From contig MGMD01000010.1 in the NCBI GenBank assembly GCA_001796285.1, positions 65,415 through 129,414 of the forward strand: DNA of 64,000 nucleotides, in the 5' to 3' direction. The translations under genes and the position numbers were made by a program. This stretch comes from Chlamydiae bacterium RIFCSPLOWO2_12_FULL_45_20. GTDB taxonomy: Bacteria; Chlamydiota; Chlamydiia; Chlamydiales; SM23-39. The notes below the pieces were generated by a model, which saw only the letters and a list, made by a program, of their open reading frames with translations, ran no database searches and had not been told where the DNA came from. This document shows positions 1 to 64,000 of the stretch, in pieces. Position 1 is the first letter of the stretch, and every line of letters begins with the position of its first letter.

Positions 1-7
1 AGAAGAG

Positions 8-37
8 TTGACACCGTTTATCGATTGGGGATACGAT
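8..37 (+). promoter_or_regulatory. putative sigma66/sigma70-type promoter for the UXS gene
   Basis: TTGACA (8-13), 18-nt spacer, TACGAT (32-37), upstream of the ATG at 73. Confidence 0.4.
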
Positions 38-72
38 GAGGCAAGCTGTCGGTTAAGATTGATTACCCTGGC

Positions 73-1032
73 ATGAGAAAAGAGAAGAGAAAGCAAATAC
101 TAATTACCGGAGGGGCTGGCTTTTTAGGCTCCCACCTTTCAGAAAGACTTTTGAAAGAAGGCCACGAGATCATTGTGGTCGATAATTTATTTACGGGCTC
201 TCGAGACAATATCCATCACCTTTTTTCATCGAACCAATTCAGGTTCCTACAGCACGATATTTGTTTGCCGCTGGATCTCGAGGTAGCTGCAATTTATAAT
301 TTTGCCTGCCCCGCCTCTCCGCTTCACTATCAAATAGACCCGATCCAAACGACAAAAACATCTGTTTTAGGCGCGTTGAACCTTTTGGAGCTTGCAAAGC
401 GCTTTAGGGCCCCAATCCTCCAGGCATCCACTTCTGAGGTGTATGGCGACCCACAAGTCCATCCTCAACCTGAAGAATACTGGGGTCATGTCAATCCGAT
501 CGGGCCCCGCGCTTGCTATGATGAGGGGAAAAGATGTGCTGAAACTCTTTTCTTTGATTACCATCGCGAACATCAGGTGCCCATTAAAGTGGCTCGCATT
601 TTTAACACTTATGGACCAAGGATGCACCCTGAAGACGGCCGGGTTATTTCTAATTTCATCGTCCAGGCGTTAAGAAATGACCCTATTACGATTTATGGGG
701 ATGGTTTTCAAACCCGATCCTTTTGCTACGTGGACGATTTGATTGAAGTAGTGATTCGCCTGATGAATTCAGATCAAAGAGGCCCGATCAACATTGGGAA
801 TCCAGCTGAGTTTCGCGTTCTCGATGTGGCTTATGAAGTGATTCGTTTAACGAATTCAAAATCTCCCATCATCTATAAACCACTGCCTATTGATGATCCC
901 AAACAACGGCGGCCCAACATTGAAAAAGCAAAACAACTGCTGGGGTGGGAACCAAAAGTATCCCTGGAAGAGGGTCTCAAAGAGACGATTGCTTACTTTG
1001 AAGAGTTCTTGAGAATTTCCCGCCATTTATAG
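73..1032 (+). CDS. UDP-glucuronate decarboxylase (UDP-xylose synthase), extended SDR family
   Basis: [12 protein letters not shown] Rossmann motif, [21 protein letters not shown] (YxxxK), [10 protein letters not shown]. Confidence 0.9.
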
Positions 1033-3863
1033 ATCATTTGTGAGGCTAATGGAGCCAATTCCTTTCCAGAATCTCCATAGCGAAGAAACACGACGACAAC
1101 CAACTCGGGGCTTTGGTAATGCGGTTCGGCAAAAGACGCAGCTGCAAACCAAGTGTATTTGTAGATTTGGGGGGAGCTTGAGGGATTATAAGATAATTTA
1201 CCCATAATTTCTGCGGTGCCCGTTTTCGCTACCATGTGATGTTTGAGATCGATGTACTCACGCAGGATGTTTGGATGGGCCAGGAGTCCTCTAATGGCGC
1301 TAGGGCGAGCACTGCCTTTGACTCCAGAGACGACGAGATCCATTGCTTCTAAAAGAGTGCGCTGAATTTTTGCATCCATGGGAATTTCCCGGATGCTTTG
1401 CATGCAAAGCTCATGTTCTTGAGCCATCGTATGATCGGTGATTTTTTTAACGATTGTTGGTTTAAGGAATAGCCCACCGTTCGCAATCGAGGTGAGCATG
1501 GCAGCGGTTTGTAGAGGGGTGGTGAGGAGGGTATGCTGACCGATCGAGGTTGAATAAAGCCCTGTTCTATTGATTTTTAAATCATTTGGGACATTGCCTT
1601 TATTTTCATGGGGAAGATCGATGCCTGTTTTCTGTCCATATCCAAAGAGTTTTGCGGCTTTTAATAGGTCTTCAGGATCGTGAAAATAGTCTCCTGCAAG
1701 AATGGCAAAATAGGGGTTTGAGGATCTTTCAATGGCTGTAGTCAGATCGATTTTTCCCATGTTGCGGGAGGCGCTTTTAGGGAGACGGCCTCCTTTGTAA
1801 TAGCGAGGATAAAGCTGTCCTCCCAGAGTTTTTCCCACTCCCTTTTGACTGGTTTCATCAAGCATTTGAAACGCGATGTTTTGAAAGAGCGCCTCATAAG
1901 CTGTGACGAGCTTAAAAACCGAGCCAGGTGGTACTCCCGATTGAAAGGCATAAGATCGATTAAAGCCATAACCGCCGACTGGATAGAAGCTAGCAGCCAT
2001 GTCCTGCTCCGTTTGATGGCTGCGGTGCCGAAGGGTTTTGTAGTTCCCTAAAAGGGGTCGTGTCAGCTCTGAAAAGGAACGGAATGTCCGAATTAAGTCT
2101 TCCGGCATTTCTGGACTGGCAAGTTGCAAGAATTTATTTTCTTCCCAAAAGGTTTGAAAGAGTTCATTTTCTTTTTTATCTAAGTAATCGATGAATGGGC
2201 GGGCGTAGGATTTTTTCTCCTTTTCTTCCTTTCTTTTTTCTTCTAGAAACATTTTTTCGTGAAGCGCTCTCCATTGCTTAAATTCGTTATTACGAAAGGC
2301 TTCTTTTGCCTTGATTCGCGCAGCTCTTTCAGTTTTTAGAAAAGTTTGGCAAAGAGTGCGATATTGGGCAATCGGCATGGAGCCTATCTGAACGAGTAAT
2401 GCGTCTGTGAATGCAGGAGCATAGACGACCGTTCGGGCAAGGTCGACAGCAAAAGGCAGATCCTCTTTGGGAAGGAAGAGTGCATCAAGCCTTTTTTGGA
2501 TTTCTATAGGTACCTTGAGTCCCTCACGATGGAAGTAGAGCATTGCTTCGTAATCTTCTTGAATTTGGACCGCTTTCCCCACGTTCATCTTTTCGAAAAA
2601 TTTGTAGATAGGCTTGTCTTTATCAAAAAGAGTTTCAAGGAAAAAATCCCAACTAATGGCTTGTATTTCCTCCGTAGATCTTTCTCTTTCCAGAACCTCG
2701 ATCCCATCCCACAAAGAGCCGATGAAGGAGCTGTTTTCAAGCCATCGGTTCATTTGGCTAGTTTTTCCGACATTAAAGATTGAGTCTTTTGTATAAATGA
2801 AATCATTGGGATCGAAGCGTGGATGGCTTGCCATTGCGATGACTTCGCCTGTATTAGGGTCCATGGCGACAATTGCGCCTCCTTTGATCCAAGGCTGCTT
2901 TTGAATTTTTCTTGTTTTGTCAGCTGGGTCATATCCTCGGCTCCTCCCATCGCGGGTTCGTTCGTCAAGACGGAGTAGTTTTTCTGCAAACTCTTGTAGC
3001 TCGCTGGATAGGGACAATGTGATTTGTTTGCCAGAGATGGGCTCTTTTCGAGAAATTTCGCGAATAAAGCGCCCTTTTTGGTCTACCTCAAAAGTTTTTT
3101 TACCCCAAACCCCCCTAAGAGCTTCTTCATGCTGCGCTTCGATCCCTGTTTTCCCAATGAGATCATGGATTGCATAAGCTTTTTCTTTAAGCTCTTTCAG
3201 TCGATCCTGATCCTCCTGTTCAAAGTAGTCAGAAGCGGCTTGGAGTTCGCTCATTTCTTGAGCGATACGGGCATATTCCTTTGGGTTGATCGCGCCCATT
3301 GTCCCAATGATAGCGCTGCCTGTTTTCCCAAGAGGGTAGTGCCTGAGCTGGGCGATTTCAGCTGAAATACCAGGCCAATCTTTTTCCAGCATCCGTAGTT
3401 GGTAATACTCAGATTCGCTCAATGAAGCTTTGATGATGTAGGGCACATGGGGAAAAAGCGCGGCTTTGGAGTGGATCAGGTCTTCGATCCGGTCTACGTT
3501 GAGCTGGAGAGTAGAGGCCAAGATTTTGGAAAGAGATTGAATGTATTCTTTACGGAGAAATATTTTGACTTGTTTGCGGTCTGGACCCGTTTGCCAAGAT
3601 ATTCTTGGGATTTCTGCAATTTGGGCGTAGTAAATGGCTGCATTGTACGAAATGCGGTTTACGGCGAGGGGGATACCAAATCGATCTACAATGACCCCTC
3701 GATCTGCGCGAATTAAAAGAGTTTTTTGCTGGGGTTTTTCAGCCTCTTGCAGTCTTTCTTCTCTTTGAATGACTCCGAGATGCCAAATTCTTAGGCAAAT
3801 CAAGAGGAAGAAGACAAGAAACACTCGGAGGATACGCTGGATTTTTTTGCCTGTACTCATCAT
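993..3863 (-). CDS. mrdA: penicillin-binding protein 2 (class B transpeptidase, chlamydial long form)
   Basis: N-terminal TM anchor, RGVIVDR dimerisation motif, SVFK (SxxK), SSN (SxN), KTG. Confidence 0.9.
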
Positions 3864-3955
3864 GAGGGATCATCTCGACTTTGTACATTTCTTGCACTTA
3901 TCTGCCTAGAGAGACAGAATCCAGTACAATTAAAGTGCTTCGGAAGGGTAGAAAA

Positions 3956-4047
3956 TACCTTTCTTGTGAAATTTCTTAAACTGAATTTTGCCTCTCTCGG
4001 CAGCTTCGTCCAAAAAATCGACAGAACCTAATTTCGAAAGAGGTCTA
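3956..4047. repeat. degenerate copy of the TA-flanked palindromic element
   Basis: right end AATTTCGAAAGAGGTCTA (reverse complement TAGACCTCTTTCGAAATT); degenerate left end TACCTTTCTTGTGAAATT. Confidence 0.5.
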
Positions 4048-4176
4048 TTGTAAAAATAATTTCATCCTGCAGTGGGAAGTCTCTAAGGTCTGAGTTCACA
4101 TGGGCGTTTCAATTCTCCTTGAGAAAAATCGTGTTTTAAGGTAAAAGTGTGCTTTCGATTTTTTAATTTTAGGCGT

Positions 4177-4247
4177 GCGCCTGTAGTTCAATGGTAGAAC
4201 AGTAGCCTTCCAAGCTACGAGTGTCAGTTCGATTCTGTCCAGGCGCT
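4177..4247 (+). tRNA. tRNA-Gly (TCC)
   Basis: acceptor stem GCGCCTG/CAGGCGC, anticodon arm GTAGC-CTTCCAA-GCTAC, TTCGATT T-loop; CCA not encoded. Confidence 0.93.
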
Positions 4248-4274
4248 AAATCTAAACAATTTTTGAGGAGCATT

Positions 4275-5063
4275 TTGGCTACAGCACAGAAAGAAGCAGG
4301 AGTAACAATCAGACAGTTGCTTGAATCAGGGGCCCATTTTGGGCATCAGACTCATCGATGGAATCCGAAGATGAAGAGGTTTATCTTTGAGGCGAGAAAT
4401 GGCATTTATATTATCGACTTAGCTAAGACTTTACAGCAGCTTCGTTCTGCGGTTGATGTTGTGCGAGAGGTGGTAAAGAAGCGAAAATCCATTCTTTTTG
4501 TTGGGACCAAAAAGCAGGCTAAGGCTGTTGTGAGAGAGTGCGCAGAGGAGTGCGGGGAGTTTTATGTTTGTGAGCGGTGGCTTGGTGGTACGTTGACCAA
4601 TTTGCAGACGATTCGCCAGTCTGTAAAGACTTTGGAGCGGATTGAGAAGCGGATTGCGGCCGGCGGCGAAGGATTTACCAAAAAAGAGATGTCTCTTATG
4701 GGTAAAGAGAGGGAGAAACTCGATCGCAACCTATCGGGAATTCGGACGATGAGAAAAATCCCAGGGCTGCTGGTTGTCGTGGATCCTGGTAAAGAACACA
4801 TTGCTGTGGCTGAGGCGAATATTTTGGGTATTCCTGTGATGTCGCTTGTAGATACGAACTGTGACCCTGATCCTATTGATCATGTAATTGCGTGTAATGA
4901 CGATGCATTAAAAAGCATCAAAGTCGTTTTGTCTTCAATTATGCAAGCGATTATCGACCAAAAAAATGATATGAACATTCCCTCCTCAAAAGAAGGTGAT
5001 GAGGAAGAGTCTTCTGAGTCTGAAGAATCGGATGAGGAAGAGTTTGAGTCAGATGATGAATGA
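4275..5063 (+). CDS. rpsB: 30S ribosomal protein S2
   Basis: GAHFGHQTHRWNPKM, DTNCDPD; start moved to TTG 4275 after SD GAGGAG because the ORF-track start overlaps the tRNA. Confidence 0.97.
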   Translation: MATAQKEAGVTIRQLLESGAHFGHQTHRWNPKMKRFIFEARNGIYIIDLAKTLQQLRSAVDVVREVVKKRKSILFVGTKKQAKAVVRECAEECGEFYVCERWLGGTLTNLQTIRQSVKTLERIEKRIAAGGEGFTKKEMSLMGKEREKLDRNLSGIRTMRKIPGLLVVVDPGKEHIAVAEANILGIPVMSLVDTNCDPDPIDHVIACNDDALKSIKVVLSSIMQAIIDQKNDMNIPSSKEGDEEESSESEESDEEEFESDDE

Positions 5064-5072
5064 GAGGGGAGT

Positions 5073-5924
5073 GTGATGAAAGAGATCACTGCAGATATGA
5101 TTAAGGAGCTGCGCGAGCGTACGGGCGTTGGCATGGGTAAGTGTAAAGAAGCTCTTGTTTTAGCCGAGGGAGATATTGAGAAAGCGATTGACGTTCTGCG
5201 AAAAGCTGGCATGGCTTCTGCGGCAAAAAAAGAGGGGCGTGAAACAAAGGAGGGGTTGATTGTTACAGCAGAGGACAAGCAACGTCTAGTTCTTATAGAG
5301 GCGAATGCAGAAACAGACTTTGTTGTGCAAAATGACCGCTTTAAACATTTTGTTCACGACTGTATAAAACAGGCTCTAGAAGGTCAAGTAGGATCATTGG
5401 AAGGGCTTATGAAGATGCCTTACTACAAAGACAAGACGATCACCTTAGATCAATACCGCAATTTAGTGATTCAAGCGCTTGGAGAAAATATTCAAATTCG
5501 GCGTATTGAGACAATAACCAAGCATCCGAATAGCTCCTATGGTATTTATTCTCACATGGGGGGTAAGCTCTTGGTTGTAGTGGAAGTGGAAGGGGCTCAT
5601 GGTGAGGATGCGATTGCCAAGGAAGTGGCAATGCATGTGGCTGCTGAGAACCCAGATTATGTGACTGCTGAAGAAGTTCCTCCGACGGTTATTGCGAGGG
5701 AAGAGGAGATCGCGCGTTCCCAAGTGAAAGACAAGCCTTCGAATATTGTCGATAAAATTGTTGCTGGAAAAGTGAAAGCATACATAGACCAGTTCTGTCT
5801 ATTGCATCAAAAATACATCAAAGATAGCAGTGTGACGGTGGCGCAATTTGTGGAGATCTGCGGCAAAAAAATTGGCAAAGTATTAAAAGTAAAGTGTTTT
5901 TGGCGCTGGAAAGTGGGCCAATAA
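5073..5924 (+). CDS. tsf: elongation factor Ts
   Basis: IKELRERTGVGMGKCKEAL, ETDFV, MHVAA; follows rpsB. Confidence 0.97.
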   Translation: MMKEITADMIKELRERTGVGMGKCKEALVLAEGDIEKAIDVLRKAGMASAAKKEGRETKEGLIVTAEDKQRLVLIEANAETDFVVQNDRFKHFVHDCIKQALEGQVGSLEGLMKMPYYKDKTITLDQYRNLVIQALGENIQIRRIETITKHPNSSYGIYSHMGGKLLVVVEVEGAHGEDAIAKEVAMHVAAENPDYVTAEEVPPTVIAREEEIARSQVKDKPSNIVDKIVAGKVKAYIDQFCLLHQKYIKDSSVTVAQFVEICGKKIGKVLKVKCFWRWKVGQ

Positions 5925-5962
5925 TAGACCTCAGAAATGGACGCCCTGAATTCACAGGAGGC
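5925..5962. repeat. TA-flanked palindromic element remnant between tsf and frr
   Basis: TAGACCTCAGAA is identical to 60440-60451; degenerate right end TTCACAGGAGGC. Confidence 0.55.
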
Positions 5963-5968
5963 AAAAAG

Positions 5969-6526
5969 ATGAGCGGAGATATAGAATCCCAAGTAAAGTC
6001 GGCTATGCAAGCGGCGTTTGAGCATCTGAAGGCTGAGCTGAAAACTCTGCGTACGGGGAGGGCGAATACGGCGATCCTCGATAAGATTACCGTTGAAGTA
6101 TATGGGTCTCGAGTGCCCCTCAAGTCGCTTGCGAACATTACAGTTCCTGAGGTTCGACAGATTGTTGTGACGCCCTTTGATCAGTCGAATGCGAATCCCA
6201 TCGCTAAGGCGATTGAGGCGGCGAATCTTGGTGTCAATCCGATGGTGGATGGGAAGCTGATTCGCATTAACATTCCCCCTATGGATGAAGCGGTTCGGAA
6301 ACAGATTGCTAAACAGTGTAAAGAGCATGGAGAGAAGACGAAAATATCTCTTCGAGACGTGCGTCGGAAGTACAATGAGCTGATTCGCAAGCAAAAAACT
6401 GATGGAACGATTCCTGAAGATCAGTTAAAAAGGCTAGAGAAGCAGATACAGGATCTGACAGACAAGTATTGTAAGGATGTTGATGAGACTTGTGTGGCGA
6501 AGGAGAAGGAGATTTTAACGATCTAG
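5969..6526 (+). CDS. frr: ribosome recycling factor
   Basis: LRTGRAN, IRINIPP, RDVRR; ATG 5969 with SD AGGAGG. Confidence 0.96.
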   Translation: MSGDIESQVKSAMQAAFEHLKAELKTLRTGRANTAILDKITVEVYGSRVPLKSLANITVPEVRQIVVTPFDQSNANPIAKAIEAANLGVNPMVDGKLIRINIPPMDEAVRKQIAKQCKEHGEKTKISLRDVRRKYNELIRKQKTDGTIPEDQLKRLEKQIQDLTDKYCKDVDETCVAKEKEILTI

Positions 6527-6535
6527 CGCTCTTTG

Positions 6536-6565
6536 TTGCAGAAAATAAACAAGATAAGATAAAAT
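6536..6565 (+). promoter_or_regulatory. putative promoter of the tRNA-Glu/tRNA-Lys pair
   Basis: TTGCAG-18 nt-TAAAAT, 30 nt upstream of tRNA-Glu. Confidence 0.35.
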
Positions 6566-6594
6566 CGGTCTCGATTTTAGTGGATTTGGATTAA

Positions 6595-6669
6595 GGCCCC
6601 ATCGTCTAGCCAGGCCTAGGACATCAGATTTTCATTCTGCGAACAGGGGTTCGAATCCCCTTGGGGTCA
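6595..6669 (+). tRNA. tRNA-Glu (TTC)
   Basis: GGCCCCA...TGGGGTC acceptor stem, TTTTCAT anticodon loop, AGGGGTTCGAATCCCCT T-arm. Confidence 0.93.
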
Positions 6670-6708
6670 AATTCTTTTCCCTCTGAGTGTGTGTTGGAGG
6701 GATTACAT

Positions 6709-6780
6709 GAGACTTTAGCTCAGTGGTAGAGCATCTCACTTTTAATGAGAGGGTCGATGGTTCGAACCCATCAAGTCTCA
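6709..6780 (+). tRNA. tRNA-Lys (TTT)
   Basis: GAGACTT/AAGTCTC acceptor stem, TCTCA-CTTTTAA-TGAGA anticodon arm, GATGGTTCGAACCCATC T-arm. Confidence 0.94.
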
Positions 6781-6883
6781 AACTTTTATCCCGTTCAATT
6801 CATTGCATTTAGGCAATAATCAGCTAGACTCAAATAAAAATTGAGTCTATGATTTTGTTCAAATGGTGCAGCGAAAAACAAAC

Positions 6884-6924
6884 TTAACCAGCACTTCATC
6901 CCATCGCTCAAACCCTAAATCAAA
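6884..6924 (+). repeat. island-associated ~40-bp repeat, copy 1 (direct copy ~9041-9081, inverted degenerate copy ~8508-8531)
   Basis: CCAGCACTTCATCCCATCGCTCAA(A/T)CCCTAA(A/C)TCAAA. Confidence 0.75.
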
Positions 6925-6934
6925 AGGCTAGAGC

Positions 6935-7318
6935 ATGGCATCGATCTACAAAAGAAAATCCAAAGACGGCAAGTCCACAGTTTGGCGCGCCATCATTCGT
7001 ATCAAAGGCTACCCCACCACCTGTAACACTTTCGAACGCAAGCAAGAGGCAGATGACTGGGTCAAAGACACCGAGCGCCGCATCAAGCTTGGCCAGTACA
7101 ACTTTGAAACAAACAACACATCTCACACTTACGCTGCCCTGATCGGTCGACTCTCTCTCGATGGGGCTCTTCAACATCACCGTTCCCTTAAAAGGTTGGT
7201 GGTTGTCGAATTAAAGCTGGATAGCCAGATGGAGATTTATCTTCGATGGCTTTTAAGGAAGTTTGTTCCCAATTTTTTAAAGCGATCATTGCTTGATGCC
7301 CTGCCCAGATATTGTTAA
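6935..7318 (+). pseudogene. truncated tyrosine integrase (N-terminal arm) joined to a DUF1016/YhcG-like fragment
   Basis: MASIYKRKSKDGK..WRAIIRIKGYP..TFERKQEADDW is integrase-like; no catalytic domain; HHRSLKRLVVVELKL..QMEIYLRWL resembles the YhcG C-terminus. Confidence 0.7.
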
Positions 7319-7844
7319 GAGAAGAAAATATTCGACCCGTCCCATCAGCAATTATTCCATAAGCAATGTATCCCCCGAATGCAGGGCTTACTGTAGCACA
7401 GAATATTCCAGCGATTGTTTCGCCTACTCCGAACATAAATTCACGTATTTGGGCAGCTTGGTCTGGCGTTTTCCCCCACTCAGATTTGAAGGGTGGATAG
7501 CTGTTCAAAGCTTGTAAAGTTGGCTTATACTCTCCAATGATACGCTCATTGCCAGTGGGTTTTTTCGAAAATAGATTAAGGGAAGAGCCATACATGCGAT
7601 ACCATATGAACAACTGCTCAACCGCAATCAGCTTTAGGATGCTTTCTCCAGCTTTTTTGGCCTCATCATATGCGGATCCAAATTGCGCACTGGCTAGCGT
7701 CGACTGACCTAATGATTGCAAGACAAATGCATAATGCATATTTGAAGCATAATTGTTTTTGATATTGGGAGCTATCTCTGAACATTTTGCGTATAAAAAA
7801 GAACCATTAATTAATACGCAAAAAATCACAAAATATTTATACAT
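7188..7844 (-). CDS. hypothetical exported protein with a Gly-rich hydrophobic C-terminal hairpin
   Basis: 218-aa ORF, signal-peptide-like N-terminus, start overlaps the stop of the upstream small ORF. Confidence 0.65.
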   Translation of the reverse strand: MYKYFVIFCVLINGSFLYAKCSEIAPNIKNNYASNMHYAFVLQSLGQSTLASAQFGSAYDEAKKAGESILKLIAVEQLFIWYRMYGSSLNLFSKKPTGNERIIGEYKPTLQALNSYPPFKSEWGKTPDQAAQIREFMFGVGETIAGIFCATVSPAFGGYIAYGIIADGTGRIFSSLNNIWAGHQAMIALKNWEQTSLKAIEDKSPSGYPALIRQPPTF

Positions 7845-8064
7845 TAAATCCTCCGACAGCCATCATGAAAGTAAGATAATCTGCTGATAAGAGAAAAAAT
7901 GCTGTCACGCCACTTCCGATTGCTTTAGATAGCTCAGCAGATTTCCCGGTTTCTTTCCAAAGTTTCCAAAACTGTATGCTCTTAGGGATTAATAGGCCGA
8001 TCGATACTGTATACAGCCCAATGAAAATAATACTCTTGACTGCGCTAAACATTGCATAGGTCAT
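7837..8064 (-). CDS. small hypothetical two-TM membrane protein (75 aa)
   Basis: ATG 8064 with SD AAGGAG; two hydrophobic segments. Confidence 0.6.
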   Translation of the reverse strand: MTYAMFSAVKSIIFIGLYTVSIGLLIPKSIQFWKLWKETGKSAELSKAIGSGVTAFFLLSADYLTFMMAVGGFNV

Positions 8065-8180
8065 AAGGACTCCTTTTTCAAGCAGGCAAGTGTAAAAGAA
8101 AGTATTTTTTATGGGAAGGAGGGTTGTCGTGCTTATGTGGTGCAAAAATGGTGCAACGACTTCCCTACTGCACCATTTAT

Positions 8181-8453
8181 CCAATCGATGAAAGAAAACC
8201 AAGTCCTTTAGGGCTTGGATGAATTTCGCTTTTTCTCTATACTCGTCTTCATCGCGACAACCAAGCGATCTACGGTCGGGCAGACCGAAAGTAACGCTTC
8301 TCAGATATGAGATTGTAAGACCGAAAGAGCATGGGTCGGAACTAACCGTAAAGCTCTCTAAGGCTGGCTCAGGGGAAGAACCCACTGAAGCCTCAATCCA
8401 CCTTGGTTTGAGGCCTTAGGAATCCTCTCCATTTAGGGAGGGGAGGAAGTCAA
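8181..8453 (+). mobile_element. non-autonomous IS200/IS605-family miniature element with no tnpA or tnpB
   Basis: left end TTAT|...AAAA plus hairpin CCAAGTCC-TTTA-GGGCTTGG; right end GAAT plus hairpin CCTCTCC-ATTTAG-GGAGGGG plus AGGAAG-TCAA, matching the IS608 end architecture. Confidence 0.8.
8215..8243 (+). promoter_or_regulatory. putative sigma70-type promoter inside the IS605 left end
   Basis: TTGGAT-17 nt-TATACT. Confidence 0.45.
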
Positions 8454-8473
8454 AACCAGCAAAAACCCGTTGC
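8271..8473 (+). ncRNA. putative TnpB omegaRNA/reRNA scaffold plus flank-derived guide
   Basis: hairpins CGGTC-GGGCA-GACCG, GCCTCAATCCA-CCT-TGGTTTGAGGC and the RE hairpin ending in TCAA; begins with tnpB-tail-like codons (TVGQTESNAS). Confidence 0.6.
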
Positions 8474-8593
8474 ATCCATCAAACAACTCATTTACAATCA
8501 TGCTCATAGCGATTGGATGGTGCTGGATAAAAGGGATCTCACCCTCACTTTTAATGAGAGGGTCGATGGTTCGCTTCATACCTTTGTTATGAC

Positions 8594-8851
8594 TTGCTAC
8601 CCGACCTTTTGAAAGTCGAGGTGCCCATTTACATGATTCACGGCGAAGAGGACATCATGGTGCCTATCAAGAGTGCCGACCTCATTCAAGAGGCTTTTGA
8701 TCAAGCTGGAAAGATGAATCTTCAATATGCTCGCTATGATGATCTCGGGCATGCCTTAACAGGGCGCGAAGATGTCTACGCGCCGATGCTCGATTGGATA
8801 TGCGATAAAAGCTTCTCATCTTCTGCGTCTGTTGACCCCCAGGTTGAATAA
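8594..8851 (+). pseudogene. C-terminal fragment of an alpha/beta hydrolase
   Basis: PIYMIHGEEDIMVP and YDDLGH (catalytic Asp/His region); no GxSxG N-terminal part; starts right after the att copy. Confidence 0.65.
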
Positions 8852-9124
8852 AATCCCAATACGCAAATTTACGCACTTGACCAAGTAAAACTGGCTCAAA
8901 TAGCCCCAAAAAGCAGCTACTTGCCATTTCGCTAGCTCGTTAATCCTGTCGCTGCTGTGTCTTCGAGTTCTTTTGGTGCAATGGCGGTGCAACGAAGTTC
9001 GTATTGCCGTCAAAATCCAGTGCTGCAACGAAGAAAACATTTACCCAGCACTTCATCCCATCGCTCAATCCCTAACTCAAATAGTGGAGAACAAACTAAG
9101 CCGAATGTGTATTAACAAATTTTC

Positions 9125-10444
9125 TTAGAACTTAACGACTAGAGCGGAGAGGTTATCTCCAGAGTTAGCTTGATAAGCCGAATAGACAATGTTTTTAGCT
9201 AATTCAGCAGCTGGTCGATCTTTATGAGTCTGAACGGCAGCGGCGATTTGTCTTGTGCTGGACACATCATAAATTCCATCGCAGGTTAAGATCAAATGGC
9301 TTCCTTTCGGAATGGCTGCAACAGGATAAACAGTGATTTTGGGTCTTGCGCTAATAGCACCCACATTATGATCTCCCACAGCTCTTGCTACGGCGAGATT
9401 TCCATTGACTCGGTTGCAGAAGATCATGCCACCCCGATTTTCGATCCCTTTTCGATAGTGGGTATCTGTTGGTTTTGCGTCTTCACTGAGCTGAATACCG
9501 TTGTCTAAAATAGTTCTTGAGTCACCCACGTTGGCAGTCCACAACTTTCCATCCAAAATCATTGCTACTGTGGCTGTGGTTCCTGACTGAGGCTCATTGA
9601 ACTCCCCTTTCAATCTGACAAAGGTGATTTTCAGAGCATTCCAAATGGCTTCATCAGTTAGGCCGGCAGAGCAAAATTCGTTCAGAGTCTTATGCAATTG
9701 GCACTCTAAATTTTCTTTCACATAGGGAGAAGCTTGCCCTCCACCGTGACCATCGAAGATTCCAAATAGTTGGATTGGATAGATCTTTCCTCCGACATTC
9801 AAGTTAAAAGAAGTCGTCAAATGTTCATCTTCCATAGTGAGCCTTCGGCCGATGAAATGGCAAATGCCAGCTTCGTAGCCAGGCACTTGTTCTGTATGGG
9901 CATGTCCTTGGAAATCTGCTGGTGCCGGCAAATATTGGAAATCTTTATCGGGTTCTTGAGCTGCTTGATTTTGGGCGCGCTCGAATTGGTTTTGCAATTT
10001 ACCCGCAATCAGTTCGGTTCCCTGTCTGACCCGTTTTGACCTCATTTCAGCAGTGAGTTGTCCTTGGGGTTTTACAAGATGAGATGCCTTTGCTTTTGTA
10101 GACTGCAGGTGATTCACTAATTCTTTAGGAGAAAGGGTTGAACGGAAGCAGCTGAAGCTAACAGATCCGGCGTAGTTTCCTTTTTGCATCTGCTCCATGC
10201 CAAAATTCTGAGCTTGTTGCCAACAGCCCAGAGTAATTAAATACCCGACGAGTGCGAGGCAACCTATAACGACTCGGCTCACTGCTTCGGCTAAAGAGCG
10301 TAGAGAAGTTCCAAGCAGGGCAACTCTTCCACCCATGTGGTATTCGATTTTTGAGATTGTGGAGTGTTCATTACTTTTGCGAACAAGCCAATTAGCCAAT
10401 CCCTGAGGTAAGGAAATATTTTGTTTAAGAGAAACTGTCGCCAT
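9125..10444 (-). CDS. PP2C/PPM Ser/Thr phosphatase with a long N-terminal extension
   Basis: RRLTMEDEH, FGIFDGHGG, SGTTA, ANVGDSR, LAVARAVGD, TCDGIYDV, SGDNLS; probable start ATG 10444. Confidence 0.88.
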   Translation of the reverse strand: MATVSLKQNISLPQGLANWLVRKSNEHSTISKIEYHMGGRVALLGTSLRSLAEAVSRVVIGCLALVGYLITLGCWQQAQNFGMEQMQKGNYAGSVSFSCFRSTLSPKELVNHLQSTKAKASHLVKPQGQLTAEMRSKRVRQGTELIAGKLQNQFERAQNQAAQEPDKDFQYLPAPADFQGHAHTEQVPGYEAGICHFIGRRLTMEDEHLTTSFNLNVGGKIYPIQLFGIFDGHGGGQASPYVKENLECQLHKTLNEFCSAGLTDEAIWNALKITFVRLKGEFNEPQSGTTATVAMILDGKLWTANVGDSRTILDNGIQLSEDAKPTDTHYRKGIENRGGMIFCNRVNGNLAVARAVGDHNVGAISARPKITVYPVAAIPKGSHLILTCDGIYDVSSTRQIAAAVQTHKDRPAAELAKNIVYSAYQANSGDNLSALVVKF

Positions 10445-10572
10445 GGTTTTGGGTGCCGGTTTTTGCCACAAAGTATAGCACTGGGAGGGCAAAATAGACA
10501 CAAGTAAAATATTTCTTTTGAATAACGGCGAGCAGTACCTCCTTTGGCGGACTACTGAGCATGGAGTAAAAA

Positions 10573-10641
10573 ATGACGAGAACACCCCACACAGTCGAGT
10601 TCAAGAAAAAAGTGGCCTTGGAAGCTATCAAGACGGTCTAG
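10573..10641 (+). pseudogene. IS3-family transposase OrfA N-terminal scar
   Basis: SD GGAG plus MTRTPHTVEFKKKVALEAIKTV*, resembling the IS3 OrfA start motif (S/T)xEFKxKVALEA. Confidence 0.6.
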
Positions 10642-10690
10642 CCATGAATCACTTATTTTGTGTATTCTTCTATCAAAACAAGGAGGAAAA

Positions 10691-11254
10691 ATGAGCGTAC
10701 GGTTGCCTCTCAGGATTGGACATAAAGAAGAGTGCTTTATAGTCGAAGAGGCGACAGAGGGTCACGATGTAAGAAACATCGCTGCTGTTATCAATTCTGC
10801 ATATCAAAAAGTCGAATATTTGCAAGGTGGAGTTGACAGAGCTACATTTACTGAAATTCAAAGTTTTGTTTCTAATCCTAGACAGAAACTTTATCTTTGC
10901 ATCTCGCCTAGTCACGAAATTTGTGGAACCATTCTCTTAGATTTTTTTGAAAAAAACAAAGCTGAAATTGCCTTATTTGCTATGCATCCAGATTATCAGG
11001 GGTATAAAATTGGTCCTATGTTCATGAATTATGTGGAAGAAGAGGCATTTAAGAAAGTGCACGCTATTATCTTGAAGGTCATACCTCTATTCCAAGGAAA
11101 TCTGGTAAAGTTTTATGAGCGATTAGGATACAAAGACACAGGTGAATTCATAGACTTTCCTGAAGAAGATAAACTGAGATATATCAGACCTGATTGTAGG
11201 GATCGAGTCGTTTTTTCGATTATGCAAAAAAATAGAATCCGAAGTGCTCTTTAA
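10691..11254 (+). CDS. GNAT family N-acetyltransferase
   Basis: FAMHPDYQGYKIG (motif A), FYERLGY; SD AGGAGG. Confidence 0.85.
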   Translation: MSVRLPLRIGHKEECFIVEEATEGHDVRNIAAVINSAYQKVEYLQGGVDRATFTEIQSFVSNPRQKLYLCISPSHEICGTILLDFFEKNKAEIALFAMHPDYQGYKIGPMFMNYVEEEAFKKVHAIILKVIPLFQGNLVKFYERLGYKDTGEFIDFPEEDKLRYIRPDCRDRVVFSIMQKNRIRSAL

Positions 11255-11372
11255 TTTTGTTGTTCAAAAATCAAATTTGTTGCGATTGGTATGAGTTCCT
11301 TTCTCGGTAGATAAGTTCAAAAAATATATAAAGTTGAGTATAGTGTGTTTTTCAAGAGAAAGGAGCGTTTTC

Positions 11373-12320
11373 ATGTCCAAGGCAAAAGAAGTTTATAGCT
11401 CAGAAAAGTGTGCAACTGTCACAACGTATGTCTCAGCAAAAGACAAGATCAAAGATCCCAGCATTACGGAAAAATATTACGATTTGGTCACCGACTTTTT
11501 TGAGGCCGGCTGGGGAAAATCTTTTCACTTTGCTCCGCAAAGGATGGGAGAGAAAATGCAAGATGCGATGCTTCGCTATGAAATAAAAGTGGCGGAAGCT
11601 CTTCAACTCAAACCAAGCATGAAGGTTCTCGATGTAGGATGCGGGGTGGCTGGGCCCATGAGAAATATTGCCCAATATTCCGGCGCTAACATTGTAGGGC
11701 TGAATATCAATGCCTATCAAATTAAAAAGGCAAAAGAGTACATTCAAAAAAGCCATTTAGAAAACATTTGCTCATTGTACGAGGGTAATTTCATGGATAC
11801 AAAATTGCCGGCTGCAAGTTTTGATGCCGTGTATGCCATTGAAGCTACACCCCATGCCCCAGATAAGACCAAGTGCTTTAAAGAGGTGCATCGTTTACTC
11901 AAGCCAGGCGGGTGTTTTGCTGGTTATGAGTACTGTTTATTAGACAACTACGATGAGAACAATAGGGATCATTGTCAGATCATGGAAGATTTAGAGCATG
12001 GCGGTGGGCTACAGAAGATCTCCTCTATGAAAGCGGTGCAGCAGGCGTTCCTTGATGCTGGGTTTAAGGTTCTGGAAATAGGCAATAGTTGTACGGAGGG
12101 CTGCTCATGGGCATTGCCGCTACGAACAGGGTTTAGAAGATCAAAATTTGGCAGGTTCTGTACCGATGTGATGATTCGCGTTCTCGAAGGGGTTGGCATT
12201 GCCCCTAAAGGTTCAACCAAGGTAGGAGATTTTTTAAACTTGGGCGCCGATGCATTTGTGGAAGCTGAAAAAAGAGGTATTTTTACTCCTAGCTTGTTCT
12301 TCTTAGTGCAGAAGAACTAG
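11373..12320 (+). CDS. sterol C24-methyltransferase (ERG6/SMT1) homolog
   Basis: YYDLVTDFFEAGWGKSFHFAP, LDVGCGVAGP, GLNINAYQI, YAIEATPHAP, LKPGG, C-terminal GIFTP; SD AGGAG. Confidence 0.85.
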   Translation: MSKAKEVYSSEKCATVTTYVSAKDKIKDPSITEKYYDLVTDFFEAGWGKSFHFAPQRMGEKMQDAMLRYEIKVAEALQLKPSMKVLDVGCGVAGPMRNIAQYSGANIVGLNINAYQIKKAKEYIQKSHLENICSLYEGNFMDTKLPAASFDAVYAIEATPHAPDKTKCFKEVHRLLKPGGCFAGYEYCLLDNYDENNRDHCQIMEDLEHGGGLQKISSMKAVQQAFLDAGFKVLEIGNSCTEGCSWALPLRTGFRRSKFGRFCTDVMIRVLEGVGIAPKGSTKVGDFLNLGADAFVEAEKRGIFTPSLFFLVQKN

Positions 12321-12332
12321 CCTGTTCGAGCG

Positions 12333-13088
12333 CTAGAGCTGGCTAAAAGGGTTTGCAGATTGGTCAAATCGGCCGCCTTTCCTTCGGTTTTTTAGCTCTG
12401 TCCGGATCGAGTAGAGAAGGTCTTGGTCAAAGTCTTTCCCCTCTGCCCATTGGAGGTATTCGATCGGGATCTCATCAAATTTTCTCCCTTTATGTTTTCC
12501 GAGAGGCATGACTTTTAGCTTGATGGGCTTTTCCAGTGCTCTCATGAGTTCTTGTGTTGTTTTGTAGCTTTTTGCGAGGTACTTAAAAACCTCGATATTC
12601 ACAATGACGTCGCTCATAGCCCGATGAGCTCCTTCCGGCTCAATATTAAAGTGTTGGCGGAGTTTTTCTAAAGAGTTGATCGGGCTTTCCCCATAGAGCC
12701 GTGCCAAACGAAGAGTGTCAATAAAAGGCTGCTTGTCAATGCGAGTAGGGATTTGGTGCCTCTTTGCTTCCTCTTTAAGGAGAGTAATATCAAAGCCAAC
12801 GCCATGGCCGACCAGGATGTACCCATCAATGAGCTGGAAAAGAGCGGGTAGAATTTCACCGGCCTTTGGCTTCCCTTGAAGCATCTCAGAAGAAATTTTG
12901 TGGATCTCTTGAGAGACCTGGGGGATCTCACATTCTGGATTGACTAATGTTTCAAATTCTTGCAGCACTTGATCAAAAGTAAAGCGCCTTGCCGCCACTT
13001 CAATGAGACGGTCTTGCTGTGGGTCGAGTCCTGTCGATTCACAGTCGAGACAGACAAACAGATCTTGGTGAATCAATCCCATGCTCAA
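12333..13088 (-). CDS. dnaQ: DnaQ-like DEDDh 3'-5' exonuclease with a C-terminal MPLGKHKG (DUF3820-like) domain
   Basis: LDCESTG, GHGVGFD, IDTL, HRAMSD. Confidence 0.85.
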   Translation of the reverse strand: MSMGLIHQDLFVCLDCESTGLDPQQDRLIEVAARRFTFDQVLQEFETLVNPECEIPQVSQEIHKISSEMLQGKPKAGEILPALFQLIDGYILVGHGVGFDITLLKEEAKRHQIPTRIDKQPFIDTLRLARLYGESPINSLEKLRQHFNIEPEGAHRAMSDVIVNIEVFKYLAKSYKTTQELMRALEKPIKLKVMPLGKHKGRKFDEIPIEYLQWAEGKDFDQDLLYSIRTELKNRRKGGRFDQSANPFSQL

Positions 13089-13648
13089 AAACCTAATATT
13101 TTTTCGATTTTTTGTTGGATATTGCGCCTTCCATCTGGTTCTTTTACAGTAGACACAATCGCTTCCGGATACATTTGCTGCAGTTTACCTTTTTCTACTC
13201 GGGAGAGCTTATCAGTTTTGGTAAAAATCCACAAAAGGGGAATCTTTTTTTCTTTTGCCCATGCGATCATCACGTCATCTTCTTGATTCGGGCCCCTTCT
13301 ACTGTCGATCAGGAAGAGAAGAAGGCGAAGAGTGGTCCTTGTACTCAGATAGTGATCCACTGCTTTGGACCAATTTTCCATTTCCCGCTCCGATGCTTTG
13401 GCAAAACCGTAACCTGGTAAATCGACAAGCAAATACCGATCCTCAACGGAAAAAAAATTCAGTAAACGGGTTTTCCCAGGGGAAGAAGATGTTTTCGCAA
13501 GGTTTTTTTGATTGAAAAGATAATTGATGAGACTCGATTTCCCAACGTTCGAGCGCCCGATGAGTGCAACCTCGGGAAGCAGGATGCCTTGAGGGCTTTT
13601 TAGAGTTGGAAAATCAGTCAACGTAGAGAGTAAAAACCGCACTAACAT
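13085..13648 (-). CDS. engB: ribosome biogenesis GTPase YihA/YsxC
   Basis: GRSNVGKSS, PGKT, DLPGYG, TKTDK. Confidence 0.93.
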   Translation of the reverse strand: MLVRFLLSTLTDFPTLKSPQGILLPEVALIGRSNVGKSSLINYLFNQKNLAKTSSSPGKTRLLNFFSVEDRYLLVDLPGYGFAKASEREMENWSKAVDHYLSTRTTLRLLLFLIDSRRGPNQEDDVMIAWAKEKKIPLLWIFTKTDKLSRVEKGKLQQMYPEAIVSTVKEPDGRRNIQQKIEKILGF

Positions 13649-14097
13649 AGGCTGCGCTCCGTCAGGCTGGATGAGCGGTATGTCACGTCGGCAATTCTTC
13701 CAGTTCCTTGATACCGAAAGAAAATGTAAAGGGTCTTTTCAGGAAGAAGATCTAGAATCCGGTCTGGCCACTCAATGGCTGTAACCACGTCGTTGTGAAA
13801 ATGTTCTTCAAACCCTAACTGAAGGAAATCTTGCGAGTTTTTAAGACGGTAAAGATCAAAGTGTGCTAACCCCTCATAGAGGTTCAGTAGGACAAAGGTA
13901 GGACTGTGGATAGGCTCGAGAATGTTTAAGCCGAGCGCTAAACCCTTCACGAAGGTCGTTTTCCCTGCTCCCAAATCCCCGTAGAGCGCAAGCACGGTGT
14001 TCTTTAGAATCTCCCTGCCAATCCGCCGCCCAAAGGCCAGGGTTGCTTCTTGTGTGGGCAGGGGATAAGTTCCGAGCACTAGTCTGATTCGACCCAT
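13642..14097 (-). CDS. tsaE: tRNA t6A biosynthesis ATPase TsaE
   Basis: GDLGAGKTTF, SPTF, HFDLYRL, IEW; exact start uncertain. Confidence 0.92.
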   Translation of the reverse strand: MGRIRLVLGTYPLPTQEATLAFGRRIGREILKNTVLALYGDLGAGKTTFVKGLALGLNILEPIHSPTFVLLNLYEGLAHFDLYRLKNSQDFLQLGFEEHFHNDVVTAIEWPDRILDLLPEKTLYIFFRYQGTGRIADVTYRSSSLTERSLC

Positions 14098-14804
14098 TTT
14101 TCTAAGTAAGACTCAAATTCTGAATGTTGAGAGAGCCCCTCTACGAATCCAGCAATCTTGTCTTCAGTCAGGTGTTTTTGAATGAACTCTAAAAATCCTT
14201 CTTCTATCTGGAAACGGTTTTGATTTTGTACTTCAAGTAAAGTTAAATGCTTGACGTGGTTGTTTTTGAAGTCGTCGAGTACAGCTTTCTTGCTATTAAA
14301 TAGTTTCCCTGTAATGGCCGATGAGTAAACTACTTTTTTAATCGAAGCTTTCCTTTTCACAATATAATTTTTAATGACCTCAGAATCTTCCGAAACAAAA
14401 AATCTTTTGACCGGTAGCCCTCCGATACGTTCCTTGTTTTCAGGACATTTAGAGACCCAGTCATAAATCGCATCTTGAGGATTGGGGCACGTGTTGTCTC
14501 CAAACACCTTCCCAGTGAAGGGACAAATGTAAATCTTTTTTGTCCCTTCGTTAACGCTTTGCTGGCCGAATTGGACGGTAATCTCAGTCTCCCGCCAAAT
14601 TTTTCCTTGGCTTTCGAGTTTTGCGAGCAAATTATCTACGCTTTGATAAATCGTCTTTTCTTTTGGAAACAAAACAGGTTTTAAATTGTATTTTTCTTCA
14701 ATAAAAGCGAGATAAACGGTAACTAAATCTGCACCGCGGTTTTTTTTGATAAATTTCAATAATTCACTTTTCTGTTCCTCAGTAATGCTGAGAACGGCAG
14801 CCAT
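14079..14804 (-). CDS. Chlamydiae-conserved DUF2709-like protein
   Basis: IYICPFTGKVFGDN..NPQDAIYDWVSKCPEN; position upstream of tsaE. Confidence 0.75.
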   Translation of the reverse strand: MAAVLSITEEQKSELLKFIKKNRGADLVTVYLAFIEEKYNLKPVLFPKEKTIYQSVDNLLAKLESQGKIWRETEITVQFGQQSVNEGTKKIYICPFTGKVFGDNTCPNPQDAIYDWVSKCPENKERIGGLPVKRFFVSEDSEVIKNYIVKRKASIKKVVYSSAITGKLFNSKKAVLDDFKNNHVKHLTLLEVQNQNRFQIEEGFLEFIQKHLTEDKIAGFVEGLSQHSEFESYLEKWVESD

Positions 14805-14896
14805 GACACAATCCCCTAAATCTTAAGAGGTCTTAAGTTACAATAAAGAGTCATTATCATCAAGTATTTGGTCAGGGGTTCGAAGGATTTATCCCC

Positions 14897-14925
14897 TTGA
14901 TTCTCGAGAGGTCCCGTGGTATAGT
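14897..14925 (+). promoter_or_regulatory. putative sigma66 promoter of ldh-argS
   Basis: TTGATT-17 nt-TATAGT with an extended TG. Confidence 0.5.
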
Positions 14926-14954
14926 GCTGAAAAAAAACTTGAGAGGCTCGTCTT

Positions 14955-16121
14955 ATGACCCAACAACTTCTGGAAAAAAGTGTACCGGATCTGAAAAAAC
15001 GATTGGCTGGCCTGCTTCAAGAAAGTCAAAAAGGACTCCAGTTTGAGCGCATTCTTGTAAAAGGGTACGAAAAAGTGGTTAAGGTCACGGACAAAAGAGT
15101 GGGGCTAACCGCAATCATTGCCATTCACAATACGATGCTTGGGCCTGCACTTGGTGGAATTCGCATCCTGCCTTATTCTTCGGTCGAAGCTGCGCTCGAA
15201 GATGTTTTGAGGCTCTCTAAAGGGATGACCTATAAGTCCGCTATAGCAGAGGTGGGGTTTGGCGGGGGGAAGAGTATCATTATTGCGAACAGCAAAGAGA
15301 AGACTCCGGAGCTTCTGCGATCTTTTGGAGCTGCCGTTGAAAAACTCGGCGGCATTTACATCTGTGCAGAAGATATGGGGTGCAGTACAGAAGATGTAAA
15401 AGTGATCCGGCAAACGACCCAATATGTTGTGGGTCTGCCGCACGAAAAGAGTAGCGGCGATCCTGGCCCCTTTACCGCATGGGGCACTTTTCGGGGCATT
15501 TTATCGGCGGTACAGCATCTTTATAAAAGCCCTTCCCTAGAAGGAAAAAGAGTGGCTGTACAGGGCCTTGGGAGTGTGGGTAAGTGTTTGATCGACCATC
15601 TTTTTTGGGCGGGAGCGGAGTTAATTCTTTCCGATGTGGATACACAAAAACTGGACTACTATGCTAAAAAATATAGCGCCAAAGCTGTACCTCCTGAAGA
15701 GATTTTAGGTGTTGAGTGCGATATTTTGGCTCCTTGCGCAGCGGGTGGAGTGATCAATGACAATACCCTTCCTAAACTGCGGTGCAAGGCGATTGCTGGC
15801 TGTGCGAATAACCAGCTTGACAGAGACGAACATGCGGATCTGTTAAAAGAGCGGAATATTCTTTACGTGCCTGACTTTGTCATTAATGCAGGTGGATTGC
15901 TAAATGTGGCGGCAGAGTTAGAAGATGAGGGCTATAGTTCCAAATTCCCGCGTTACAAAATCCACCACATCTACGATACGTTGCTTGCGATCTACGATAT
16001 TGCCGAGAAAAATCATGAGTCTACGCACACGGCAGCGAAATCGCTAGCAGAGTATCGGATTAAGTATGCGATTGGTAAGAGGGTCATTCCTCCAGTATTC
16101 CACCATACAGCGGAATGTTAA
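14955..16121 (+). CDS. ldh: Leu/Phe/Val dehydrogenase
   Basis: GPALGGIR, GMTYK, GGGKS, AEDMG, QGLGSVG, PDFVINAGG. Confidence 0.9.
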   Translation: MTQQLLEKSVPDLKKRLAGLLQESQKGLQFERILVKGYEKVVKVTDKRVGLTAIIAIHNTMLGPALGGIRILPYSSVEAALEDVLRLSKGMTYKSAIAEVGFGGGKSIIIANSKEKTPELLRSFGAAVEKLGGIYICAEDMGCSTEDVKVIRQTTQYVVGLPHEKSSGDPGPFTAWGTFRGILSAVQHLYKSPSLEGKRVAVQGLGSVGKCLIDHLFWAGAELILSDVDTQKLDYYAKKYSAKAVPPEEILGVECDILAPCAAGGVINDNTLPKLRCKAIAGCANNQLDRDEHADLLKERNILYVPDFVINAGGLLNVAAELEDEGYSSKFPRYKIHHIYDTLLAIYDIAEKNHESTHTAAKSLAEYRIKYAIGKRVIPPVFHHTAEC

Positions 16122-16130
16122 AGCGCCTGC

Positions 16131-17876
16131 ATGGAAACTCTTTTAAGGATCTTTCAGCGGCAAGTCTCTTTATCTATTCAAAAAGCTTTTGGGAGTGCGA
16201 TCCCTAAAGAAGACCAAGAAGCAGATATTGCGCCTTGCATGCAAGAAGGGCATGGCCATTATCAGTGCAATAGTGCATTTCGTTTTTCTAAATTATTGAA
16301 GAAAAGTCCTTACGAAATTGCACAGGCAATCGTGAGTCATTTTGATCGCAACACGTGTTCTAAAGTGGAGATTGCCGGGCCTGGTTTTATTAACTTTACC
16401 CTTTCTCCTGCCTTTCTTTCAGAAAGGCTCCAGCAGCAACTCGAAGACCCTTATTTGGGTGTCTCCCCTCCTAAAAAAAAACAAAAAATCATCGTAGAAT
16501 TTTCTTCTCCTAATATCGCCAAAGAATTGCACGTAGGGCATATCCGCTCTACAATTATTGGGGACTGTCTAGCGAGGCTGTTTGAGTTTTTAGGGCACGA
16601 TGTGCTGCGGTTGAATCATATTGGAGATTGGGGGACTCAGTTTGGGATGCTCATCACCTATATGCAAGAGCATGCCTCCGGTGTCTTAAAGGGCCAAGAG
16701 CCTGCCAGTTTAGAGTCTTTGATGAGGTGGTACAAAGCTGCCAAACAGCGATTTGATGAGGACGCTACCTTTAAGAAACGATCCCAAGAAGAGGTGGTGC
16801 GTTTGCAGTCTGGGGATCCAGAAGCGATGCATGCGTGGAAGATTATTTGCGATAGATCTCGGGTGGGTTTTCAGGAAATTTACGATCTTCTGGATGTTCA
16901 TTTAGTAGAGCGCGGGGAATCTTTTTACAACTCTATGTTGAAAAGCATTGTGGACGAGGTGGAACAGCGGGGTCTTGTGACTCTCTCAAATGGGGCCAAG
17001 TGCGTCTATTTGGAGGGGTTTAAGAACCGGGATGGAGAACCTTTTCCTCTCATGATTCAAAAGTCAGATGGGGGTTACAATTACGATACTACTGATCTTG
17101 CTGCGCTTCGCCACCGTATTTTTGAAGAGAAAGCAGATCGGATTATCGTTGTCGTTGATGCAGGGCAATCTTTACATTTTCAGATGGTATTTGCTGTGGC
17201 AGAAAAATGTGGCTGGCTCGATCCCCAAAAAGTTGAAGTGACTCATGTGGGATTCGGGCTTGTTCTAGGATCCGACGGAAAGAAATTTAAAACGCGCTCA
17301 GGAGAGACGGAAAAATTGATCCATCTTCTGCATATCGCTGTCGAAAAGGCCCGCGCCATTATCCTAGATAAACATCCGGACGCTCAAAAAGAACGAGTGG
17401 ATCATTTAAGCCGCGTGCTCGGCATCGACGCGGTGAAGTATGCTGATCTTGCCTCTCTTCGAACGAAAGATTACGTGTTTAGTTATGATAAGATGCTTCG
17501 TTTTGAAGGAAATACTGCGGTGTTTCTTTTGTATTCTTATGTCCGGATTAATGGGATCAAAAGGAAGGTGGGCAAAGAGATGCGAGCGGTTCTCAAAGAG
17601 AACAGGATTCAGATCTCCCATCCTGCTGAAATTGCTTTAGGGCTTCATTTACTTAGATTTGGGGAAGTCATTGAGGTATTGGCGCGTGACCTTCTCCCCA
17701 ACCGTCTCACCGACTATCTCTATGAGCTTGCAGAAAAATTTAATGCTTTTTTTCGCGACTGTCGGGTGGAAGGCACCTCTGAAGAGGGGCGGCGCTTAGC
17801 TTTTTGTGAATTGACTGCACGAGTGCTTAAGCAAGGCATGGAGATTTTAGGGCTTCAGACTGTAGAGAGGATGTAA
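16131..17876 (+). CDS. argS: arginine--tRNA ligase
   Basis: SSPNIAKELHVGH, NHIGDWGTQFG, KFKTRSG. Confidence 0.97.
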   Translation: METLLRIFQRQVSLSIQKAFGSAIPKEDQEADIAPCMQEGHGHYQCNSAFRFSKLLKKSPYEIAQAIVSHFDRNTCSKVEIAGPGFINFTLSPAFLSERLQQQLEDPYLGVSPPKKKQKIIVEFSSPNIAKELHVGHIRSTIIGDCLARLFEFLGHDVLRLNHIGDWGTQFGMLITYMQEHASGVLKGQEPASLESLMRWYKAAKQRFDEDATFKKRSQEEVVRLQSGDPEAMHAWKIICDRSRVGFQEIYDLLDVHLVERGESFYNSMLKSIVDEVEQRGLVTLSNGAKCVYLEGFKNRDGEPFPLMIQKSDGGYNYDTTDLAALRHRIFEEKADRIIVVVDAGQSLHFQMVFAVAEKCGWLDPQKVEVTHVGFGLVLGSDGKKFKTRSGETEKLIHLLHIAVEKARAIILDKHPDAQKERVDHLSRVLGIDAVKYADLASLRTKDYVFSYDKMLRFEGNTAVFLLYSYVRINGIKRKVGKEMRAVLKENRIQISHPAEIALGLHLLRFGEVIEVLARDLLPNRLTDYLYELAEKFNAFFRDCRVEGTSEEGRRLAFCELTARVLKQGMEILGLQTVERM

Positions 17877-17952
17877 TAGACATGCCAGAATTGCTATTGT
17901 ATCTCTAAAGTGATAAGGTTACAATCCGAAGATTTTTTTAAGAGAAGCCGAA

Positions 17953-18507
17953 TTGCGACACACGATCTTGCACCTGATATCGAAGATACAACCTATTGAC
18001 TCTATTGAATCTGAACAGATTGAGTTTGTTAAACAATGGGTGTCTTCCGGTGCGGATCTTTTCAGAACAGCGAAACCTAAAACGCCAGATCCCCATCTGG
18101 TATCCTACTTTGCGTTTGTAGATCAGAGGCAACAACGATTGCTTTTCGTCGACCATAAAAAATGCAATCTTTGGATTTTTCCGGGAGGCCATGTTGAACC
18201 CGGCGAACATCCCCAAGAGACTGTTACAAGAGAATGTCTCGAAGAACTAGGCTCTTTTGCCCATTTCTTATCGATTGACCCTTTTTTCCTTACTATCGCC
18301 AAAACGACAAATCCAGTTGGACAACATACCGATATCTCCTTCTGGTTTCTGCTAAAAAAACCAGAAGATTTAGTCCTGACATATTGCAAAGAAGAATTCC
18401 ATCAGATCTGCTGGTTTTCTCTCGATGAGATTCCCTATCATCGCTCAGATTCCAACATGAAGCGATTTATCGATAAACTGATCCAACATCAAATCATAAA
18501 AATTTGA
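17953..18507 (+). CDS. Nudix hydrolase
   Basis: Nudix box GGHVEPGEHPQETVTRECLEELG. Confidence 0.85.
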   Translation: MRHTILHLISKIQPIDSIESEQIEFVKQWVSSGADLFRTAKPKTPDPHLVSYFAFVDQRQQRLLFVDHKKCNLWIFPGGHVEPGEHPQETVTRECLEELGSFAHFLSIDPFFLTIAKTTNPVGQHTDISFWFLLKKPEDLVLTYCKEEFHQICWFSLDEIPYHRSDSNMKRFIDKLIQHQIIKI

Positions 18508-18552
18508 TTGCCTCTTTCTAAATTTTTTTGGTATCCTTCGCGAGGTTTAAAA

Positions 18553-18966
18553 ATGAGAAGAAGGGAAGTCGTGAGCATAAACATTGTGCCACAACGTTGT
18601 TCGAAACCGATCGGGCGGTATGTGCCAGGAAAGCTTGTGCCTCTTGTTGGCGCAAAGTCATTATTGTTTATTACCGGGCAAGTTGCAACAGATGAAACCG
18701 GAAAAACCGTCGGAATCGGCGATCCCGGTATTCAGGCGAAAAAAGTCTTTTCAAACCTTCTCATGGTTATTGAAGCGGCAGGTGGAACACTTGAACATCT
18801 TGTTTCCATCACCATCTATGTGACGGATATGAATCATTTTAAAGCGATCTCAGCCATGCGCAACGAATTATTTAAAGATCATACACCTTCGAGCACATTG
18901 GTAGAAGTGAAAGGATTGGCTCAAAAAGAGCACCTTCTTGAGATCTCGGGAATCGCAGTGTTGTAG
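18553..18966 (+). CDS. RidA/YjgF family protein
   Basis: LFITGQV, PSSTLVEV, LLEISGIAV; start uncertain (18508 or 18553). Confidence 0.85.
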   Translation: MRRREVVSINIVPQRCSKPIGRYVPGKLVPLVGAKSLLFITGQVATDETGKTVGIGDPGIQAKKVFSNLLMVIEAAGGTLEHLVSITIYVTDMNHFKAISAMRNELFKDHTPSSTLVEVKGLAQKEHLLEISGIAVL

Positions 18967-19009
18967 AACTATGTTGAACTGTGCTACGCTTCGATCCAAA
19001 TTAGCTCTG

Positions 19010-19369
19010 ATGCGCGCTCTTGTCATCGGCGGTCTCAACGTAGATTTTCATTTTTCTTATGAAAGTGATCCTCCCGACGATGGTTGCGAATCCCTCCTCA
19101 GCTTGTCAACAGCATTTGGAGGACATGCAGGAAATTGCGCTGTCGCCCTAAGAAAACTTGGCGTTGAAACTTGGGTGCTTGGCTCTGTTGGAAATGATGT
19201 AGAGGGACGGGCTTTGCTAGACGATCTTTCCCATCACGAGATTCGCACTGACCTTGTATTTCTCGATTCGCAAAAAACAGGTACGGTTCTGGTTGCAACA
19301 TCCCCTTCCAAGCAATCCATGTTTATGTATCGTGGAGCCAACGACTCTCATCAAGAAATATTATTTTGA
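19010..19369 (+). pseudogene. truncated PfkB/ribokinase-family kinase (N-terminal portion only)
   Basis: GGLNVD, GGHAGNCAVALRKLG, GSVGND; stops at ~119 aa and lacks the DTxGAGD motif. Confidence 0.7.
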
Positions 19370-19402
19370 CTGTCCCTGTTTCTTAGAGGAGTATAAAGGG
19401 CG

Positions 19403-20125
19403 ATGATCATTCGATGCAGTTCTATACGAGAGATCCTTCTAAACATCGGTTCATCAACCTGTGTGTTGTTTGATCTCGACGATACGTTGATTCAGTCGCA
19501 AACGCAATATGGCAGCTCTAAATGGTTTTCTTGGGAATCAAAACGGCTGAAAGATCAAGGGATAGATGCTCGAGCAGTGTATGAAATCCTTCATCCTCAA
19601 TCAATGGCAACACTTAAGTTGTGTCCGATTGCACTCGTTGAATCTTGTATTCCTCAAGTAGTTGCTACTGCACAACAGCTAGCTGCGTGTGTTATGGGAC
19701 TGACCGCCCGCCATCCTGAAATGAAAGACATTACGCTAGAGCAGCTTCAACAGTTTGATCTTGATTTCAGTCGTCATAGTTTTTGGCCCATTCCAATTTT
19801 TACTACCTCGGGACCTTCTCTCTTTTCAGAGGGAATTTGGTTTCTGTCCATCCTCAATCAAAAAGGAGATTCTATTCGTCAATGGTTTGATGAAGTAAAG
19901 CCACCCATTACAAGAATTGTCTATGTGGATGATAGCTTAATACATTTAGAAAACATGGAACAAATGATGCATCGAGATATCGAACTGCTTTTGTTTCACT
20001 ATGTTAAGAACGAGGAAAAACTATTTCGTCCAGATATCGCAGCCATTCAAAAGCTGGCCTTTCCAATCATCCTTACAGATGAAGAAGCTGAGATCGTAAA
20101 CAATAGAACATCTTGCGTAACCTGA
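19403..20125 (+). CDS. DUF2608 / HAD-like protein
   Basis: FDLDDTL, GLTAR, KG, VYVDD HAD motifs. Confidence 0.75.
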   Translation: MIIRCSSIREILLNIGSSTCVLFDLDDTLIQSQTQYGSSKWFSWESKRLKDQGIDARAVYEILHPQSMATLKLCPIALVESCIPQVVATAQQLAACVMGLTARHPEMKDITLEQLQQFDLDFSRHSFWPIPIFTTSGPSLFSEGIWFLSILNQKGDSIRQWFDEVKPPITRIVYVDDSLIHLENMEQMMHRDIELLLFHYVKNEEKLFRPDIAAIQKLAFPIILTDEEAEIVNNRTSCVT

Positions 20126-20227
20126 AGAAATGTCGAGCGAAGCTCGGCAAGAATGGTATAGTCGCTTAAAATTTTATTGATAGCTTCTGGGTGCGTGAAA
20201 GCTGCAAATAAATCGATCCTCGTAACT

Positions 20228-20540
20228 ATCGAGTAGGAAGGAGCCTTTCAGCTCCCGTCCTCTCACACCACCGTACGTACGGAACCGTATACGGCGGTTC
20301 ATGATTACTGTGACCTAGCTCGTACTATGTCTGCCATAGGGATGTATCCCATCGATTCGATCACTGCGTTCGACAGCGCCTTATGCATACTGCGGGTCTT
20401 TGCCATTCTCCATGGTCCTTTCCCACTATATGCTGCCTTTCTGGCGCTGCCTTCTTTGAGTCCAAGTGCTATTAGGCGCTTGCATCGCGTTCGAGGTTTC
20501 TTCCATTGTCGCCAGATGGTACCCCTTATCTTACGCAAGT
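20228..20540 (-). mobile_element. 5'-truncated group II intron (class IIC): maturase tail plus domains V and VI
   Basis: minus strand GAACCGCCGTATACGGTTCCGTACGTACGGTGGTGTGAGAGG (DV, CGC triad) and a DVI ending CCTACTCGAT; ORF fragment IWRQWKKPRTR..KGPWRMA..HKALSN. Confidence 0.9.
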
Positions 20541-22355
20541 CTAATGAAAGTGAAGCTGAAATATGCTTACATTCGATCGCTGTATCTCCTCTAAGCTTTC
20601 CGTATGCTTCAAAAGAACTTTTCGTACGGTGGCGACCTCTCCTCGAGGCACAGTGATCTGGTAGCTTTGAGAACTACGCTGAAATTCAATCGTAGCGCTG
20701 GAGAGATTTCCTCGTGTACGCATTGTAGTAAGCCGAATGATCTCGTTTTCTTGAGGAGGGCAATCTTCTCTGGCAGAATAGGGAGTTGTTGGAGAATAAA
20801 GTACGACCCAGTCTTCTGAACTATTTAGCGAGATCTCCATGGGAGTAGGATTCGTAGCGGAACTAGAGCTTGAAGAAGTGGAAAGGGCGGCAGTCGATGC
20901 AGGGTCGGTAGGTTCTGAGAGCACGCCAGGGATAAAACCCCCATGTGTGCCAGGGACAAAATGGAGCCCAGAAAAAGTTTCATTGGGGCTAGGAGAGGGT
21001 GTTTTGTAGAATTGTTTTGTGCACCGAGCAAGTACGGGATGGAGGTTGTTAGTCCAGAAATGCATTATATTGTAAAAGCGTTCCCTTGAGCCTATTGGAA
21101 TTCTATATTCCACAGTACCATCTGGCGTTGTCTTTTGGTAAACTGGGCTTCCTTTTCGTGCCTGCAACAAGTGCTTTATAAAACTAGACGGGTCTGGGTT
21201 CTCTTTTTTTTCTTCCAAATTTAAGGAGCTAGAGCCGAGTAGCTCCTTTCTTTCTTCGAAAGATATCGGAACGTATCCTAAGTTCAGCAGGTCTTGCATT
21301 AATGGAGCACACGAATCTTGTTGGGAATCAATAGTTTGTAGTGGACGGAGTAGGAAACTTCTGGGTGTTATTTTTATTGGATAGTAGTGATTCTCATTGC
21401 TCTTAGATTGACAAGCTAATTGGAGAACTTCTAGAACTAACTGATTTGGGCGCAGGTCGGGAGAAAATGGGTAAGCTAAAAATTGTTGCGTCTGCGTTCG
21501 GATTGCGATGAAAGGAAACGTTGTAGGATCTGCTAGAAAATTTAGCCTATATACGGGATGCATTGATTCGTCCGGCTGCTGTTCATACGCTTTCCAAAGC
21601 CAGTATCCACGAAGTGGGCCGCCAACTAACGATATCAGCAGTTCTTCAAACTGACTATCATCTTCTAGCTGTTGATGAGGTAGAAATTGCCAATCAGGGC
21701 ATGGCAGAGGCTTTTGGGAGATTGGGGGAAATGCATAACCCTCTGAAAATTGTGATGTTCCAATATTAGAAGCCATAATGATATGGAAGTGGCGTATAGG
21801 GGGTTGTGGGCGATATTCTGGGGGCGGTTCTACAGCTGGCATTTGTTCAGGATGTTTTTGTAACTTTTGAAAGAGTTCTACAAAAAAAAGATACCTATTC
21901 AGATCTTGTTCACGGAATCGGTAAGTCTCTGCCAACACTTCCAGATAGCTCAGATAACCCATAGAAATAGTTTCTCGTCTTTGTGGATGCCACCAAGTAA
22001 TGTGACCAAAACAACGTGAAGAATCTGTTCCTACTACTGCTGATGGATTACCCTTTTCAAGCTCATCTAAATCCTCGGGAGAAATCTCCTTACTTTGTTG
22101 CCAAGCTTCCGAAATCTTGTGGCAAATAGGAGTATAGCGGATCTTAGGTTGATACCCTGCAATGACTACGCGTTCATGGAACAGGTGAACGATGTCTGGT
22201 AGGTTGCGTGGAGGGGCCTTGAACGAGATTTTCTGTGCAGATGCATCTGGTTCCTCTAGGAGAACGAGACCCATTTTTTTTTTTTGGGCAGCGTTCAGGA
22301 ATGAGTTGAGAACCGCTTCTTGTACGTTGTAGCCTACTGTTGAGGAGGAAGTCAT
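20541..22355 (-). CDS. hypothetical protein (604 aa)
   Basis: long open ORF; Ser/Thr-rich N-terminus and an internal poly-Ser linker; no recognised domain. Confidence 0.75.
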   Translation of the reverse strand: MTSSSTVGYNVQEAVLNSFLNAAQKKKMGLVLLEEPDASAQKISFKAPPRNLPDIVHLFHERVVIAGYQPKIRYTPICHKISEAWQQSKEISPEDLDELEKGNPSAVVGTDSSRCFGHITWWHPQRRETISMGYLSYLEVLAETYRFREQDLNRYLFFVELFQKLQKHPEQMPAVEPPPEYRPQPPIRHFHIIMASNIGTSQFSEGYAFPPISQKPLPCPDWQFLPHQQLEDDSQFEELLISLVGGPLRGYWLWKAYEQQPDESMHPVYRLNFLADPTTFPFIAIRTQTQQFLAYPFSPDLRPNQLVLEVLQLACQSKSNENHYYPIKITPRSFLLRPLQTIDSQQDSCAPLMQDLLNLGYVPISFEERKELLGSSSLNLEEKKENPDPSSFIKHLLQARKGSPVYQKTTPDGTVEYRIPIGSRERFYNIMHFWTNNLHPVLARCTKQFYKTPSPSPNETFSGLHFVPGTHGGFIPGVLSEPTDPASTAALSTSSSSSSATNPTPMEISLNSSEDWVVLYSPTTPYSAREDCPPQENEIIRLTTMRTRGNLSSATIEFQRSSQSYQITVPRGEVATVRKVLLKHTESLEEIQRSNVSIFQLHFH

Positions 22356-22394
22356 CTTTTAACCTTTCTTAAGGGGGGTTTATAAAAATTTTAA

Positions 22395-23375
22395 TCAAGC
22401 ATCCGTATTCATTACGAAAGTTTTGCTAAGCTGCCCGGGCTCTTCTTTGGCTAATCTCGGGACTCCAAATCCTGAAAGATGGGTTTGCATGGCGCGAACA
22501 AGTGCCAAGCTTCTTGTCTCTGAAACCACAAAATGACTCGATCCCTCGACTGGATCCAGAGTGTGTAGGTAGTAGGGGATAATCCCGGCATTGAGCAGGG
22601 TCTGAGAAAGACCAATGAGGGCTTCCTCGCTATCATTCACCCCACGTAAAAGAACGGATTGGTTGAGTAGAGAAATGCCTAGCCTTTGGATTTTTTTCAA
22701 AGCTTCGAGAACCTCCTCATCCAATTCTCTCGGGTGGTTGGCATGGATACAAAAGAACATTTGCTTGCTTGAGGAAGCTAAGAGATGCAAGAAGGATGGG
22801 TCAATTCTTTCTGGAATACCGATTGGAAAGCGGGTGTGAAATCGGATCCTTTGAATGGAGGGGATCGCATCTAAGGTCCGAAGAAGATCCGCCAACTGTT
22901 CATCGCTTAAAGAGAGGGGATCTCCGCCACTTAAAATCACTTCTGTGATCGTTGGATCTTTTTTTAAGTAGGCAGTTTCAGCCTCAAAATTCTTTATTTT
23001 TTTTTCGTAGGGAAAATTCTGGCGAAAGCAGTATCTACAATGCATCGCGCAGGCGCTGGTTGTGAGAATCAGTGCTCTGGCATGGTATTTATGGAGGAGT
23101 TTTTCCGTTTTTTGAAAGGCGCAGTCTTGGACCGGATCAAGAGTAAATCCAGACAGGGAGATGTCTTCGTCGATTAAGGGAATAAATTGGCGAAGGATCG
23201 GGTCGTTAAGATCATTTTTTACGATTTTCTTGGCGAGTCGTAGCGGCAGGTTCAAGACAAACTTAGACTTTAAAAGAATTCGCTCCCGGTTTTCTTTCGA
23301 TAGATCTAAAAAGTCTAAAAGAGGGCCAATCTTTGTAAAATTTTCTTGTTGAATCTGTCTCCATAGAGGGGGCAT
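22395..23375 (-). CDS. epmB: KamA/EpmB family radical SAM lysine 2,3-aminomutase
   Basis: LLHKY, CAMHCRYCFR, LSGGDPL, NQSVLLRGVND, PYYLH. Confidence 0.85.
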   Translation of the reverse strand: MPPLWRQIQQENFTKIGPLLDFLDLSKENRERILLKSKFVLNLPLRLAKKIVKNDLNDPILRQFIPLIDEDISLSGFTLDPVQDCAFQKTEKLLHKYHARALILTTSACAMHCRYCFRQNFPYEKKIKNFEAETAYLKKDPTITEVILSGGDPLSLSDEQLADLLRTLDAIPSIQRIRFHTRFPIGIPERIDPSFLHLLASSSKQMFFCIHANHPRELDEEVLEALKKIQRLGISLLNQSVLLRGVNDSEEALIGLSQTLLNAGIIPYYLHTLDPVEGSSHFVVSETRSLALVRAMQTHLSGFGVPRLAKEEPGQLSKTFVMNTDA

Positions 23376-23410
23376 AGGGCCAAGAGTCTACCCCTGAAGG
23401 TGGTCTTCTG

Positions 23411-24787
23411 TCAAACGGGAATTTCGTCTAAAACGGTCTTTAAGTTTCTTTTTTTAGCCAGTGACTCCCGTTGGATATCAGCTCCTAAGGAAACAAGTTT
23501 CTCCGTAAGCCCTTCATAGCCTCGGTCGAGAAATTCGACATTGTCGATTGTGCTCATATCCTCAGAAAGAAGAGAGGCCATCACATAGGCAAAGCCTGCC
23601 CTCAGATCGGGAATATGGATGTCCTTGCCTCGAAGCAGGGTAATTCCTTTGACTACTATGCTATGCAGGTGACTCTCAGGAGCAAAACGGCAGGGGCCGC
23701 TTCCTAGACAGCTTGTAAACAGCTCAATGTCTGCTCCCATTTCTTTGAGTGTACGGGTGTAGCCGAAACGGTTCTCATACACCGTCTCATGCACGATAGA
23801 AGCCCCTTGCGCTTGCGTCATCAAGACAACAAAAGGCTGTTGCCAATCTGTCATAAATCCAGGATGCACGCCCGTCTCGATATGAAGCCCACCCTTGAGG
23901 GGTTGATCATAAAAAAACTCGATTCCCTGTTTTTTGACCTCAAACCTTCCGCCGATTTCTCTGAGCTTGTTGAGAAAAGTAATCATATGAAGATGTTCAG
24001 CTCCTTCAATGAACACTCTACCTTTTGTGCTAATGGCTGCCATTGCATAAGAGGCTACCTCATTACGATCACTTAACACTGTATGTTCCACATCATAAAA
24101 CGAAGACGCTTCCTCAATGCAAATCGTGCGGTCTGCATCGACCATGATGTTGGCTCCCAATTTTTGTAAAAATAGGATCAGATCGATAATTTCCGGTTCT
24201 ATTGCAGCTTTTTTGATATATGTGGTTCCCTTAGCGCGTACTGCTGCTAGGATGGTGTTTTCCGTGGCTCCAACAGAGGGGTAATGGAGCGTAATGACCG
24301 TCCCTTTCAGCCCAGAATGGGCCTGCGCAAAATAGGCGCCTTCTTTTTTCATCACTCGATATTCGATCTCTGCTCCTAATTGTTGAAGCGCTTGGATATG
24401 AAAATCTACAGGTCTTAATCCAATGAGATCTCCTCCTGCTGTAGGCACAATGATATCGTTCGATGTGCGACCTAAAAGAGCTCCGATCATTAAGATGGGA
24501 ATTCGATTGGAGCCAGAGTAGCGCTGAGGGATATAGGACGTTTTGAGTTCTTCTGTTTGAATCTGTAGGATTTGATCCTTCTGATCCCACTCCACTTTGG
24601 ATCCTAGTTCTTTACACAAGTTCACTGTAATTTCAACATCGCCGATATTCGGCACGTTATAGAAAGTGCACTTTCTGTCTGAGAGAAGCGATGCAACGAG
24701 AAGCTTGGTCATTGCATTTTTAGCGCCCGCTGCTCGAATGGTTCCTTGGAGGGGTTTCCCACCCTTAATTTTTAGCATGTCCATCAC
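23411..24787 (-). CDS. murA: UDP-N-acetylglucosamine 1-carboxyvinyltransferase
   Basis: GAKNA, RPVDFH, SVGATEN, PGFMTD, DLRAG, DRGY. Confidence 0.95.
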   Translation of the reverse strand: MMDMLKIKGGKPLQGTIRAAGAKNAMTKLLVASLLSDRKCTFYNVPNIGDVEITVNLCKELGSKVEWDQKDQILQIQTEELKTSYIPQRYSGSNRIPILMIGALLGRTSNDIIVPTAGGDLIGLRPVDFHIQALQQLGAEIEYRVMKKEGAYFAQAHSGLKGTVITLHYPSVGATENTILAAVRAKGTTYIKKAAIEPEIIDLILFLQKLGANIMVDADRTICIEEASSFYDVEHTVLSDRNEVASYAMAAISTKGRVFIEGAEHLHMITFLNKLREIGGRFEVKKQGIEFFYDQPLKGGLHIETGVHPGFMTDWQQPFVVLMTQAQGASIVHETVYENRFGYTRTLKEMGADIELFTSCLGSGPCRFAPESHLHSIVVKGITLLRGKDIHIPDLRAGFAYVMASLLSEDMSTIDNVEFLDRGYEGLTEKLVSLGADIQRESLAKKRNLKTVLDEIPV

Positions 24788-24814
24788 TTCTTATGTTATA
24801 CTGAACTTGCAATT

Positions 24815-25741
24815 TTAGGATATTTTTTGACAGAGAGAGATGTTTTTTCGGAATGTGATGCACCCTAAGCGTTTTGGCAACAATCCTTCTTCATTTTTGG
24901 AAAAAGTTAGGGTTTTTGTAGAGATTTGAAGAGCGATCCAGCTCATCGTTTTTCTTGCATTGATTTCTACAACGGGGTGGACTTTTATTTTCCCGTGGCT
25001 TTGGTATAGAAAAGCATCAATCCCCAATGGGCCCGCATATCCCATGTGTTGAATCTTCTGCACTAGAGCCTTTGCGTAATGGAGATGTTCCTCGATGGCC
25101 CAAAACTCTATGTCACCTACGTAGGTTCTTTGATACATCCCTCTTGCATTCGTTGCAAAAAGAGTGATGCCGAGGAGCTTTCCGTTCTCCCACTGAGAGC
25201 TGAAATCTTGTGTTTTTTGAACCCAAGGCTCTCCGATGAGAGGAAGAGGATACGGCCGTTTGACTGGAGGAAATAGATGGCCTTTCCCTGCTGTGCCGTA
25301 AGCCGTTTTAAGCACTTTGGGTCCTGGCGTTTTTTCGATCCACTCTTCTACCTCTCTTTCCGTTTCAAGAAAGGTAGCGCCAGGGAGTTTGGGCGAGTGT
25401 GTAAAGGAAAAAATTTTCGAATTCATTGTTCGCACCTTTTCCCAGTCAGAGGCGCTATATGAAAGGGTGTGTTTTTTGGCCCATCTCTCGATGGCTTGAG
25501 AGGGGCCCCAATGTTCAATTGTTACGTCCTTTGGGGGACTTTTCAAAAGGACCAGGCGGGGATCTGGGTTGAGGGGTAGTTCCGTTACTAGGATGCGATC
25601 CTCTGGCTGGGCGTATAGTAAAGGGAGAAACTGCAGCTGTGTGACAATAGGGTTTACATAAAACCAGCGCTCAAGGGGGCTTTTCAGAGAGCTCTCAAGT
25701 TCGCTTTCAAAAAATGTATTACAAATGTGAAGTTTCGACAT
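24815..25741 (-). CDS. hypothetical protein with an ATP-grasp-like C-terminus
   Basis: VLKTAYGTAGKG, EPWV, GPLGIDAF, VEINAR. Confidence 0.6.
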   Translation of the reverse strand: MSKLHICNTFFESELESSLKSPLERWFYVNPIVTQLQFLPLLYAQPEDRILVTELPLNPDPRLVLLKSPPKDVTIEHWGPSQAIERWAKKHTLSYSASDWEKVRTMNSKIFSFTHSPKLPGATFLETEREVEEWIEKTPGPKVLKTAYGTAGKGHLFPPVKRPYPLPLIGEPWVQKTQDFSSQWENGKLLGITLFATNARGMYQRTYVGDIEFWAIEEHLHYAKALVQKIQHMGYAGPLGIDAFLYQSHGKIKVHPVVEINARKTMSWIALQISTKTLTFSKNEEGLLPKRLGCITFRKNISLCQKIS

Positions 25742-25772
25742 TTTATCCTACTTTATGCGATAATGACCCATT

Positions 25773-26270
25773 ATGAAACACGACATGCCCATTTTTAGAA
25801 CAGGCATTGGGCAAGACAGCCACCGATTTTTGCCGCAAGATTCCTCCAAACCCTGTGTCATAGGGGGAGTCATTTTTGAAGGGGTACCTGGCTTAGACGC
25901 CGATTCCGATGGAGATGTCGTTTTCCACGCGCTTTGTAATGCCATTACCTCTGTAACAGGCGTGCCTATTCTTGGAGGAATAGCTCGTGACCTTTGCGGT
26001 AAGGATGGGATCACCGATAGCCAAGTGTACCTAGAAAAAGCTCTCGTTACTTTGGGAACGCAGCACATCGTGCACGCGGCGTTCACTATAGAGGGCAAAA
26101 AACCCCATTTTGAAAAACATATCCCTTCAATGAGAAAAAACATTGCAGGGGCCCTCAACATTGATCCCACCGCCGTGGGAATTACAGCGACCTCAGGAGA
26201 CGGTTTGACCGATTTTGGATGCGGAGACGGTATTCAGTGCTTTTGTATTCTCACTACTTATGAGAGATAG
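25773..26270 (+). CDS. ispF: 2-C-methyl-D-erythritol 2,4-cyclodiphosphate synthase
   Basis: [29 protein letters not shown]. Confidence 0.93.
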
Positions 26271-27313
26271 ACATCAAGTAAATACCGTTTGTTGTGCCGC
26301 ATGGCCCTTAAAAAAAGACGAGCTTCTTCCTCAGTCATGTTTCCCTCTTCATGGATGATTTTTTCTAACGTGAGGTCTACATCTTTGGCCATTTCTTTCG
26401 CATCGCCGCACACGTAAAGGAAAGCGCCATCGCAAATCCACTTCCAAATGCTTTTTCTCTCTTCCCATAATTTATGTTGCACGTAAATTTTTTGCTCTTG
26501 GTCTCTAGAGAATGCTGTACTAAGACGGAGTCTTCCTTGCTTTTCCAATTCTAACCAGTAGTCGCCATAGTGAAAATCTGTCGCTCGATTCCGTTCCCCA
26601 AAAAAGATCCAATTTTGTCCTTCGGCCTGTGTGGCGATTCTTTCTTGCAGAAAGGCTCGGAAAGGGGCAATGCCAGTTCCTGGGCCAATCAAGATGATGA
26701 GAGCATTGGGATCCTCAGGCAGTGCAAAATGGTTAGATGGTTGAACGTAGATAGGGATGGGAGTTAGGCCAATTTTCGCTTCTCGGCAAAGAAAATGGCT
26801 CCCCACACCGTATTGCTTTTCGCCTCTCAGATCGTATTCGACAAAAGCAATCAGTAGATGGATTTCATTCGAAAATACTTTCGCTGAATTGGCAATTGAG
26901 TAAAAACGGGGCATTAGGGGCAAGAGCACGCGTGCCAGTTCAGAAGGATGGGGCTTATGGTGCTCGAGGAGTTCCAATAAAGGGGCTGCCGTTTTTTCAA
27001 CAGGGTAGAGTTTATGAAAAGAGCATCTTTGTAGGTTGGCTTTTTTCAAAAGATATTCTCGAAACGGAAGGGGTATACCACTTTTCTCGTCCCATACCTC
27101 CTCATCGCCTGTTGCGTGCAACTTCTTGAGGATCGCGTCCACCAATTGGGGTCGGTTGGACGGTAACACCGCGATGCTATCCCCGACACGATAGGCAAGC
27201 TTTGAAGTGTCTGCTTCCAGTTCGAGATGATACGTTTTTTTAGACGAGCCTGCCCCGGTGAGAAGTTTTTTGGTTTTGAGTGTTGCGTAGTAGGGCGAAG
27301 CTCTCGTATACAT
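26258..27313 (-). CDS. CysJ-like FAD/NADPH flavoprotein without a flavodoxin domain
   Basis: [36 protein letters not shown]. Confidence 0.85.
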
Positions 27314-27371
27314 TTTTTATAGACAGTTCAGAAAAAAAAAGTTAGATTCGGCAAAAAGGGAGATCGGATTC

Positions 27372-27503
27372 ATGAGATTCCTACTGATCATTGGTTTATG
27401 TCTGCTTTCATACGCTTGTCACAATGGAACCGTGACCCATCATCGTACCTACGTTATTTCTAAATCTCAAGAGGCGGAGATTATGGAGCCGCAGTCTGAC
27501 TGA
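27372..27503 (+). CDS. small putative lipoprotein (43 aa), not in the ORF track
   Basis: MRFLLIIGLCLLSYA-C signal/lipobox-like N-terminus; SD GGGAG; convergent on gltX. Confidence 0.55.
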   Translation: MRFLLIIGLCLLSYACHNGTVTHHRTYVISKSQEAEIMEPQSD

Positions 27504-28998
27504 TGAGTGTTCGGCAATCTTTCTTCTCCCAGCATTTTTTTAGCTGTACAAGCTTTTTATTCGAGATCCCGCCAAGCACTTCGATGGCTTTCATCAGGCG
27601 GACTCGCACCCGGTCTTTCCCAAGCAGGGTCACCGAATCAAAAAGCGGAGGCCCCTTTAGTTTACCCATAATGCTTGCAAAAAGAGACGGGATAATCACT
27701 TTTTTATAGGGCAATCCAAAAATCTCTTCCGCTTCTTTGGAGGCTTCTTCGAGCGCCTTCCCATTCCAAGACTCTTTTTCATCCAAGCTCCAAATGACTG
27801 CCTGGAGGAGCATGGCAATGGCCTCCGGGGCTGTATTCTTATGAGAGAGAAGTCCAGGCGTTATTTTGAGTTGATTGATAAAGAAAAAGTCACAAAGATC
27901 TAAAAAATCGCCAAAAGTTCTCATGCGCGTATGGACAAGGGGCATGAGTTTTTTCATAAAGTCGTCATTGAATTGCCACTGTTGCAATCGATCCCATAAT
28001 TGGCTCTCAGGAACACCCTCTATGATCCTTTTTTGATTGATCCATTCCAGTTTTTGCACGTCAAAAAACGCACCGGAGACCCCGATTCTTTTCGGATCGA
28101 ATTCCCGGATAATCTCATCGAGCTCATAGATCTCTCGGTCTTTGGGCATGCTATAGCCCATTAAAGTCAAAAAGTTGACGAGCGCTTCTGGAAGGTATCC
28201 ACTATCGCGAAAGTAAAAAATAGAGGTGGGATTTTTACGCTTGGAGAGTTTTTTCCCATCGCTTCCCAATAAAAGAGGCATGTGCATAAACACGGGTGGG
28301 TTCCAACCGAAGGCTTCATAAAGGAAAATATGTTTGGGAGTCGAACTCATCCACTCATCTCCACGAATGACATGGGTAATACGCATCAGATGGTCGTCCA
28401 CAACATTGGCTAGATGATAGGTAGGATATCCGTCCGATTTTAGCAAGACTTGATCATCCACATCGGCCCACGGAACGGTAATCCTCCCTTTGATCTCATC
28501 TTCGTAAATACATTCTCCTTTTAAGGGGATTTTCAAACGGATCACGTAGGGTTGTCCCGCATCTTCTTTTTGTTTCACTTCCTCTAAAGAAAGGTTTCTG
28601 TATCTTCGGTCGTAAGCTGTGCGTCTTCCTTCAGCCTGGGCGAGCTCTCGCATTTCTTCCAGTTCTTCCGAGGAGGCAAAGCACTTATATGCCATGCCTT
28701 TTTCCAACAGTTCATAAGCATGAGTTCGATAAATGTCCGTCCGTTCAGATTGCCGATAGGGTCCATAAGGCCCGCCTATATCAGGACCTTCATCCCAGCT
28801 GATTGTACACCAGCGCAACGCTTCTAGAATATTTTTTTCAAACTCCGGGCGGCTTCTTACTTGGTCTGTATCTTCTATGCGTAAGATGAATTGTCCTTTA
28901 AAGTGGCGGGCAAAGATGAGATTGAAAAGCGCGATGTAAGCAGTCCCCACATGAGGGTCCCCTGTTGGCGACGGCGCTATGCGAACTCTAACTGTCAT
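27481..28998 (-). CDS. gltX: glutamate--tRNA ligase
   Basis: RIAPSPTGDPHVG, RIEDTD, KLSKR. Confidence 0.97.
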   Translation of the reverse strand: MTVRVRIAPSPTGDPHVGTAYIALFNLIFARHFKGQFILRIEDTDQVRSRPEFEKNILEALRWCTISWDEGPDIGGPYGPYRQSERTDIYRTHAYELLEKGMAYKCFASSEELEEMRELAQAEGRRTAYDRRYRNLSLEEVKQKEDAGQPYVIRLKIPLKGECIYEDEIKGRITVPWADVDDQVLLKSDGYPTYHLANVVDDHLMRITHVIRGDEWMSSTPKHIFLYEAFGWNPPVFMHMPLLLGSDGKKLSKRKNPTSIFYFRDSGYLPEALVNFLTLMGYSMPKDREIYELDEIIREFDPKRIGVSGAFFDVQKLEWINQKRIIEGVPESQLWDRLQQWQFNDDFMKKLMPLVHTRMRTFGDFLDLCDFFFINQLKITPGLLSHKNTAPEAIAMLLQAVIWSLDEKESWNGKALEEASKEAEEIFGLPYKKVIIPSLFASIMGKLKGPPLFDSVTLLGKDRVRVRLMKAIEVLGGISNKKLVQLKKCWEKKDCRTLISQTAAP

Positions 28999-30935
28999 AA
29001 ATCTCCCTTCAACTCCCTCAATAAAATGAGATCTTTCATCACATTCAGTGTCTCTATCAGTTGCAAATCGGTTTGAGCAAATAGGTTGACTGACTCGGCG
29101 TCAAAGTTTTTTTGGGCAAGCTCCTTTAAAAAACCTTGGTAGTTTTTGTTGCGCTCAATACGCATAGTAGAGTTGTAGTTCAACTTTTTTATATAAGGTT
29201 CATAAGTAGTCAGGCGCTCTTGCTGGTGATATTTGTACATGGAACCCAATTGCATCTTGTGGAACGGAGACAGATCGGAAAGGTCATCTTCAAAATTCGG
29301 CGGGATGGAGTCATTTTCGAGAGGAAATTTGGCAAAGGCTTCGCCGATATCGAGCTCCGAAAGAATGCCGGGAATCACAATCTCTGAGGCAACTCCAATG
29401 AGTTGGGGGCTTTTCCCTGAAACGGTGTAGTATTTACCTCGCGTCACTTTATATTCTCCCTGGGAGTTCACCTTGGGACTGTTGTGCGGTTCAAGAGTAA
29501 AGGTTTGAAAGGAGCCTTTCCCAAACGTATGAGCATCGCCCAGGACAATCGCCCTTCCATAATCCTGCAAGGTTTGGGAGACAATTTCAGCAGCAGACGC
29601 AGAAGCTCGGTTCACAAGGCAAAAAAGCGGGCCTTGCCAGACTGGCGTCCCCTCCACTTCTCGAAGATGTTGGATTTTTCCCAAGTGATCTTTGATGGAA
29701 ACGACAATTCCCTTATTGATAAAAAGACCCGTTACACTGACGGCTTGGGCGAGCAGCCCTCCAGCATTGCTTCGCAGATCGAGAATGACTCCTTTTAATG
29801 CATGCTCCTTCTCGATTTCTTCAATCGCTTTACGGATATCGGAGGCTGAACAGTTATTCTGATCCTGGTAGAAGGAGTAGAGTTTCAAGATTGCAATGAC
29901 CCCATCTCCATAAGGTTCAATAACGGATTCCAGTCGCGTTTCTTCAAGAATGACTTCATTACGAACCAGCGCAATCTCTAGAGTTTCTGACTTTCTTTCC
30001 TCTCCATCGCCAGACTGTCTTAAAATGGTTAAAAGCACGGAAGATCCTTGTTCCCCACGAATCAACTCCACAGCCTCTGTGATTTCCATGCCGATAATGG
30101 ACTCTTGATTGACGGCAATAATTTTATCATTGATTTTGAGTTTATTGCTTAGGCTGGCAGGACTGTTTTCCAAAATTCGGACGACAGAAAGGCCGTCGAG
30201 ATCGTCTCTTAACTGCGCGCCTATTCCAAAAAGGCGTTGTTGAACCTGAATCATAAATTGATTCGCTTCTTTAGGCGTGAAGTAATTGGTGTGGGCATCG
30301 AGAGCGGAAGCGGCGGCCTTTAAGACAACGCTCAAGGTCTGTCTCGTTTGTTCCTCTTTGGTGCCGCCAATAAACTCTTGCTCACGGTTGATTCTTCCCT
30401 TTTGGAGGCGCTGGATAAAGCGGGACTGATGCTCGCTGGCAAGTTTTTGCGTGGCATCTAGCTGAAGGGCTTTGATGCGGAGAATGCGATTGAGGAGCTC
30501 TCCATCATTAGTCGCCCAGGAAAGGTCCTTAAACTCAGCGCTTTTCACTCCCTTGGGTAGTTCCATCGAAAGGATCTTGTCTTCTATTTCACCTCTTCGA
30601 TCGATCGCTACCGCGAAGGCTGCATGAATATCGTAGAAGAGGGAAAAATCCCCTGTATGGAATCCGTCCAATGCTCGCTGCAGGGTTTCAGGGGTGGGCT
30701 CCAGCCACTTTGTAATCGCTTCTTCAACGAAATATGTCTTTGTCGGGTCGAGCTCATCGAGAAAATTTTTTAATGTCCGGTCCACCAGCTCCGCAGTCCA
30801 TCTTTTGTAAGAGACGTGCGCCTTCAAAATTTCCTCGATCTTGTTTTTTACAATGTGTGGAGCCAGTCGAGGCGGCTTTGCCTCAGACACCGAAAAAATC
30901 AGGATAAAGATAAGGAAGGTAAATCGGAACAGCAT
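28995..30935 (-). CDS. tsp: tail-specific (S41) protease with a PDZ domain
   Basis: GIGAQL (PDZ), DLRSNAGG, SASAAEI, TFGKG. Confidence 0.9.
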   Translation of the reverse strand: MLFRFTFLIFILIFSVSEAKPPRLAPHIVKNKIEEILKAHVSYKRWTAELVDRTLKNFLDELDPTKTYFVEEAITKWLEPTPETLQRALDGFHTGDFSLFYDIHAAFAVAIDRRGEIEDKILSMELPKGVKSAEFKDLSWATNDGELLNRILRIKALQLDATQKLASEHQSRFIQRLQKGRINREQEFIGGTKEEQTRQTLSVVLKAAASALDAHTNYFTPKEANQFMIQVQQRLFGIGAQLRDDLDGLSVVRILENSPASLSNKLKINDKIIAVNQESIIGMEITEAVELIRGEQGSSVLLTILRQSGDGEERKSETLEIALVRNEVILEETRLESVIEPYGDGVIAILKLYSFYQDQNNCSASDIRKAIEEIEKEHALKGVILDLRSNAGGLLAQAVSVTGLFINKGIVVSIKDHLGKIQHLREVEGTPVWQGPLFCLVNRASASAAEIVSQTLQDYGRAIVLGDAHTFGKGSFQTFTLEPHNSPKVNSQGEYKVTRGKYYTVSGKSPQLIGVASEIVIPGILSELDIGEAFAKFPLENDSIPPNFEDDLSDLSPFHKMQLGSMYKYHQQERLTTYEPYIKKLNYNSTMRIERNKNYQGFLKELAQKNFDAESVNLFAQTDLQLIETLNVMKDLILLRELKGDL

Positions 30936-31307
30936 ATTCGTTTAAAAAATGAATCCCCTCCGTAGAAAGCACTACGCGCGAAAAATGACTATATACCTAA
31001 GAAGCACTTTAGCGCTATACCGAAATGGAAAGGTACTACCGCACTTTGTCAAATGGCGTAAAACGGTATAAAATATTTAATAAGATAAATGATTTTTTTT
31101 GCGCAATATTTCATCCCTGAAACAATTTGTTCGTATGACAAATCCGTTGATTTATAGTCGTTAATATGAAATAATCGTTACTTAAAGAAAGTAAACTAAA
31201 TTAAGTGTGCAAAAAATGAAATCTTTATCAAGTATTTTTTGCCGAAAGAGTTAGTAAATCGTTGAAATTTAGTTAGTTGTATTAAATTTTTTTAGGAGGA
31301 AGGAACC

Positions 31308-31745
31308 ATGAATTCGGACATAGCATGGGGCCAAGATGGACAAGTTAGAGATTCGGCAAAAGTGGTTTCCATTACAGAGGCTGCTCGAATCAATAATGTA
31401 ACTAGGCAAGCAATCTATGTTGCCATTAAGCAAAAAAAGCTCAAGGCGGCCAAAGATTCTACCCGTTGGACCATTCATTTGGATGATTTAGAAGAATACA
31501 GAAAAAATAAGTATTCAAGAACGAAGTCAATATTTGATGGTGAACTTTTATTTGATCCAGATAAAGGTTACTATTCAGTTAACCAAGCTGCAAAACTTCT
31601 TGGAGTACCTGCGCAGAAAATTTACTATGCAACGCGTATAGGGCTTTTAAAGGCTCATAGAAAAGGCGCAGCATGGGTCATTCATGTGGATGATATCAAA
31701 GGATATCAAGAGCACTATCTAAATCGTAAGCCGAAAGTAGGCTAA
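31308..31745 (+). CDS. euo: EUO, the chlamydial developmental transcription repressor
   Basis: VSITEAARINNVTRQAIYVAIKQKKL, YSRTKS, second HTH GVPAQKIYYATR; SD AGGAGG; gltX/recJ neighbourhood. Confidence 0.92.
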   Translation: MNSDIAWGQDGQVRDSAKVVSITEAARINNVTRQAIYVAIKQKKLKAAKDSTRWTIHLDDLEEYRKNKYSRTKSIFDGELLFDPDKGYYSVNQAAKLLGVPAQKIYYATRIGLLKAHRKGAAWVIHVDDIKGYQEHYLNRKPKVG

Positions 31746-31780
31746 AAGAGATCGCCCAAACTCGAGATGGGCGATTCTTT
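31746..31780 (+). terminator. intrinsic terminator after euo
   Basis: ATCGCCCA/TGGGCGAT stem followed by TCTTT. Confidence 0.6.
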
Positions 31781-31812
31781 GGCCCAAGATTCAAAAAATT
31801 TATTCATAGACC

Positions 31813-34626
31813 TTACCACTTCGTTTCGATGGAGAGATTGCCGTGCTGATTGTAATAGAGCGTTTCGCTGTCGGGAGAAAGCTCGATATTGTATTGCAGG
31901 CCTAAGCTAAAGCATTTATAGGCGAAAGAGAGTCCAAAGTCCACATGGAGGAGGTTCCAAGTCTTGTCCCAGCCCTCGGTTTTAAAGGGAATCGTTGTAT
32001 TTTGGAAAAAAGCAGTATAGTCAGGGCTCTGGATCGGGGTCATGTTGACAAAACCGAAAGAAATCCCTGGGGAAATACACATCGTTTCCTCTCGATTTAC
32101 ATCTTGCACTTGCAAGGCTAATCCTACTTCGGTTCTCAGGGTTCCGTCCCCTCGATTCAGAACTTTTAAGTTTAGCGATCCAGCTCCGCGTTCTCGAACT
32201 TGTTCTGTGGCCAAATAAAGGTAATCTACATTGAGGTAAGGATAGAAAAAAGCCTGAGGAGAGCCAAAGAGATAGGCGCTTCTGATTTGTCCTACCACAT
32301 CCCACGAATGGAAGCTTGCACCGGCGTGTCGGTGCAGAGATAAGAACTGAATATTTCGGTCAGTGTCATAAAAATCGATGCCGGAAAGAAGGGCTGCGCC
32401 GCAGTAAAAACTGTCCCATTGGTAGTCGGTATAGGCGGCTCCATAGAGTCCATTGATTGTGCTTTTCCCGCGCGAATCATGCCAGTGGAGGTGAGCGATA
32501 TTCCAGCTGGCGCCCAACCCAAAAACCCAATTCTGAGCTATTTCTCCATCATAGCCGAGAGCAAAACCGCCAGAATTTCCCTGATAGCCGATCTCAATAC
32601 CATCCTGTTTGACAGATAGGGAAGCTCCAAAGGGTTCAAACCAGAATCGGTTGGGATTGGCACAGGCGCAGGGTAAATAAGGGAAACGGTGGAAGAGCTG
32701 AATGAGCTGGCTTAACACCTCTATTTGTTCATCGACAAGGGCACTAAAAAGAGCGGGGTGCATTTGGTCAAGCGCGTTGTTGATGACAGCAAAACTTTGC
32801 CCAATAAACAGGTTAAAAATAGAGACCATCTCAGGAGACAATTGGCCCGCCGCAAAAAGCTCGTCGATATTGTTCCCTACAGCGGCTGTATTTTTGTTGG
32901 AGAAAGGAAAGACGGCAAAGGGTTCAGAAATATCGACGTGTAGGAATATATCCGTAAGGGAAGAAGTAATGCTTGGCACAAAAGCTGCATTTGTCGAAAC
33001 AACGGGGGAAAATCCGGGAGGAATTCCTGCGCCGAGAAGGCCCGCAGAGGTTAAAATAGTGTAGTCTGCAGCAAATCCATAGAACCCTGGGGTTGGGTCG
33101 ACAGTCAGTGGCACCACGTCTAAAAACGTAGCAGTGCCGGTCACAGCTATTTGATCCGCTTCCAAAGGAGCGATTTCAAGAATGACTTGAGAGCCTGGGT
33201 TGAAGGTTAATGTACCATCTATGGTTAGAGTGCCTGGGCTGCTGCCCGGGCTGATGATCCCGCTACAAGTAGTGGTTCCCACTGTACCGGATCCTCCCAG
33301 AGTGCCAGTGGCAGTGACGGAGAGAAGCGAGGCATTAGCTAATGAGCCGTCTACATTTAACCGTCCTTCCTGAATCGTAGCAGCCCCTGAAAAGCCTGTG
33401 CTGGCGCCTGAAAATGTGACCGTTCCTGTGCCTAGCTTGTTGAGAGAGCCAGTCCCGGAGATTTCTCCGCCGTAGGTTCCATTGAAGTTTTGACTGAACG
33501 ATAGGATCGATGTTGCATCGGCAAGAGCAATATTACCCTGTAGGCCATCGGTAGTCCCTGCTAACTGAGTGGCTGTGGCAATCGTCGTGCCTCCAGTATA
33601 GCTATTGAGTCCAACGAGGGTCAATGTTCCTCCCCCAGAAAATGTAACGCTCCCCGCCCCATTAAAATTGCCAGTAAAGGTCACAGAAGATCCGCTTGTG
33701 ATCGTAGAGGCATTCGAGAAGGACCCTGATCGAGGAATAGTCAGCGATGGAATCACATTTAACGTGCCTCCAGAAAGATCGAGTCTCCCTGAAGCATCGC
33801 CCAAGTTTCCATCGCTCGAGATACTCAGGGTGCCTGCGCTGATATTGGTGCCGCCTGAATAGGTATTTGTGTTGGTGAGGATGAGAATACCTGCATCCCC
33901 TTTTGTTAAAGACCCCGAACCATCTATGAGCCCCATCACAGTGGCCGTACTGGCTGCAACCACATCTATTCTGGCAGTAGATGTCAAAGAGAAGGGACGA
34001 GTATGGCTGACACTGGCAGCATATTGGAGAATGGCATTTCCAATGGTGAGGGTAGTGCCAGAAGATCCAAGGTTGCCATCATTGATGATGCTGATCGTCC
34101 CTTGAGTGAGGCTTGTTCCACCTGAATATGAGTTGGATGCATTGGTTAAAGCAAGGACGCCGACACCGGTTTTTATGAGAGATCTACTAGCCCCTGAAAG
34201 GATTCCATTTAAAGTGAAGATGCCAGTAGAGCCTTGCGATACAGAGAGGTTATTGGCCAGGGCAATATCGGCGTCAATGGTATGAGCGCCATTGCCTACA
34301 CTTGCCGTCACTTCGATCACTGCACTTGCAGAACTGGAAGATTGTGTGAACGTAAATACGTCTGCCGGCGCCACAGGAGAGATCGTGTAGTCTGTTGTAA
34401 AGTCAAAGGTGATTTGACCCAAAGAGACGGGAATATCTAGAAGCACGGAGGGATTCGGCCCAGGAACAGAGCTTGTAAAACTCGCCACTTCCCCAGTGCC
34501 ATTGGGAGGTCCGCCAGAAGTCCAGTTTGCAGCGGTAGACCACATACCTCCGGCAGGTGCGATCCACTGAGCACTTGCAGAGAAAAGAGAAGCGGATGAA
34601 AAAAGCAGAGGGAGAAGGAGTTTCAT
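31813..34626 (-). CDS. autotransporter (type Va) with passenger-associated (PATR) repeats
   Basis: signal peptide MKLLLPLLFSSASLFS; repeats of LxKxGxGxLxLxxxNxYSGGT; C-terminal beta-barrel ending in W. Confidence 0.88.
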   Translation of the reverse strand: MKLLLPLLFSSASLFSASAQWIAPAGGMWSTAANWTSGGPPNGTGEVASFTSSVPGPNPSVLLDIPVSLGQITFDFTTDYTISPVAPADVFTFTQSSSSASAVIEVTASVGNGAHTIDADIALANNLSVSQGSTGIFTLNGILSGASRSLIKTGVGVLALTNASNSYSGGTSLTQGTISIINDGNLGSSGTTLTIGNAILQYAASVSHTRPFSLTSTARIDVVAASTATVMGLIDGSGSLTKGDAGILILTNTNTYSGGTNISAGTLSISSDGNLGDASGRLDLSGGTLNVIPSLTIPRSGSFSNASTITSGSSVTFTGNFNGAGSVTFSGGGTLTLVGLNSYTGGTTIATATQLAGTTDGLQGNIALADATSILSFSQNFNGTYGGEISGTGSLNKLGTGTVTFSGASTGFSGAATIQEGRLNVDGSLANASLLSVTATGTLGGSGTVGTTTCSGIISPGSSPGTLTIDGTLTFNPGSQVILEIAPLEADQIAVTGTATFLDVVPLTVDPTPGFYGFAADYTILTSAGLLGAGIPPGFSPVVSTNAAFVPSITSSLTDIFLHVDISEPFAVFPFSNKNTAAVGNNIDELFAAGQLSPEMVSIFNLFIGQSFAVINNALDQMHPALFSALVDEQIEVLSQLIQLFHRFPYLPCACANPNRFWFEPFGASLSVKQDGIEIGYQGNSGGFALGYDGEIAQNWVFGLGASWNIAHLHWHDSRGKSTINGLYGAAYTDYQWDSFYCGAALLSGIDFYDTDRNIQFLSLHRHAGASFHSWDVVGQIRSAYLFGSPQAFFYPYLNVDYLYLATEQVRERGAGSLNLKVLNRGDGTLRTEVGLALQVQDVNREETMCISPGISFGFVNMTPIQSPDYTAFFQNTTIPFKTEGWDKTWNLLHVDFGLSFAYKCFSLGLQYNIELSPDSETLYYNQHGNLSIETKW

Positions 34627-34682
34627 GGATGACCCATGTAGACACGCGCCAAAGATACTATAAAAAAATGATCCATTCAATG

Positions 34683-36434
34683 CTATCCTATTTGGTGAAA
34701 GTCTTTAATTTGGAGTTGAATGCTAGCCTTATTTAGGAAGAGGTTGATGTGTGGGGTAAAAGCGATTCTGAGATGGATGTTTTTCTTTTGGATTTCATTT
34801 TTGCGATCTGCAAGGCCAAACGCAATCCCCTCCAGCATCCGGTCCCCTTGTTCTAAAAACAATTTTAGATGATATTTCCCTACCACTTTAGGCAGCCAGA
34901 CTTGTAATGCGTCACAATATAAAATAGGATGGGGGTTTTCATTGCCAAAAGGTTCTAAGAGATTGAGCGATTCCATAAAGTCGAAGGTCAAGTCATCGAA
35001 GTTGACCTTCGCATCCAAGTAAAGTTTAGGGGTGATATCTTGTTCTTGAAGGACTCGGTCTGCTTCCTGAATCAATTGTTGTTTAAAGGCGGAGATATTT
35101 TCTTCTCGAATAGTGAGTCCTGCTGCATAGTCGTGCCCACCAAAATTGATGAGGAGGTGTTTGTTGGCTTTTAATACCGGGACAAGGGGGAATTCTGGAA
35201 TCGTTCTCATCGAGCCTTTGCCAATGCCCTTTTCAATCGCAATGATGAGGATAGGCCTACTGTATTGTTTTGCAATTCGCGCTGCGATGATGGGAATGAC
35301 TCCTGGATGCCATTTTTCAGATGCAAGAACGATAGCTCTATCTTGGAGGACTTCTGGGTTTTGAAATATAAAGTCTTCAATGTCTATGGCTGTTTCTTTT
35401 TCAATTTTTTGTCTTTCGATGTTATATAGATCCAGTTCTTTAGCGAGTTTTTCTGCTTCCTCGCTATCTTTAATAAGAAGGAGCTCTACACCTTTATTGG
35501 GGTCAGCGACTCTTCCTAGTGAATTGAGTCTTGGCGCTATTTTCGAGGCGATATCCATTGGGGAGAAGTCTTTTGTTTGGACTTCACTGACTAAAAAGAG
35601 CTTTGCCAGGCCCACTCTTTTGACTTGTTTCATTTGTCGTAGGCCATAGCGGACTAAGATGCGGTTTTCTCCCTTCAGGGCTCCCATATCTGCAATGGTT
35701 CCTAAGGCTACTAGGTCGAGATAGTCTTTTAGATCAATGATGGATGGCGCAAGTTGATCATGCTCAATCAAATAGTTGGTGATTGCGTGGGCGAGTTTAA
35801 ATGCGACCCCGACGCCCGTCAGATCTCGATTGGGGTAGGTGCTATTGATAAGCTTTGGGTTTAAGGTGGCAATGCAACTGGGAATTTTCGACGTGGGCTC
35901 GTGATGGTCTGTAACGATGACATCGATACCGCGGCTGACCACTTCTTGAATCTCCTTTGCCGCCGTTATGCCGCAATCTACAGTGATCATCAAGGAACAG
36001 TGTTTTTTTATAGCGAACTCAAGGGCTTCGCCCGCAATGCTTTTTTGTAAGTTGGGGCGATTCGGGATATGAAAGTAGACGGAGGCGCCGATCGCTTTTA
36101 AAAATTCTGTTAGAAGGGCAGCAGCTGTCATTCCGTCTACATCGTTATCGCCATAGACTAGGATGATTTGCTTTTGTTGGATTGCAGCGATCACCCTTGT
36201 AACTGCGGTTTCCATATCGGGGAAAAGATGTGGGTCGTATAAGTTGGGGAGTTTTGCGTAGAGAAACTCATGAATATCCGCTGTCTTGATAAATCCTCTA
36301 GAAATCAGGATTTGCGCTGCGACAGGATGGATATTAAATTCTGTTGTAATATGTTGAAACAGGAATGGATTTTTTTCTGGGTAGACCCAAATAGTTCCTT
36401 GTGTCTTGGAAGAGAATGGAGACATTATTTCCAT
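34683..36434 (-). CDS. recJ: single-stranded DNA exonuclease RecJ
   Basis: YGDNDVDG, TVDCG, TDHH, GTIAD, FGGH. Confidence 0.95.
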   Translation of the reverse strand: MEIMSPFSSKTQGTIWVYPEKNPFLFQHITTEFNIHPVAAQILISRGFIKTADIHEFLYAKLPNLYDPHLFPDMETAVTRVIAAIQQKQIILVYGDNDVDGMTAAALLTEFLKAIGASVYFHIPNRPNLQKSIAGEALEFAIKKHCSLMITVDCGITAAKEIQEVVSRGIDVIVTDHHEPTSKIPSCIATLNPKLINSTYPNRDLTGVGVAFKLAHAITNYLIEHDQLAPSIIDLKDYLDLVALGTIADMGALKGENRILVRYGLRQMKQVKRVGLAKLFLVSEVQTKDFSPMDIASKIAPRLNSLGRVADPNKGVELLLIKDSEEAEKLAKELDLYNIERQKIEKETAIDIEDFIFQNPEVLQDRAIVLASEKWHPGVIPIIAARIAKQYSRPILIIAIEKGIGKGSMRTIPEFPLVPVLKANKHLLINFGGHDYAAGLTIREENISAFKQQLIQEADRVLQEQDITPKLYLDAKVNFDDLTFDFMESLNLLEPFGNENPHPILYCDALQVWLPKVVGKYHLKLFLEQGDRMLEGIAFGLADRKNEIQKKNIHLRIAFTPHINLFLNKASIQLQIKDFHQIG

Positions 36435-36492
36435 GGGAGCTTTTAAATCGGAAGTCTATAGGTCTCATCGATTATAGTCTACACTCCTTCCC

Positions 36493-39400
36493 CTATCTCT
36501 TCTCCGGCTTGTGTGAGAAATGTGGGTGAGGTGTTTCTTGGTGATGAAAGAACAGCATGAGGGGCGAAGCAATGTACCATGAGGAAAGGGTTCCCAAAAA
36601 GACGCCAATCGACATAACTAAAGCGAAACTGAAGATAGAAGCACCGCCAAATACGACAAGAGCAACGAGAACGAGCAAGGTAGTACCAGAGGTGATGGTC
36701 GTACGGCTTAATGTTGCATTTAAAGCATGGTTAATCATCGAAGAGAGGGAGCGATTTTCTGAAAATTTCATCTCTTCACGGATTCGGTCAAAGATAATAA
36801 TCGTATCGTTCAGAGAGTAGCCAACGATGGTCATGATGGCCGCTACCGTGTTTAAATCAATTTGCACAGGGACGCCTACTGCATGAAGAATCCCTATAGC
36901 AGCTACTGTAATCAGTACATCGTGAATGACACAAAGGATAGAAGCGGTTGCGAACTTATACTCAAAGCGGAAGGCGAGGTAGATAAAAATACACAAGCAG
37001 GCAAGGAGCAGTCCTAAGAGGGCGTTATTGCGCATACTGTCTGAGATTTGGCCGCTCATCGAGGTCCAGTTGGCTTCCATATTTTCCAATGAGTGTGTTG
37101 TCAAAAACATTTCCTGAGAAGAAAGTGCCGCCACTACCCAATCGGCTCTTGGGTTGGTTTGATGGTCATTTTCTCGTGGCATTTGGAAGAAGGGTTTTTC
37201 AGCCAGTTCCATACCGGTTCCAAATAGGATGCGCAGGTGATTGGAAGGGGTCAGTTCTCGAACCTGAAAATCTTGGGGATGAGCACCTGCAAGGAGGAGA
37301 GCGTTTTCCACGTTTTGTAGGTAGTTGCCTTCTGGGTTCTTTTGTAATTCGAGGTGTAGCGAGAAGCCACCGGTAAAGTCCATTCCAAAAATGGAAGAGC
37401 GCTTGATATAAACTAGAACGCTGCCAGACAGGATGATAACGCAAGCTGTAAGCATGGCCAGACGCCCATACTTTAAAAAGTCGATAGATTTTGCCCGGAT
37501 CCAGTTTGCCATGGTGAGGCTTTTCCCCTGATTTCTTCTAGCCCAGCCGACAAAGTAGTAGCGGGTCATAAAGAGTGCAGAAAACATGGAGGAGGCGATT
37601 CCAATAATCAACGTTAGGGCAAAGCCTTTAATGGGTCCTGCGTCAAAGTTTAAAAGAATGAGGGCTGCAATGATGGTTGTGACATTCGAGTCGACAATGG
37701 CGCTATAGGCCTTTTTATAGCTTGCTTGGATGGCTAAAGTGACGTTTTTAGATGTATTAAATTCTTCTTTAAAACGTTCAAAGACCAGCACGTTTGCATC
37801 GACAGCCATCCCCACTGTTAGGATCACTCCAGCGATTCCAGCCAAAGAGAGGGTAGCCCCAATATTTTGTAGCGTTGCCCAAAGAAAGAGGAGGTTAAAC
37901 AGGAGGGCAATGGAAGCGATAAGGCCAGAAAAACGATAGTATGCCACCATGGATGCAATGACTAGAACCAGAGCGATTGCTGTGGCAACGATGCCTTGGG
38001 TACGGTCTTTGTGCCCCAATTCGGGACTGACGTTTTTCTCTGAGAGGATGTGTGGTGTGAAGGAAAGAGAGCCAGCTTTGAGATCGGAGACCAGAACCTC
38101 TACTTCTCTTTGGGAAAAATGGCCGCTGATGGAAGCGCTATCGCGGATGACGGCGTCAAGTGTAGGGGCGCTGATGACAGAACCATTGAGGATAACGGCC
38201 ATTCTCCATCCACGTCCTCTTGTGTATTCGTCTAAAGAAGAGCCTGCCACAGTTTCTTTAGAAAAGCGGGACGTCCAAGCTTGAAGGTCGTCTCTTGGGT
38301 TGCTTTTTTTCCCTTCTTTGCTCGTTGAAGCTCGCTTGACATCAAATGAGAGATAATTTCCTTTTTGTGGATCGTAATTCGACTGCACAGATCCCAACTG
38401 AGATCCTTCAAGGGTGTAATTGTTGAACACTAAGAGTAGGGGATGGGTCTGTCCGAACCACTGGCTGTTTGGTCGAAGAAGGGCTACTTTTGAATGAGTG
38501 GTGTCCAGGGAACTGTCAATAGAGGGGTGTTCAGGAGGTGCTAATAAAAGCCCGTTGTCCAAGAGCGTTCTTGCAGTTTCAGAAATGCTTTGTCCATGAA
38601 GGTGCCGATAGGCAATCGCATGGACGCTTTCTGCGTCTTTTTGGTTTGTCACTACCGCTTCATTCCATACATCTCGTAGGAACGCTTGCGCTGCAGTGGC
38701 TAATGGAGAGTCGTAGGAAGAAAACTTTTCATTGACTATGTGAAAGTACATGGAGGAGGCTTTGATGAGCTCTGAGGCGCAAAGAGATTGTGAGCCAGGA
38801 AAATCGAGGACAATGGTATTGCCAAGCGTCCGAATAGACACTTCAGACACTCCCATTTTATTGACGCGGTTGTAGAGTTCGTTGATTCCTTGTTTTAAAT
38901 CTGCTTCATTCTTTACTTGCTGATGGTTAGCGTTGCGAAGCTCAACTTGTACGGTTTTGCCGCCCGATAAATCAAGACCCCAACGGATAATTTTTCTCTC
39001 GTCTCCACGGTAGATCTTTTTCATGGAAAGCAGAAGGTTGTGCAAAAAAATATTTTTCGTTGGTCTCGGGGTAGTATAGTTTGTCCCCTCGTGGAGATTC
39101 ACTTGTGCTGCGTTATATTCATCTCGCCACTTGATGAGATCATTGTGGATTTCGGTATCGATGCGGTTTTCTGTTAAAAGGCGGTGCTCGAGCGTGGAAA
39201 GCTCAAGGGAGGCATACTTTCGCGTCCCTTTTACTTCAAATTTTTCCCTTGTTGCGGCTAGAAGAGATTGGTAGAAATCTGCTTTTTCAAAGATGATTTG
39301 TTGGTTTTGGCCTTGATGGGGGCGGTATCCGCTTTCTTCCAAAAGAGTAATAAGTGAACGAACATCAGAATGAAATTGTGTCGCAAAGTCTGAATCGGGA

Positions 39401-40740
39401 GCTTGGGAGTAGGCTTTTTGGATCTGTTCCAGCCCATTTGCAGTTAAGAACAGCGATGGGTTAGTTTCTGTGGGCTGATGAATGACTAAGCTCAGCGCTT
39501 TTTCATCTGGAGAGAGGTTTTGGAACGTATGGGAGTTCACAATGGAAAGGCATTGAAGATCTTGATGCTTGGGTTGCCAGTTTGATTGAATATGGTCGAA
39601 AATATGTTCCGCTTGCTTCTTTCCAAATTCCTCTAGATTGAATAGAAGAAATCCAGAAGCCTCGGGTAAGTTGTGAAGGGCGATTGTATAAACACCTTCG
39701 TGGAAAGTTACCGTCTCACCGGAAAGGCGGGCCACCTTTGCCAGTTCATTAATGAGCGGCTGCTGTAAAAGAGCGGGATTGACATCAGGGTGAAGAGACA
39801 ATTGGATCTGAGATGTGTCAAGGTCGAGTACAATTTCTCTAAAAAACGGGTTTCGATCTCCAATTTCTAGCCGGCCAGATTTTTGTAGACCCTCTTTAAT
39901 GTCGTCGAAAGAGAAGGGGTCTAGACCCCGAGAAAAAAGCGCTTCATGATTTTTGAGATAGGTTTCAGCTTTGATGAGAGCTGCTTCATTTGGGGCCTGT
40001 CCAGAGTGCTGTTTGAGGGAATCACGGGTCTCATCAAATGCACGGATCAGGGCTTTAATGGCCATCGGGCGATCTTTAAAATGGCCTTGCGTAAAACTTG
40101 CTAAAAAGCGATTTGCAACGCTTTTTTGGCTTTCAGGAAACTGCATGGCGGCATGAATTTGGAAGGCGATCGCCTGCAAAGAGCTAGGGTTCAAAGTGTA
40201 TAGGGAAAAGGCTTGTTCGCTAGGTCCAGCAAGAGCAAAGGTGACCTGAGAGGCTCGATCGAGCAGGAAATCGTGGTAGAGCTTAGAGCCTTTTTTTGCG
40301 AAAGAAAAATGGTTTTTGCTGGAAGCGGCAGTGATTCTTTTTTGTACACGCACCTCTTTTAAACTTTCCTCCTGGGGAGCTAAGGTCAACTGAGCAGGAG
40401 CAAAGGGGATTAAGGAACCAGCCCTTGGGAGGAGTTTTCGGAATCTCGTAGCCTCTTCAGATTTGGCAAATGTGATGGTAAAATGGGATTCTTTTGACTG
40501 AATTTTTTCAGGCTTGACCCCGATCAAGGAGCAAAAAGATGCGATCCAATCCTTGGATTCCTCCTCTAGCTTGACAAGTCTTTTTTCAATAGAAGCTGCA
40601 ATTTCTTGCGCCTGCGTCTCTTCAACGGGAGACTTTAAGGGTTTCCCGTAATAAAAAAGGGTGGGCAAAATGTTATAAATCGTAAGAGCAACGACTGTGA
40701 GAATGAGGAACAGATGCCACTTCTTCTGCTTTTCCATCAA
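36493..40740 (-). CDS. secDF: fused protein translocase SecDF (chlamydial long form)
   Basis: GLDLSGG, GMAVDANVLVFER, GMDFTGG, GYSLNDTIIIFDRIRE. Confidence 0.93.
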   Translation of the reverse strand: MMEKQKKWHLFLILTVVALTIYNILPTLFYYGKPLKSPVEETQAQEIAASIEKRLVKLEEESKDWIASFCSLIGVKPEKIQSKESHFTITFAKSEEATRFRKLLPRAGSLIPFAPAQLTLAPQEESLKEVRVQKRITAASSKNHFSFAKKGSKLYHDFLLDRASQVTFALAGPSEQAFSLYTLNPSSLQAIAFQIHAAMQFPESQKSVANRFLASFTQGHFKDRPMAIKALIRAFDETRDSLKQHSGQAPNEAALIKAETYLKNHEALFSRGLDPFSFDDIKEGLQKSGRLEIGDRNPFFREIVLDLDTSQIQLSLHPDVNPALLQQPLINELAKVARLSGETVTFHEGVYTIALHNLPEASGFLLFNLEEFGKKQAEHIFDHIQSNWQPKHQDLQCLSIVNSHTFQNLSPDEKALSLVIHQPTETNPSLFLTANGLEQIQKAYSQAPDSDFATQFHSDVRSLITLLEESGYRPHQGQNQQIIFEKADFYQSLLAATREKFEVKGTRKYASLELSTLEHRLLTENRIDTEIHNDLIKWRDEYNAAQVNLHEGTNYTTPRPTKNIFLHNLLLSMKKIYRGDERKIIRWGLDLSGGKTVQVELRNANHQQVKNEADLKQGINELYNRVNKMGVSEVSIRTLGNTIVLDFPGSQSLCASELIKASSMYFHIVNEKFSSYDSPLATAAQAFLRDVWNEAVVTNQKDAESVHAIAYRHLHGQSISETARTLLDNGLLLAPPEHPSIDSSLDTTHSKVALLRPNSQWFGQTHPLLLVFNNYTLEGSQLGSVQSNYDPQKGNYLSFDVKRASTSKEGKKSNPRDDLQAWTSRFSKETVAGSSLDEYTRGRGWRMAVILNGSVISAPTLDAVIRDSASISGHFSQREVEVLVSDLKAGSLSFTPHILSEKNVSPELGHKDRTQGIVATAIALVLVIASMVAYYRFSGLIASIALLFNLLFLWATLQNIGATLSLAGIAGVILTVGMAVDANVLVFERFKEEFNTSKNVTLAIQASYKKAYSAIVDSNVTTIIAALILLNFDAGPIKGFALTLIIGIASSMFSALFMTRYYFVGWARRNQGKSLTMANWIRAKSIDFLKYGRLAMLTACVIILSGSVLVYIKRSSIFGMDFTGGFSLHLELQKNPEGNYLQNVENALLLAGAHPQDFQVRELTPSNHLRILFGTGMELAEKPFFQMPRENDHQTNPRADWVVAALSSQEMFLTTHSLENMEANWTSMSGQISDSMRNNALLGLLLACLCIFIYLAFRFEYKFATASILCVIHDVLITVAAIGILHAVGVPVQIDLNTVAAIMTIVGYSLNDTIIIFDRIREEMKFSENRSLSSMINHALNATLSRTTITSGTTLLVLVALVVFGGASIFSFALVMSIGVFLGTLSSWYIASPLMLFFHHQETPHPHFSHKPEKR

Positions 40741-40836
40741 GGGTCTTTGGTTTTAATAAGAGGTAGAAAACGTATAGCAAAAAAGTCCTCTGGAGTCAAC
40801 TTGATTTTCTTTTGCCTGCAGCATTAGGCACTATAA

Positions 40837-42922
<2,086 letters not shown>

Positions 42923-42923
42923 T

Positions 42924-43763
42924 ATGTCTGACTTAAATCGCAGATTGATCTCAGGAACTATCATAGGGGTGCTTGTCACTTGTCTTATCATTTTTGCGCT
43001 ACACCCTATTTTTCAATACGTTGTTGTAGTTTCTGTTGCAGCCATGGCGGGAGTGGCCATTTGGGAGTATGAGCAGTTCGTGAAAGCAAAAGGCTGGAAA
43101 ATGACTACGCCTGCGCTCATTATTCTTTCTGTATGTGAGGTTCTAGCTTTTTTTTTCTTTGCGAAGGATGCTGTCTTTAAAGGACTTCCTATTGCTGTTT
43201 TTTTCGCTGGATTTCTTATTCTTTTTGCTATGCATTTTAGAGAAAAAGAGGGGGCGATTGTCAATTTAGCCGTATCTGCGTTCGGCCTTGCTTATATCGC
43301 TGTTCCCGTGGGTATGATTCTCGGAATTCTTTACTTTCCTCACGATGATGGCCGTTTGTGGATTGCTTATCTGCTCGTTGTTACGAAAGTCACTGACATG
43401 GGCGCTTATTTTGGGGGGAATCTTTGGGGAAAACGCCAGCTTGCTCCTCGTATCAGTCCCAAAAAGACTGTTGAAGGGGCCGTTTGCGGACTTGTATGCG
43501 CTGTTTTGGCAAGTTTTGTTTTTTATCTTGTCGGCGAATCTACTAGGTCTTTTGAATGGAGCGGTTTTACCTGGCTCTTTTTAGGGTTAACGCTCGGCAT
43601 TGTCGGACAGCTTGGGGATCTTTCTGAGTCGCTTCTAAAACGAGATGCCCAGAAAAAAGATAGCAATGCTCTGCCTGGTCTAGGAGGTGTACTCGACTCC
43701 ATTGATTCGATCATTTTCAATGCAACGATTATTTTTGTTTATTTGTACTATGTGAACTTATGA
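42924..43763 (+). CDS. cdsA: phosphatidate cytidylyltransferase
   Basis: ISPKKTVEG, GDLSESLLKR, PGLGGVLD; multiple TM segments. Confidence 0.94.
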   Translation: MSDLNRRLISGTIIGVLVTCLIIFALHPIFQYVVVVSVAAMAGVAIWEYEQFVKAKGWKMTTPALIILSVCEVLAFFFFAKDAVFKGLPIAVFFAGFLILFAMHFREKEGAIVNLAVSAFGLAYIAVPVGMILGILYFPHDDGRLWIAYLLVVTKVTDMGAYFGGNLWGKRQLAPRISPKKTVEGAVCGLVCAVLASFVFYLVGESTRSFEWSGFTWLFLGLTLGIVGQLGDLSESLLKRDAQKKDSNALPGLGGVLDSIDSIIFNATIIFVYLYYVNL

Positions 43764-45073
43764 TTATCACTATCGACGGACCTTCAGGAACTGGGAAATC
43801 TACTGTAGCAAAAGGGATTGCAAAGCAGCTTAGCTATATGTTTTTTGACACTGGTGCCATGTATCGCTCTTTTGCTTGGCTTGTCATGAAAGAAGGCTTA
43901 GATCCTAAAGATCAAAACGCAGTGGAGGCAGCTCTTTTGAAGTTCCAGTTCGAGATGCAAAGAGATCAAAAACAATCGCGTATCTATTTTGTCAATGGAG
44001 AAGAGGTAACAGAAAAGATTCGTACGCAGCAAATTTCTTTGGCCGCTTCACAAGTAGCAGTTTACCCAAAGATCAGAGAGGCAATGGTCAAAATACAAAG
44101 AAAATTTGGCCATTCTGTTGATGCTGTATTTGAGGGAAGAGACATGGGGACCGTCGTATTTCCAGAAGCAGACCTAAAAATCTTTCTTACCGCAAAGCCT
44201 GAGGTGCGCGCTGAGAGAAGGTACCAAGAGCTTAAAAGAAAGTTCCCAGATGTCTCGATCCATTTCGATGAGATTCTCAAGGAAATTCAAGAAAGGGATG
44301 ATACCGATCAAACAAGGGCTGTTTCCCCTCTGAAAAAAGCAGAGGATGCTATTCTCATCGATACCTCTGATCTCACAGCTGCACAAGTCATCGACAAGAT
44401 CATTCGACTCTATAAGCCTCGTCAGAAATTCCCCAAGATGAAATGGTTTTATAAAATAGTGTATTGGTTAGCTCGATGGTTTTTTCAGTGTTTTTTTCGC
44501 CTTCGCATTTATGGCATTGAGCATTTCAGTCCAGGCGCTGCGGTCATTGTGGCGAATCACGCTTCCTTTATGGATCCGGCAGTTCTTTCGATTTCTTGCT
44601 TAGAGGAGGTCAGCTTTTTGGCAAAACAGTCTCTTTTTAAAGTTCCCTTGCTTGGGTTCATCATCCGGAAGTTAAACTCCTATCCTGTTGCCCAAGGTGC
44701 CTCTGATGCGGCCGTATTTCGCTTGATGATCGAGTTGCTTGGACAAGGAAAAAAACTGTTGCTATTCCCGGAGGGCCGGCGTTCTTCTGATGGACAGTTA
44801 TTGCCCTTGCAAAGAGGGTTGTCTTTCATTGTTCAAAAGGCGGGCTGCAGAGTGATTCCGGCTTACATCCAAGGAACGTTCGCAGCCTGGCCTCGCACGC
44901 GGAAATTCCCCAAACTTTTTGGGAAAATAACAGTAGTTTTTGGCTCCTCGATTGAGTATAAAGAGCTGGAGGACAAAACATCCTCTCGAGACCGGATTAC
45001 AGAAAAGACAGCGTATTCCATTCGCAGGCTTAAAGAGTGGCTGGAAAGAGGCGCAATTGGCATCCCTCCTTGA
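43760..45073 (+). CDS. cmk: cytidylate kinase fused to 1-acyl-sn-glycerol-3-phosphate acyltransferase (Cmk-PlsC)
   Basis: IDGPSGTGKST, DTGAMYR, EGRDMGT, then NHASFMD and FPEGRRS in the same frame. Confidence 0.9.
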   Translation: MIITIDGPSGTGKSTVAKGIAKQLSYMFFDTGAMYRSFAWLVMKEGLDPKDQNAVEAALLKFQFEMQRDQKQSRIYFVNGEEVTEKIRTQQISLAASQVAVYPKIREAMVKIQRKFGHSVDAVFEGRDMGTVVFPEADLKIFLTAKPEVRAERRYQELKRKFPDVSIHFDEILKEIQERDDTDQTRAVSPLKKAEDAILIDTSDLTAAQVIDKIIRLYKPRQKFPKMKWFYKIVYWLARWFFQCFFRLRIYGIEHFSPGAAVIVANHASFMDPAVLSISCLEEVSFLAKQSLFKVPLLGFIIRKLNSYPVAQGASDAAVFRLMIELLGQGKKLLLFPEGRRSSDGQLLPLQRGLSFIVQKAGCRVIPAYIQGTFAAWPRTRKFPKLFGKITVVFGSSIEYKELEDKTSSRDRITEKTAYSIRRLKEWLERGAIGIPP

Positions 45074-45156
45074 GATGTTTTGCCGTTTGGAAAAAAATAC
45101 CCTAACCATTAAACTGGACAGCGTCCAGTTAAAATAGGGAAAAATGAGGTAAAAAA

Positions 45157-45480
45157 ATGGCAGGAGAGAGCATTCGCCAATTCACCGATAGCGAATTTCA
45201 AAATCAGATCCAATCGGGCCTTGTCCTTGTGGATTTTCACGCTCATTGGTGCGGCCCTTGTAGAACATTGGCTCCTGTGTTAGATCAAGTAGCCAAAGAG
45301 CTAAAAGGCAAGGCGGTCATTGGTAAGGTAGACATTGATAGCGAGCAAAAAACGGCGGCACACTTTCAGATTACCTCTGTGCCTACTATGATCCTGTTTA
45401 AAAATGGAAAAGAGGTGGGTAGATTGGTCGGTCTGCGTACCGCTGAGGCTATAAAAGAATTTATCCGTTCAGAAATGTGA
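45157..45480 (+). CDS. trxA: thioredoxin
   Basis: WCGPC. Confidence 0.95.
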   Translation: MAGESIRQFTDSEFQNQIQSGLVLVDFHAHWCGPCRTLAPVLDQVAKELKGKAVIGKVDIDSEQKTAAHFQITSVPTMILFKNGKEVGRLVGLRTAEAIKEFIRSEM

Positions 45481-45493
45481 TGACAAACTCGAT

Positions 45494-45721
45494 ATGAGCC
45501 AGTTTCTAGGCATGACAATATTTTTAATTGTGGTGGCAGGTTTGCTTCTCCACGCGAGGGTGGAGCTCCCTTGGTACGCCAGTTGGATAGGACAGCTGCC
45601 TGGCGATTTGATCATACGCAAGCAGACAATAACGATCTATGCGCCCCTCACTTCGTCCCTGTTAATTAGCTTGGTGGTATCCTTCCTGCTTTCCTTGGCC
45701 TTTGGCAAGAGGTCATCTTAA
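45494..45721 (+). CDS. DUF2905 family small membrane protein
   Basis: IGQLPGDL..IYAPLTSSLLIS. Confidence 0.75.
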   Translation: MSQFLGMTIFLIVVAGLLLHARVELPWYASWIGQLPGDLIIRKQTITIYAPLTSSLLISLVVSFLLSLAFGKRSS

Positions 45722-46153
45722 ACAGTCTCTTAAGCCTTCATACAGAGCAATGCCCGCACAAGTGGCAAGATTTAGGCACCTAGCTCCTGATAACATAGGA
45801 ATTTTATAAAAGTGATCCGGATATTTTTCTAAAAATAGCTTGGGAAGACCTGATCTTTCTGAACCAAAAATCAGACACGATTCTTCTCTATAGGGCGCTT
45901 CGGTATAGCTTTTTTGTGCTTTACTAGAAAAAAAGAAAAAACTCTGCATCGTTTGCAAGAACGCTTCTAAATCGTCGATTTCTTGTATGTTGACTTCTGA
46001 CCAATAGTCAAGGCCTGCTCTTTTGAGATGCCTAGAATGGGTACTAAATCCTAAAGGGCGAACCAAGATAAGGTCTGTGCCAGTTACGGAACAGGTGCGG
46101 ACAATATTCCCTGTATTTTGTGGAATTTCAGGTTGAAAAAGGATAATTTTCAT
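45713..46153 (-). CDS. trmL: tRNA (cytidine/uridine-2'-O)-methyltransferase TrmL
   Basis: PEIPQNTGNI, KRAGLDYW, FGSERSGL, RCLNL. Confidence 0.92.
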   Translation of the reverse strand: MKIILFQPEIPQNTGNIVRTCSVTGTDLILVRPLGFSTHSRHLKRAGLDYWSEVNIQEIDDLEAFLQTMQSFFFFSSKAQKSYTEAPYREESCLIFGSERSGLPKLFLEKYPDHFYKIPMLSGARCLNLATCAGIALYEGLRDCLR

Positions 46154-46208
46154 TAGACCTCTTGCATCATTCAGGGTCTGTCGCTTTTCTGGTTCTTATG
46201 CAAGTCTA
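46154..46208. repeat. TA-flanked palindromic element filling the hisS-trmL spacer
   Basis: TAGACCTCTTGCAT...ATGCAAG(---)TCTA. Confidence 0.65.
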
Positions 46209-47504
46209 TTATTTCTCGCCAATGGTATAAGATGCCCTCAATTTGTTGCACAGATTCTCAAAGGAAACTTCCTCTTGCACTCTTGATTCCAGATCTTTCA
46301 GTTGTAATGTTTGTTTAGAAAGTTCTTCGCTCCCGATAATTGCCAAGAATTTTGTATGGAGACGGTTGGCGTTTTGCAGCGCTGACTGCACTTTTTGAGT
46401 ATGGAATTCAATATCTGCTGGAATGGCTGCGCGCCGAAGCTGTGTGACAAGAGAAAAGGCTGTTTTTAATGCTTCTTCTCCCATGGGGAAAAAATAAATA
46501 AGCGGTCGCTTTTCTGGAGGCAAAGAGGTGTCCTGTTTCAGCATTGTCTGGATGACTCTTTCTAGTCCTGTTGCAAAACCCACTGCAGGGAGGTCGGCCC
46601 CTCCAAAGGTTTTGATCAGTCCGTCAAATCTACCGCCCGCACCGATCGTATTTTGCGCCCCAAGATCGTCTGCAAGGATTTCAAAGACGGTTTTTTGATA
46701 GTAATCGAGTCCGCGCACGATTTTATCGTCAATAACATAAGGAATTTCAATCCTTTCCAAAGCAGCGCATACCTTTTGAAAGTGCGTTGCCGAGGCTTCT
46801 CCAAGGTAATCTAAGATGGAGGGAGCTTTTTGCAGAATCTCTCGATCTTGTGGATTTTTAGAGTCCAAAATACGCAAAGGATTTTTTTCAAAGCGAGTTT
46901 GACTCTCTTCCGATAGCTTCGAGAAATGCGGCTCCAAGTAGGCTAAAAGCGCATTTTTGAAAGCTCCTCGCGATTCAAGATCTCCAACAGTGTTGATATG
47001 CACTCTAAGATTTTTCAGGCCAAGTTTTTGATAAAACTGCCAGAGAAGATCGATCACCTCGGCGTCTTGCTCGGGACAGCTATTTCCAATCGCTTCGACG
47101 CCAAACTGATGGTGCTGTCGATATCTGCCCGATTGAGGCCTTTCATAGCGAAACATCGGCCCAGTGTAAAACAATTTATGCACGGGCCCTAGGTTGGCTA
47201 GGCGATTTTCAATAAATGCGCGCATAACTGATGATGTCCCTTCGGGACGAAGCGTCATCAGCCTTCCCCCTTTGTCTTCAAAGGTGAACATTTCTTTGGT
47301 TACAATGTCCGAAGTAGTGCCCACTCCGCGATCAAAAAGTCCTGATGCCTCGTAGATGGGCGTGCGGATCTCTCGATAGCCAAATGCAAAGGAAACCTCC
47401 CGCAAAGCAGTTTCCACAAATTGCCACATTTCAGACAGACGCCACCGCTCTTCTGTGCCGTAAGGTATAATATCAAACGTCCCCTTCGGGATCTGGTATT
47501 TCAT
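46209..47504 (-). CDS. hisS: histidine--tRNA ligase
   Basis: LRPEGT, FRYERPQSGRYRQH, VRGLDYY, GGRFDGL. Confidence 0.97.
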   Translation of the reverse strand: MKYQIPKGTFDIIPYGTEERWRLSEMWQFVETALREVSFAFGYREIRTPIYEASGLFDRGVGTTSDIVTKEMFTFEDKGGRLMTLRPEGTSSVMRAFIENRLANLGPVHKLFYTGPMFRYERPQSGRYRQHHQFGVEAIGNSCPEQDAEVIDLLWQFYQKLGLKNLRVHINTVGDLESRGAFKNALLAYLEPHFSKLSEESQTRFEKNPLRILDSKNPQDREILQKAPSILDYLGEASATHFQKVCAALERIEIPYVIDDKIVRGLDYYQKTVFEILADDLGAQNTIGAGGRFDGLIKTFGGADLPAVGFATGLERVIQTMLKQDTSLPPEKRPLIYFFPMGEEALKTAFSLVTQLRRAAIPADIEFHTQKVQSALQNANRLHTKFLAIIGSEELSKQTLQLKDLESRVQEEVSFENLCNKLRASYTIGEK

Positions 47505-47531
47505 CGGATCTATTATAGGCAAACGATAAGA

Positions 47532-48128
47532 CTATTGCAAGAGCGACGAAATGTCGTTAATAAGACGCGTCCATTCTGTAAGCGCACTTTCTGCGGGGTT
47601 TTTTTCATGCTCCCGATGAAGATTTTGGATCAGTTCCATGTAGGGAAAAGGAACCCACTTTTGCCCTGCGTATTCTGTCAGATAGTAGCCAAATGAATGG
47701 GGAAGGTTTTGTGGATAATGGAGAATTTTTTTCACCAAAAGGCGAAATTTTTCTTCGACCTCTTTTTGTTTAAAGGAAAGACTATCTTCCATAAGAGCGG
47801 ACCAGATGAGGGAAAGCTCGTTTAGAAATCGCACGTCCTCCGAGCGGTTCTCGGTTTTTAAAATTTCTAAAGCTGCCTGCAGGGCAGCTAAAGGGTTGCC
47901 AACGCCTTTTGCGTGTTGATGTGCCTCTAAAAAAAAATCGACCGTTTTTTGGAAGAGATGTACTACGTAAGCCGTAAACTTTAAGCGAGTCCTTGGGGGT
48001 TCCTCATCGTCCGGAGGCTTAGGAACTTCTCCTTTAGTCTGTCTTTCTCCAATAGGTTCCACGCGGTATTTTTCAAATGGGTCTAGTGGATCTGGGCCTA
48101 TAGGAGCGCTATACTGAACGTGATTCAA
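47532..48128 (-). CDS. hypothetical protein
   Basis: 198-aa ORF co-oriented with hisS. Confidence 0.65.
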   Translation of the reverse strand: MNHVQYSAPIGPDPLDPFEKYRVEPIGERQTKGEVPKPPDDEEPPRTRLKFTAYVVHLFQKTVDFFLEAHQHAKGVGNPLAALQAALEILKTENRSEDVRFLNELSLIWSALMEDSLSFKQKEVEEKFRLLVKKILHYPQNLPHSFGYYLTEYAGQKWVPFPYMELIQNLHREHEKNPAESALTEWTRLINDISSLLQ

Positions 48129-48247
48129 ATCATTATACCAGTTAACTATTCCTCATACTATTTGAAAAGACCTTTTTGTTGACAGAAGGGAATCGGTGCT
48201 TTACTCTAAAAGCTTTTCCAACCCCGGATCCCAAGGAGAGGACCCTC

Positions 48248-49588
48248 GTGTCTGTTTTGGATGTGTTCAAACCTGCCCCAGCCATAGACGAAATCCAAGA
48301 TCCAAATCTCATAAAAAAAAAGTATAAATATTGGCGGATCCGCACATTTTATGCGATGTGGGCGGGCTATGCTTTTTACTACTTCACCAGGAAGAGCTTC
48401 ACCTTTGCCATGCCCCTCATGCAAAGCGAATTGGGGCTCGGCAAGTTCGAACTCGGCCTTTTGGGAAGCATTCTTTATCTTTCCTATGGAGCCAGCAAGT
48501 TTTTAAGCGGAATGTTAGGGGATCGATCGAATCCTCGCTATTTCATGTCCATCGGGCTGATTTTGACAGGCGTTTTCAACATTTTTTTCGGGATGTCTTC
48601 AGCGTTTTGGGCATTTGCTCTTTTTTGGGGGTTGAACGGGGTTTTCCAGGGCTGGGGGTGGCCAGGATGCGCTAAACTGCTAACTCACTGGTACTCTCAA
48701 TCAGAAAGGGGGAGATGGTGGAGCATGTGGAATACATCTCATAACATCGGCGGTTCTGTGATCCCTCTCCTTGTCGCCACCTGCGCTGTCTATTATGGAT
48801 GGAGAATGGCTATGTACATCCCAGGGATGATTTGCATTTTGGCGGGACTTTTTGTTATGAATCGTTTAAGAGATACCCCCGTATCCATGGGGCTTCCCTC
48901 TATAGAAAGGTTTCGGGGGGATGAGATGCACTCTGGGTCTACGAAAAAAAGTGGCCATCTCTCCCCCAAAGAGCTTCTTTTCGAGTATGTCATTAAAAAT
49001 CGGTATATTTGGCTCCTTGCAGCCGCTTACTTTCTAATCTATGTGATTAGAACCGCTGTGAATGATTGGAGTATGGTTTATCTCATTGAAGTCAAGCATT
49101 ACACGATGAAGGAAGCGGGTATTTGCCTGTTTTGGTTTGAATGGGGAGGTCTGTTCGGAAGCCTGACTGCCGGCTGGGCGTCTGATTTGCTGTTTGGTGG
49201 GAGAAGAAATCCCATCAATGTCATTTTTACTCTTGGGATTCTAGCTCTCATCTTTGCTTTTGGAGTGAGTGATAATTCTTCTGTGCTTTTAAACGCAGTC
49301 TATATTTTTCTCTTTGGCTTTTTTATTTTTGGACCCCAAATGCTCATTGGTATGGCTGCAGCAGAGCTCTCTCACAAAAATGCTACGGCTACCGCTACGG
49401 GCTTTGTGGGTTGTTTTGCCTATCTCGGTGCAGCGGCGGCTGGAGCTCCGCTTGGCGCTATTGCTCAGACTTGGGGATGGGATATGTATCTAATGACTCT
49501 ATTTATTTGCGGAGTTCTTGGGGCTCTTATTCTCCTCCCCCTTTGGTCCATTCGCTCTAACCCCAAAGAAGTTGCAGCGCCAGCATGA
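48248..49588 (+). CDS. uhpC: MFS hexose-phosphate transporter (UhpC/GlpT family)
   Basis: YYFTRKS, ERGRWWSMWNTSHNIGG, GPQMLIG; GTG start after AAGGAGAGG. Confidence 0.9.
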   Translation: MSVLDVFKPAPAIDEIQDPNLIKKKYKYWRIRTFYAMWAGYAFYYFTRKSFTFAMPLMQSELGLGKFELGLLGSILYLSYGASKFLSGMLGDRSNPRYFMSIGLILTGVFNIFFGMSSAFWAFALFWGLNGVFQGWGWPGCAKLLTHWYSQSERGRWWSMWNTSHNIGGSVIPLLVATCAVYYGWRMAMYIPGMICILAGLFVMNRLRDTPVSMGLPSIERFRGDEMHSGSTKKSGHLSPKELLFEYVIKNRYIWLLAAAYFLIYVIRTAVNDWSMVYLIEVKHYTMKEAGICLFWFEWGGLFGSLTAGWASDLLFGGRRNPINVIFTLGILALIFAFGVSDNSSVLLNAVYIFLFGFFIFGPQMLIGMAAAELSHKNATATATGFVGCFAYLGAAAAGAPLGAIAQTWGWDMYLMTLFICGVLGALILLPLWSIRSNPKEVAAPA

Positions 49589-52500
49589 CCTCCTCTTCCC
49601 CGCTATCCCCTTCTCAAACAACGCAACCCCAGGGCTTTGGCGCTGTCGAGCAGCCCATTGCAGAATCACGTTCCGTATATGTGCCCCTTAATGTGCACTC
49701 CCAATACTCGATCCTTAACTCGACTGCCAGTGTTTCTCTTTTAGCCAAAACAGCAAAGCGCTTCAAAATGCCAGCTATTGCCATTACTGATGATGGCAAT
49801 CTCTACGGAGTGGTGGACTTTTATAAAGCTTGTAGGTCTCAGGGAGTCAAGCCGATTATCGGCTGTGAAATGTGGATGGCTCCTAGCTCGCGTTTCGAAA
49901 AAAAACGAACGCCAGGGCTTTCGAATGGAATGCCCATTGTGCTCTTAGCGAAAGATTATGTGGGCTTTCAACATCTCTCCAGGCTGTCGTCTATTGGTTT
50001 TTTAGAGGGGTTTTATTACCAGCCGCGTATTGATAAGGAAGTGTTAACAGCGCATCAAGAAGGGCTTATTTGTCTTCTATCAGACATTACAGATGTAGAG
50101 TGGTATCACCAGCTCTTTGGCGAGGATTTTTACCTGGACATTCGCAGGCATCCCCTAAGCCGAGATGAAATTCAGGAGAGTTGGCTCGCTCAAAAGTATC
50201 GTGATGCATGGGAAACCCAAGAAAAGAAGAACCAAGAGCTGATCCGTCTATCTAAGACATTGGGAATTGAGTTGGTGGCCACCAACAAGATTCACTACAT
50301 CGAACGAGAAGATTGGCGCGCACATGAGATCCTTTTAAACATCCAATCTGGAGAGCCTTGCGAAATTTGGGAAAGAGACTCCCAGGGCAATCCAAAAAAT
50401 AAAGCAGCGAATCCAAAGCGCGAGACGATGTCTACGCGAGAACTGTATTTCAAGTCGCCTGAGGAAATGGCAGATCTTTTTCAAGACCTCCCTCAGGCTC
50501 TCGAAAATACTTTGAAAGTGGCGGCAAAATGTAATGCTGAACTCGATTTTAAGACCAAGCATTATCCTATCTTTATCCCTCCTGGGTTGGATGAAAAAAA
50601 AGCTACAAAAAAAGAACGGTTAAAAGTAGCAGAACAGTTTTTATACGATCTTTGTGTGAAGGGTATTCAGGAGCGCTATACCCCGGAGAGGCTTGCCAAA
50701 GTGCCGGGAGATAACCCGCTGGACATCGTTAGGAAGCGCTTTGAGTATGAATTTAATATTCTCACATCGAAGGGAATGTGCGATTATATGCTCATCGTTT
50801 ACGACTTCATTTCCTGGGCCAAGGCCAGGGGAATTCCCGTAGGGCCAGGAAGAGGTTCTGCGGCAGGTTCGATTATATCCTACTTGATGGGAATTACGGA
50901 TATCGAACCGCTGCGCTTTCACCTTTTCTTTGAGAGATTTATCAATCCAGAAAGGATTTCCTACCCCGATATTGACGTCGACATCTGTATGGACAGGCGC
51001 CAAGAGGTGATTCATTATGTCGTTGCGAAGTATGGCAAGGAAAAGGTCGCCCAAATCATTACCTTTGGCACGATGAAGGCAAAGATGGCGATTCGGGATG
51101 TAGGCAGGGTATTGAATGTTCCGCTTTCCAAGGTGAACAAAATAGCTGCCCTAGTTCCAGAAGATCCTACGATGACGTTAGAGAAGGCGTTTAAGATTGA
51201 CCCAGAGCTTGCACGTCTCATGGAAACGGATGAAGAAGCGAAAGCTGTTTTGGAAATGGCTCAAAAGACGGAAGGTTCGATTCGCAACACAAGTACTCAT
51301 GCAGCAGGTCTCATTATCTCAGCCAGTGCGATTATGGAGCATATCCCCGTTTGTACCGCAAAAGACTCCGATATGGTTGTTACGCAATATGCGATGAAGC
51401 CGGTAGAGAGTGTGGGGATGCTAAAAATCGACTTTTTAGGGCTTAAAACACTCACGTCGATTCAAAAATGCGCTAATGCGGTAGAAAAAAGCACGATGCA
51501 AAAGATCGACTGGGGCAATTTGCCTTTGGATGATCAGCCCACCTTCGACCTTTTAAACCAGGGCAAGACGCTAGGGGTATTTCAGCTAGAATCTAGCGGG
51601 ATGCAGGATCTGTCTAAGCAGCTCCATATTGACGTATTTGAAGAAGTAATCGCCGTCGGAGCCTTATATCGACCGGGACCCATGGACATGATCCCCTCGT
51701 TTATCAACCGCAAGCACGGAAAAGAAAAGATCGAGATAGACCATCCTCTAATGAAAGAGATCTTATCTGAGACTTACGGGGTCATGGTCTATCAGGAACA
51801 AGTGATGCAGATTGCTAGCAATTTAGCAGGCTATTCCTTGGGCGAAGGGGATGTTTTGCGGCGTGCGATGGGAAAAAAAGATCGAGAAGAAATGAATCGG
51901 CAAAAAGAAAAATTTGTCAGTGGTTGTGAAAACAAGGGGATCTCTCCAGGTACAGCTGTGCTGATCTTCGAGAAGATCGAAAAATTTGCCTCTTACGGCT
52001 TTAATAAATCCCATGCGGCGGCCTATGCCTATCTTTCCTATGCGACCGCTTATTTTAAAGCTAACTATCCGAAGGAGTGGATGGCTGCTTTGATGACCTC
52101 AGATCAGCATGATACGACAAAACTGGCCAAATTTATCGCTGAGGCTAAGTCCTTGAACATTCGTGTTCTTCCCCCAGATATCAACCAGGCTTCCAGAGAG
52201 TTTGCCGCTTCGAAAGATGGCATCCGCTTTGCAATGGCAGGGATTAAGGGCATGGGGATTGGCGGCGTGGATGCAATCTTAGAGGAGAGGGAAAAAAATG
52301 GACCGTATCAGAACCTGTTTGAGTTTATTCAGCGGGTTGACAAAACGCGGGTGGGGAAAAAACACATCGAACTGCTAATCGATGCAGGAGCCTTGGACTT
52401 TACGAACGGGTCTCGCGATGCGATGCGAGAAAGCGTAGAGGAGATGTATGAAAGGGCGTTACAAGAGCAAAAAGAAAAGGCCATGGGGGTTTTGAATCTC

Positions 52501-53325
52501 TTTACGTTCATCGAAACACCGGAAGTGGCAGCCTTGACAAATCCACTCAAAGTAGTTAGTCCTTCAACCAAATTGCAACTCTATCAGAGAGAAAAAGAGC
52601 TTTTGGGCTTCTATTTAACAGGGCATCCCATGGATGGGTATAAAAAAGTTCTGGGTCGACTTTCTTGTGTTCCATTAACCGAAGTGGGAAGGCTCGAGGA
52701 TGGGAGTGTATTTAGAGCCGCTTTTGTCGTAGAAACAGCGACTGTGAAAGTGTCGGCCAAAAATCAAAAGAAATTTGCGATTCTCATCATTAGCGATGGG
52801 ATAGAGCGTTTTGAGCTGCCTGTATGGTCTGAATTATTTGAGGAAAAAGGGGCTTTACTCAATGAGAATCAGCTCCTTTATGGAATTTTACAGCTGGAAA
52901 AAAAAGAAGGGGCGAGTCAGCTTTCATGCCGCTATTTAGACGATCTTGTAAGCATTGACGAGGAAAGGATCAAGCTTTGCGACGATGCATTGGAAAAGAT
53001 CAGACAGCAAGTCAAAGCTAAGACTGGCTTCGATAACAAGCGGAAGGCCAAGCAAGAAAAGGAGGGCAAGGTAGAAAAAGAAAACATCTCTAAACTTTCC
53101 ATAGAAGTAGACGCTGATCGGGTACGCTTCAGTCAAATCCTTCAACTCAAGGAGCTTTTCCGTTCTTATCCAGGTAAATCAACGCTAGAGATGCATTTTC
53201 GTGTCGGTAGCAAGCGGCTCGGCACTGTTTTTGTGGACTCTCAATGGGGCGTCAATGCAAACTCAGAATTTCAGAAAAAACTGGCTGAGCTGATAGCGAC
53301 CTTTGGTTCGATTTTCTTATCCTGA
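49585..53325 (+). CDS. dnaE: DNA polymerase III alpha subunit
   Basis: PHP domain, GPGRGSAAGS, PDIDVD, KIDFLGL, FNKSH. Confidence 0.97.
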   Translation: MTSSSPLSPSQTTQPQGFGAVEQPIAESRSVYVPLNVHSQYSILNSTASVSLLAKTAKRFKMPAIAITDDGNLYGVVDFYKACRSQGVKPIIGCEMWMAPSSRFEKKRTPGLSNGMPIVLLAKDYVGFQHLSRLSSIGFLEGFYYQPRIDKEVLTAHQEGLICLLSDITDVEWYHQLFGEDFYLDIRRHPLSRDEIQESWLAQKYRDAWETQEKKNQELIRLSKTLGIELVATNKIHYIEREDWRAHEILLNIQSGEPCEIWERDSQGNPKNKAANPKRETMSTRELYFKSPEEMADLFQDLPQALENTLKVAAKCNAELDFKTKHYPIFIPPGLDEKKATKKERLKVAEQFLYDLCVKGIQERYTPERLAKVPGDNPLDIVRKRFEYEFNILTSKGMCDYMLIVYDFISWAKARGIPVGPGRGSAAGSIISYLMGITDIEPLRFHLFFERFINPERISYPDIDVDICMDRRQEVIHYVVAKYGKEKVAQIITFGTMKAKMAIRDVGRVLNVPLSKVNKIAALVPEDPTMTLEKAFKIDPELARLMETDEEAKAVLEMAQKTEGSIRNTSTHAAGLIISASAIMEHIPVCTAKDSDMVVTQYAMKPVESVGMLKIDFLGLKTLTSIQKCANAVEKSTMQKIDWGNLPLDDQPTFDLLNQGKTLGVFQLESSGMQDLSKQLHIDVFEEVIAVGALYRPGPMDMIPSFINRKHGKEKIEIDHPLMKEILSETYGVMVYQEQVMQIASNLAGYSLGEGDVLRRAMGKKDREEMNRQKEKFVSGCENKGISPGTAVLIFEKIEKFASYGFNKSHAAAYAYLSYATAYFKANYPKEWMAALMTSDQHDTTKLAKFIAEAKSLNIRVLPPDINQASREFAASKDGIRFAMAGIKGMGIGGVDAILEEREKNGPYQNLFEFIQRVDKTRVGKKHIELLIDAGALDFTNGSRDAMRESVEEMYERALQEQKEKAMGVLNLFTFIETPEVAALTNPLKVVSPSTKLQLYQREKELLGFYLTGHPMDGYKKVLGRLSCVPLTEVGRLEDGSVFRAAFVVETATVKVSAKNQKKFAILIISDGIERFELPVWSELFEEKGALLNENQLLYGILQLEKKEGASQLSCRYLDDLVSIDEERIKLCDDALEKIRQQVKAKTGFDNKRKAKQEKEGKVEKENISKLSIEVDADRVRFSQILQLKELFRSYPGKSTLEMHFRVGSKRLGTVFVDSQWGVNANSEFQKKLAELIATFGSIFLS

Positions 53326-53342
53326 ATGGAGATGCAAAAGAG

Positions 53343-53371
53343 TTGACACCAAATCTGGAATGTTCTAACGT
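53343..53371 (+). promoter_or_regulatory. putative sigma66 promoter of the bamD operon
   Basis: TTGACA-17 nt-TAACGT. Confidence 0.5.
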
Positions 53372-53377
53372 ACTCCC

Positions 53378-54304
53378 ATGAAAATGTTTCTCTGGGTTCT
53401 GTTTTTTGGTTTTTCCTCACTAACGGCTTTGGATGAGCATGAGCTAGAGTGGAAAGAGGGACCTTCGGTGCAGGAATATAATAGTGCTCTTCAACAGGCG
53501 CTGAATGCCGGCAATTGGTGGGCAGTCATTGATTATGCAAATTTGATCTCTTATAATTATGCGACTACCGCTTTTGCTAAGGAAGCCTCTTATTTTATGG
53601 GAGAGGCTTACTTTAAGCTGGGCTATTACGAAGCTGCCAATGAGTCTTTTTCCGCTTATTTGAACCATGTTGTCTCTCCCAAACATTTCGAGGAAGCCAT
53701 AGAATACAAATACAGCATTGCGGAAGCTTATGCTAACGGCAAGAATAAGAGGTTGTTCGGCTCCATTAAAATGCCTGCCTGGGTGCCAGCCAAGGAAGAC
53801 TCGATCGAAATTTTTGATGAAGTCATTGCCGTCTCCCCCCATTCTGATTTAGCCATCCGGTCCTTACTTTATAAGGCGCGTATACAGACCTACCTGGAGG
53901 ATTTTAAACCAAGCATAGAGACTCTGGATGTGTTAATTAGAAGATTCCCGAAGCACGAATTAGCGGCTGAGGCTTATTTAGAAAAAAGCAAGGTCTACTT
54001 GCTTCAGTGTCAGGCGCAGAACTTAGACCCTGAAATTTTAGACTTAAGTTTGCTGAATTTGCGGAAATTTCGCCTAGCTTTCCCAAGAGAGCCGAGGCTT
54101 GAGGAAGCTGAAAAAATTTATCGAGATATGCAAGAGATTTTTGGTGGAAGTCTCTATGAAACGGGGTATTTTTTTGAGCGGACCAAAAAAATTCCAGCCT
54201 CGATTCTCTACTACCATAAGGTGATTGCCAAGTATCCCGACACGGAGGCTGCCCATGTTTCCAGGAAAAAGCTCGAGACTCTCGAGTCTTCTCCTCAGCT
54301 GTAG
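53378..54304 (+). CDS. bamD: outer membrane assembly factor BamD-like TPR protein
   Basis: signal peptide, TPR repeats, C-terminal YYHKVIAKYPDT. Confidence 0.75.
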   Translation: MKMFLWVLFFGFSSLTALDEHELEWKEGPSVQEYNSALQQALNAGNWWAVIDYANLISYNYATTAFAKEASYFMGEAYFKLGYYEAANESFSAYLNHVVSPKHFEEAIEYKYSIAEAYANGKNKRLFGSIKMPAWVPAKEDSIEIFDEVIAVSPHSDLAIRSLLYKARIQTYLEDFKPSIETLDVLIRRFPKHELAAEAYLEKSKVYLLQCQAQNLDPEILDLSLLNLRKFRLAFPREPRLEEAEKIYRDMQEIFGGSLYETGYFFERTKKIPASILYYHKVIAKYPDTEAAHVSRKKLETLESSPQL

Positions 54305-54917
54305 CCTTCTTAGCTCCTGCGGATATCAGTGGACTTTCGAGCACCCAGATTCTATTGTTCCAACAGTTAGCGTGCCCTTTATCCTTGGCGATGAAGAGGG
54401 GTTCTTAACCTCTGCAATCATTGAGCAGTTAAGTGTAGGGGGGCTTGTTGATGTCGTTTCTTCGGGAGGTGACTATGTACTGCAAGTGGCCATTGTCGCT
54501 TGCAATATAGAAAAGATCGGATTTCGCATTGACCCGCAAGAAGTGGAGGGCAAGGTGCGGAACAACTTACTCGCAACGGAAGGACGGAAGAGCTTAAGCG
54601 TTAAAGCAGGTCTTTATAGGTCGGGAGAGTTGGTGCATGGCCCTTACACCCTTACCGCTGAGGCTGATTACGATTACGTGGATGGGGACTCGATTCGGGA
54701 TCTGACTTTTGTAAATCCTGAGGGGATAACAGTGACTGTGCTGCCATTTTCCTTGGGGCAGCTAGAACCCATTAATTCTGCGGAAAGTTCGGCTCAAACC
54801 CCTTTATATCGGCAAATTGCGAAGAAAATTGTGGATGCGCTATCTTCAAGCTTGTGGAACAAAGAGTCTTTAGCGCTGAGATCAGCTCGATTCGACGGAT
54901 GCAAGAGTGGGTCCTAG
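54255..54917 (+). CDS. lptE: LptE-like lipoprotein
   Basis: lipobox LSSCGY; SD GGAGG; position between bamD and rsbW. Confidence 0.65.
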   Translation: MFPGKSSRLSSLLLSCSLLSSCGYQWTFEHPDSIVPTVSVPFILGDEEGFLTSAIIEQLSVGGLVDVVSSGGDYVLQVAIVACNIEKIGFRIDPQEVEGKVRNNLLATEGRKSLSVKAGLYRSGELVHGPYTLTAEADYDYVDGDSIRDLTFVNPEGITVTVLPFSLGQLEPINSAESSAQTPLYRQIAKKIVDALSSSLWNKESLALRSARFDGCKSGS

Positions 54918-55267
54918 ATTGTGTTAAGGGAGTCGGATTTAGAAAAAATGAGCTGAATCATATTGAGCTGGCTATAGAAGAGGCAGTCGTAAACATCATA
55001 ACCCACAGCTTTTGCAATCAAAAAGGAGAAGTGGAGATAGGCGTACAACAGCTCCCGTATGGGGTGGAAATTCGCCTTCTGGATCGAGGACCTCCTTTTA
55101 ACCCGTTACATCGCAAAGAATTAGACCTCGCCTTACCATTGGATCAAAGAGAAGTGGGTGGATTGGGGATTCACTTTATCAAAAAATGCATGGATGAGGT
55201 CCGCTATGAGAGATCGGATAGCAACCTGTTAATTTTGGTCAAGCGCGTCTCTAGACCTCTTGCATAA
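54854..55267 (+). CDS. rsbW: anti-sigma factor Ser kinase RsbW
   Basis: LAIEEAVVNIITH, DRGPPFNP, GGLGIHFI. Confidence 0.88.
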   Translation: MEQRVFSAEISSIRRMQEWVLDCVKGVGFRKNELNHIELAIEEAVVNIITHSFCNQKGEVEIGVQQLPYGVEIRLLDRGPPFNPLHRKELDLALPLDQREVGGLGIHFIKKCMDEVRYERSDSNLLILVKRVSRPLA

Positions 55268-55283
55268 TATAGAGGCCTTCTAT
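55252..55283. repeat. short TA-flanked palindromic element overlapping the rsbW stop
   Basis: TAGACCTCTTGCATAATATAGAGGCC; shares 14 nt with 46154-46167. Confidence 0.6.
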
Positions 55284-55711
55284 CCATTTTTCTCATACAG
55301 GGTAAGAGTCTCTTCCGTCTCCAACATATCGACGAGCACATGTTGCAGTACCTTGAGCACGTAGCGAGGGCTGTTATAAACCCCTCGTGTTGAGAAGATC
55401 ACCTCTAACTGAGCTTTTTCTGGGTGATTGAGGGCGATGAGAACATAGGTCATGGGTTGGTCTGATTCTACTTTGGGGATGATCCAAACGATGAACTGCT
55501 CATTGAATAGGGTGACTTTTTCAACACTCTCAATGACATGGAAGTATTGGGTTAGATCGTCAGGTTCCCCATTCTCTTCTGAAAGAGAAGATAGAAGGCC
55601 ATGTCCATGGAGATAAGAGAGGTCGATCGGGGTGATGCCATCGTGAGCGCAGCTTGGGAGATTATTGACAAACTCTTTATAGGCTTCCTCGATCTGAATT
55701 GGGTTCAGCAT
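55280..55711 (-). CDS. Chlamydiae-conserved hypothetical protein
   Basis: FHVIESVEKVTLFNEQFIVWIIP, GVYNSPRYVL; position between rsbW and dac. Confidence 0.7.
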   Translation of the reverse strand: MLNPIQIEEAYKEFVNNLPSCAHDGITPIDLSYLHGHGLLSSLSEENGEPDDLTQYFHVIESVEKVTLFNEQFIVWIIPKVESDQPMTYVLIALNHPEKAQLEVIFSTRGVYNSPRYVLKVLQHVLVDMLETEETLTLYEKNG

Positions 55712-55827
55712 GCTCTACCTCCGTTTGCCCCGCTCCCTATGTTCAGGTTAGACAAAAAATATTAGTTTGTCAAGTATGACATTATTTCTTGGGATTGGTA
55801 CAATTGTAAGCGCAGCTTCGGTATATT

Positions 55828-56997
55828 TTGAGAGCGATCTTTTTCTTTTTCGTTTTTTGCCTTTATGGGAAATCCCTTGAATTAGAAGTGGGCGCAGCGT
55901 CTGCCATTTTAATGAATGCAGATACGGGGGCTCTACTGTTTGAAAAGCATGCCCATGTGCCTAGTTATCCAGCCAGTATCACAAAAATCGGGACGACTCT
56001 TTACATCTTAGATCAAGAAGTTCAGCTAGATCAGGTATGTGTCGTCTCTACTGAATCTTTAAAGAGAAGGCCTTCAACAGATTGGGAAAAGTATCCTCCT
56101 TACTGGCTAGATAAGGATGGGACTACAATGGGGCTGAAGATTGGCGAGGCCTTAACCGTAGAGGCTCTTCTTCACGGCTTGCTGATGGTCTCAGGTAACG
56201 ATGCGGCTAATGTTCTTGCAGAAAATATAGGAAGCGGGTCAGTGCCGCAATTCATAGAGAGGGTGAATGAATATTTACGCAAGATCGGTTGTAAAAACAC
56301 ACAGTTTAGCAATCCACATGGGTTGACCCATCCTGATCATTGGACGACTGCTTATGATGTCGCGCTCATGACGCGCCGAGCTCTGCAGATTCCCACATTC
56401 AGAACGATTATTGGAACTGTGACTTTTTGTCCGCCTCAGACGAACAAACAGCCGGAAAGAGAGTTGGTTACGACAAACCCCTTTGTCAAGCCGGGTAGTC
56501 GATACTACTATCCTAAAGCAATCGGGGGCAAAACGGGTTATACCGCAGCGGCGCAACACACCTGCGTGACGATAGCAGAGCATGAAGGAAGGGCTCTTAT
56601 TGCAGTGGTCTTGGGATGTAAAGATCGGTTGATGCGCTATGAGGATACGAAAAAACTTTTGGATACTGCCTTTGCAGAAGAAAAAGTCAGTAGACGCTTA
56701 ATGGGCCCTGAAACGACTTTAAAAAAGAGGGTGCTAGGTGCTAAGTCAGAGGTAAAGGTGAGTTTGGTGAAGCCACTTTCTATCGCATACTTCCCTTCTG
56801 AAGAGCCAAAATGTAAAGCAGTTTTACATTGGAATATCAGCGAGCTTCCGATTCGAAAGGGGCAGAAGGTTGGAGAGGTGCACATCCTTACCGATGATGG
56901 AAGGTTTTTAGAAAAGGGGGACTTGATTGCTCGAGAGGAAGTCAAGGGAAGGCTATTTTTTACATTGCGAAAGTGGTTGTTCAATCTCTTTAAATAG
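55828..56997 (+). CDS. dacC: D-Ala-D-Ala carboxypeptidase (S11)
   Basis: PASITK, SGNDAA, FSNPHGL, GKTG. Confidence 0.9.
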   Translation: MRAIFFFFVFCLYGKSLELEVGAASAILMNADTGALLFEKHAHVPSYPASITKIGTTLYILDQEVQLDQVCVVSTESLKRRPSTDWEKYPPYWLDKDGTTMGLKIGEALTVEALLHGLLMVSGNDAANVLAENIGSGSVPQFIERVNEYLRKIGCKNTQFSNPHGLTHPDHWTTAYDVALMTRRALQIPTFRTIIGTVTFCPPQTNKQPERELVTTNPFVKPGSRYYYPKAIGGKTGYTAAAQHTCVTIAEHEGRALIAVVLGCKDRLMRYEDTKKLLDTAFAEEKVSRRLMGPETTLKKRVLGAKSEVKVSLVKPLSIAYFPSEEPKCKAVLHWNISELPIRKGQKVGEVHILTDDGRFLEKGDLIAREEVKGRLFFTLRKWLFNLFK

Positions 56998-57780
56998 GAA
57001 CATCCATTCAGAGAAAGTAAGCTCTTCCGGCCTGGCGTCAGTTCTTTTTCCGATTTTTAGCAGGGCTTGCCGTGTGGTCTCTTTTTCAATAGGGAGAGTG
57101 CTCGTGAGCATTTTTCTTCTTTTCTGAAAAGATCGGCGGATCAGTTGGAAAAAGCCAGGGATGTCGACCTCTCGAGGGAGAATGCTATCCTGTCGAATTA
57201 CCATGGACTCCACGGTAGGCCGAGGGTAAAAGCAAGCGGGCGGTACAATAAATGAATTTTGATAAGAGGCATAGAATTGGACAAAAAGGGAAAGAGGCCC
57301 AAAATTTTTTCCCTTTTCAGCTCTCATTCGATCTCCCACCTCTTTTTGCACCATGATGATGAGGCTTGAAAATGGGTGGGAAAAAATTTTTTCCAGAATA
57401 GGTGTTGTGATATGGTATGGGAGGTTGGCTACAATTTTAGGCCTCTTTGGCAAGCAAAGGGAAGGAACCTTTAAAAAATCGCCTTCGATTACTTGGAGGT
57501 TTCCATTTTGAAAACGGTGTAACTCTTTTGCAAAAGTGTGATCGATTTCAACTGCACAAACCTGCGCTCCCTTATCCAAAAGCGCGGCTGTTAAGGCCCC
57601 GGGCCCTGACCCAATTTCCAGAATGGATTCCCCAGGAGTGATCTCCGCGGTCTCGATTATTTTTCTAATAATATTCGAGTCGATGAGAAAATTTTGAGAC
57701 AAGCTCTTTTTAGGGTGGGTCTGAATGCGCTTTAAAAACGCAGCGAGTTCACTTGGTCTCATGAAATTCCTTTCCTCCAA
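56953..57780 (-). CDS. rsmA: 16S rRNA dimethyladenosine transferase
   Basis: SQNFL, EIGSGPG, ANLPYHI, MVQKE. Confidence 0.95.
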   Translation of the reverse strand: MEERNFMRPSELAAFLKRIQTHPKKSLSQNFLIDSNIIRKIIETAEITPGESILEIGSGPGALTAALLDKGAQVCAVEIDHTFAKELHRFQNGNLQVIEGDFLKVPSLCLPKRPKIVANLPYHITTPILEKIFSHPFSSLIIMVQKEVGDRMRAEKGKNFGPLSLFVQFYASYQNSFIVPPACFYPRPTVESMVIRQDSILPREVDIPGFFQLIRRSFQKRRKMLTSTLPIEKETTRQALLKIGKRTDARPEELTFSEWMFLFKEIEQPLSQCKK

Positions 57781-57794
57781 TTGCCAAAGGGTAT

Positions 57795-58814
57795 TTATTG
57801 CAAGGAAAAGGGATGCAGATTTTCTAGACTAGGAAGAATGGTCTCATACCCATAATGTTTGCGCAACTTCGTAATATAGGCTTGCGATTCTTCCATGGAA
57901 GCTTTTTGAACGAGTTCATCACGCAGTTGGCTTGCCACTTGGTGAAACGAAGGGGCTGGCACATCTGTTTTAGTTTCGAGATAGAAAATGCGATGAACCA
58001 TTTGATTGTCTCTACGGCTTAATTGAGCCACTGGGGCGCTGTAGGAGCCGGGACTTAAGGTTTCGATGGATTTTTTATGGATCTCTGAGAGGTCTTGAGT
58101 TTTAGCTGTATATGGATTGGATATGGAGATTGTCATTCCGGGACGCTCCAGGTTTTTCAGCTCCGTTTGTAAGAGATCAGGCGATTTTCCAGAAAGCAGC
58201 AGGAGCTGATGCGTTTGTTGGGCTGCTTCTTCCCCATCTACATCGATCCGAATGGAGACGACACGATAGGTCCATTCAGTATAAGAGGGGTGTTCTTTCT
58301 GGTAGAGGTAGTAGGCGTGTTTGATATCTTGAGGGGTGATTGTCATTTGGGCTTTTTGATGAACAAACCACCACATCATTCGTTGGACGATCATCTCATT
58401 TTTAATCATATCCCACGCTTCAGAGCGGGTGAGTCCAATGGCATCAAGGGTATGGGTGACATTGGGTCCGAAACGCTCCTCTAAGGCTTCTCTGACTTCA
58501 CCGTCTGTAACCTTAATCTCTTTATCGGCAGCATCTGCGATGATTAGTTCCTGATCGATCATCTCTTTTAAAACATGCTTCCAGCTGGCCTCATAAAACT
58601 GGCAGCGAGCCAAACTAGAGTGTTCTATTTGAGGATAATTTTGGTGGAACGTCACATCCATTTTTTTTTTGATATCTATCATGGAGATGATCTTGCCGTT
58701 AACTTGAGTTAGGATGGAGTTTTGGATGGCAAGTTTTTTATCTTGCTGAAAGTCAGTGAGGGGTTCCGCAGAAAGAGTCGATAGAGTCAAAAGAAAGATC
58801 GCTAGCTTTTTCAT
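57795..58814 (-). CDS. SurA-like periplasmic chaperone
   Basis: signal peptide MKKLAIFLLTLSTLSA; SurA N-domain pattern (VNGKII, MIDQELI); upstream of rsmA. Confidence 0.6.
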   Translation of the reverse strand: MKKLAIFLLTLSTLSAEPLTDFQQDKKLAIQNSILTQVNGKIISMIDIKKKMDVTFHQNYPQIEHSSLARCQFYEASWKHVLKEMIDQELIIADAADKEIKVTDGEVREALEERFGPNVTHTLDAIGLTRSEAWDMIKNEMIVQRMMWWFVHQKAQMTITPQDIKHAYYLYQKEHPSYTEWTYRVVSIRIDVDGEEAAQQTHQLLLLSGKSPDLLQTELKNLERPGMTISISNPYTAKTQDLSEIHKKSIETLSPGSYSAPVAQLSRRDNQMVHRIFYLETKTDVPAPSFHQVASQLRDELVQKASMEESQAYITKLRKHYGYETILPSLENLHPFSLQ

Positions 58815-58821
58815 AACGTGT

Positions 58822-59934
58822 TCATGATACCAAAGTTTGTTTTTTGAATACAGCGGCAAAAAATCCGTCATGCCTGCCATATTCTGGGAGAAGGGATAAA
58901 GGCTTTTCTTCTAGTTGTAGTGGGAAGGTTTTTAAAAAATATTCGACTTGCTCTTCATTTTCCTCTTTGAGAAGACTGCATGTCGCATAGACGAATTTAC
59001 CGCCCTCCTTTAAGAAGGCGACGGCTTCTTTGACAATGGCTCTTTGCTCTACGACAAGCCTCTCGAGAGTTGCTCTGTCGAGCTTCCATTTTGCGTCGGG
59101 GTTTCTTCTCAGTGTGCCAGTGCCAGTGCAAGGAACGTCGGCGAGAAGCCAATCGACTTTTTTTCTGGGTAAGACAAACTGTACATTTTGAAGCCCCGCT
59201 CTTTTCATTCGTTTTCGCGCCTCTTGGAGAATCCAGGGGCGAATGTCATGAAGGTAGACTTGTCCTTTCCCTTGCATTAGTGGAGCGATGGCTAGAGCTT
59301 TGCCTCCAGAGCCACTACAATAGTCTAGAAAATGGTCGCCCGGTTGCACGCGAACAAGCTCTGCTACCAGTTGGCTCCCTTCATCTTGCATTTCAAAAAG
59401 ACCCGCTTTGAATTCGGGAAGGCTGAACAGAGGTTCCCTTTTTTTAAATTGGATGCCCATTGGAGCTATTTTACAAGGAAACACGCCCAAAGAACTTAAG
59501 GTAGTTAGCAGGCTGTCTCTTGTGGTCTTAGCGCTATTGGCTCGGATGGTGATAGGCGCTTCAGAGTTGAGGATGAAAGAGAGCGTTCGAGTGCGTTCTT
59601 TCCCAAACTGGGATGTTAGTTGATTGTAGAGAAATTCATTAAGGCCTAGTCGATGGGGTTCTGGAATGGCTGGATCGTTGCAACAGTTTTCTAAAGAAAT
59701 TTTTTGAAAACACCTCAGCACGTGGGCGGGTTCTGAAGAAGAGGCGAGATAGATAAACAGGCTTTTATAGCGAACCAACCGAAAAAGGGTATCTGCGATT
59801 TTTTTGCGATCATGCGACCCAATGCTTTTATGGGAGCGAAAATACTCGTTTAATAAAAGATCCAAAGGCTTTTTTTGCTGAAATAGCTCTTTTAGCAGGA
59901 TACAAATGTGGTAGTCGCAAAAAGGAATTCTCAT
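58822..59934 (-). CDS. RsmB/NOP family RNA m5C methyltransferase
   Basis: QDEGSQ, DYCSGSGGK, DVPCTGTG, YATCS. Confidence 0.88.
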   Translation of the reverse strand: MRIPFCDYHICILLKELFQQKKPLDLLLNEYFRSHKSIGSHDRKKIADTLFRLVRYKSLFIYLASSSEPAHVLRCFQKISLENCCNDPAIPEPHRLGLNEFLYNQLTSQFGKERTRTLSFILNSEAPITIRANSAKTTRDSLLTTLSSLGVFPCKIAPMGIQFKKREPLFSLPEFKAGLFEMQDEGSQLVAELVRVQPGDHFLDYCSGSGGKALAIAPLMQGKGQVYLHDIRPWILQEARKRMKRAGLQNVQFVLPRKKVDWLLADVPCTGTGTLRRNPDAKWKLDRATLERLVVEQRAIVKEAVAFLKEGGKFVYATCSLLKEENEEQVEYFLKTFPLQLEEKPLSLLPEYGRHDGFFAAVFKKQTLVS

Positions 59935-59968
59935 ATAGGATAGAAGTTTACCCTGGAATGGGTTTTTT

Positions 59969-60442
59969 ATGGCAGTAATTAGACTTGCAACCACGGTGGT
60001 TACCCGATTTTTCATCAGTCTTGTGTTCTTGGCTGGGGCTGTCAACAAAATTTTACACTGGCATGATGCGGAAAAGCTTCTCCTTCAGACGCTTAGCGAT
60101 TGGCAAGCATTCCTTGGATCTTCCGATTTTTTTCATAATTTTTTACATTTCATCATCCCCCTAACGCCACTCATCCTGTTGGTAGAAACTCTTTTTGAGC
60201 TTTTGGGGGGGCTTTTAGTGTTGTTAGGCATCAAAGAAAAGTTAGGAGCTCTTTTATTGATTTTTTTTCTCGTTCCAACGACAATTATCATGCATCAGTT
60301 TTGGTATGTTGATGGCGCGATGCGCGAGTTGCAACTGATCCATTTTCTCAAGAATGTGGCTATTGTGGGGGGATTGATCTTGATTGTGCTCCAAGGTACA
60401 ACGCAAGCGGCGCCTCCAAAACCAAGACACCCATTTCAGTAG
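59969..60442 (+). CDS. DoxX family membrane protein
   Basis: FELLGGLLVLLG, HQFW, FLKNVAIVGGL. Confidence 0.85.
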   Translation: MAVIRLATTVVTRFFISLVFLAGAVNKILHWHDAEKLLLQTLSDWQAFLGSSDFFHNFLHFIIPLTPLILLVETLFELLGGLLVLLGIKEKLGALLLIFFLVPTTIIMHQFWYVDGAMRELQLIHFLKNVAIVGGLILIVLQGTTQAAPPKPRHPFQ

Positions 60443-60473
60443 ACCTCAGAACTTGGGTTATACAAGAGGTCTA
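60440..60473. repeat. TA-flanked palindromic element, best-preserved termini
   Basis: TAGACCTC-AGAACTTGGGTTATACAA-GAGGTCTA with a perfect 8-bp inverted repeat. Confidence 0.7.
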
Positions 60474-60486
60474 GTAAACCGATTTG

Positions 60487-62172
60487 ATGAGCCTACAACC
60501 CCCTTATTCGACCACTAAATTGCAGCGTTTTGGTGCAGCTCAGCTGCCAGTTTTTGCATCACGTTGGGTGTATTTTGTTCTAAGTTTTTTGGTTACTGCC
60601 TTTGCGCAACCTGCATGGGTTCCGTGGCTGGGCTACCTGGCGGGAGCTTTTGGGTATGCGCTGTTCTGGAAGGGTCTTTTAGGGTTTAGAAGGAGGCGGG
60701 ACCGATTTTTACTTGCAGCCCTCTGGTTTTCTTTGGTGCAAGGCGTACAACTCTCATGGATGGCAACTACAGACTACATGGGGCCTTTGATCTATGTTTT
60801 GTATTTGTTTTTGATTCTTGGCATGGGGGTTCAATTCGGCATTTTATCTTTTTTGGTGAGCCCCTGGATGTCCATTTTTCGGATGGTTGCAGTATCGGGT
60901 TGTTGGGTGGTTTTTGAATGGCTAAGACTTTATTTTTTTTGCGGCTTTACTTGGAATCAGATAGGCCTTGCGCTGGCAGGCTCTCACTATTCTTTGCAGT
61001 TTGCGTCTGTGTGTGGGATCTTCGGGCTTTCGTTTTGGGTCCTTTGGGTTAACTTATGGGCTCTAAAAGCGTGGACTGAAAAATGTAAAAAACTGGCTTT
61101 TTGCTGGGGAGCTTTAGCGTGCTTTCCATACCTTTTTGGGTGGACCCACCAGTGGGTGATTGAACGGACGGCCCCTGTTTCGAAAAAGCTTGAGGTGCTC
61201 CTAATCCAAACGGGGCTTTTCCCTGAACAAAAAGATTTATTTCTCGATATGCCTGAAGCCTACCTTTCTCCGCTTGTGCAATGGCAGCGCATTTTGCACG
61301 TGCTGGATGGGTCTAAAAAAGCAGATCTTATCCTATTTCCAGAAGCAGCTCTTCCTTTAGGAGCGCATGTTGCTGGGTATGCTTTGGACGATGTAAAACA
61401 TATCGTGCAGGAGGATTTCTTTCCTCCATTGGAGAGTCCTTTTGCGATATTCAGTGAAGGACAGTGGAAAGTGAACAATGGATTCATTCTCCAGGCGCTG
61501 GCCAATCAACACGAAGCGGATATTATCGTGGGGCTTGATGATCGTGATTGGACGGGAAAGTACAATGCTGCTTTTCATTTTGTTCCTTGGAAAAATAAGT
61601 ACTCTCGGTATGAAAAACAAATTTTGGTCCCGATTGGAGAATACATTCCAGCTAGCCAATTTAGAAGGTTTTCTCAATTTGTTTCAGCCAGTTTTGGCGT
61701 TTATAGCTCGTTTGATCCTGGCAAGGAGAGTAAAATTTTTCACTCACATGTACCGATCGGTATTTCCATTTGCCTGGAGGAGACGTTTGGCCATTTAATC
61801 CGGAGGTGCCGCCTGCTGGGTGCGGAACTTTTTGTCAATATTACCAATGACGTGTGGTTTCCGCATTCAAAACTGCCTGAACAACATTTTCATCATGGTC
61901 GGGTCCGATCGGTTGAAAATGGAGTGCCTATTTTGCGCTCTTGTAATACGGGAATTACAGGCGCGATCGATTGTTTTGGTCGCGTGGTGAAAGTTTTACC
62001 TAAGTCAGAAACACAGGTTTATGCCATGCATCTGACGCTCCCTATGCAGTCTTATCGAACCCTTTACTCTTTGTGGGGCGATGCAGGGATTTTGACTATT
62101 AGTTCCTTGGGCATGATCTTGTATCTCTTAAGAAAAAGTTGCCGTAAATGTATAACTCGGTTAATTTTCTAG
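60487..62172 (+). CDS. lnt: apolipoprotein N-acyltransferase
   Basis: FPEAA, KQILVPIGEY, ICLE, TNDVWF, NTGIT. Confidence 0.92.
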   Translation: MSLQPPYSTTKLQRFGAAQLPVFASRWVYFVLSFLVTAFAQPAWVPWLGYLAGAFGYALFWKGLLGFRRRRDRFLLAALWFSLVQGVQLSWMATTDYMGPLIYVLYLFLILGMGVQFGILSFLVSPWMSIFRMVAVSGCWVVFEWLRLYFFCGFTWNQIGLALAGSHYSLQFASVCGIFGLSFWVLWVNLWALKAWTEKCKKLAFCWGALACFPYLFGWTHQWVIERTAPVSKKLEVLLIQTGLFPEQKDLFLDMPEAYLSPLVQWQRILHVLDGSKKADLILFPEAALPLGAHVAGYALDDVKHIVQEDFFPPLESPFAIFSEGQWKVNNGFILQALANQHEADIIVGLDDRDWTGKYNAAFHFVPWKNKYSRYEKQILVPIGEYIPASQFRRFSQFVSASFGVYSSFDPGKESKIFHSHVPIGISICLEETFGHLIRRCRLLGAELFVNITNDVWFPHSKLPEQHFHHGRVRSVENGVPILRSCNTGITGAIDCFGRVVKVLPKSETQVYAMHLTLPMQSYRTLYSLWGDAGILTISSLGMILYLLRKSCRKCITRLIF

Positions 62173-62202
62173 CTAGATTTTCCGAGTAATAGAGGTAATG
62201 GA

Positions 62203-63066
62203 TTGGTCGGCTCAGAGCCCTCCTTAGAAGGGGAAAAGCAAACAACGATTGCAAAGGAGGTTTCTGCTTCTGGTATCGGGCTGTTTACAGGAGAGAAGGT
62301 TGCATTAAAAATTCTTCCAGCCCTTCCCAATACGGGGATTGTATTTACGCGCGTAGATCTTCCAGGAAAACCCCAAATTCCTGCTTGCTTGCGATTTGTT
62401 CGTGAAGCTCCTCGTTGCACCCGACTCGCCACAGTGGATGCGAGTGTTCATATGGTAGAGCATCTTCTTTCTGCGCTGAAGGGAATGGGAGTCGATAATG
62501 CGCAAATTGAGGTAGAGGGGCCTGAAATCTTAGCGGCTGATGGTAGCGCAAAGCTTTTTTGTGATTTGTTGGAACAAGCTGAGATCTCTATACAAGATGT
62601 AGATCGCCGTGTACTGAAAATTTCCAGGCCTATTTTTTGGTCAGAAGGGGAGGTTCATCTCATTGCCCTTCCATCGAATGAGTTTCGTGTCAGTTATACG
62701 TTGCATTATCCCCAATCCCCCTTGCTTCGCTCGCAGTACTACACGGTCCAAGTGAATCCTCGACATTTTAGAGAGGAAATCGCGCCTTGTCGGACCTTTT
62801 CCCTCTATGAAGAAATCCTCCCGTTTATAGAAAGGGGAATGATGAAAGGGGGCGGGCTGGAAAATGCCTTGGTGATCCGGGAAGATCAAATTATGAATCC
62901 CGAAGGGGCTCGCTTTCCAGATGAGATGGTCAGACATAAAATTTTGGACTTAATTGGGGACTTTTTCTTGTTAGGGCCTATTTTAGGACATATCATTTCG
63001 GTTCGCTCCGGTCATTCTAGTAATATAGCCTTTGCGAAATTGATCGAAACGTTGGAGTGCCCGTAA
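62203..63066 (+). CDS. lpxC: UDP-3-O-acyl-GlcNAc deacetylase
   Basis: VEHLLSAL, DGSA, RHKILDLIGD. Confidence 0.95.
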   Translation: MVGSEPSLEGEKQTTIAKEVSASGIGLFTGEKVALKILPALPNTGIVFTRVDLPGKPQIPACLRFVREAPRCTRLATVDASVHMVEHLLSALKGMGVDNAQIEVEGPEILAADGSAKLFCDLLEQAEISIQDVDRRVLKISRPIFWSEGEVHLIALPSNEFRVSYTLHYPQSPLLRSQYYTVQVNPRHFREEIAPCRTFSLYEEILPFIERGMMKGGGLENALVIREDQIMNPEGARFPDEMVRHKILDLIGDFFLLGPILGHIISVRSGHSSNIAFAKLIETLECP

Positions 63067-63527
63067 TGGAGCCAAACAAACGTCCCTTCATCTTTAATGC
63101 GAAGGACATCGAAAAAATTCTTCCTCATCGCTATCCTTTTCTTCTTGTGGATCGAATTTTAGAGATCAACTTGGAAGAAAATGAGATCATTGGGTTGAAG
63201 AATGTGACAGTCAATGAGCCATTTTTTCAAGGGCACTTCCCCAGTGTACCCATTATGCCTGGCGTGTTGATTTTAGAAGCTTTAGCGCAGACTGGTGGCG
63301 TCCTTGTTCACCAGAAAGGCTATGTGAAAAAGATTGCTGTTCTTTTAAATGTTACGGGAGCGAAGTTTCGCAGGCCTGTACTGCCTGGCGATGCGCTTCT
63401 TTTGTATGCAAAGGCGCAACATATAAGTGGAAATGGCGGAAAAATTAAGGCGAAAGCTATGATTGGGCAAGTCCTAGCTGTCGAAGCAGAATTGAGCTTT
63501 GCCCTTGTAGATAAAGACCAATTGTAA
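63066..63527 (+). CDS. fabZ: 3-hydroxyacyl-ACP dehydratase
   Basis: LPHRYPFLLVD, GHFP, MPGVLILEALAQ. Confidence 0.96.
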   Translation: MEPNKRPFIFNAKDIEKILPHRYPFLLVDRILEINLEENEIIGLKNVTVNEPFFQGHFPSVPIMPGVLILEALAQTGGVLVHQKGYVKKIAVLLNVTGAKFRRPVLPGDALLLYAKAQHISGNGGKIKAKAMIGQVLAVEAELSFALVDKDQL

Positions 63528-63545
63528 TCTCAAAATCGGATTTTC

Positions 63546-64000
63546 ATGTCTAATATACACCCTCAAGCCATTGTAGAACCCGGAGCGCAAATTGGGAATC
63601 ATGTGACGATCGAAGCTTTTGCTGTGATTAAAGGCACGGTGACCCTCGAGGATCATGTAGTGATTAAGTCCCACGCCTATATTGATGGAAATACTACCAT
63701 AGGTAATAGTACAGTCGTATGGCCTGGTGCCAGTATCGGAACCAAAACACAAGATTTGAAGTATCGGGGAGAGAAAACGTTTGTCTCCATCGGTAAGCGA
63801 TGTGAAATTCGGGAATTTGTCACAATTAACTCTTCTTGTCAGGAAAATTCCACGGTCCGAATAGGTGATGACTGCCTGATTATGGCCTATTGCCACGTGG
63901 CGCATAACTGTGAAATTGGGAATAAAGTGGTGATGTCCAATAGCGCAATGCTGGCCGGGCATGTCATTGTAGAAGATTATGCGATCATCGGCGGGATGAC
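63546..64000 (+). CDS. lpxA: UDP-N-acetylglucosamine acyltransferase (partial; runs off the window)
   Basis: [31 protein letters not shown] hexapeptide repeats; follows fabZ. Confidence 0.93.

What the first reader, a model, noticed from the sequence alone, without database searches (positions are those of the whole stretch)
8176..8473. Gene-less 273-bp IS200/IS605 miniature that may be a self-contained omegaRNA (guide RNA) cassette
Seen: the left end reads TTTAT|CCAATCGATGAAAG-AAAA then the hairpin CCAAGTCC-TTTA-GGGCTTGG. A TTGGAT-17-TATACT promoter-like motif lies at 8215-8243. About 180 nt of stacked hairpins follow, starting with tnpB-tail-like codons (TVGQTESNAS). The right end reads GAAT-hairpin-AGGAAG-TCAA (8420-8453). 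No tnpA or tnpB coding sequence remains. Established: IS608 ends use guide/cleavage tetramers AAAG/TTAC (left) and GAAT/TCAA (right), so AAAA/TTAT here is the covarying version. TnpB omegaRNA overlaps the tnpB 3' end and right end and takes its guide from the flanking DNA. Inference: the deletion kept both TnpA-recognised ends, a promoter and the RNA scaffold. The element could therefore move using TnpA in trans and program a TnpB (or a nuclease-dead derivative) in trans, with guide AACCAGCAAAAACCCGTTGC and TAM TTTAT. That would make it a minimal RNA-only parasite of an OMEGA system.
Basis: partly seen in the sequence, partly recalled or inferred. Interest (0 to 1): 0.75.

Follow-up and report, generated by a model that had tools for sequence, protein, structure and literature searches.

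The report
Gene-less IS605 mini-transposon with guide-RNA scaffold
This 273-base stretch is a real, protein-less miniature of an IS200/IS605 jumping gene that still carries the guide-RNA part of its lost TnpB nuclease gene, an already described kind of element that in this genome looks like an orphan without a working nuclease partner.

Summary
Observation confirmed. Window 8181-8453 is a discrete 273-bp insertion 3' of TTTAT. It has IS608-type left and right ends, and homologous sites in four same-genus genomes lack it.

Its interior is homologous to the 3' end of tnpB plus the right end, where TnpB omegaRNAs are encoded:
- A covariance model built only from tnpB-linked tails hits it at 44.5 bits, E 2.6e-9.
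- It keeps a hairpin and a long-range helix that covary across lineages.
- It nearly reaches Rfam HPnc0580, the ncRNA of the Helicobacter pylori mini-IS605.

The element is single-copy here. The only near-full tnpB in the assembly belongs to another subfamily and is interrupted. tnpA is seen only as fragments at contig ends. No RNA data exist.

The concept is not new. Gene-less IS200/IS605 elements (PATEs) that encode omegaRNAs, and standalone omegaRNAs that work in trans, are already in print.

Verdict: a new member of a known kind, most likely a latent orphan in this genome. Similar gene-less omegaRNA elements recur in related genomes.

The parts
8176..8180 (+). TTTAT target site, the presumed TAM, directly 5' of the left end
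   Evidence: Read. TTTAT also precedes the related left ends in L045-L048, L062, L066 and L068, the resident IS ends on C16 and C28 and L011. TTTAT is the TAM of ISGst2 TnpB2 (passage).
8181..8453 (+). The whole 273-bp gene-less IS200/IS605 miniature (PATE)
   Evidence: Homologous flanks in L072-L075 lack it. It is single-copy in G000.
8195..8198 (+). Left guide tetranucleotide AAAA, just 5' of the hairpin foot
   Evidence: Read. It changes together with the target across relatives. The IS608 rule comes from PMC3201880 passages.
8199..8218 (+). Left-end subterminal hairpin: 8-bp stem with one T.G, loop TTTA
   Evidence: The T.G position is kept in L012, L013 and L045, and L045 has a compensatory change in the neighbouring pair.
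8215..8243 (+). Promoter-like motif: TTGGAT, 17 nt, TATACT
   Evidence: Read. The same layout occurs in L014, L045, L046/L068, L047 and L048. The promoter scan did not list it.
8251..8269 (+). 5' hairpin of the presumed RNA: 5-bp stem, 9-nt loop
   Evidence: The same module follows the promoter in L011, L047, L048 and L066. L048 carries a compensatory G-C to A-T change relative to L047.
8273..8287 (+). Conserved scaffold hairpin 1, which overlaps the tnpB-tail codons TVGQT
   Evidence: The fifth stem pair appears as C-G, G-C, A-T and T-A in relatives, and the amino acid changes between Q and H with it.
8297..8301 (+). Box 1 (CTTCT), the 5' half of a long-range helix
   Evidence: It pairs 5 of 5 with 8374-8378. 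The helix is 5 of 5 paired in 23 of 30 tails, with at least 8 pair types. It is also in the RNAalifold consensus of tnpB-linked tails.
8374..8378 (+). Box 2 (GGAAG, followed by AACC), the 3' half of the long-range helix; lies in codons like the TnpB C-terminus
   Evidence: The tail reads like the end of the L010 TnpB.
8420..8453 (+). Right end: GAAT guide, hairpin 8424-8443, then 10 nt ending in the TCAA cleavage site
   Evidence: It is 86-92% identical to the right ends of tnpB-carrying elements L010, L049, L050, L052, L053, L055, L059 and L063. The 10-nt spacing is that of IS608.
8454..8473 (+). Flanking DNA that would serve as the guide of a read-through omegaRNA
   Evidence: Inferred from the established position of TnpB guides just outside the right end. 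The 16-mer has no other exact copy in the genome, and near matches are no more frequent than for the reversed control.

Best explanation
Window 8181-8453 is a non-autonomous, protein-less derivative of an IS605/IS608-type transposon, that is, a PATE or mini-IS.

What it keeps:
- both single-strand hairpin ends that a Y1 transposase (TnpA) recognises;
- a left-end promoter-like motif;
- directly behind that motif, the last roughly 200 nt of the parent element, which in full-length relatives is the tnpB 3' end plus right end and encodes the TnpB guide RNA (omegaRNA).

How such an element works is inferred from the family. TnpA made elsewhere excises and pastes the top strand 3' of TTTAT. An RNA started at about 8250 would run through the scaffold into the flank. 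It would lead a compatible TnpB to cut the vacated site, that is, the TTTAT followed directly by the bases from 8454 on. The element would then be copied back by repair.

In this genome it is most likely a latent orphan. It is single-copy and lies in the degraded end of a tRNA-Lys-associated island. The assembly holds no intact or matching TnpB.

Shown: its identity, its boundaries, the homology of the scaffold and the conserved helices. Inferred: transcription, mobilisation and guiding.
For: Boundaries:
- Four same-genus homologues of the flanks lack the 273 bp.

Ends:
- The cleavage-site-to-hairpin distances are 18-19 nt on the left and 10 nt on the right, as in IS608.
- GAAT and TCAA are identical to the IS608 right end.
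- The same ends occur in 28 of 400 genomes of the order, G000 included, many next to 330-430-aa TnpB genes.

Scaffold:
- Model R1, built from 11 tnpB-linked tails without the window, scores 44.5 bits, E 2.6e-9, at 8324-8453.
- Rfam HPnc0580 scores 35.5 bits against a cut-off of 37 at 8259-8357. That RNA lies in the H. pylori mini-IS605.
- A 30-38-nt core at 8262-8300 is 87-100% identical to cyanobacterial tnpB tails.
- Hairpin 1 and the box1/box2 helix covary across lineages.

Selection argument:
- Minimal miniatures of about 110 bp without any scaffold exist (L022, L014), so the scaffold is not needed for transposition.
- Yet at least five gene-less lineages keep it from hairpin 1 onward.

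Orphan status:
- Single copy.
- R1 finds only two weaker loci in the genome, both of the resident subfamily.
- The resident tnpB on C26 is split by a palindromic insert of about 120-165 bp.
Against: - There is no expression evidence of any kind.
- The -35 part of the promoter-like motif is weak, and the scan did not list the motif.
- The window's right hairpin departs from the family consensus. By my reading, the closing pair is lost and the usual T.G position is a C-G pair. This may impair TnpA recognition.
- R1 aligned its first hairpin to a second, duplicated module at 8333-8347 rather than to hairpin 1. Most of the score comes from the right end.
- The box1/box2 count picks the best of 1-5 candidates per sequence, and the sequences are related, so it overstates independence.
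- The assembly is 90.6% complete and breaks inside IS copies. A matching TnpB or an intact TnpA could therefore be unassembled.
Confidence: 0.72

Rival explanations
1. One reading: the cassette is active now. It is transcribed, moved by a resident TnpA, and its RNA programs a resident TnpB (or a nuclease-dead relative) in trans.
For: - The resident IS uses the same TTTAT target and a left end of the same layout.
- tnpA fragments lie at contig ends, so intact copies may be unassembled.
- The scaffold helices are intact.
- Standalone omegaRNAs have been shown to work in trans in other systems (passage).
Against: - The element is single-copy.
- No tnpB with this right end exists in the assembly.
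- The only near-full tnpB is 35% identical to the matching type and is interrupted.
- The resident right end has a different hairpin and an 8-nt rather than a 10-nt spacer.
- G011, of the same genus and in 2 contigs, carries a similar miniature but no TnpB or TnpA match. Such elements therefore persist as relics.
Confidence: 0.15
2. A small regulatory RNA gene that no longer depends on TnpB. The miniature would have been kept for an RNA with a host function, as has been asked for the H. pylori mini-IS RNA.
For: - It nearly reaches the Rfam family of an expressed H. pylori sRNA located in mini-IS605.
- Miniatures with scaffolds occur in genomes with no TnpB match (G011, G020, G026).
- L047 and L048 sit at the same site in two species, with a compensatory change.
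Against: - No target, partner or expression data exist.
- The element is absent from the homologous sites of four same-genus genomes, so it is not a conserved host gene.
- The flanks of L047/L048 look about as conserved as the element.
- The source paper says the function of the H. pylori mini-IS elements is unknown.
Confidence: 0.06
3. Not a transposon at all: a structured part of the island's attachment region, or a chance set of hairpins.
For: It lies 90 nt from a repeated tRNA-Lys fragment. The end hairpins are not more stable than shuffles.
Against: - Homologous island ends in four genomes lack exactly these 273 bp.
- Both ends match ends of tnpB-carrying elements in many genomes.
- The covariance model hit has E 2.6e-9.
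Confidence: 0.02

Closest known systems
PATEs (palindrome-associated transposable elements) of IS200/IS605 that encode omegaRNAs, as noted for Geobacillus stearothermophilus ISGst elements (Meers et al. preprint PMC10055086; passages read)
   Same: No protein gene. Both IS200/IS605 ends. The omegaRNA region is retained. TnpA and TnpB are needed in trans. TTTAT is the target/TAM, as for ISGst2.
   Different: The host lineage differs; relatives are labelled Rhabdochlamydiaceae. Here the element is single-copy, and no compatible TnpB was found in the same genome. A left-end promoter-like motif sits directly in front of the scaffold.
Helicobacter pylori mini-IS605 / mini-IS606 and the ncRNA HPnc0580 (PMC2993954 and PMC6531487, passages read; Rfam RF02269)
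   Same: Gene-less miniatures made of both ends of the roughly 2-kb elements. The mini-IS605 carries an annotated ncRNA. IS606 inserts next to TTAT. The window scores 35.5 bits against the RNA family over its full length.
   Different: The score is 1.5 bits under Rfam's cut-off. The window's scaffold is longer, with what looks like an internal duplicated module. The H. pylori elements are multi-copy.
Standalone omegaRNAs of OMEGA systems (Altae-Tran et al. 2021, as summarised in the introduction of PMC10691335; passage read)
   Same: Mobilised omegaRNA loci without an effector or a transposase.
   Different: [quoted passage not shown] Here no compatible effector is seen and nothing has been tested.
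IS608 of H. pylori (PMC3201880, passages read)
   Same: Subterminal imperfect hairpins. Guide tetranucleotides 5' of each hairpin foot. The left cleavage site lies about 19 nt 5' of the foot, and the right site TCAA lies 10 nt 3' of it. GAAT is the right guide.
   Different: The target is TTTAT/TTAT with an AAAA guide, instead of TTAC with AAAG. No tnpA or tnpB is left.

Membership tests
IS200/IS605 family (IS608-type ends) | Subterminal imperfect palindromes at both ends, no terminal inverted repeats | tested here: met
   The hairpins are at 8199-8218 and 8424-8443. They are conserved in relatives. Their folding energy alone is not better than shuffles.
IS200/IS605 family (IS608-type ends) | Insertion 3' of a specific tetra/pentanucleotide, without target duplication | tested here: met
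   TTTAT lies at 8176-8180. The homologous sites L072-L075 have the same length across the junction once the 273 bp are taken out, so there is no duplicated flank.
IS200/IS605 family (IS608-type ends) | Cleavage sites at set distances from the hairpin feet, with guide tetranucleotides 5' of each foot | tested here: met
   The distances are 18-19 nt on the left and 10 nt on the right, against 19 and 10 in IS608. The target and the left guide change together across relatives: 7 of 8 TTCAT-type ends have G at guide position -4, and all TTTAT ends read have A. The pairing register is not resolved.
IS200/IS605 family (IS608-type ends) | Y1 (HUH) transposase TnpA that acts on these ends | tested here: inconclusive
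   The element holds none. The genome has three C-terminal TnpA fragments, two of them at contig ends beside a TTTAT-type left end. Whether an intact copy exists, and whether it would be compatible, is unknown.
PATE / mini-IS (non-autonomous IS200/IS605 derivative) | Both ends present and no protein-coding gene between them | tested here: met
   The element is 273 bp. The tnpB-tail codons are split over two frames. The 66-aa ORF has no Pfam match.
PATE / mini-IS (non-autonomous IS200/IS605 derivative) | Several copies with different flanks in one genome | tested here: not met
   G000 has one copy. Close relatives are multi-copy elsewhere: 3 copies in G423 and 2 in G139.
TnpB omegaRNA | Encoded across the tnpB 3' end and the right end, with the guide taken from the flank | tested here: met
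   The region is homologous to tnpB-linked tails. The R1 hit is 44.5 bits, E 2.6e-9.
TnpB omegaRNA | Conserved secondary structure supported by covariation | tested here: met
   The fifth pair of hairpin 1 appears in four Watson-Crick forms. The box1/box2 helix is 5 of 5 paired in 23 of 30 tails, with at least 8 pair types, and the window pairs 5 of 5. The RNAalifold consensus of the tnpB-linked tails has 8 of 23 pairs with double changes. Caveats: the sequences are related, and box 2 was chosen as the best of several candidates.
TnpB omegaRNA | The RNA is made | not testable with these tools
   No RNA run holds the locus.
TnpB omegaRNA | A compatible TnpB in the same cell binds it and cuts TAM-plus-guide targets | tested here: not met
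   No tnpB with this right end is in the assembly. The resident tnpB is from another subfamily and is interrupted. The assembly is 90.6% complete. Binding and cutting cannot be tested here.
Rfam RF02269 (HPnc0580) | Score at or above the gathering cut-off of 37 bits | tested here: not met
   The score is 35.5 bits, E 0.0018, over the full model length. This counts as related, not as a member by Rfam's rule.

The most novel reading that the evidence does not exclude
In this chlamydial family, gene-less miniatures pair a left-end promoter with the omegaRNA scaffold, starting at the same scaffold boundary in at least five separate lineages. They persist, and in one case look recently multiplied, in genomes where no TnpB or TnpA could be found:
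- G061 has at least 4 near-identical copies.
- G011 is assembled in 2 contigs and has no match to either protein.
- G026 also has no match to either protein.

This would mean the guide-RNA cassettes either have a use that does not need a resident TnpB, or are a standing guide reservoir served by nucleases that arrive on other mobile DNA. The window's copy would be one of these.
Probability: 0.1. Interest if true: 0.6.

Novelty: new member of a known kind. Interest (0 to 1): 0.25.

Why it matters
The element is a clean, well-bounded example of an omegaRNA-bearing PATE. By the labels of its closest relatives, the host is a chlamydia-like bacterium.

It shows that this transposon family has left many such miniatures across the order. 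It also gives exact ends, a predicted TAM (TTTAT) and a scaffold that could be tested with the TnpB proteins of related genomes.

It does not open a new question. PATEs that carry omegaRNAs, and trans-acting standalone omegaRNAs, are already published.

Tried and rejected
- Other copies in the genome: BLAST at word size 7 found none.
- Expression: no RNA holder is listed among the public runs.
- Empty-site form in natural populations: Logan contigs of four DNA runs cover parts of the element. One contig bridges the left junction with the element present, and none joins across the element. Coverage is low, so this says nothing about excision.
- Guide targets elsewhere: the 16-mer after the right end has no second exact copy. 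Matches with up to 3 mismatches number 14 forward and 11 reverse, against 15 and 14 for the reversed control.
- Orthologous empty site next to the left-flank genes in G001: the region diverges there, so it is uninformative.
- Genome-collection scan with a 16-nt scaffold word: mostly chance hits, as expected for that length. Only the chlamydial and cyanobacterial loci extended by BLAST.
- First two scripts for locating hairpin 1 and box 1: the regular expressions failed or mis-anchored and were replaced.
- Small-protein reading of the 66-aa ORF: rejected (and the frame break in L067).
- Integrase reading of ORF 6935-7318: no Pfam match at E<=0.1. I do not claim it.
- A parent tnpB with the exact window-type scaffold: not found. 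In chlamydial loci that scaffold type appeared only in gene-less copies.
- Supplementary figures of the cited papers (the PATE panels of Meers et al., Fig. S11 of PMC2993954) could not be seen. They may show closer precedents.

Full report
**What is in the sequence.**

- TTTAT lies at 8176-8180.
- The left end starts at 8181. It has four A's at 8195-8198 and a hairpin at 8199-8218 (8-bp stem with one T.G, loop TTTA).
- TTGGAT (8215-8220), 17 nt, then TATACT (8238-8243).
- About 200 nt of predicted stems follow. RNA folding of 8245-8475 gives -78.6 kcal/mol and z = -3.41, and 0 of 200 shuffles fold as well.
- The right end has GAAT (8420-8423), a hairpin (8424-8443), AGGAAG, and TCAA ending at 8453.
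- No transposase or nuclease frame is left. The single 66-aa ORF has no Pfam match.

Two cautions apply. The promoter scan did not list the TTGGAT/TATACT pair. As single-stranded DNA, the two end hairpins fold no better than shuffled sequence.

**It is a discrete insertion.**

A search of the genus with window 7200-9100 found that the DNA right of the element, from window 8453/8454 on, is 75-88% conserved in four other genomes. In L072-L075 this conserved sequence is joined directly to a homologue of the window's left flank, without the 273 bp and without any length change at the junction. This fixes the boundaries at 8181 and 8453. It also shows insertion 3' of TTTAT without a target duplication.

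The site lies in the decayed end of a tRNA-Lys-associated island. tRNA-Lys is at 6708-6781, and an exact 30-nt repeat of its interior lies at 8544-8573.

**The ends are those of an IS605/IS608-type family.**

- The left-end and right-end sequences match loci in 28 of 400 genomes sampled from the order at E<=1e-4, G000 included, and in 9 of 61 closer relatives at E<=1e-3.
- Right ends that are 86-92% identical close tnpB genes of about 330-430 aa in L010, L049, L050, L052, L055, L059 and L063.
- The geometry is that of IS608. There the left cleavage site lies 19 nt 5' of the hairpin foot, TCAA lies 10 nt 3' of the right foot, and four-base guides sit 5' of each foot (PMC3201880, passages). The window has 18-19 nt and 10 nt, with GAAT and TCAA unchanged.
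- Across related left ends, the target and the guide change together. All TTTAT-flanked ends that I read have A at the fourth base before the hairpin. Seven of 8 ends flanked by TTCAT (one by ATCAT) have G there; L023 is the exception. I could not settle the pairing register.

**The interior is the omegaRNA region of a lost tnpB.**

- Codons 8272-8301 read TVGQTESNAS, and 8363-8395 read like the C-terminus of the L010 TnpB, but in another frame.
- A 30-38-nt core around 8262-8300 is 87-100% identical to the tails of cyanobacterial tnpB genes (for example L160 and L179) and to gene-less cyanobacterial copies.
- I aligned 11 tnpB-linked tails from the order, leaving the window out. The consensus fold has a first hairpin, a long-range helix and the right-end hairpin, and 8 of 23 pairs show double changes.
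- The covariance model built from that alignment hits window 8324-8453 at 44.5 bits, E 2.6e-9. The next hit in the window is the left-end hairpin, at E 0.02.
- The model placed its first hairpin on a second, apparently duplicated module (8333-8347), and most of the score comes from the right end.
- Independent of the model, the fifth pair of hairpin 1 (8273-8287) occurs as C-G, G-C, A-T and T-A in relatives, and the encoded residue changes with it.
- The five bases before the conserved GGAG-like anchor pair 5 of 5 with the five bases before an AAYC motif in 23 of 30 tails, with at least eight pair types. The window pairs CTTCT (8297-8301) with GGAAG (8374-8378). Its relative L067 has CTTGT and pairs 5 of 5 with a different partner's pick; by eye, a compensated partner also sits at the position matching the window's box 2.
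- That count picks the best of 1-5 candidates per sequence, and the sequences are related, so it is supportive rather than a formal test.
- Rfam's best match is HPnc0580, at 35.5 bits against a cut-off of 37, over the full model length. A passage in PMC6531487 places that RNA in the mini-IS605 of H. pylori, a non-autonomous element.

**Relatives: many gene-less copies, with and without scaffolds.**

- The closest scaffolds, 88-91% identical over 124-189 nt, are three gene-less copies in one genome labelled Rhabdochlamydiaceae (L095, L098, L138). They have a different left end, a TTGAT target and a TGTATAAT box in front of the scaffold.
- That genome also has 6-7 TnpB matches, one of which (L211) has a matching right end.
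- Other gene-less copies that keep the scaffold:
  - L011, from the same genus, next to a tRNA.
  - L045.
  - L047 and L048, at the same site in two species, with a compensatory stem change.
  - L066.
  - L067 and L044.
  - L056, next to a parent tnpB.
  - L221 and three near-identical copies in G061.
  - L230 and L231.
  These were read.
- Miniatures of about 110 bp without any scaffold also exist (L022 and its many copies in G030, and L014). The scaffold is therefore not required for transposition. Its repeated retention from hairpin 1 onward suggests that it pays for itself. This is my inference, in line with the homing model of Meers et al.
- The TTGGAT-17-TAnnnT layout is kept in the left ends of L014, L045, L046/L068, L047 and L048.

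**This genome lacks a partner.**

- The element is single-copy.
- Pfam searches find one near-full tnpB, on C26 and running off the contig end. It is 35% identical to the L010 type and is split in its zinc-finger region by a palindromic insert.
- There are also short tnpB remnants on C27, C18 and C6.
- The right end of that resident element has another hairpin and an 8-nt spacer.
- TnpA appears only as three C-terminal fragments. Two are at contig ends, beside a left end that also follows TTTAT.
- Model R1 finds only the C26 tail (26 bits) and the C6 remnant (20.7 bits) besides the window.
- The assembly is 90.6% complete and breaks in these repeats, so absence is not proven.
- No RNA run holds the locus. 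Contigs of four DNA runs show the element present and no empty form.
- In a family sample, R1 hits 18 of 61 genomes and the TnpB zinc-ribbon domain 34 of 61. Five genomes with R1 hits have no TnpB match (G011, G020, G026, G035, G430).
- G011, in 2 contigs, also has no TnpA match. Orphan miniatures are therefore common here.

**Comparison with what is known.**

- The Meers et al. preprint reports PATE-like elements in G. stearothermophilus. It states that PATEs often encode omegaRNAs that must be acted on in trans by TnpB from other elements, and it gives TTTAT as the TAM of ISGst2 TnpB2 (passages).
- The introduction of PMC10691335 says that standalone, mobilised omegaRNAs without an effector or transposase have been found and shown to work in trans (passage).
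- PMC2993954 describes mini-IS605 and mini-IS606 in H. pylori, with TTAT as the IS606 target (passage).
- Earlier notes of this scan reached the same filing for similar elements in other genomes.
- The window element therefore works like these and is a member of the PATE class. Two features were not met here: several copies per genome, and a compatible TnpB in the same genome.

**Verdict.**

The element is real, well bounded and structurally intact. It is a new member of a known kind. In this genome it is most likely a latent orphan guide-RNA miniature. The claim of a self-contained active cassette is unproven, and the concept is not new.

Noticed in passing
window 6708-6781 and 8544-8573; also L072-L075: An exact 30-nt repeat of the interior of tRNA-Lys lies 1.8 kb downstream of the intact gene. 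A conserved terminal sequence precedes it, and in four same-genus genomes that sequence runs into a full tRNA 3' part. This looks like the decayed remnant of a tRNA-Lys-integrated island, and the miniature sits in its end.
   Followed up: partly
window 8975-9081 versus 8140-8175 and 6864-6924: A second copy of the GGTGCAA-rich motif that flanks the miniature on the left lies at about 8975-9035. In addition, 9021-9081 is 85% identical to 6864-6924. This suggests tandem island remnants.
   Followed up: no
L002 about 1300-1500 (G000:C26, minus strand): The only near-full tnpB of the genome is interrupted in its zinc-finger region by a near-perfect palindrome of about 120-165 bp. This may be another kind of miniature inverted-repeat element.
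   Followed up: no
G030: L018, L022-L042: One related genome holds 25 or more copies of the left-end hairpin. Those read (L022, L025, L026) are miniatures of about 110 bp with both ends and one central hairpin, but no omegaRNA scaffold.
   Followed up: partly
G061: L220, L221, L223, L224: At least four near-identical copies of an omegaRNA-bearing miniature, most of them at contig ends. The genome is 99% complete. Only a 35-aa TnpB fragment and no TnpA were found in it.
   Followed up: partly
window 8270-8301 versus 8333-8359: The long scaffold seems to hold two similar hairpin-plus-box modules. An internal duplication would explain why it is about 55 nt longer than the 128-129-nt cyanobacterial scaffolds.
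   Followed up: no
window 8594-8851: An 85-aa ORF matches only the C-terminal quarter of dienelactone-hydrolase-type alpha/beta hydrolases (Pfam DLH, E 4.8e-6). It is a truncated gene remnant just beyond the repeated tRNA fragment.
   Followed up: no
L084, L090, L096, L118, L136, L146, L147, L167 (cyanobacterial records): Gene-less copies of a 129-nt scaffold plus right end, with no tnpB frame upstream in those checked. The same kind of miniature therefore occurs in cyanobacteria, with a core nearly identical to the window's.
   Followed up: partly
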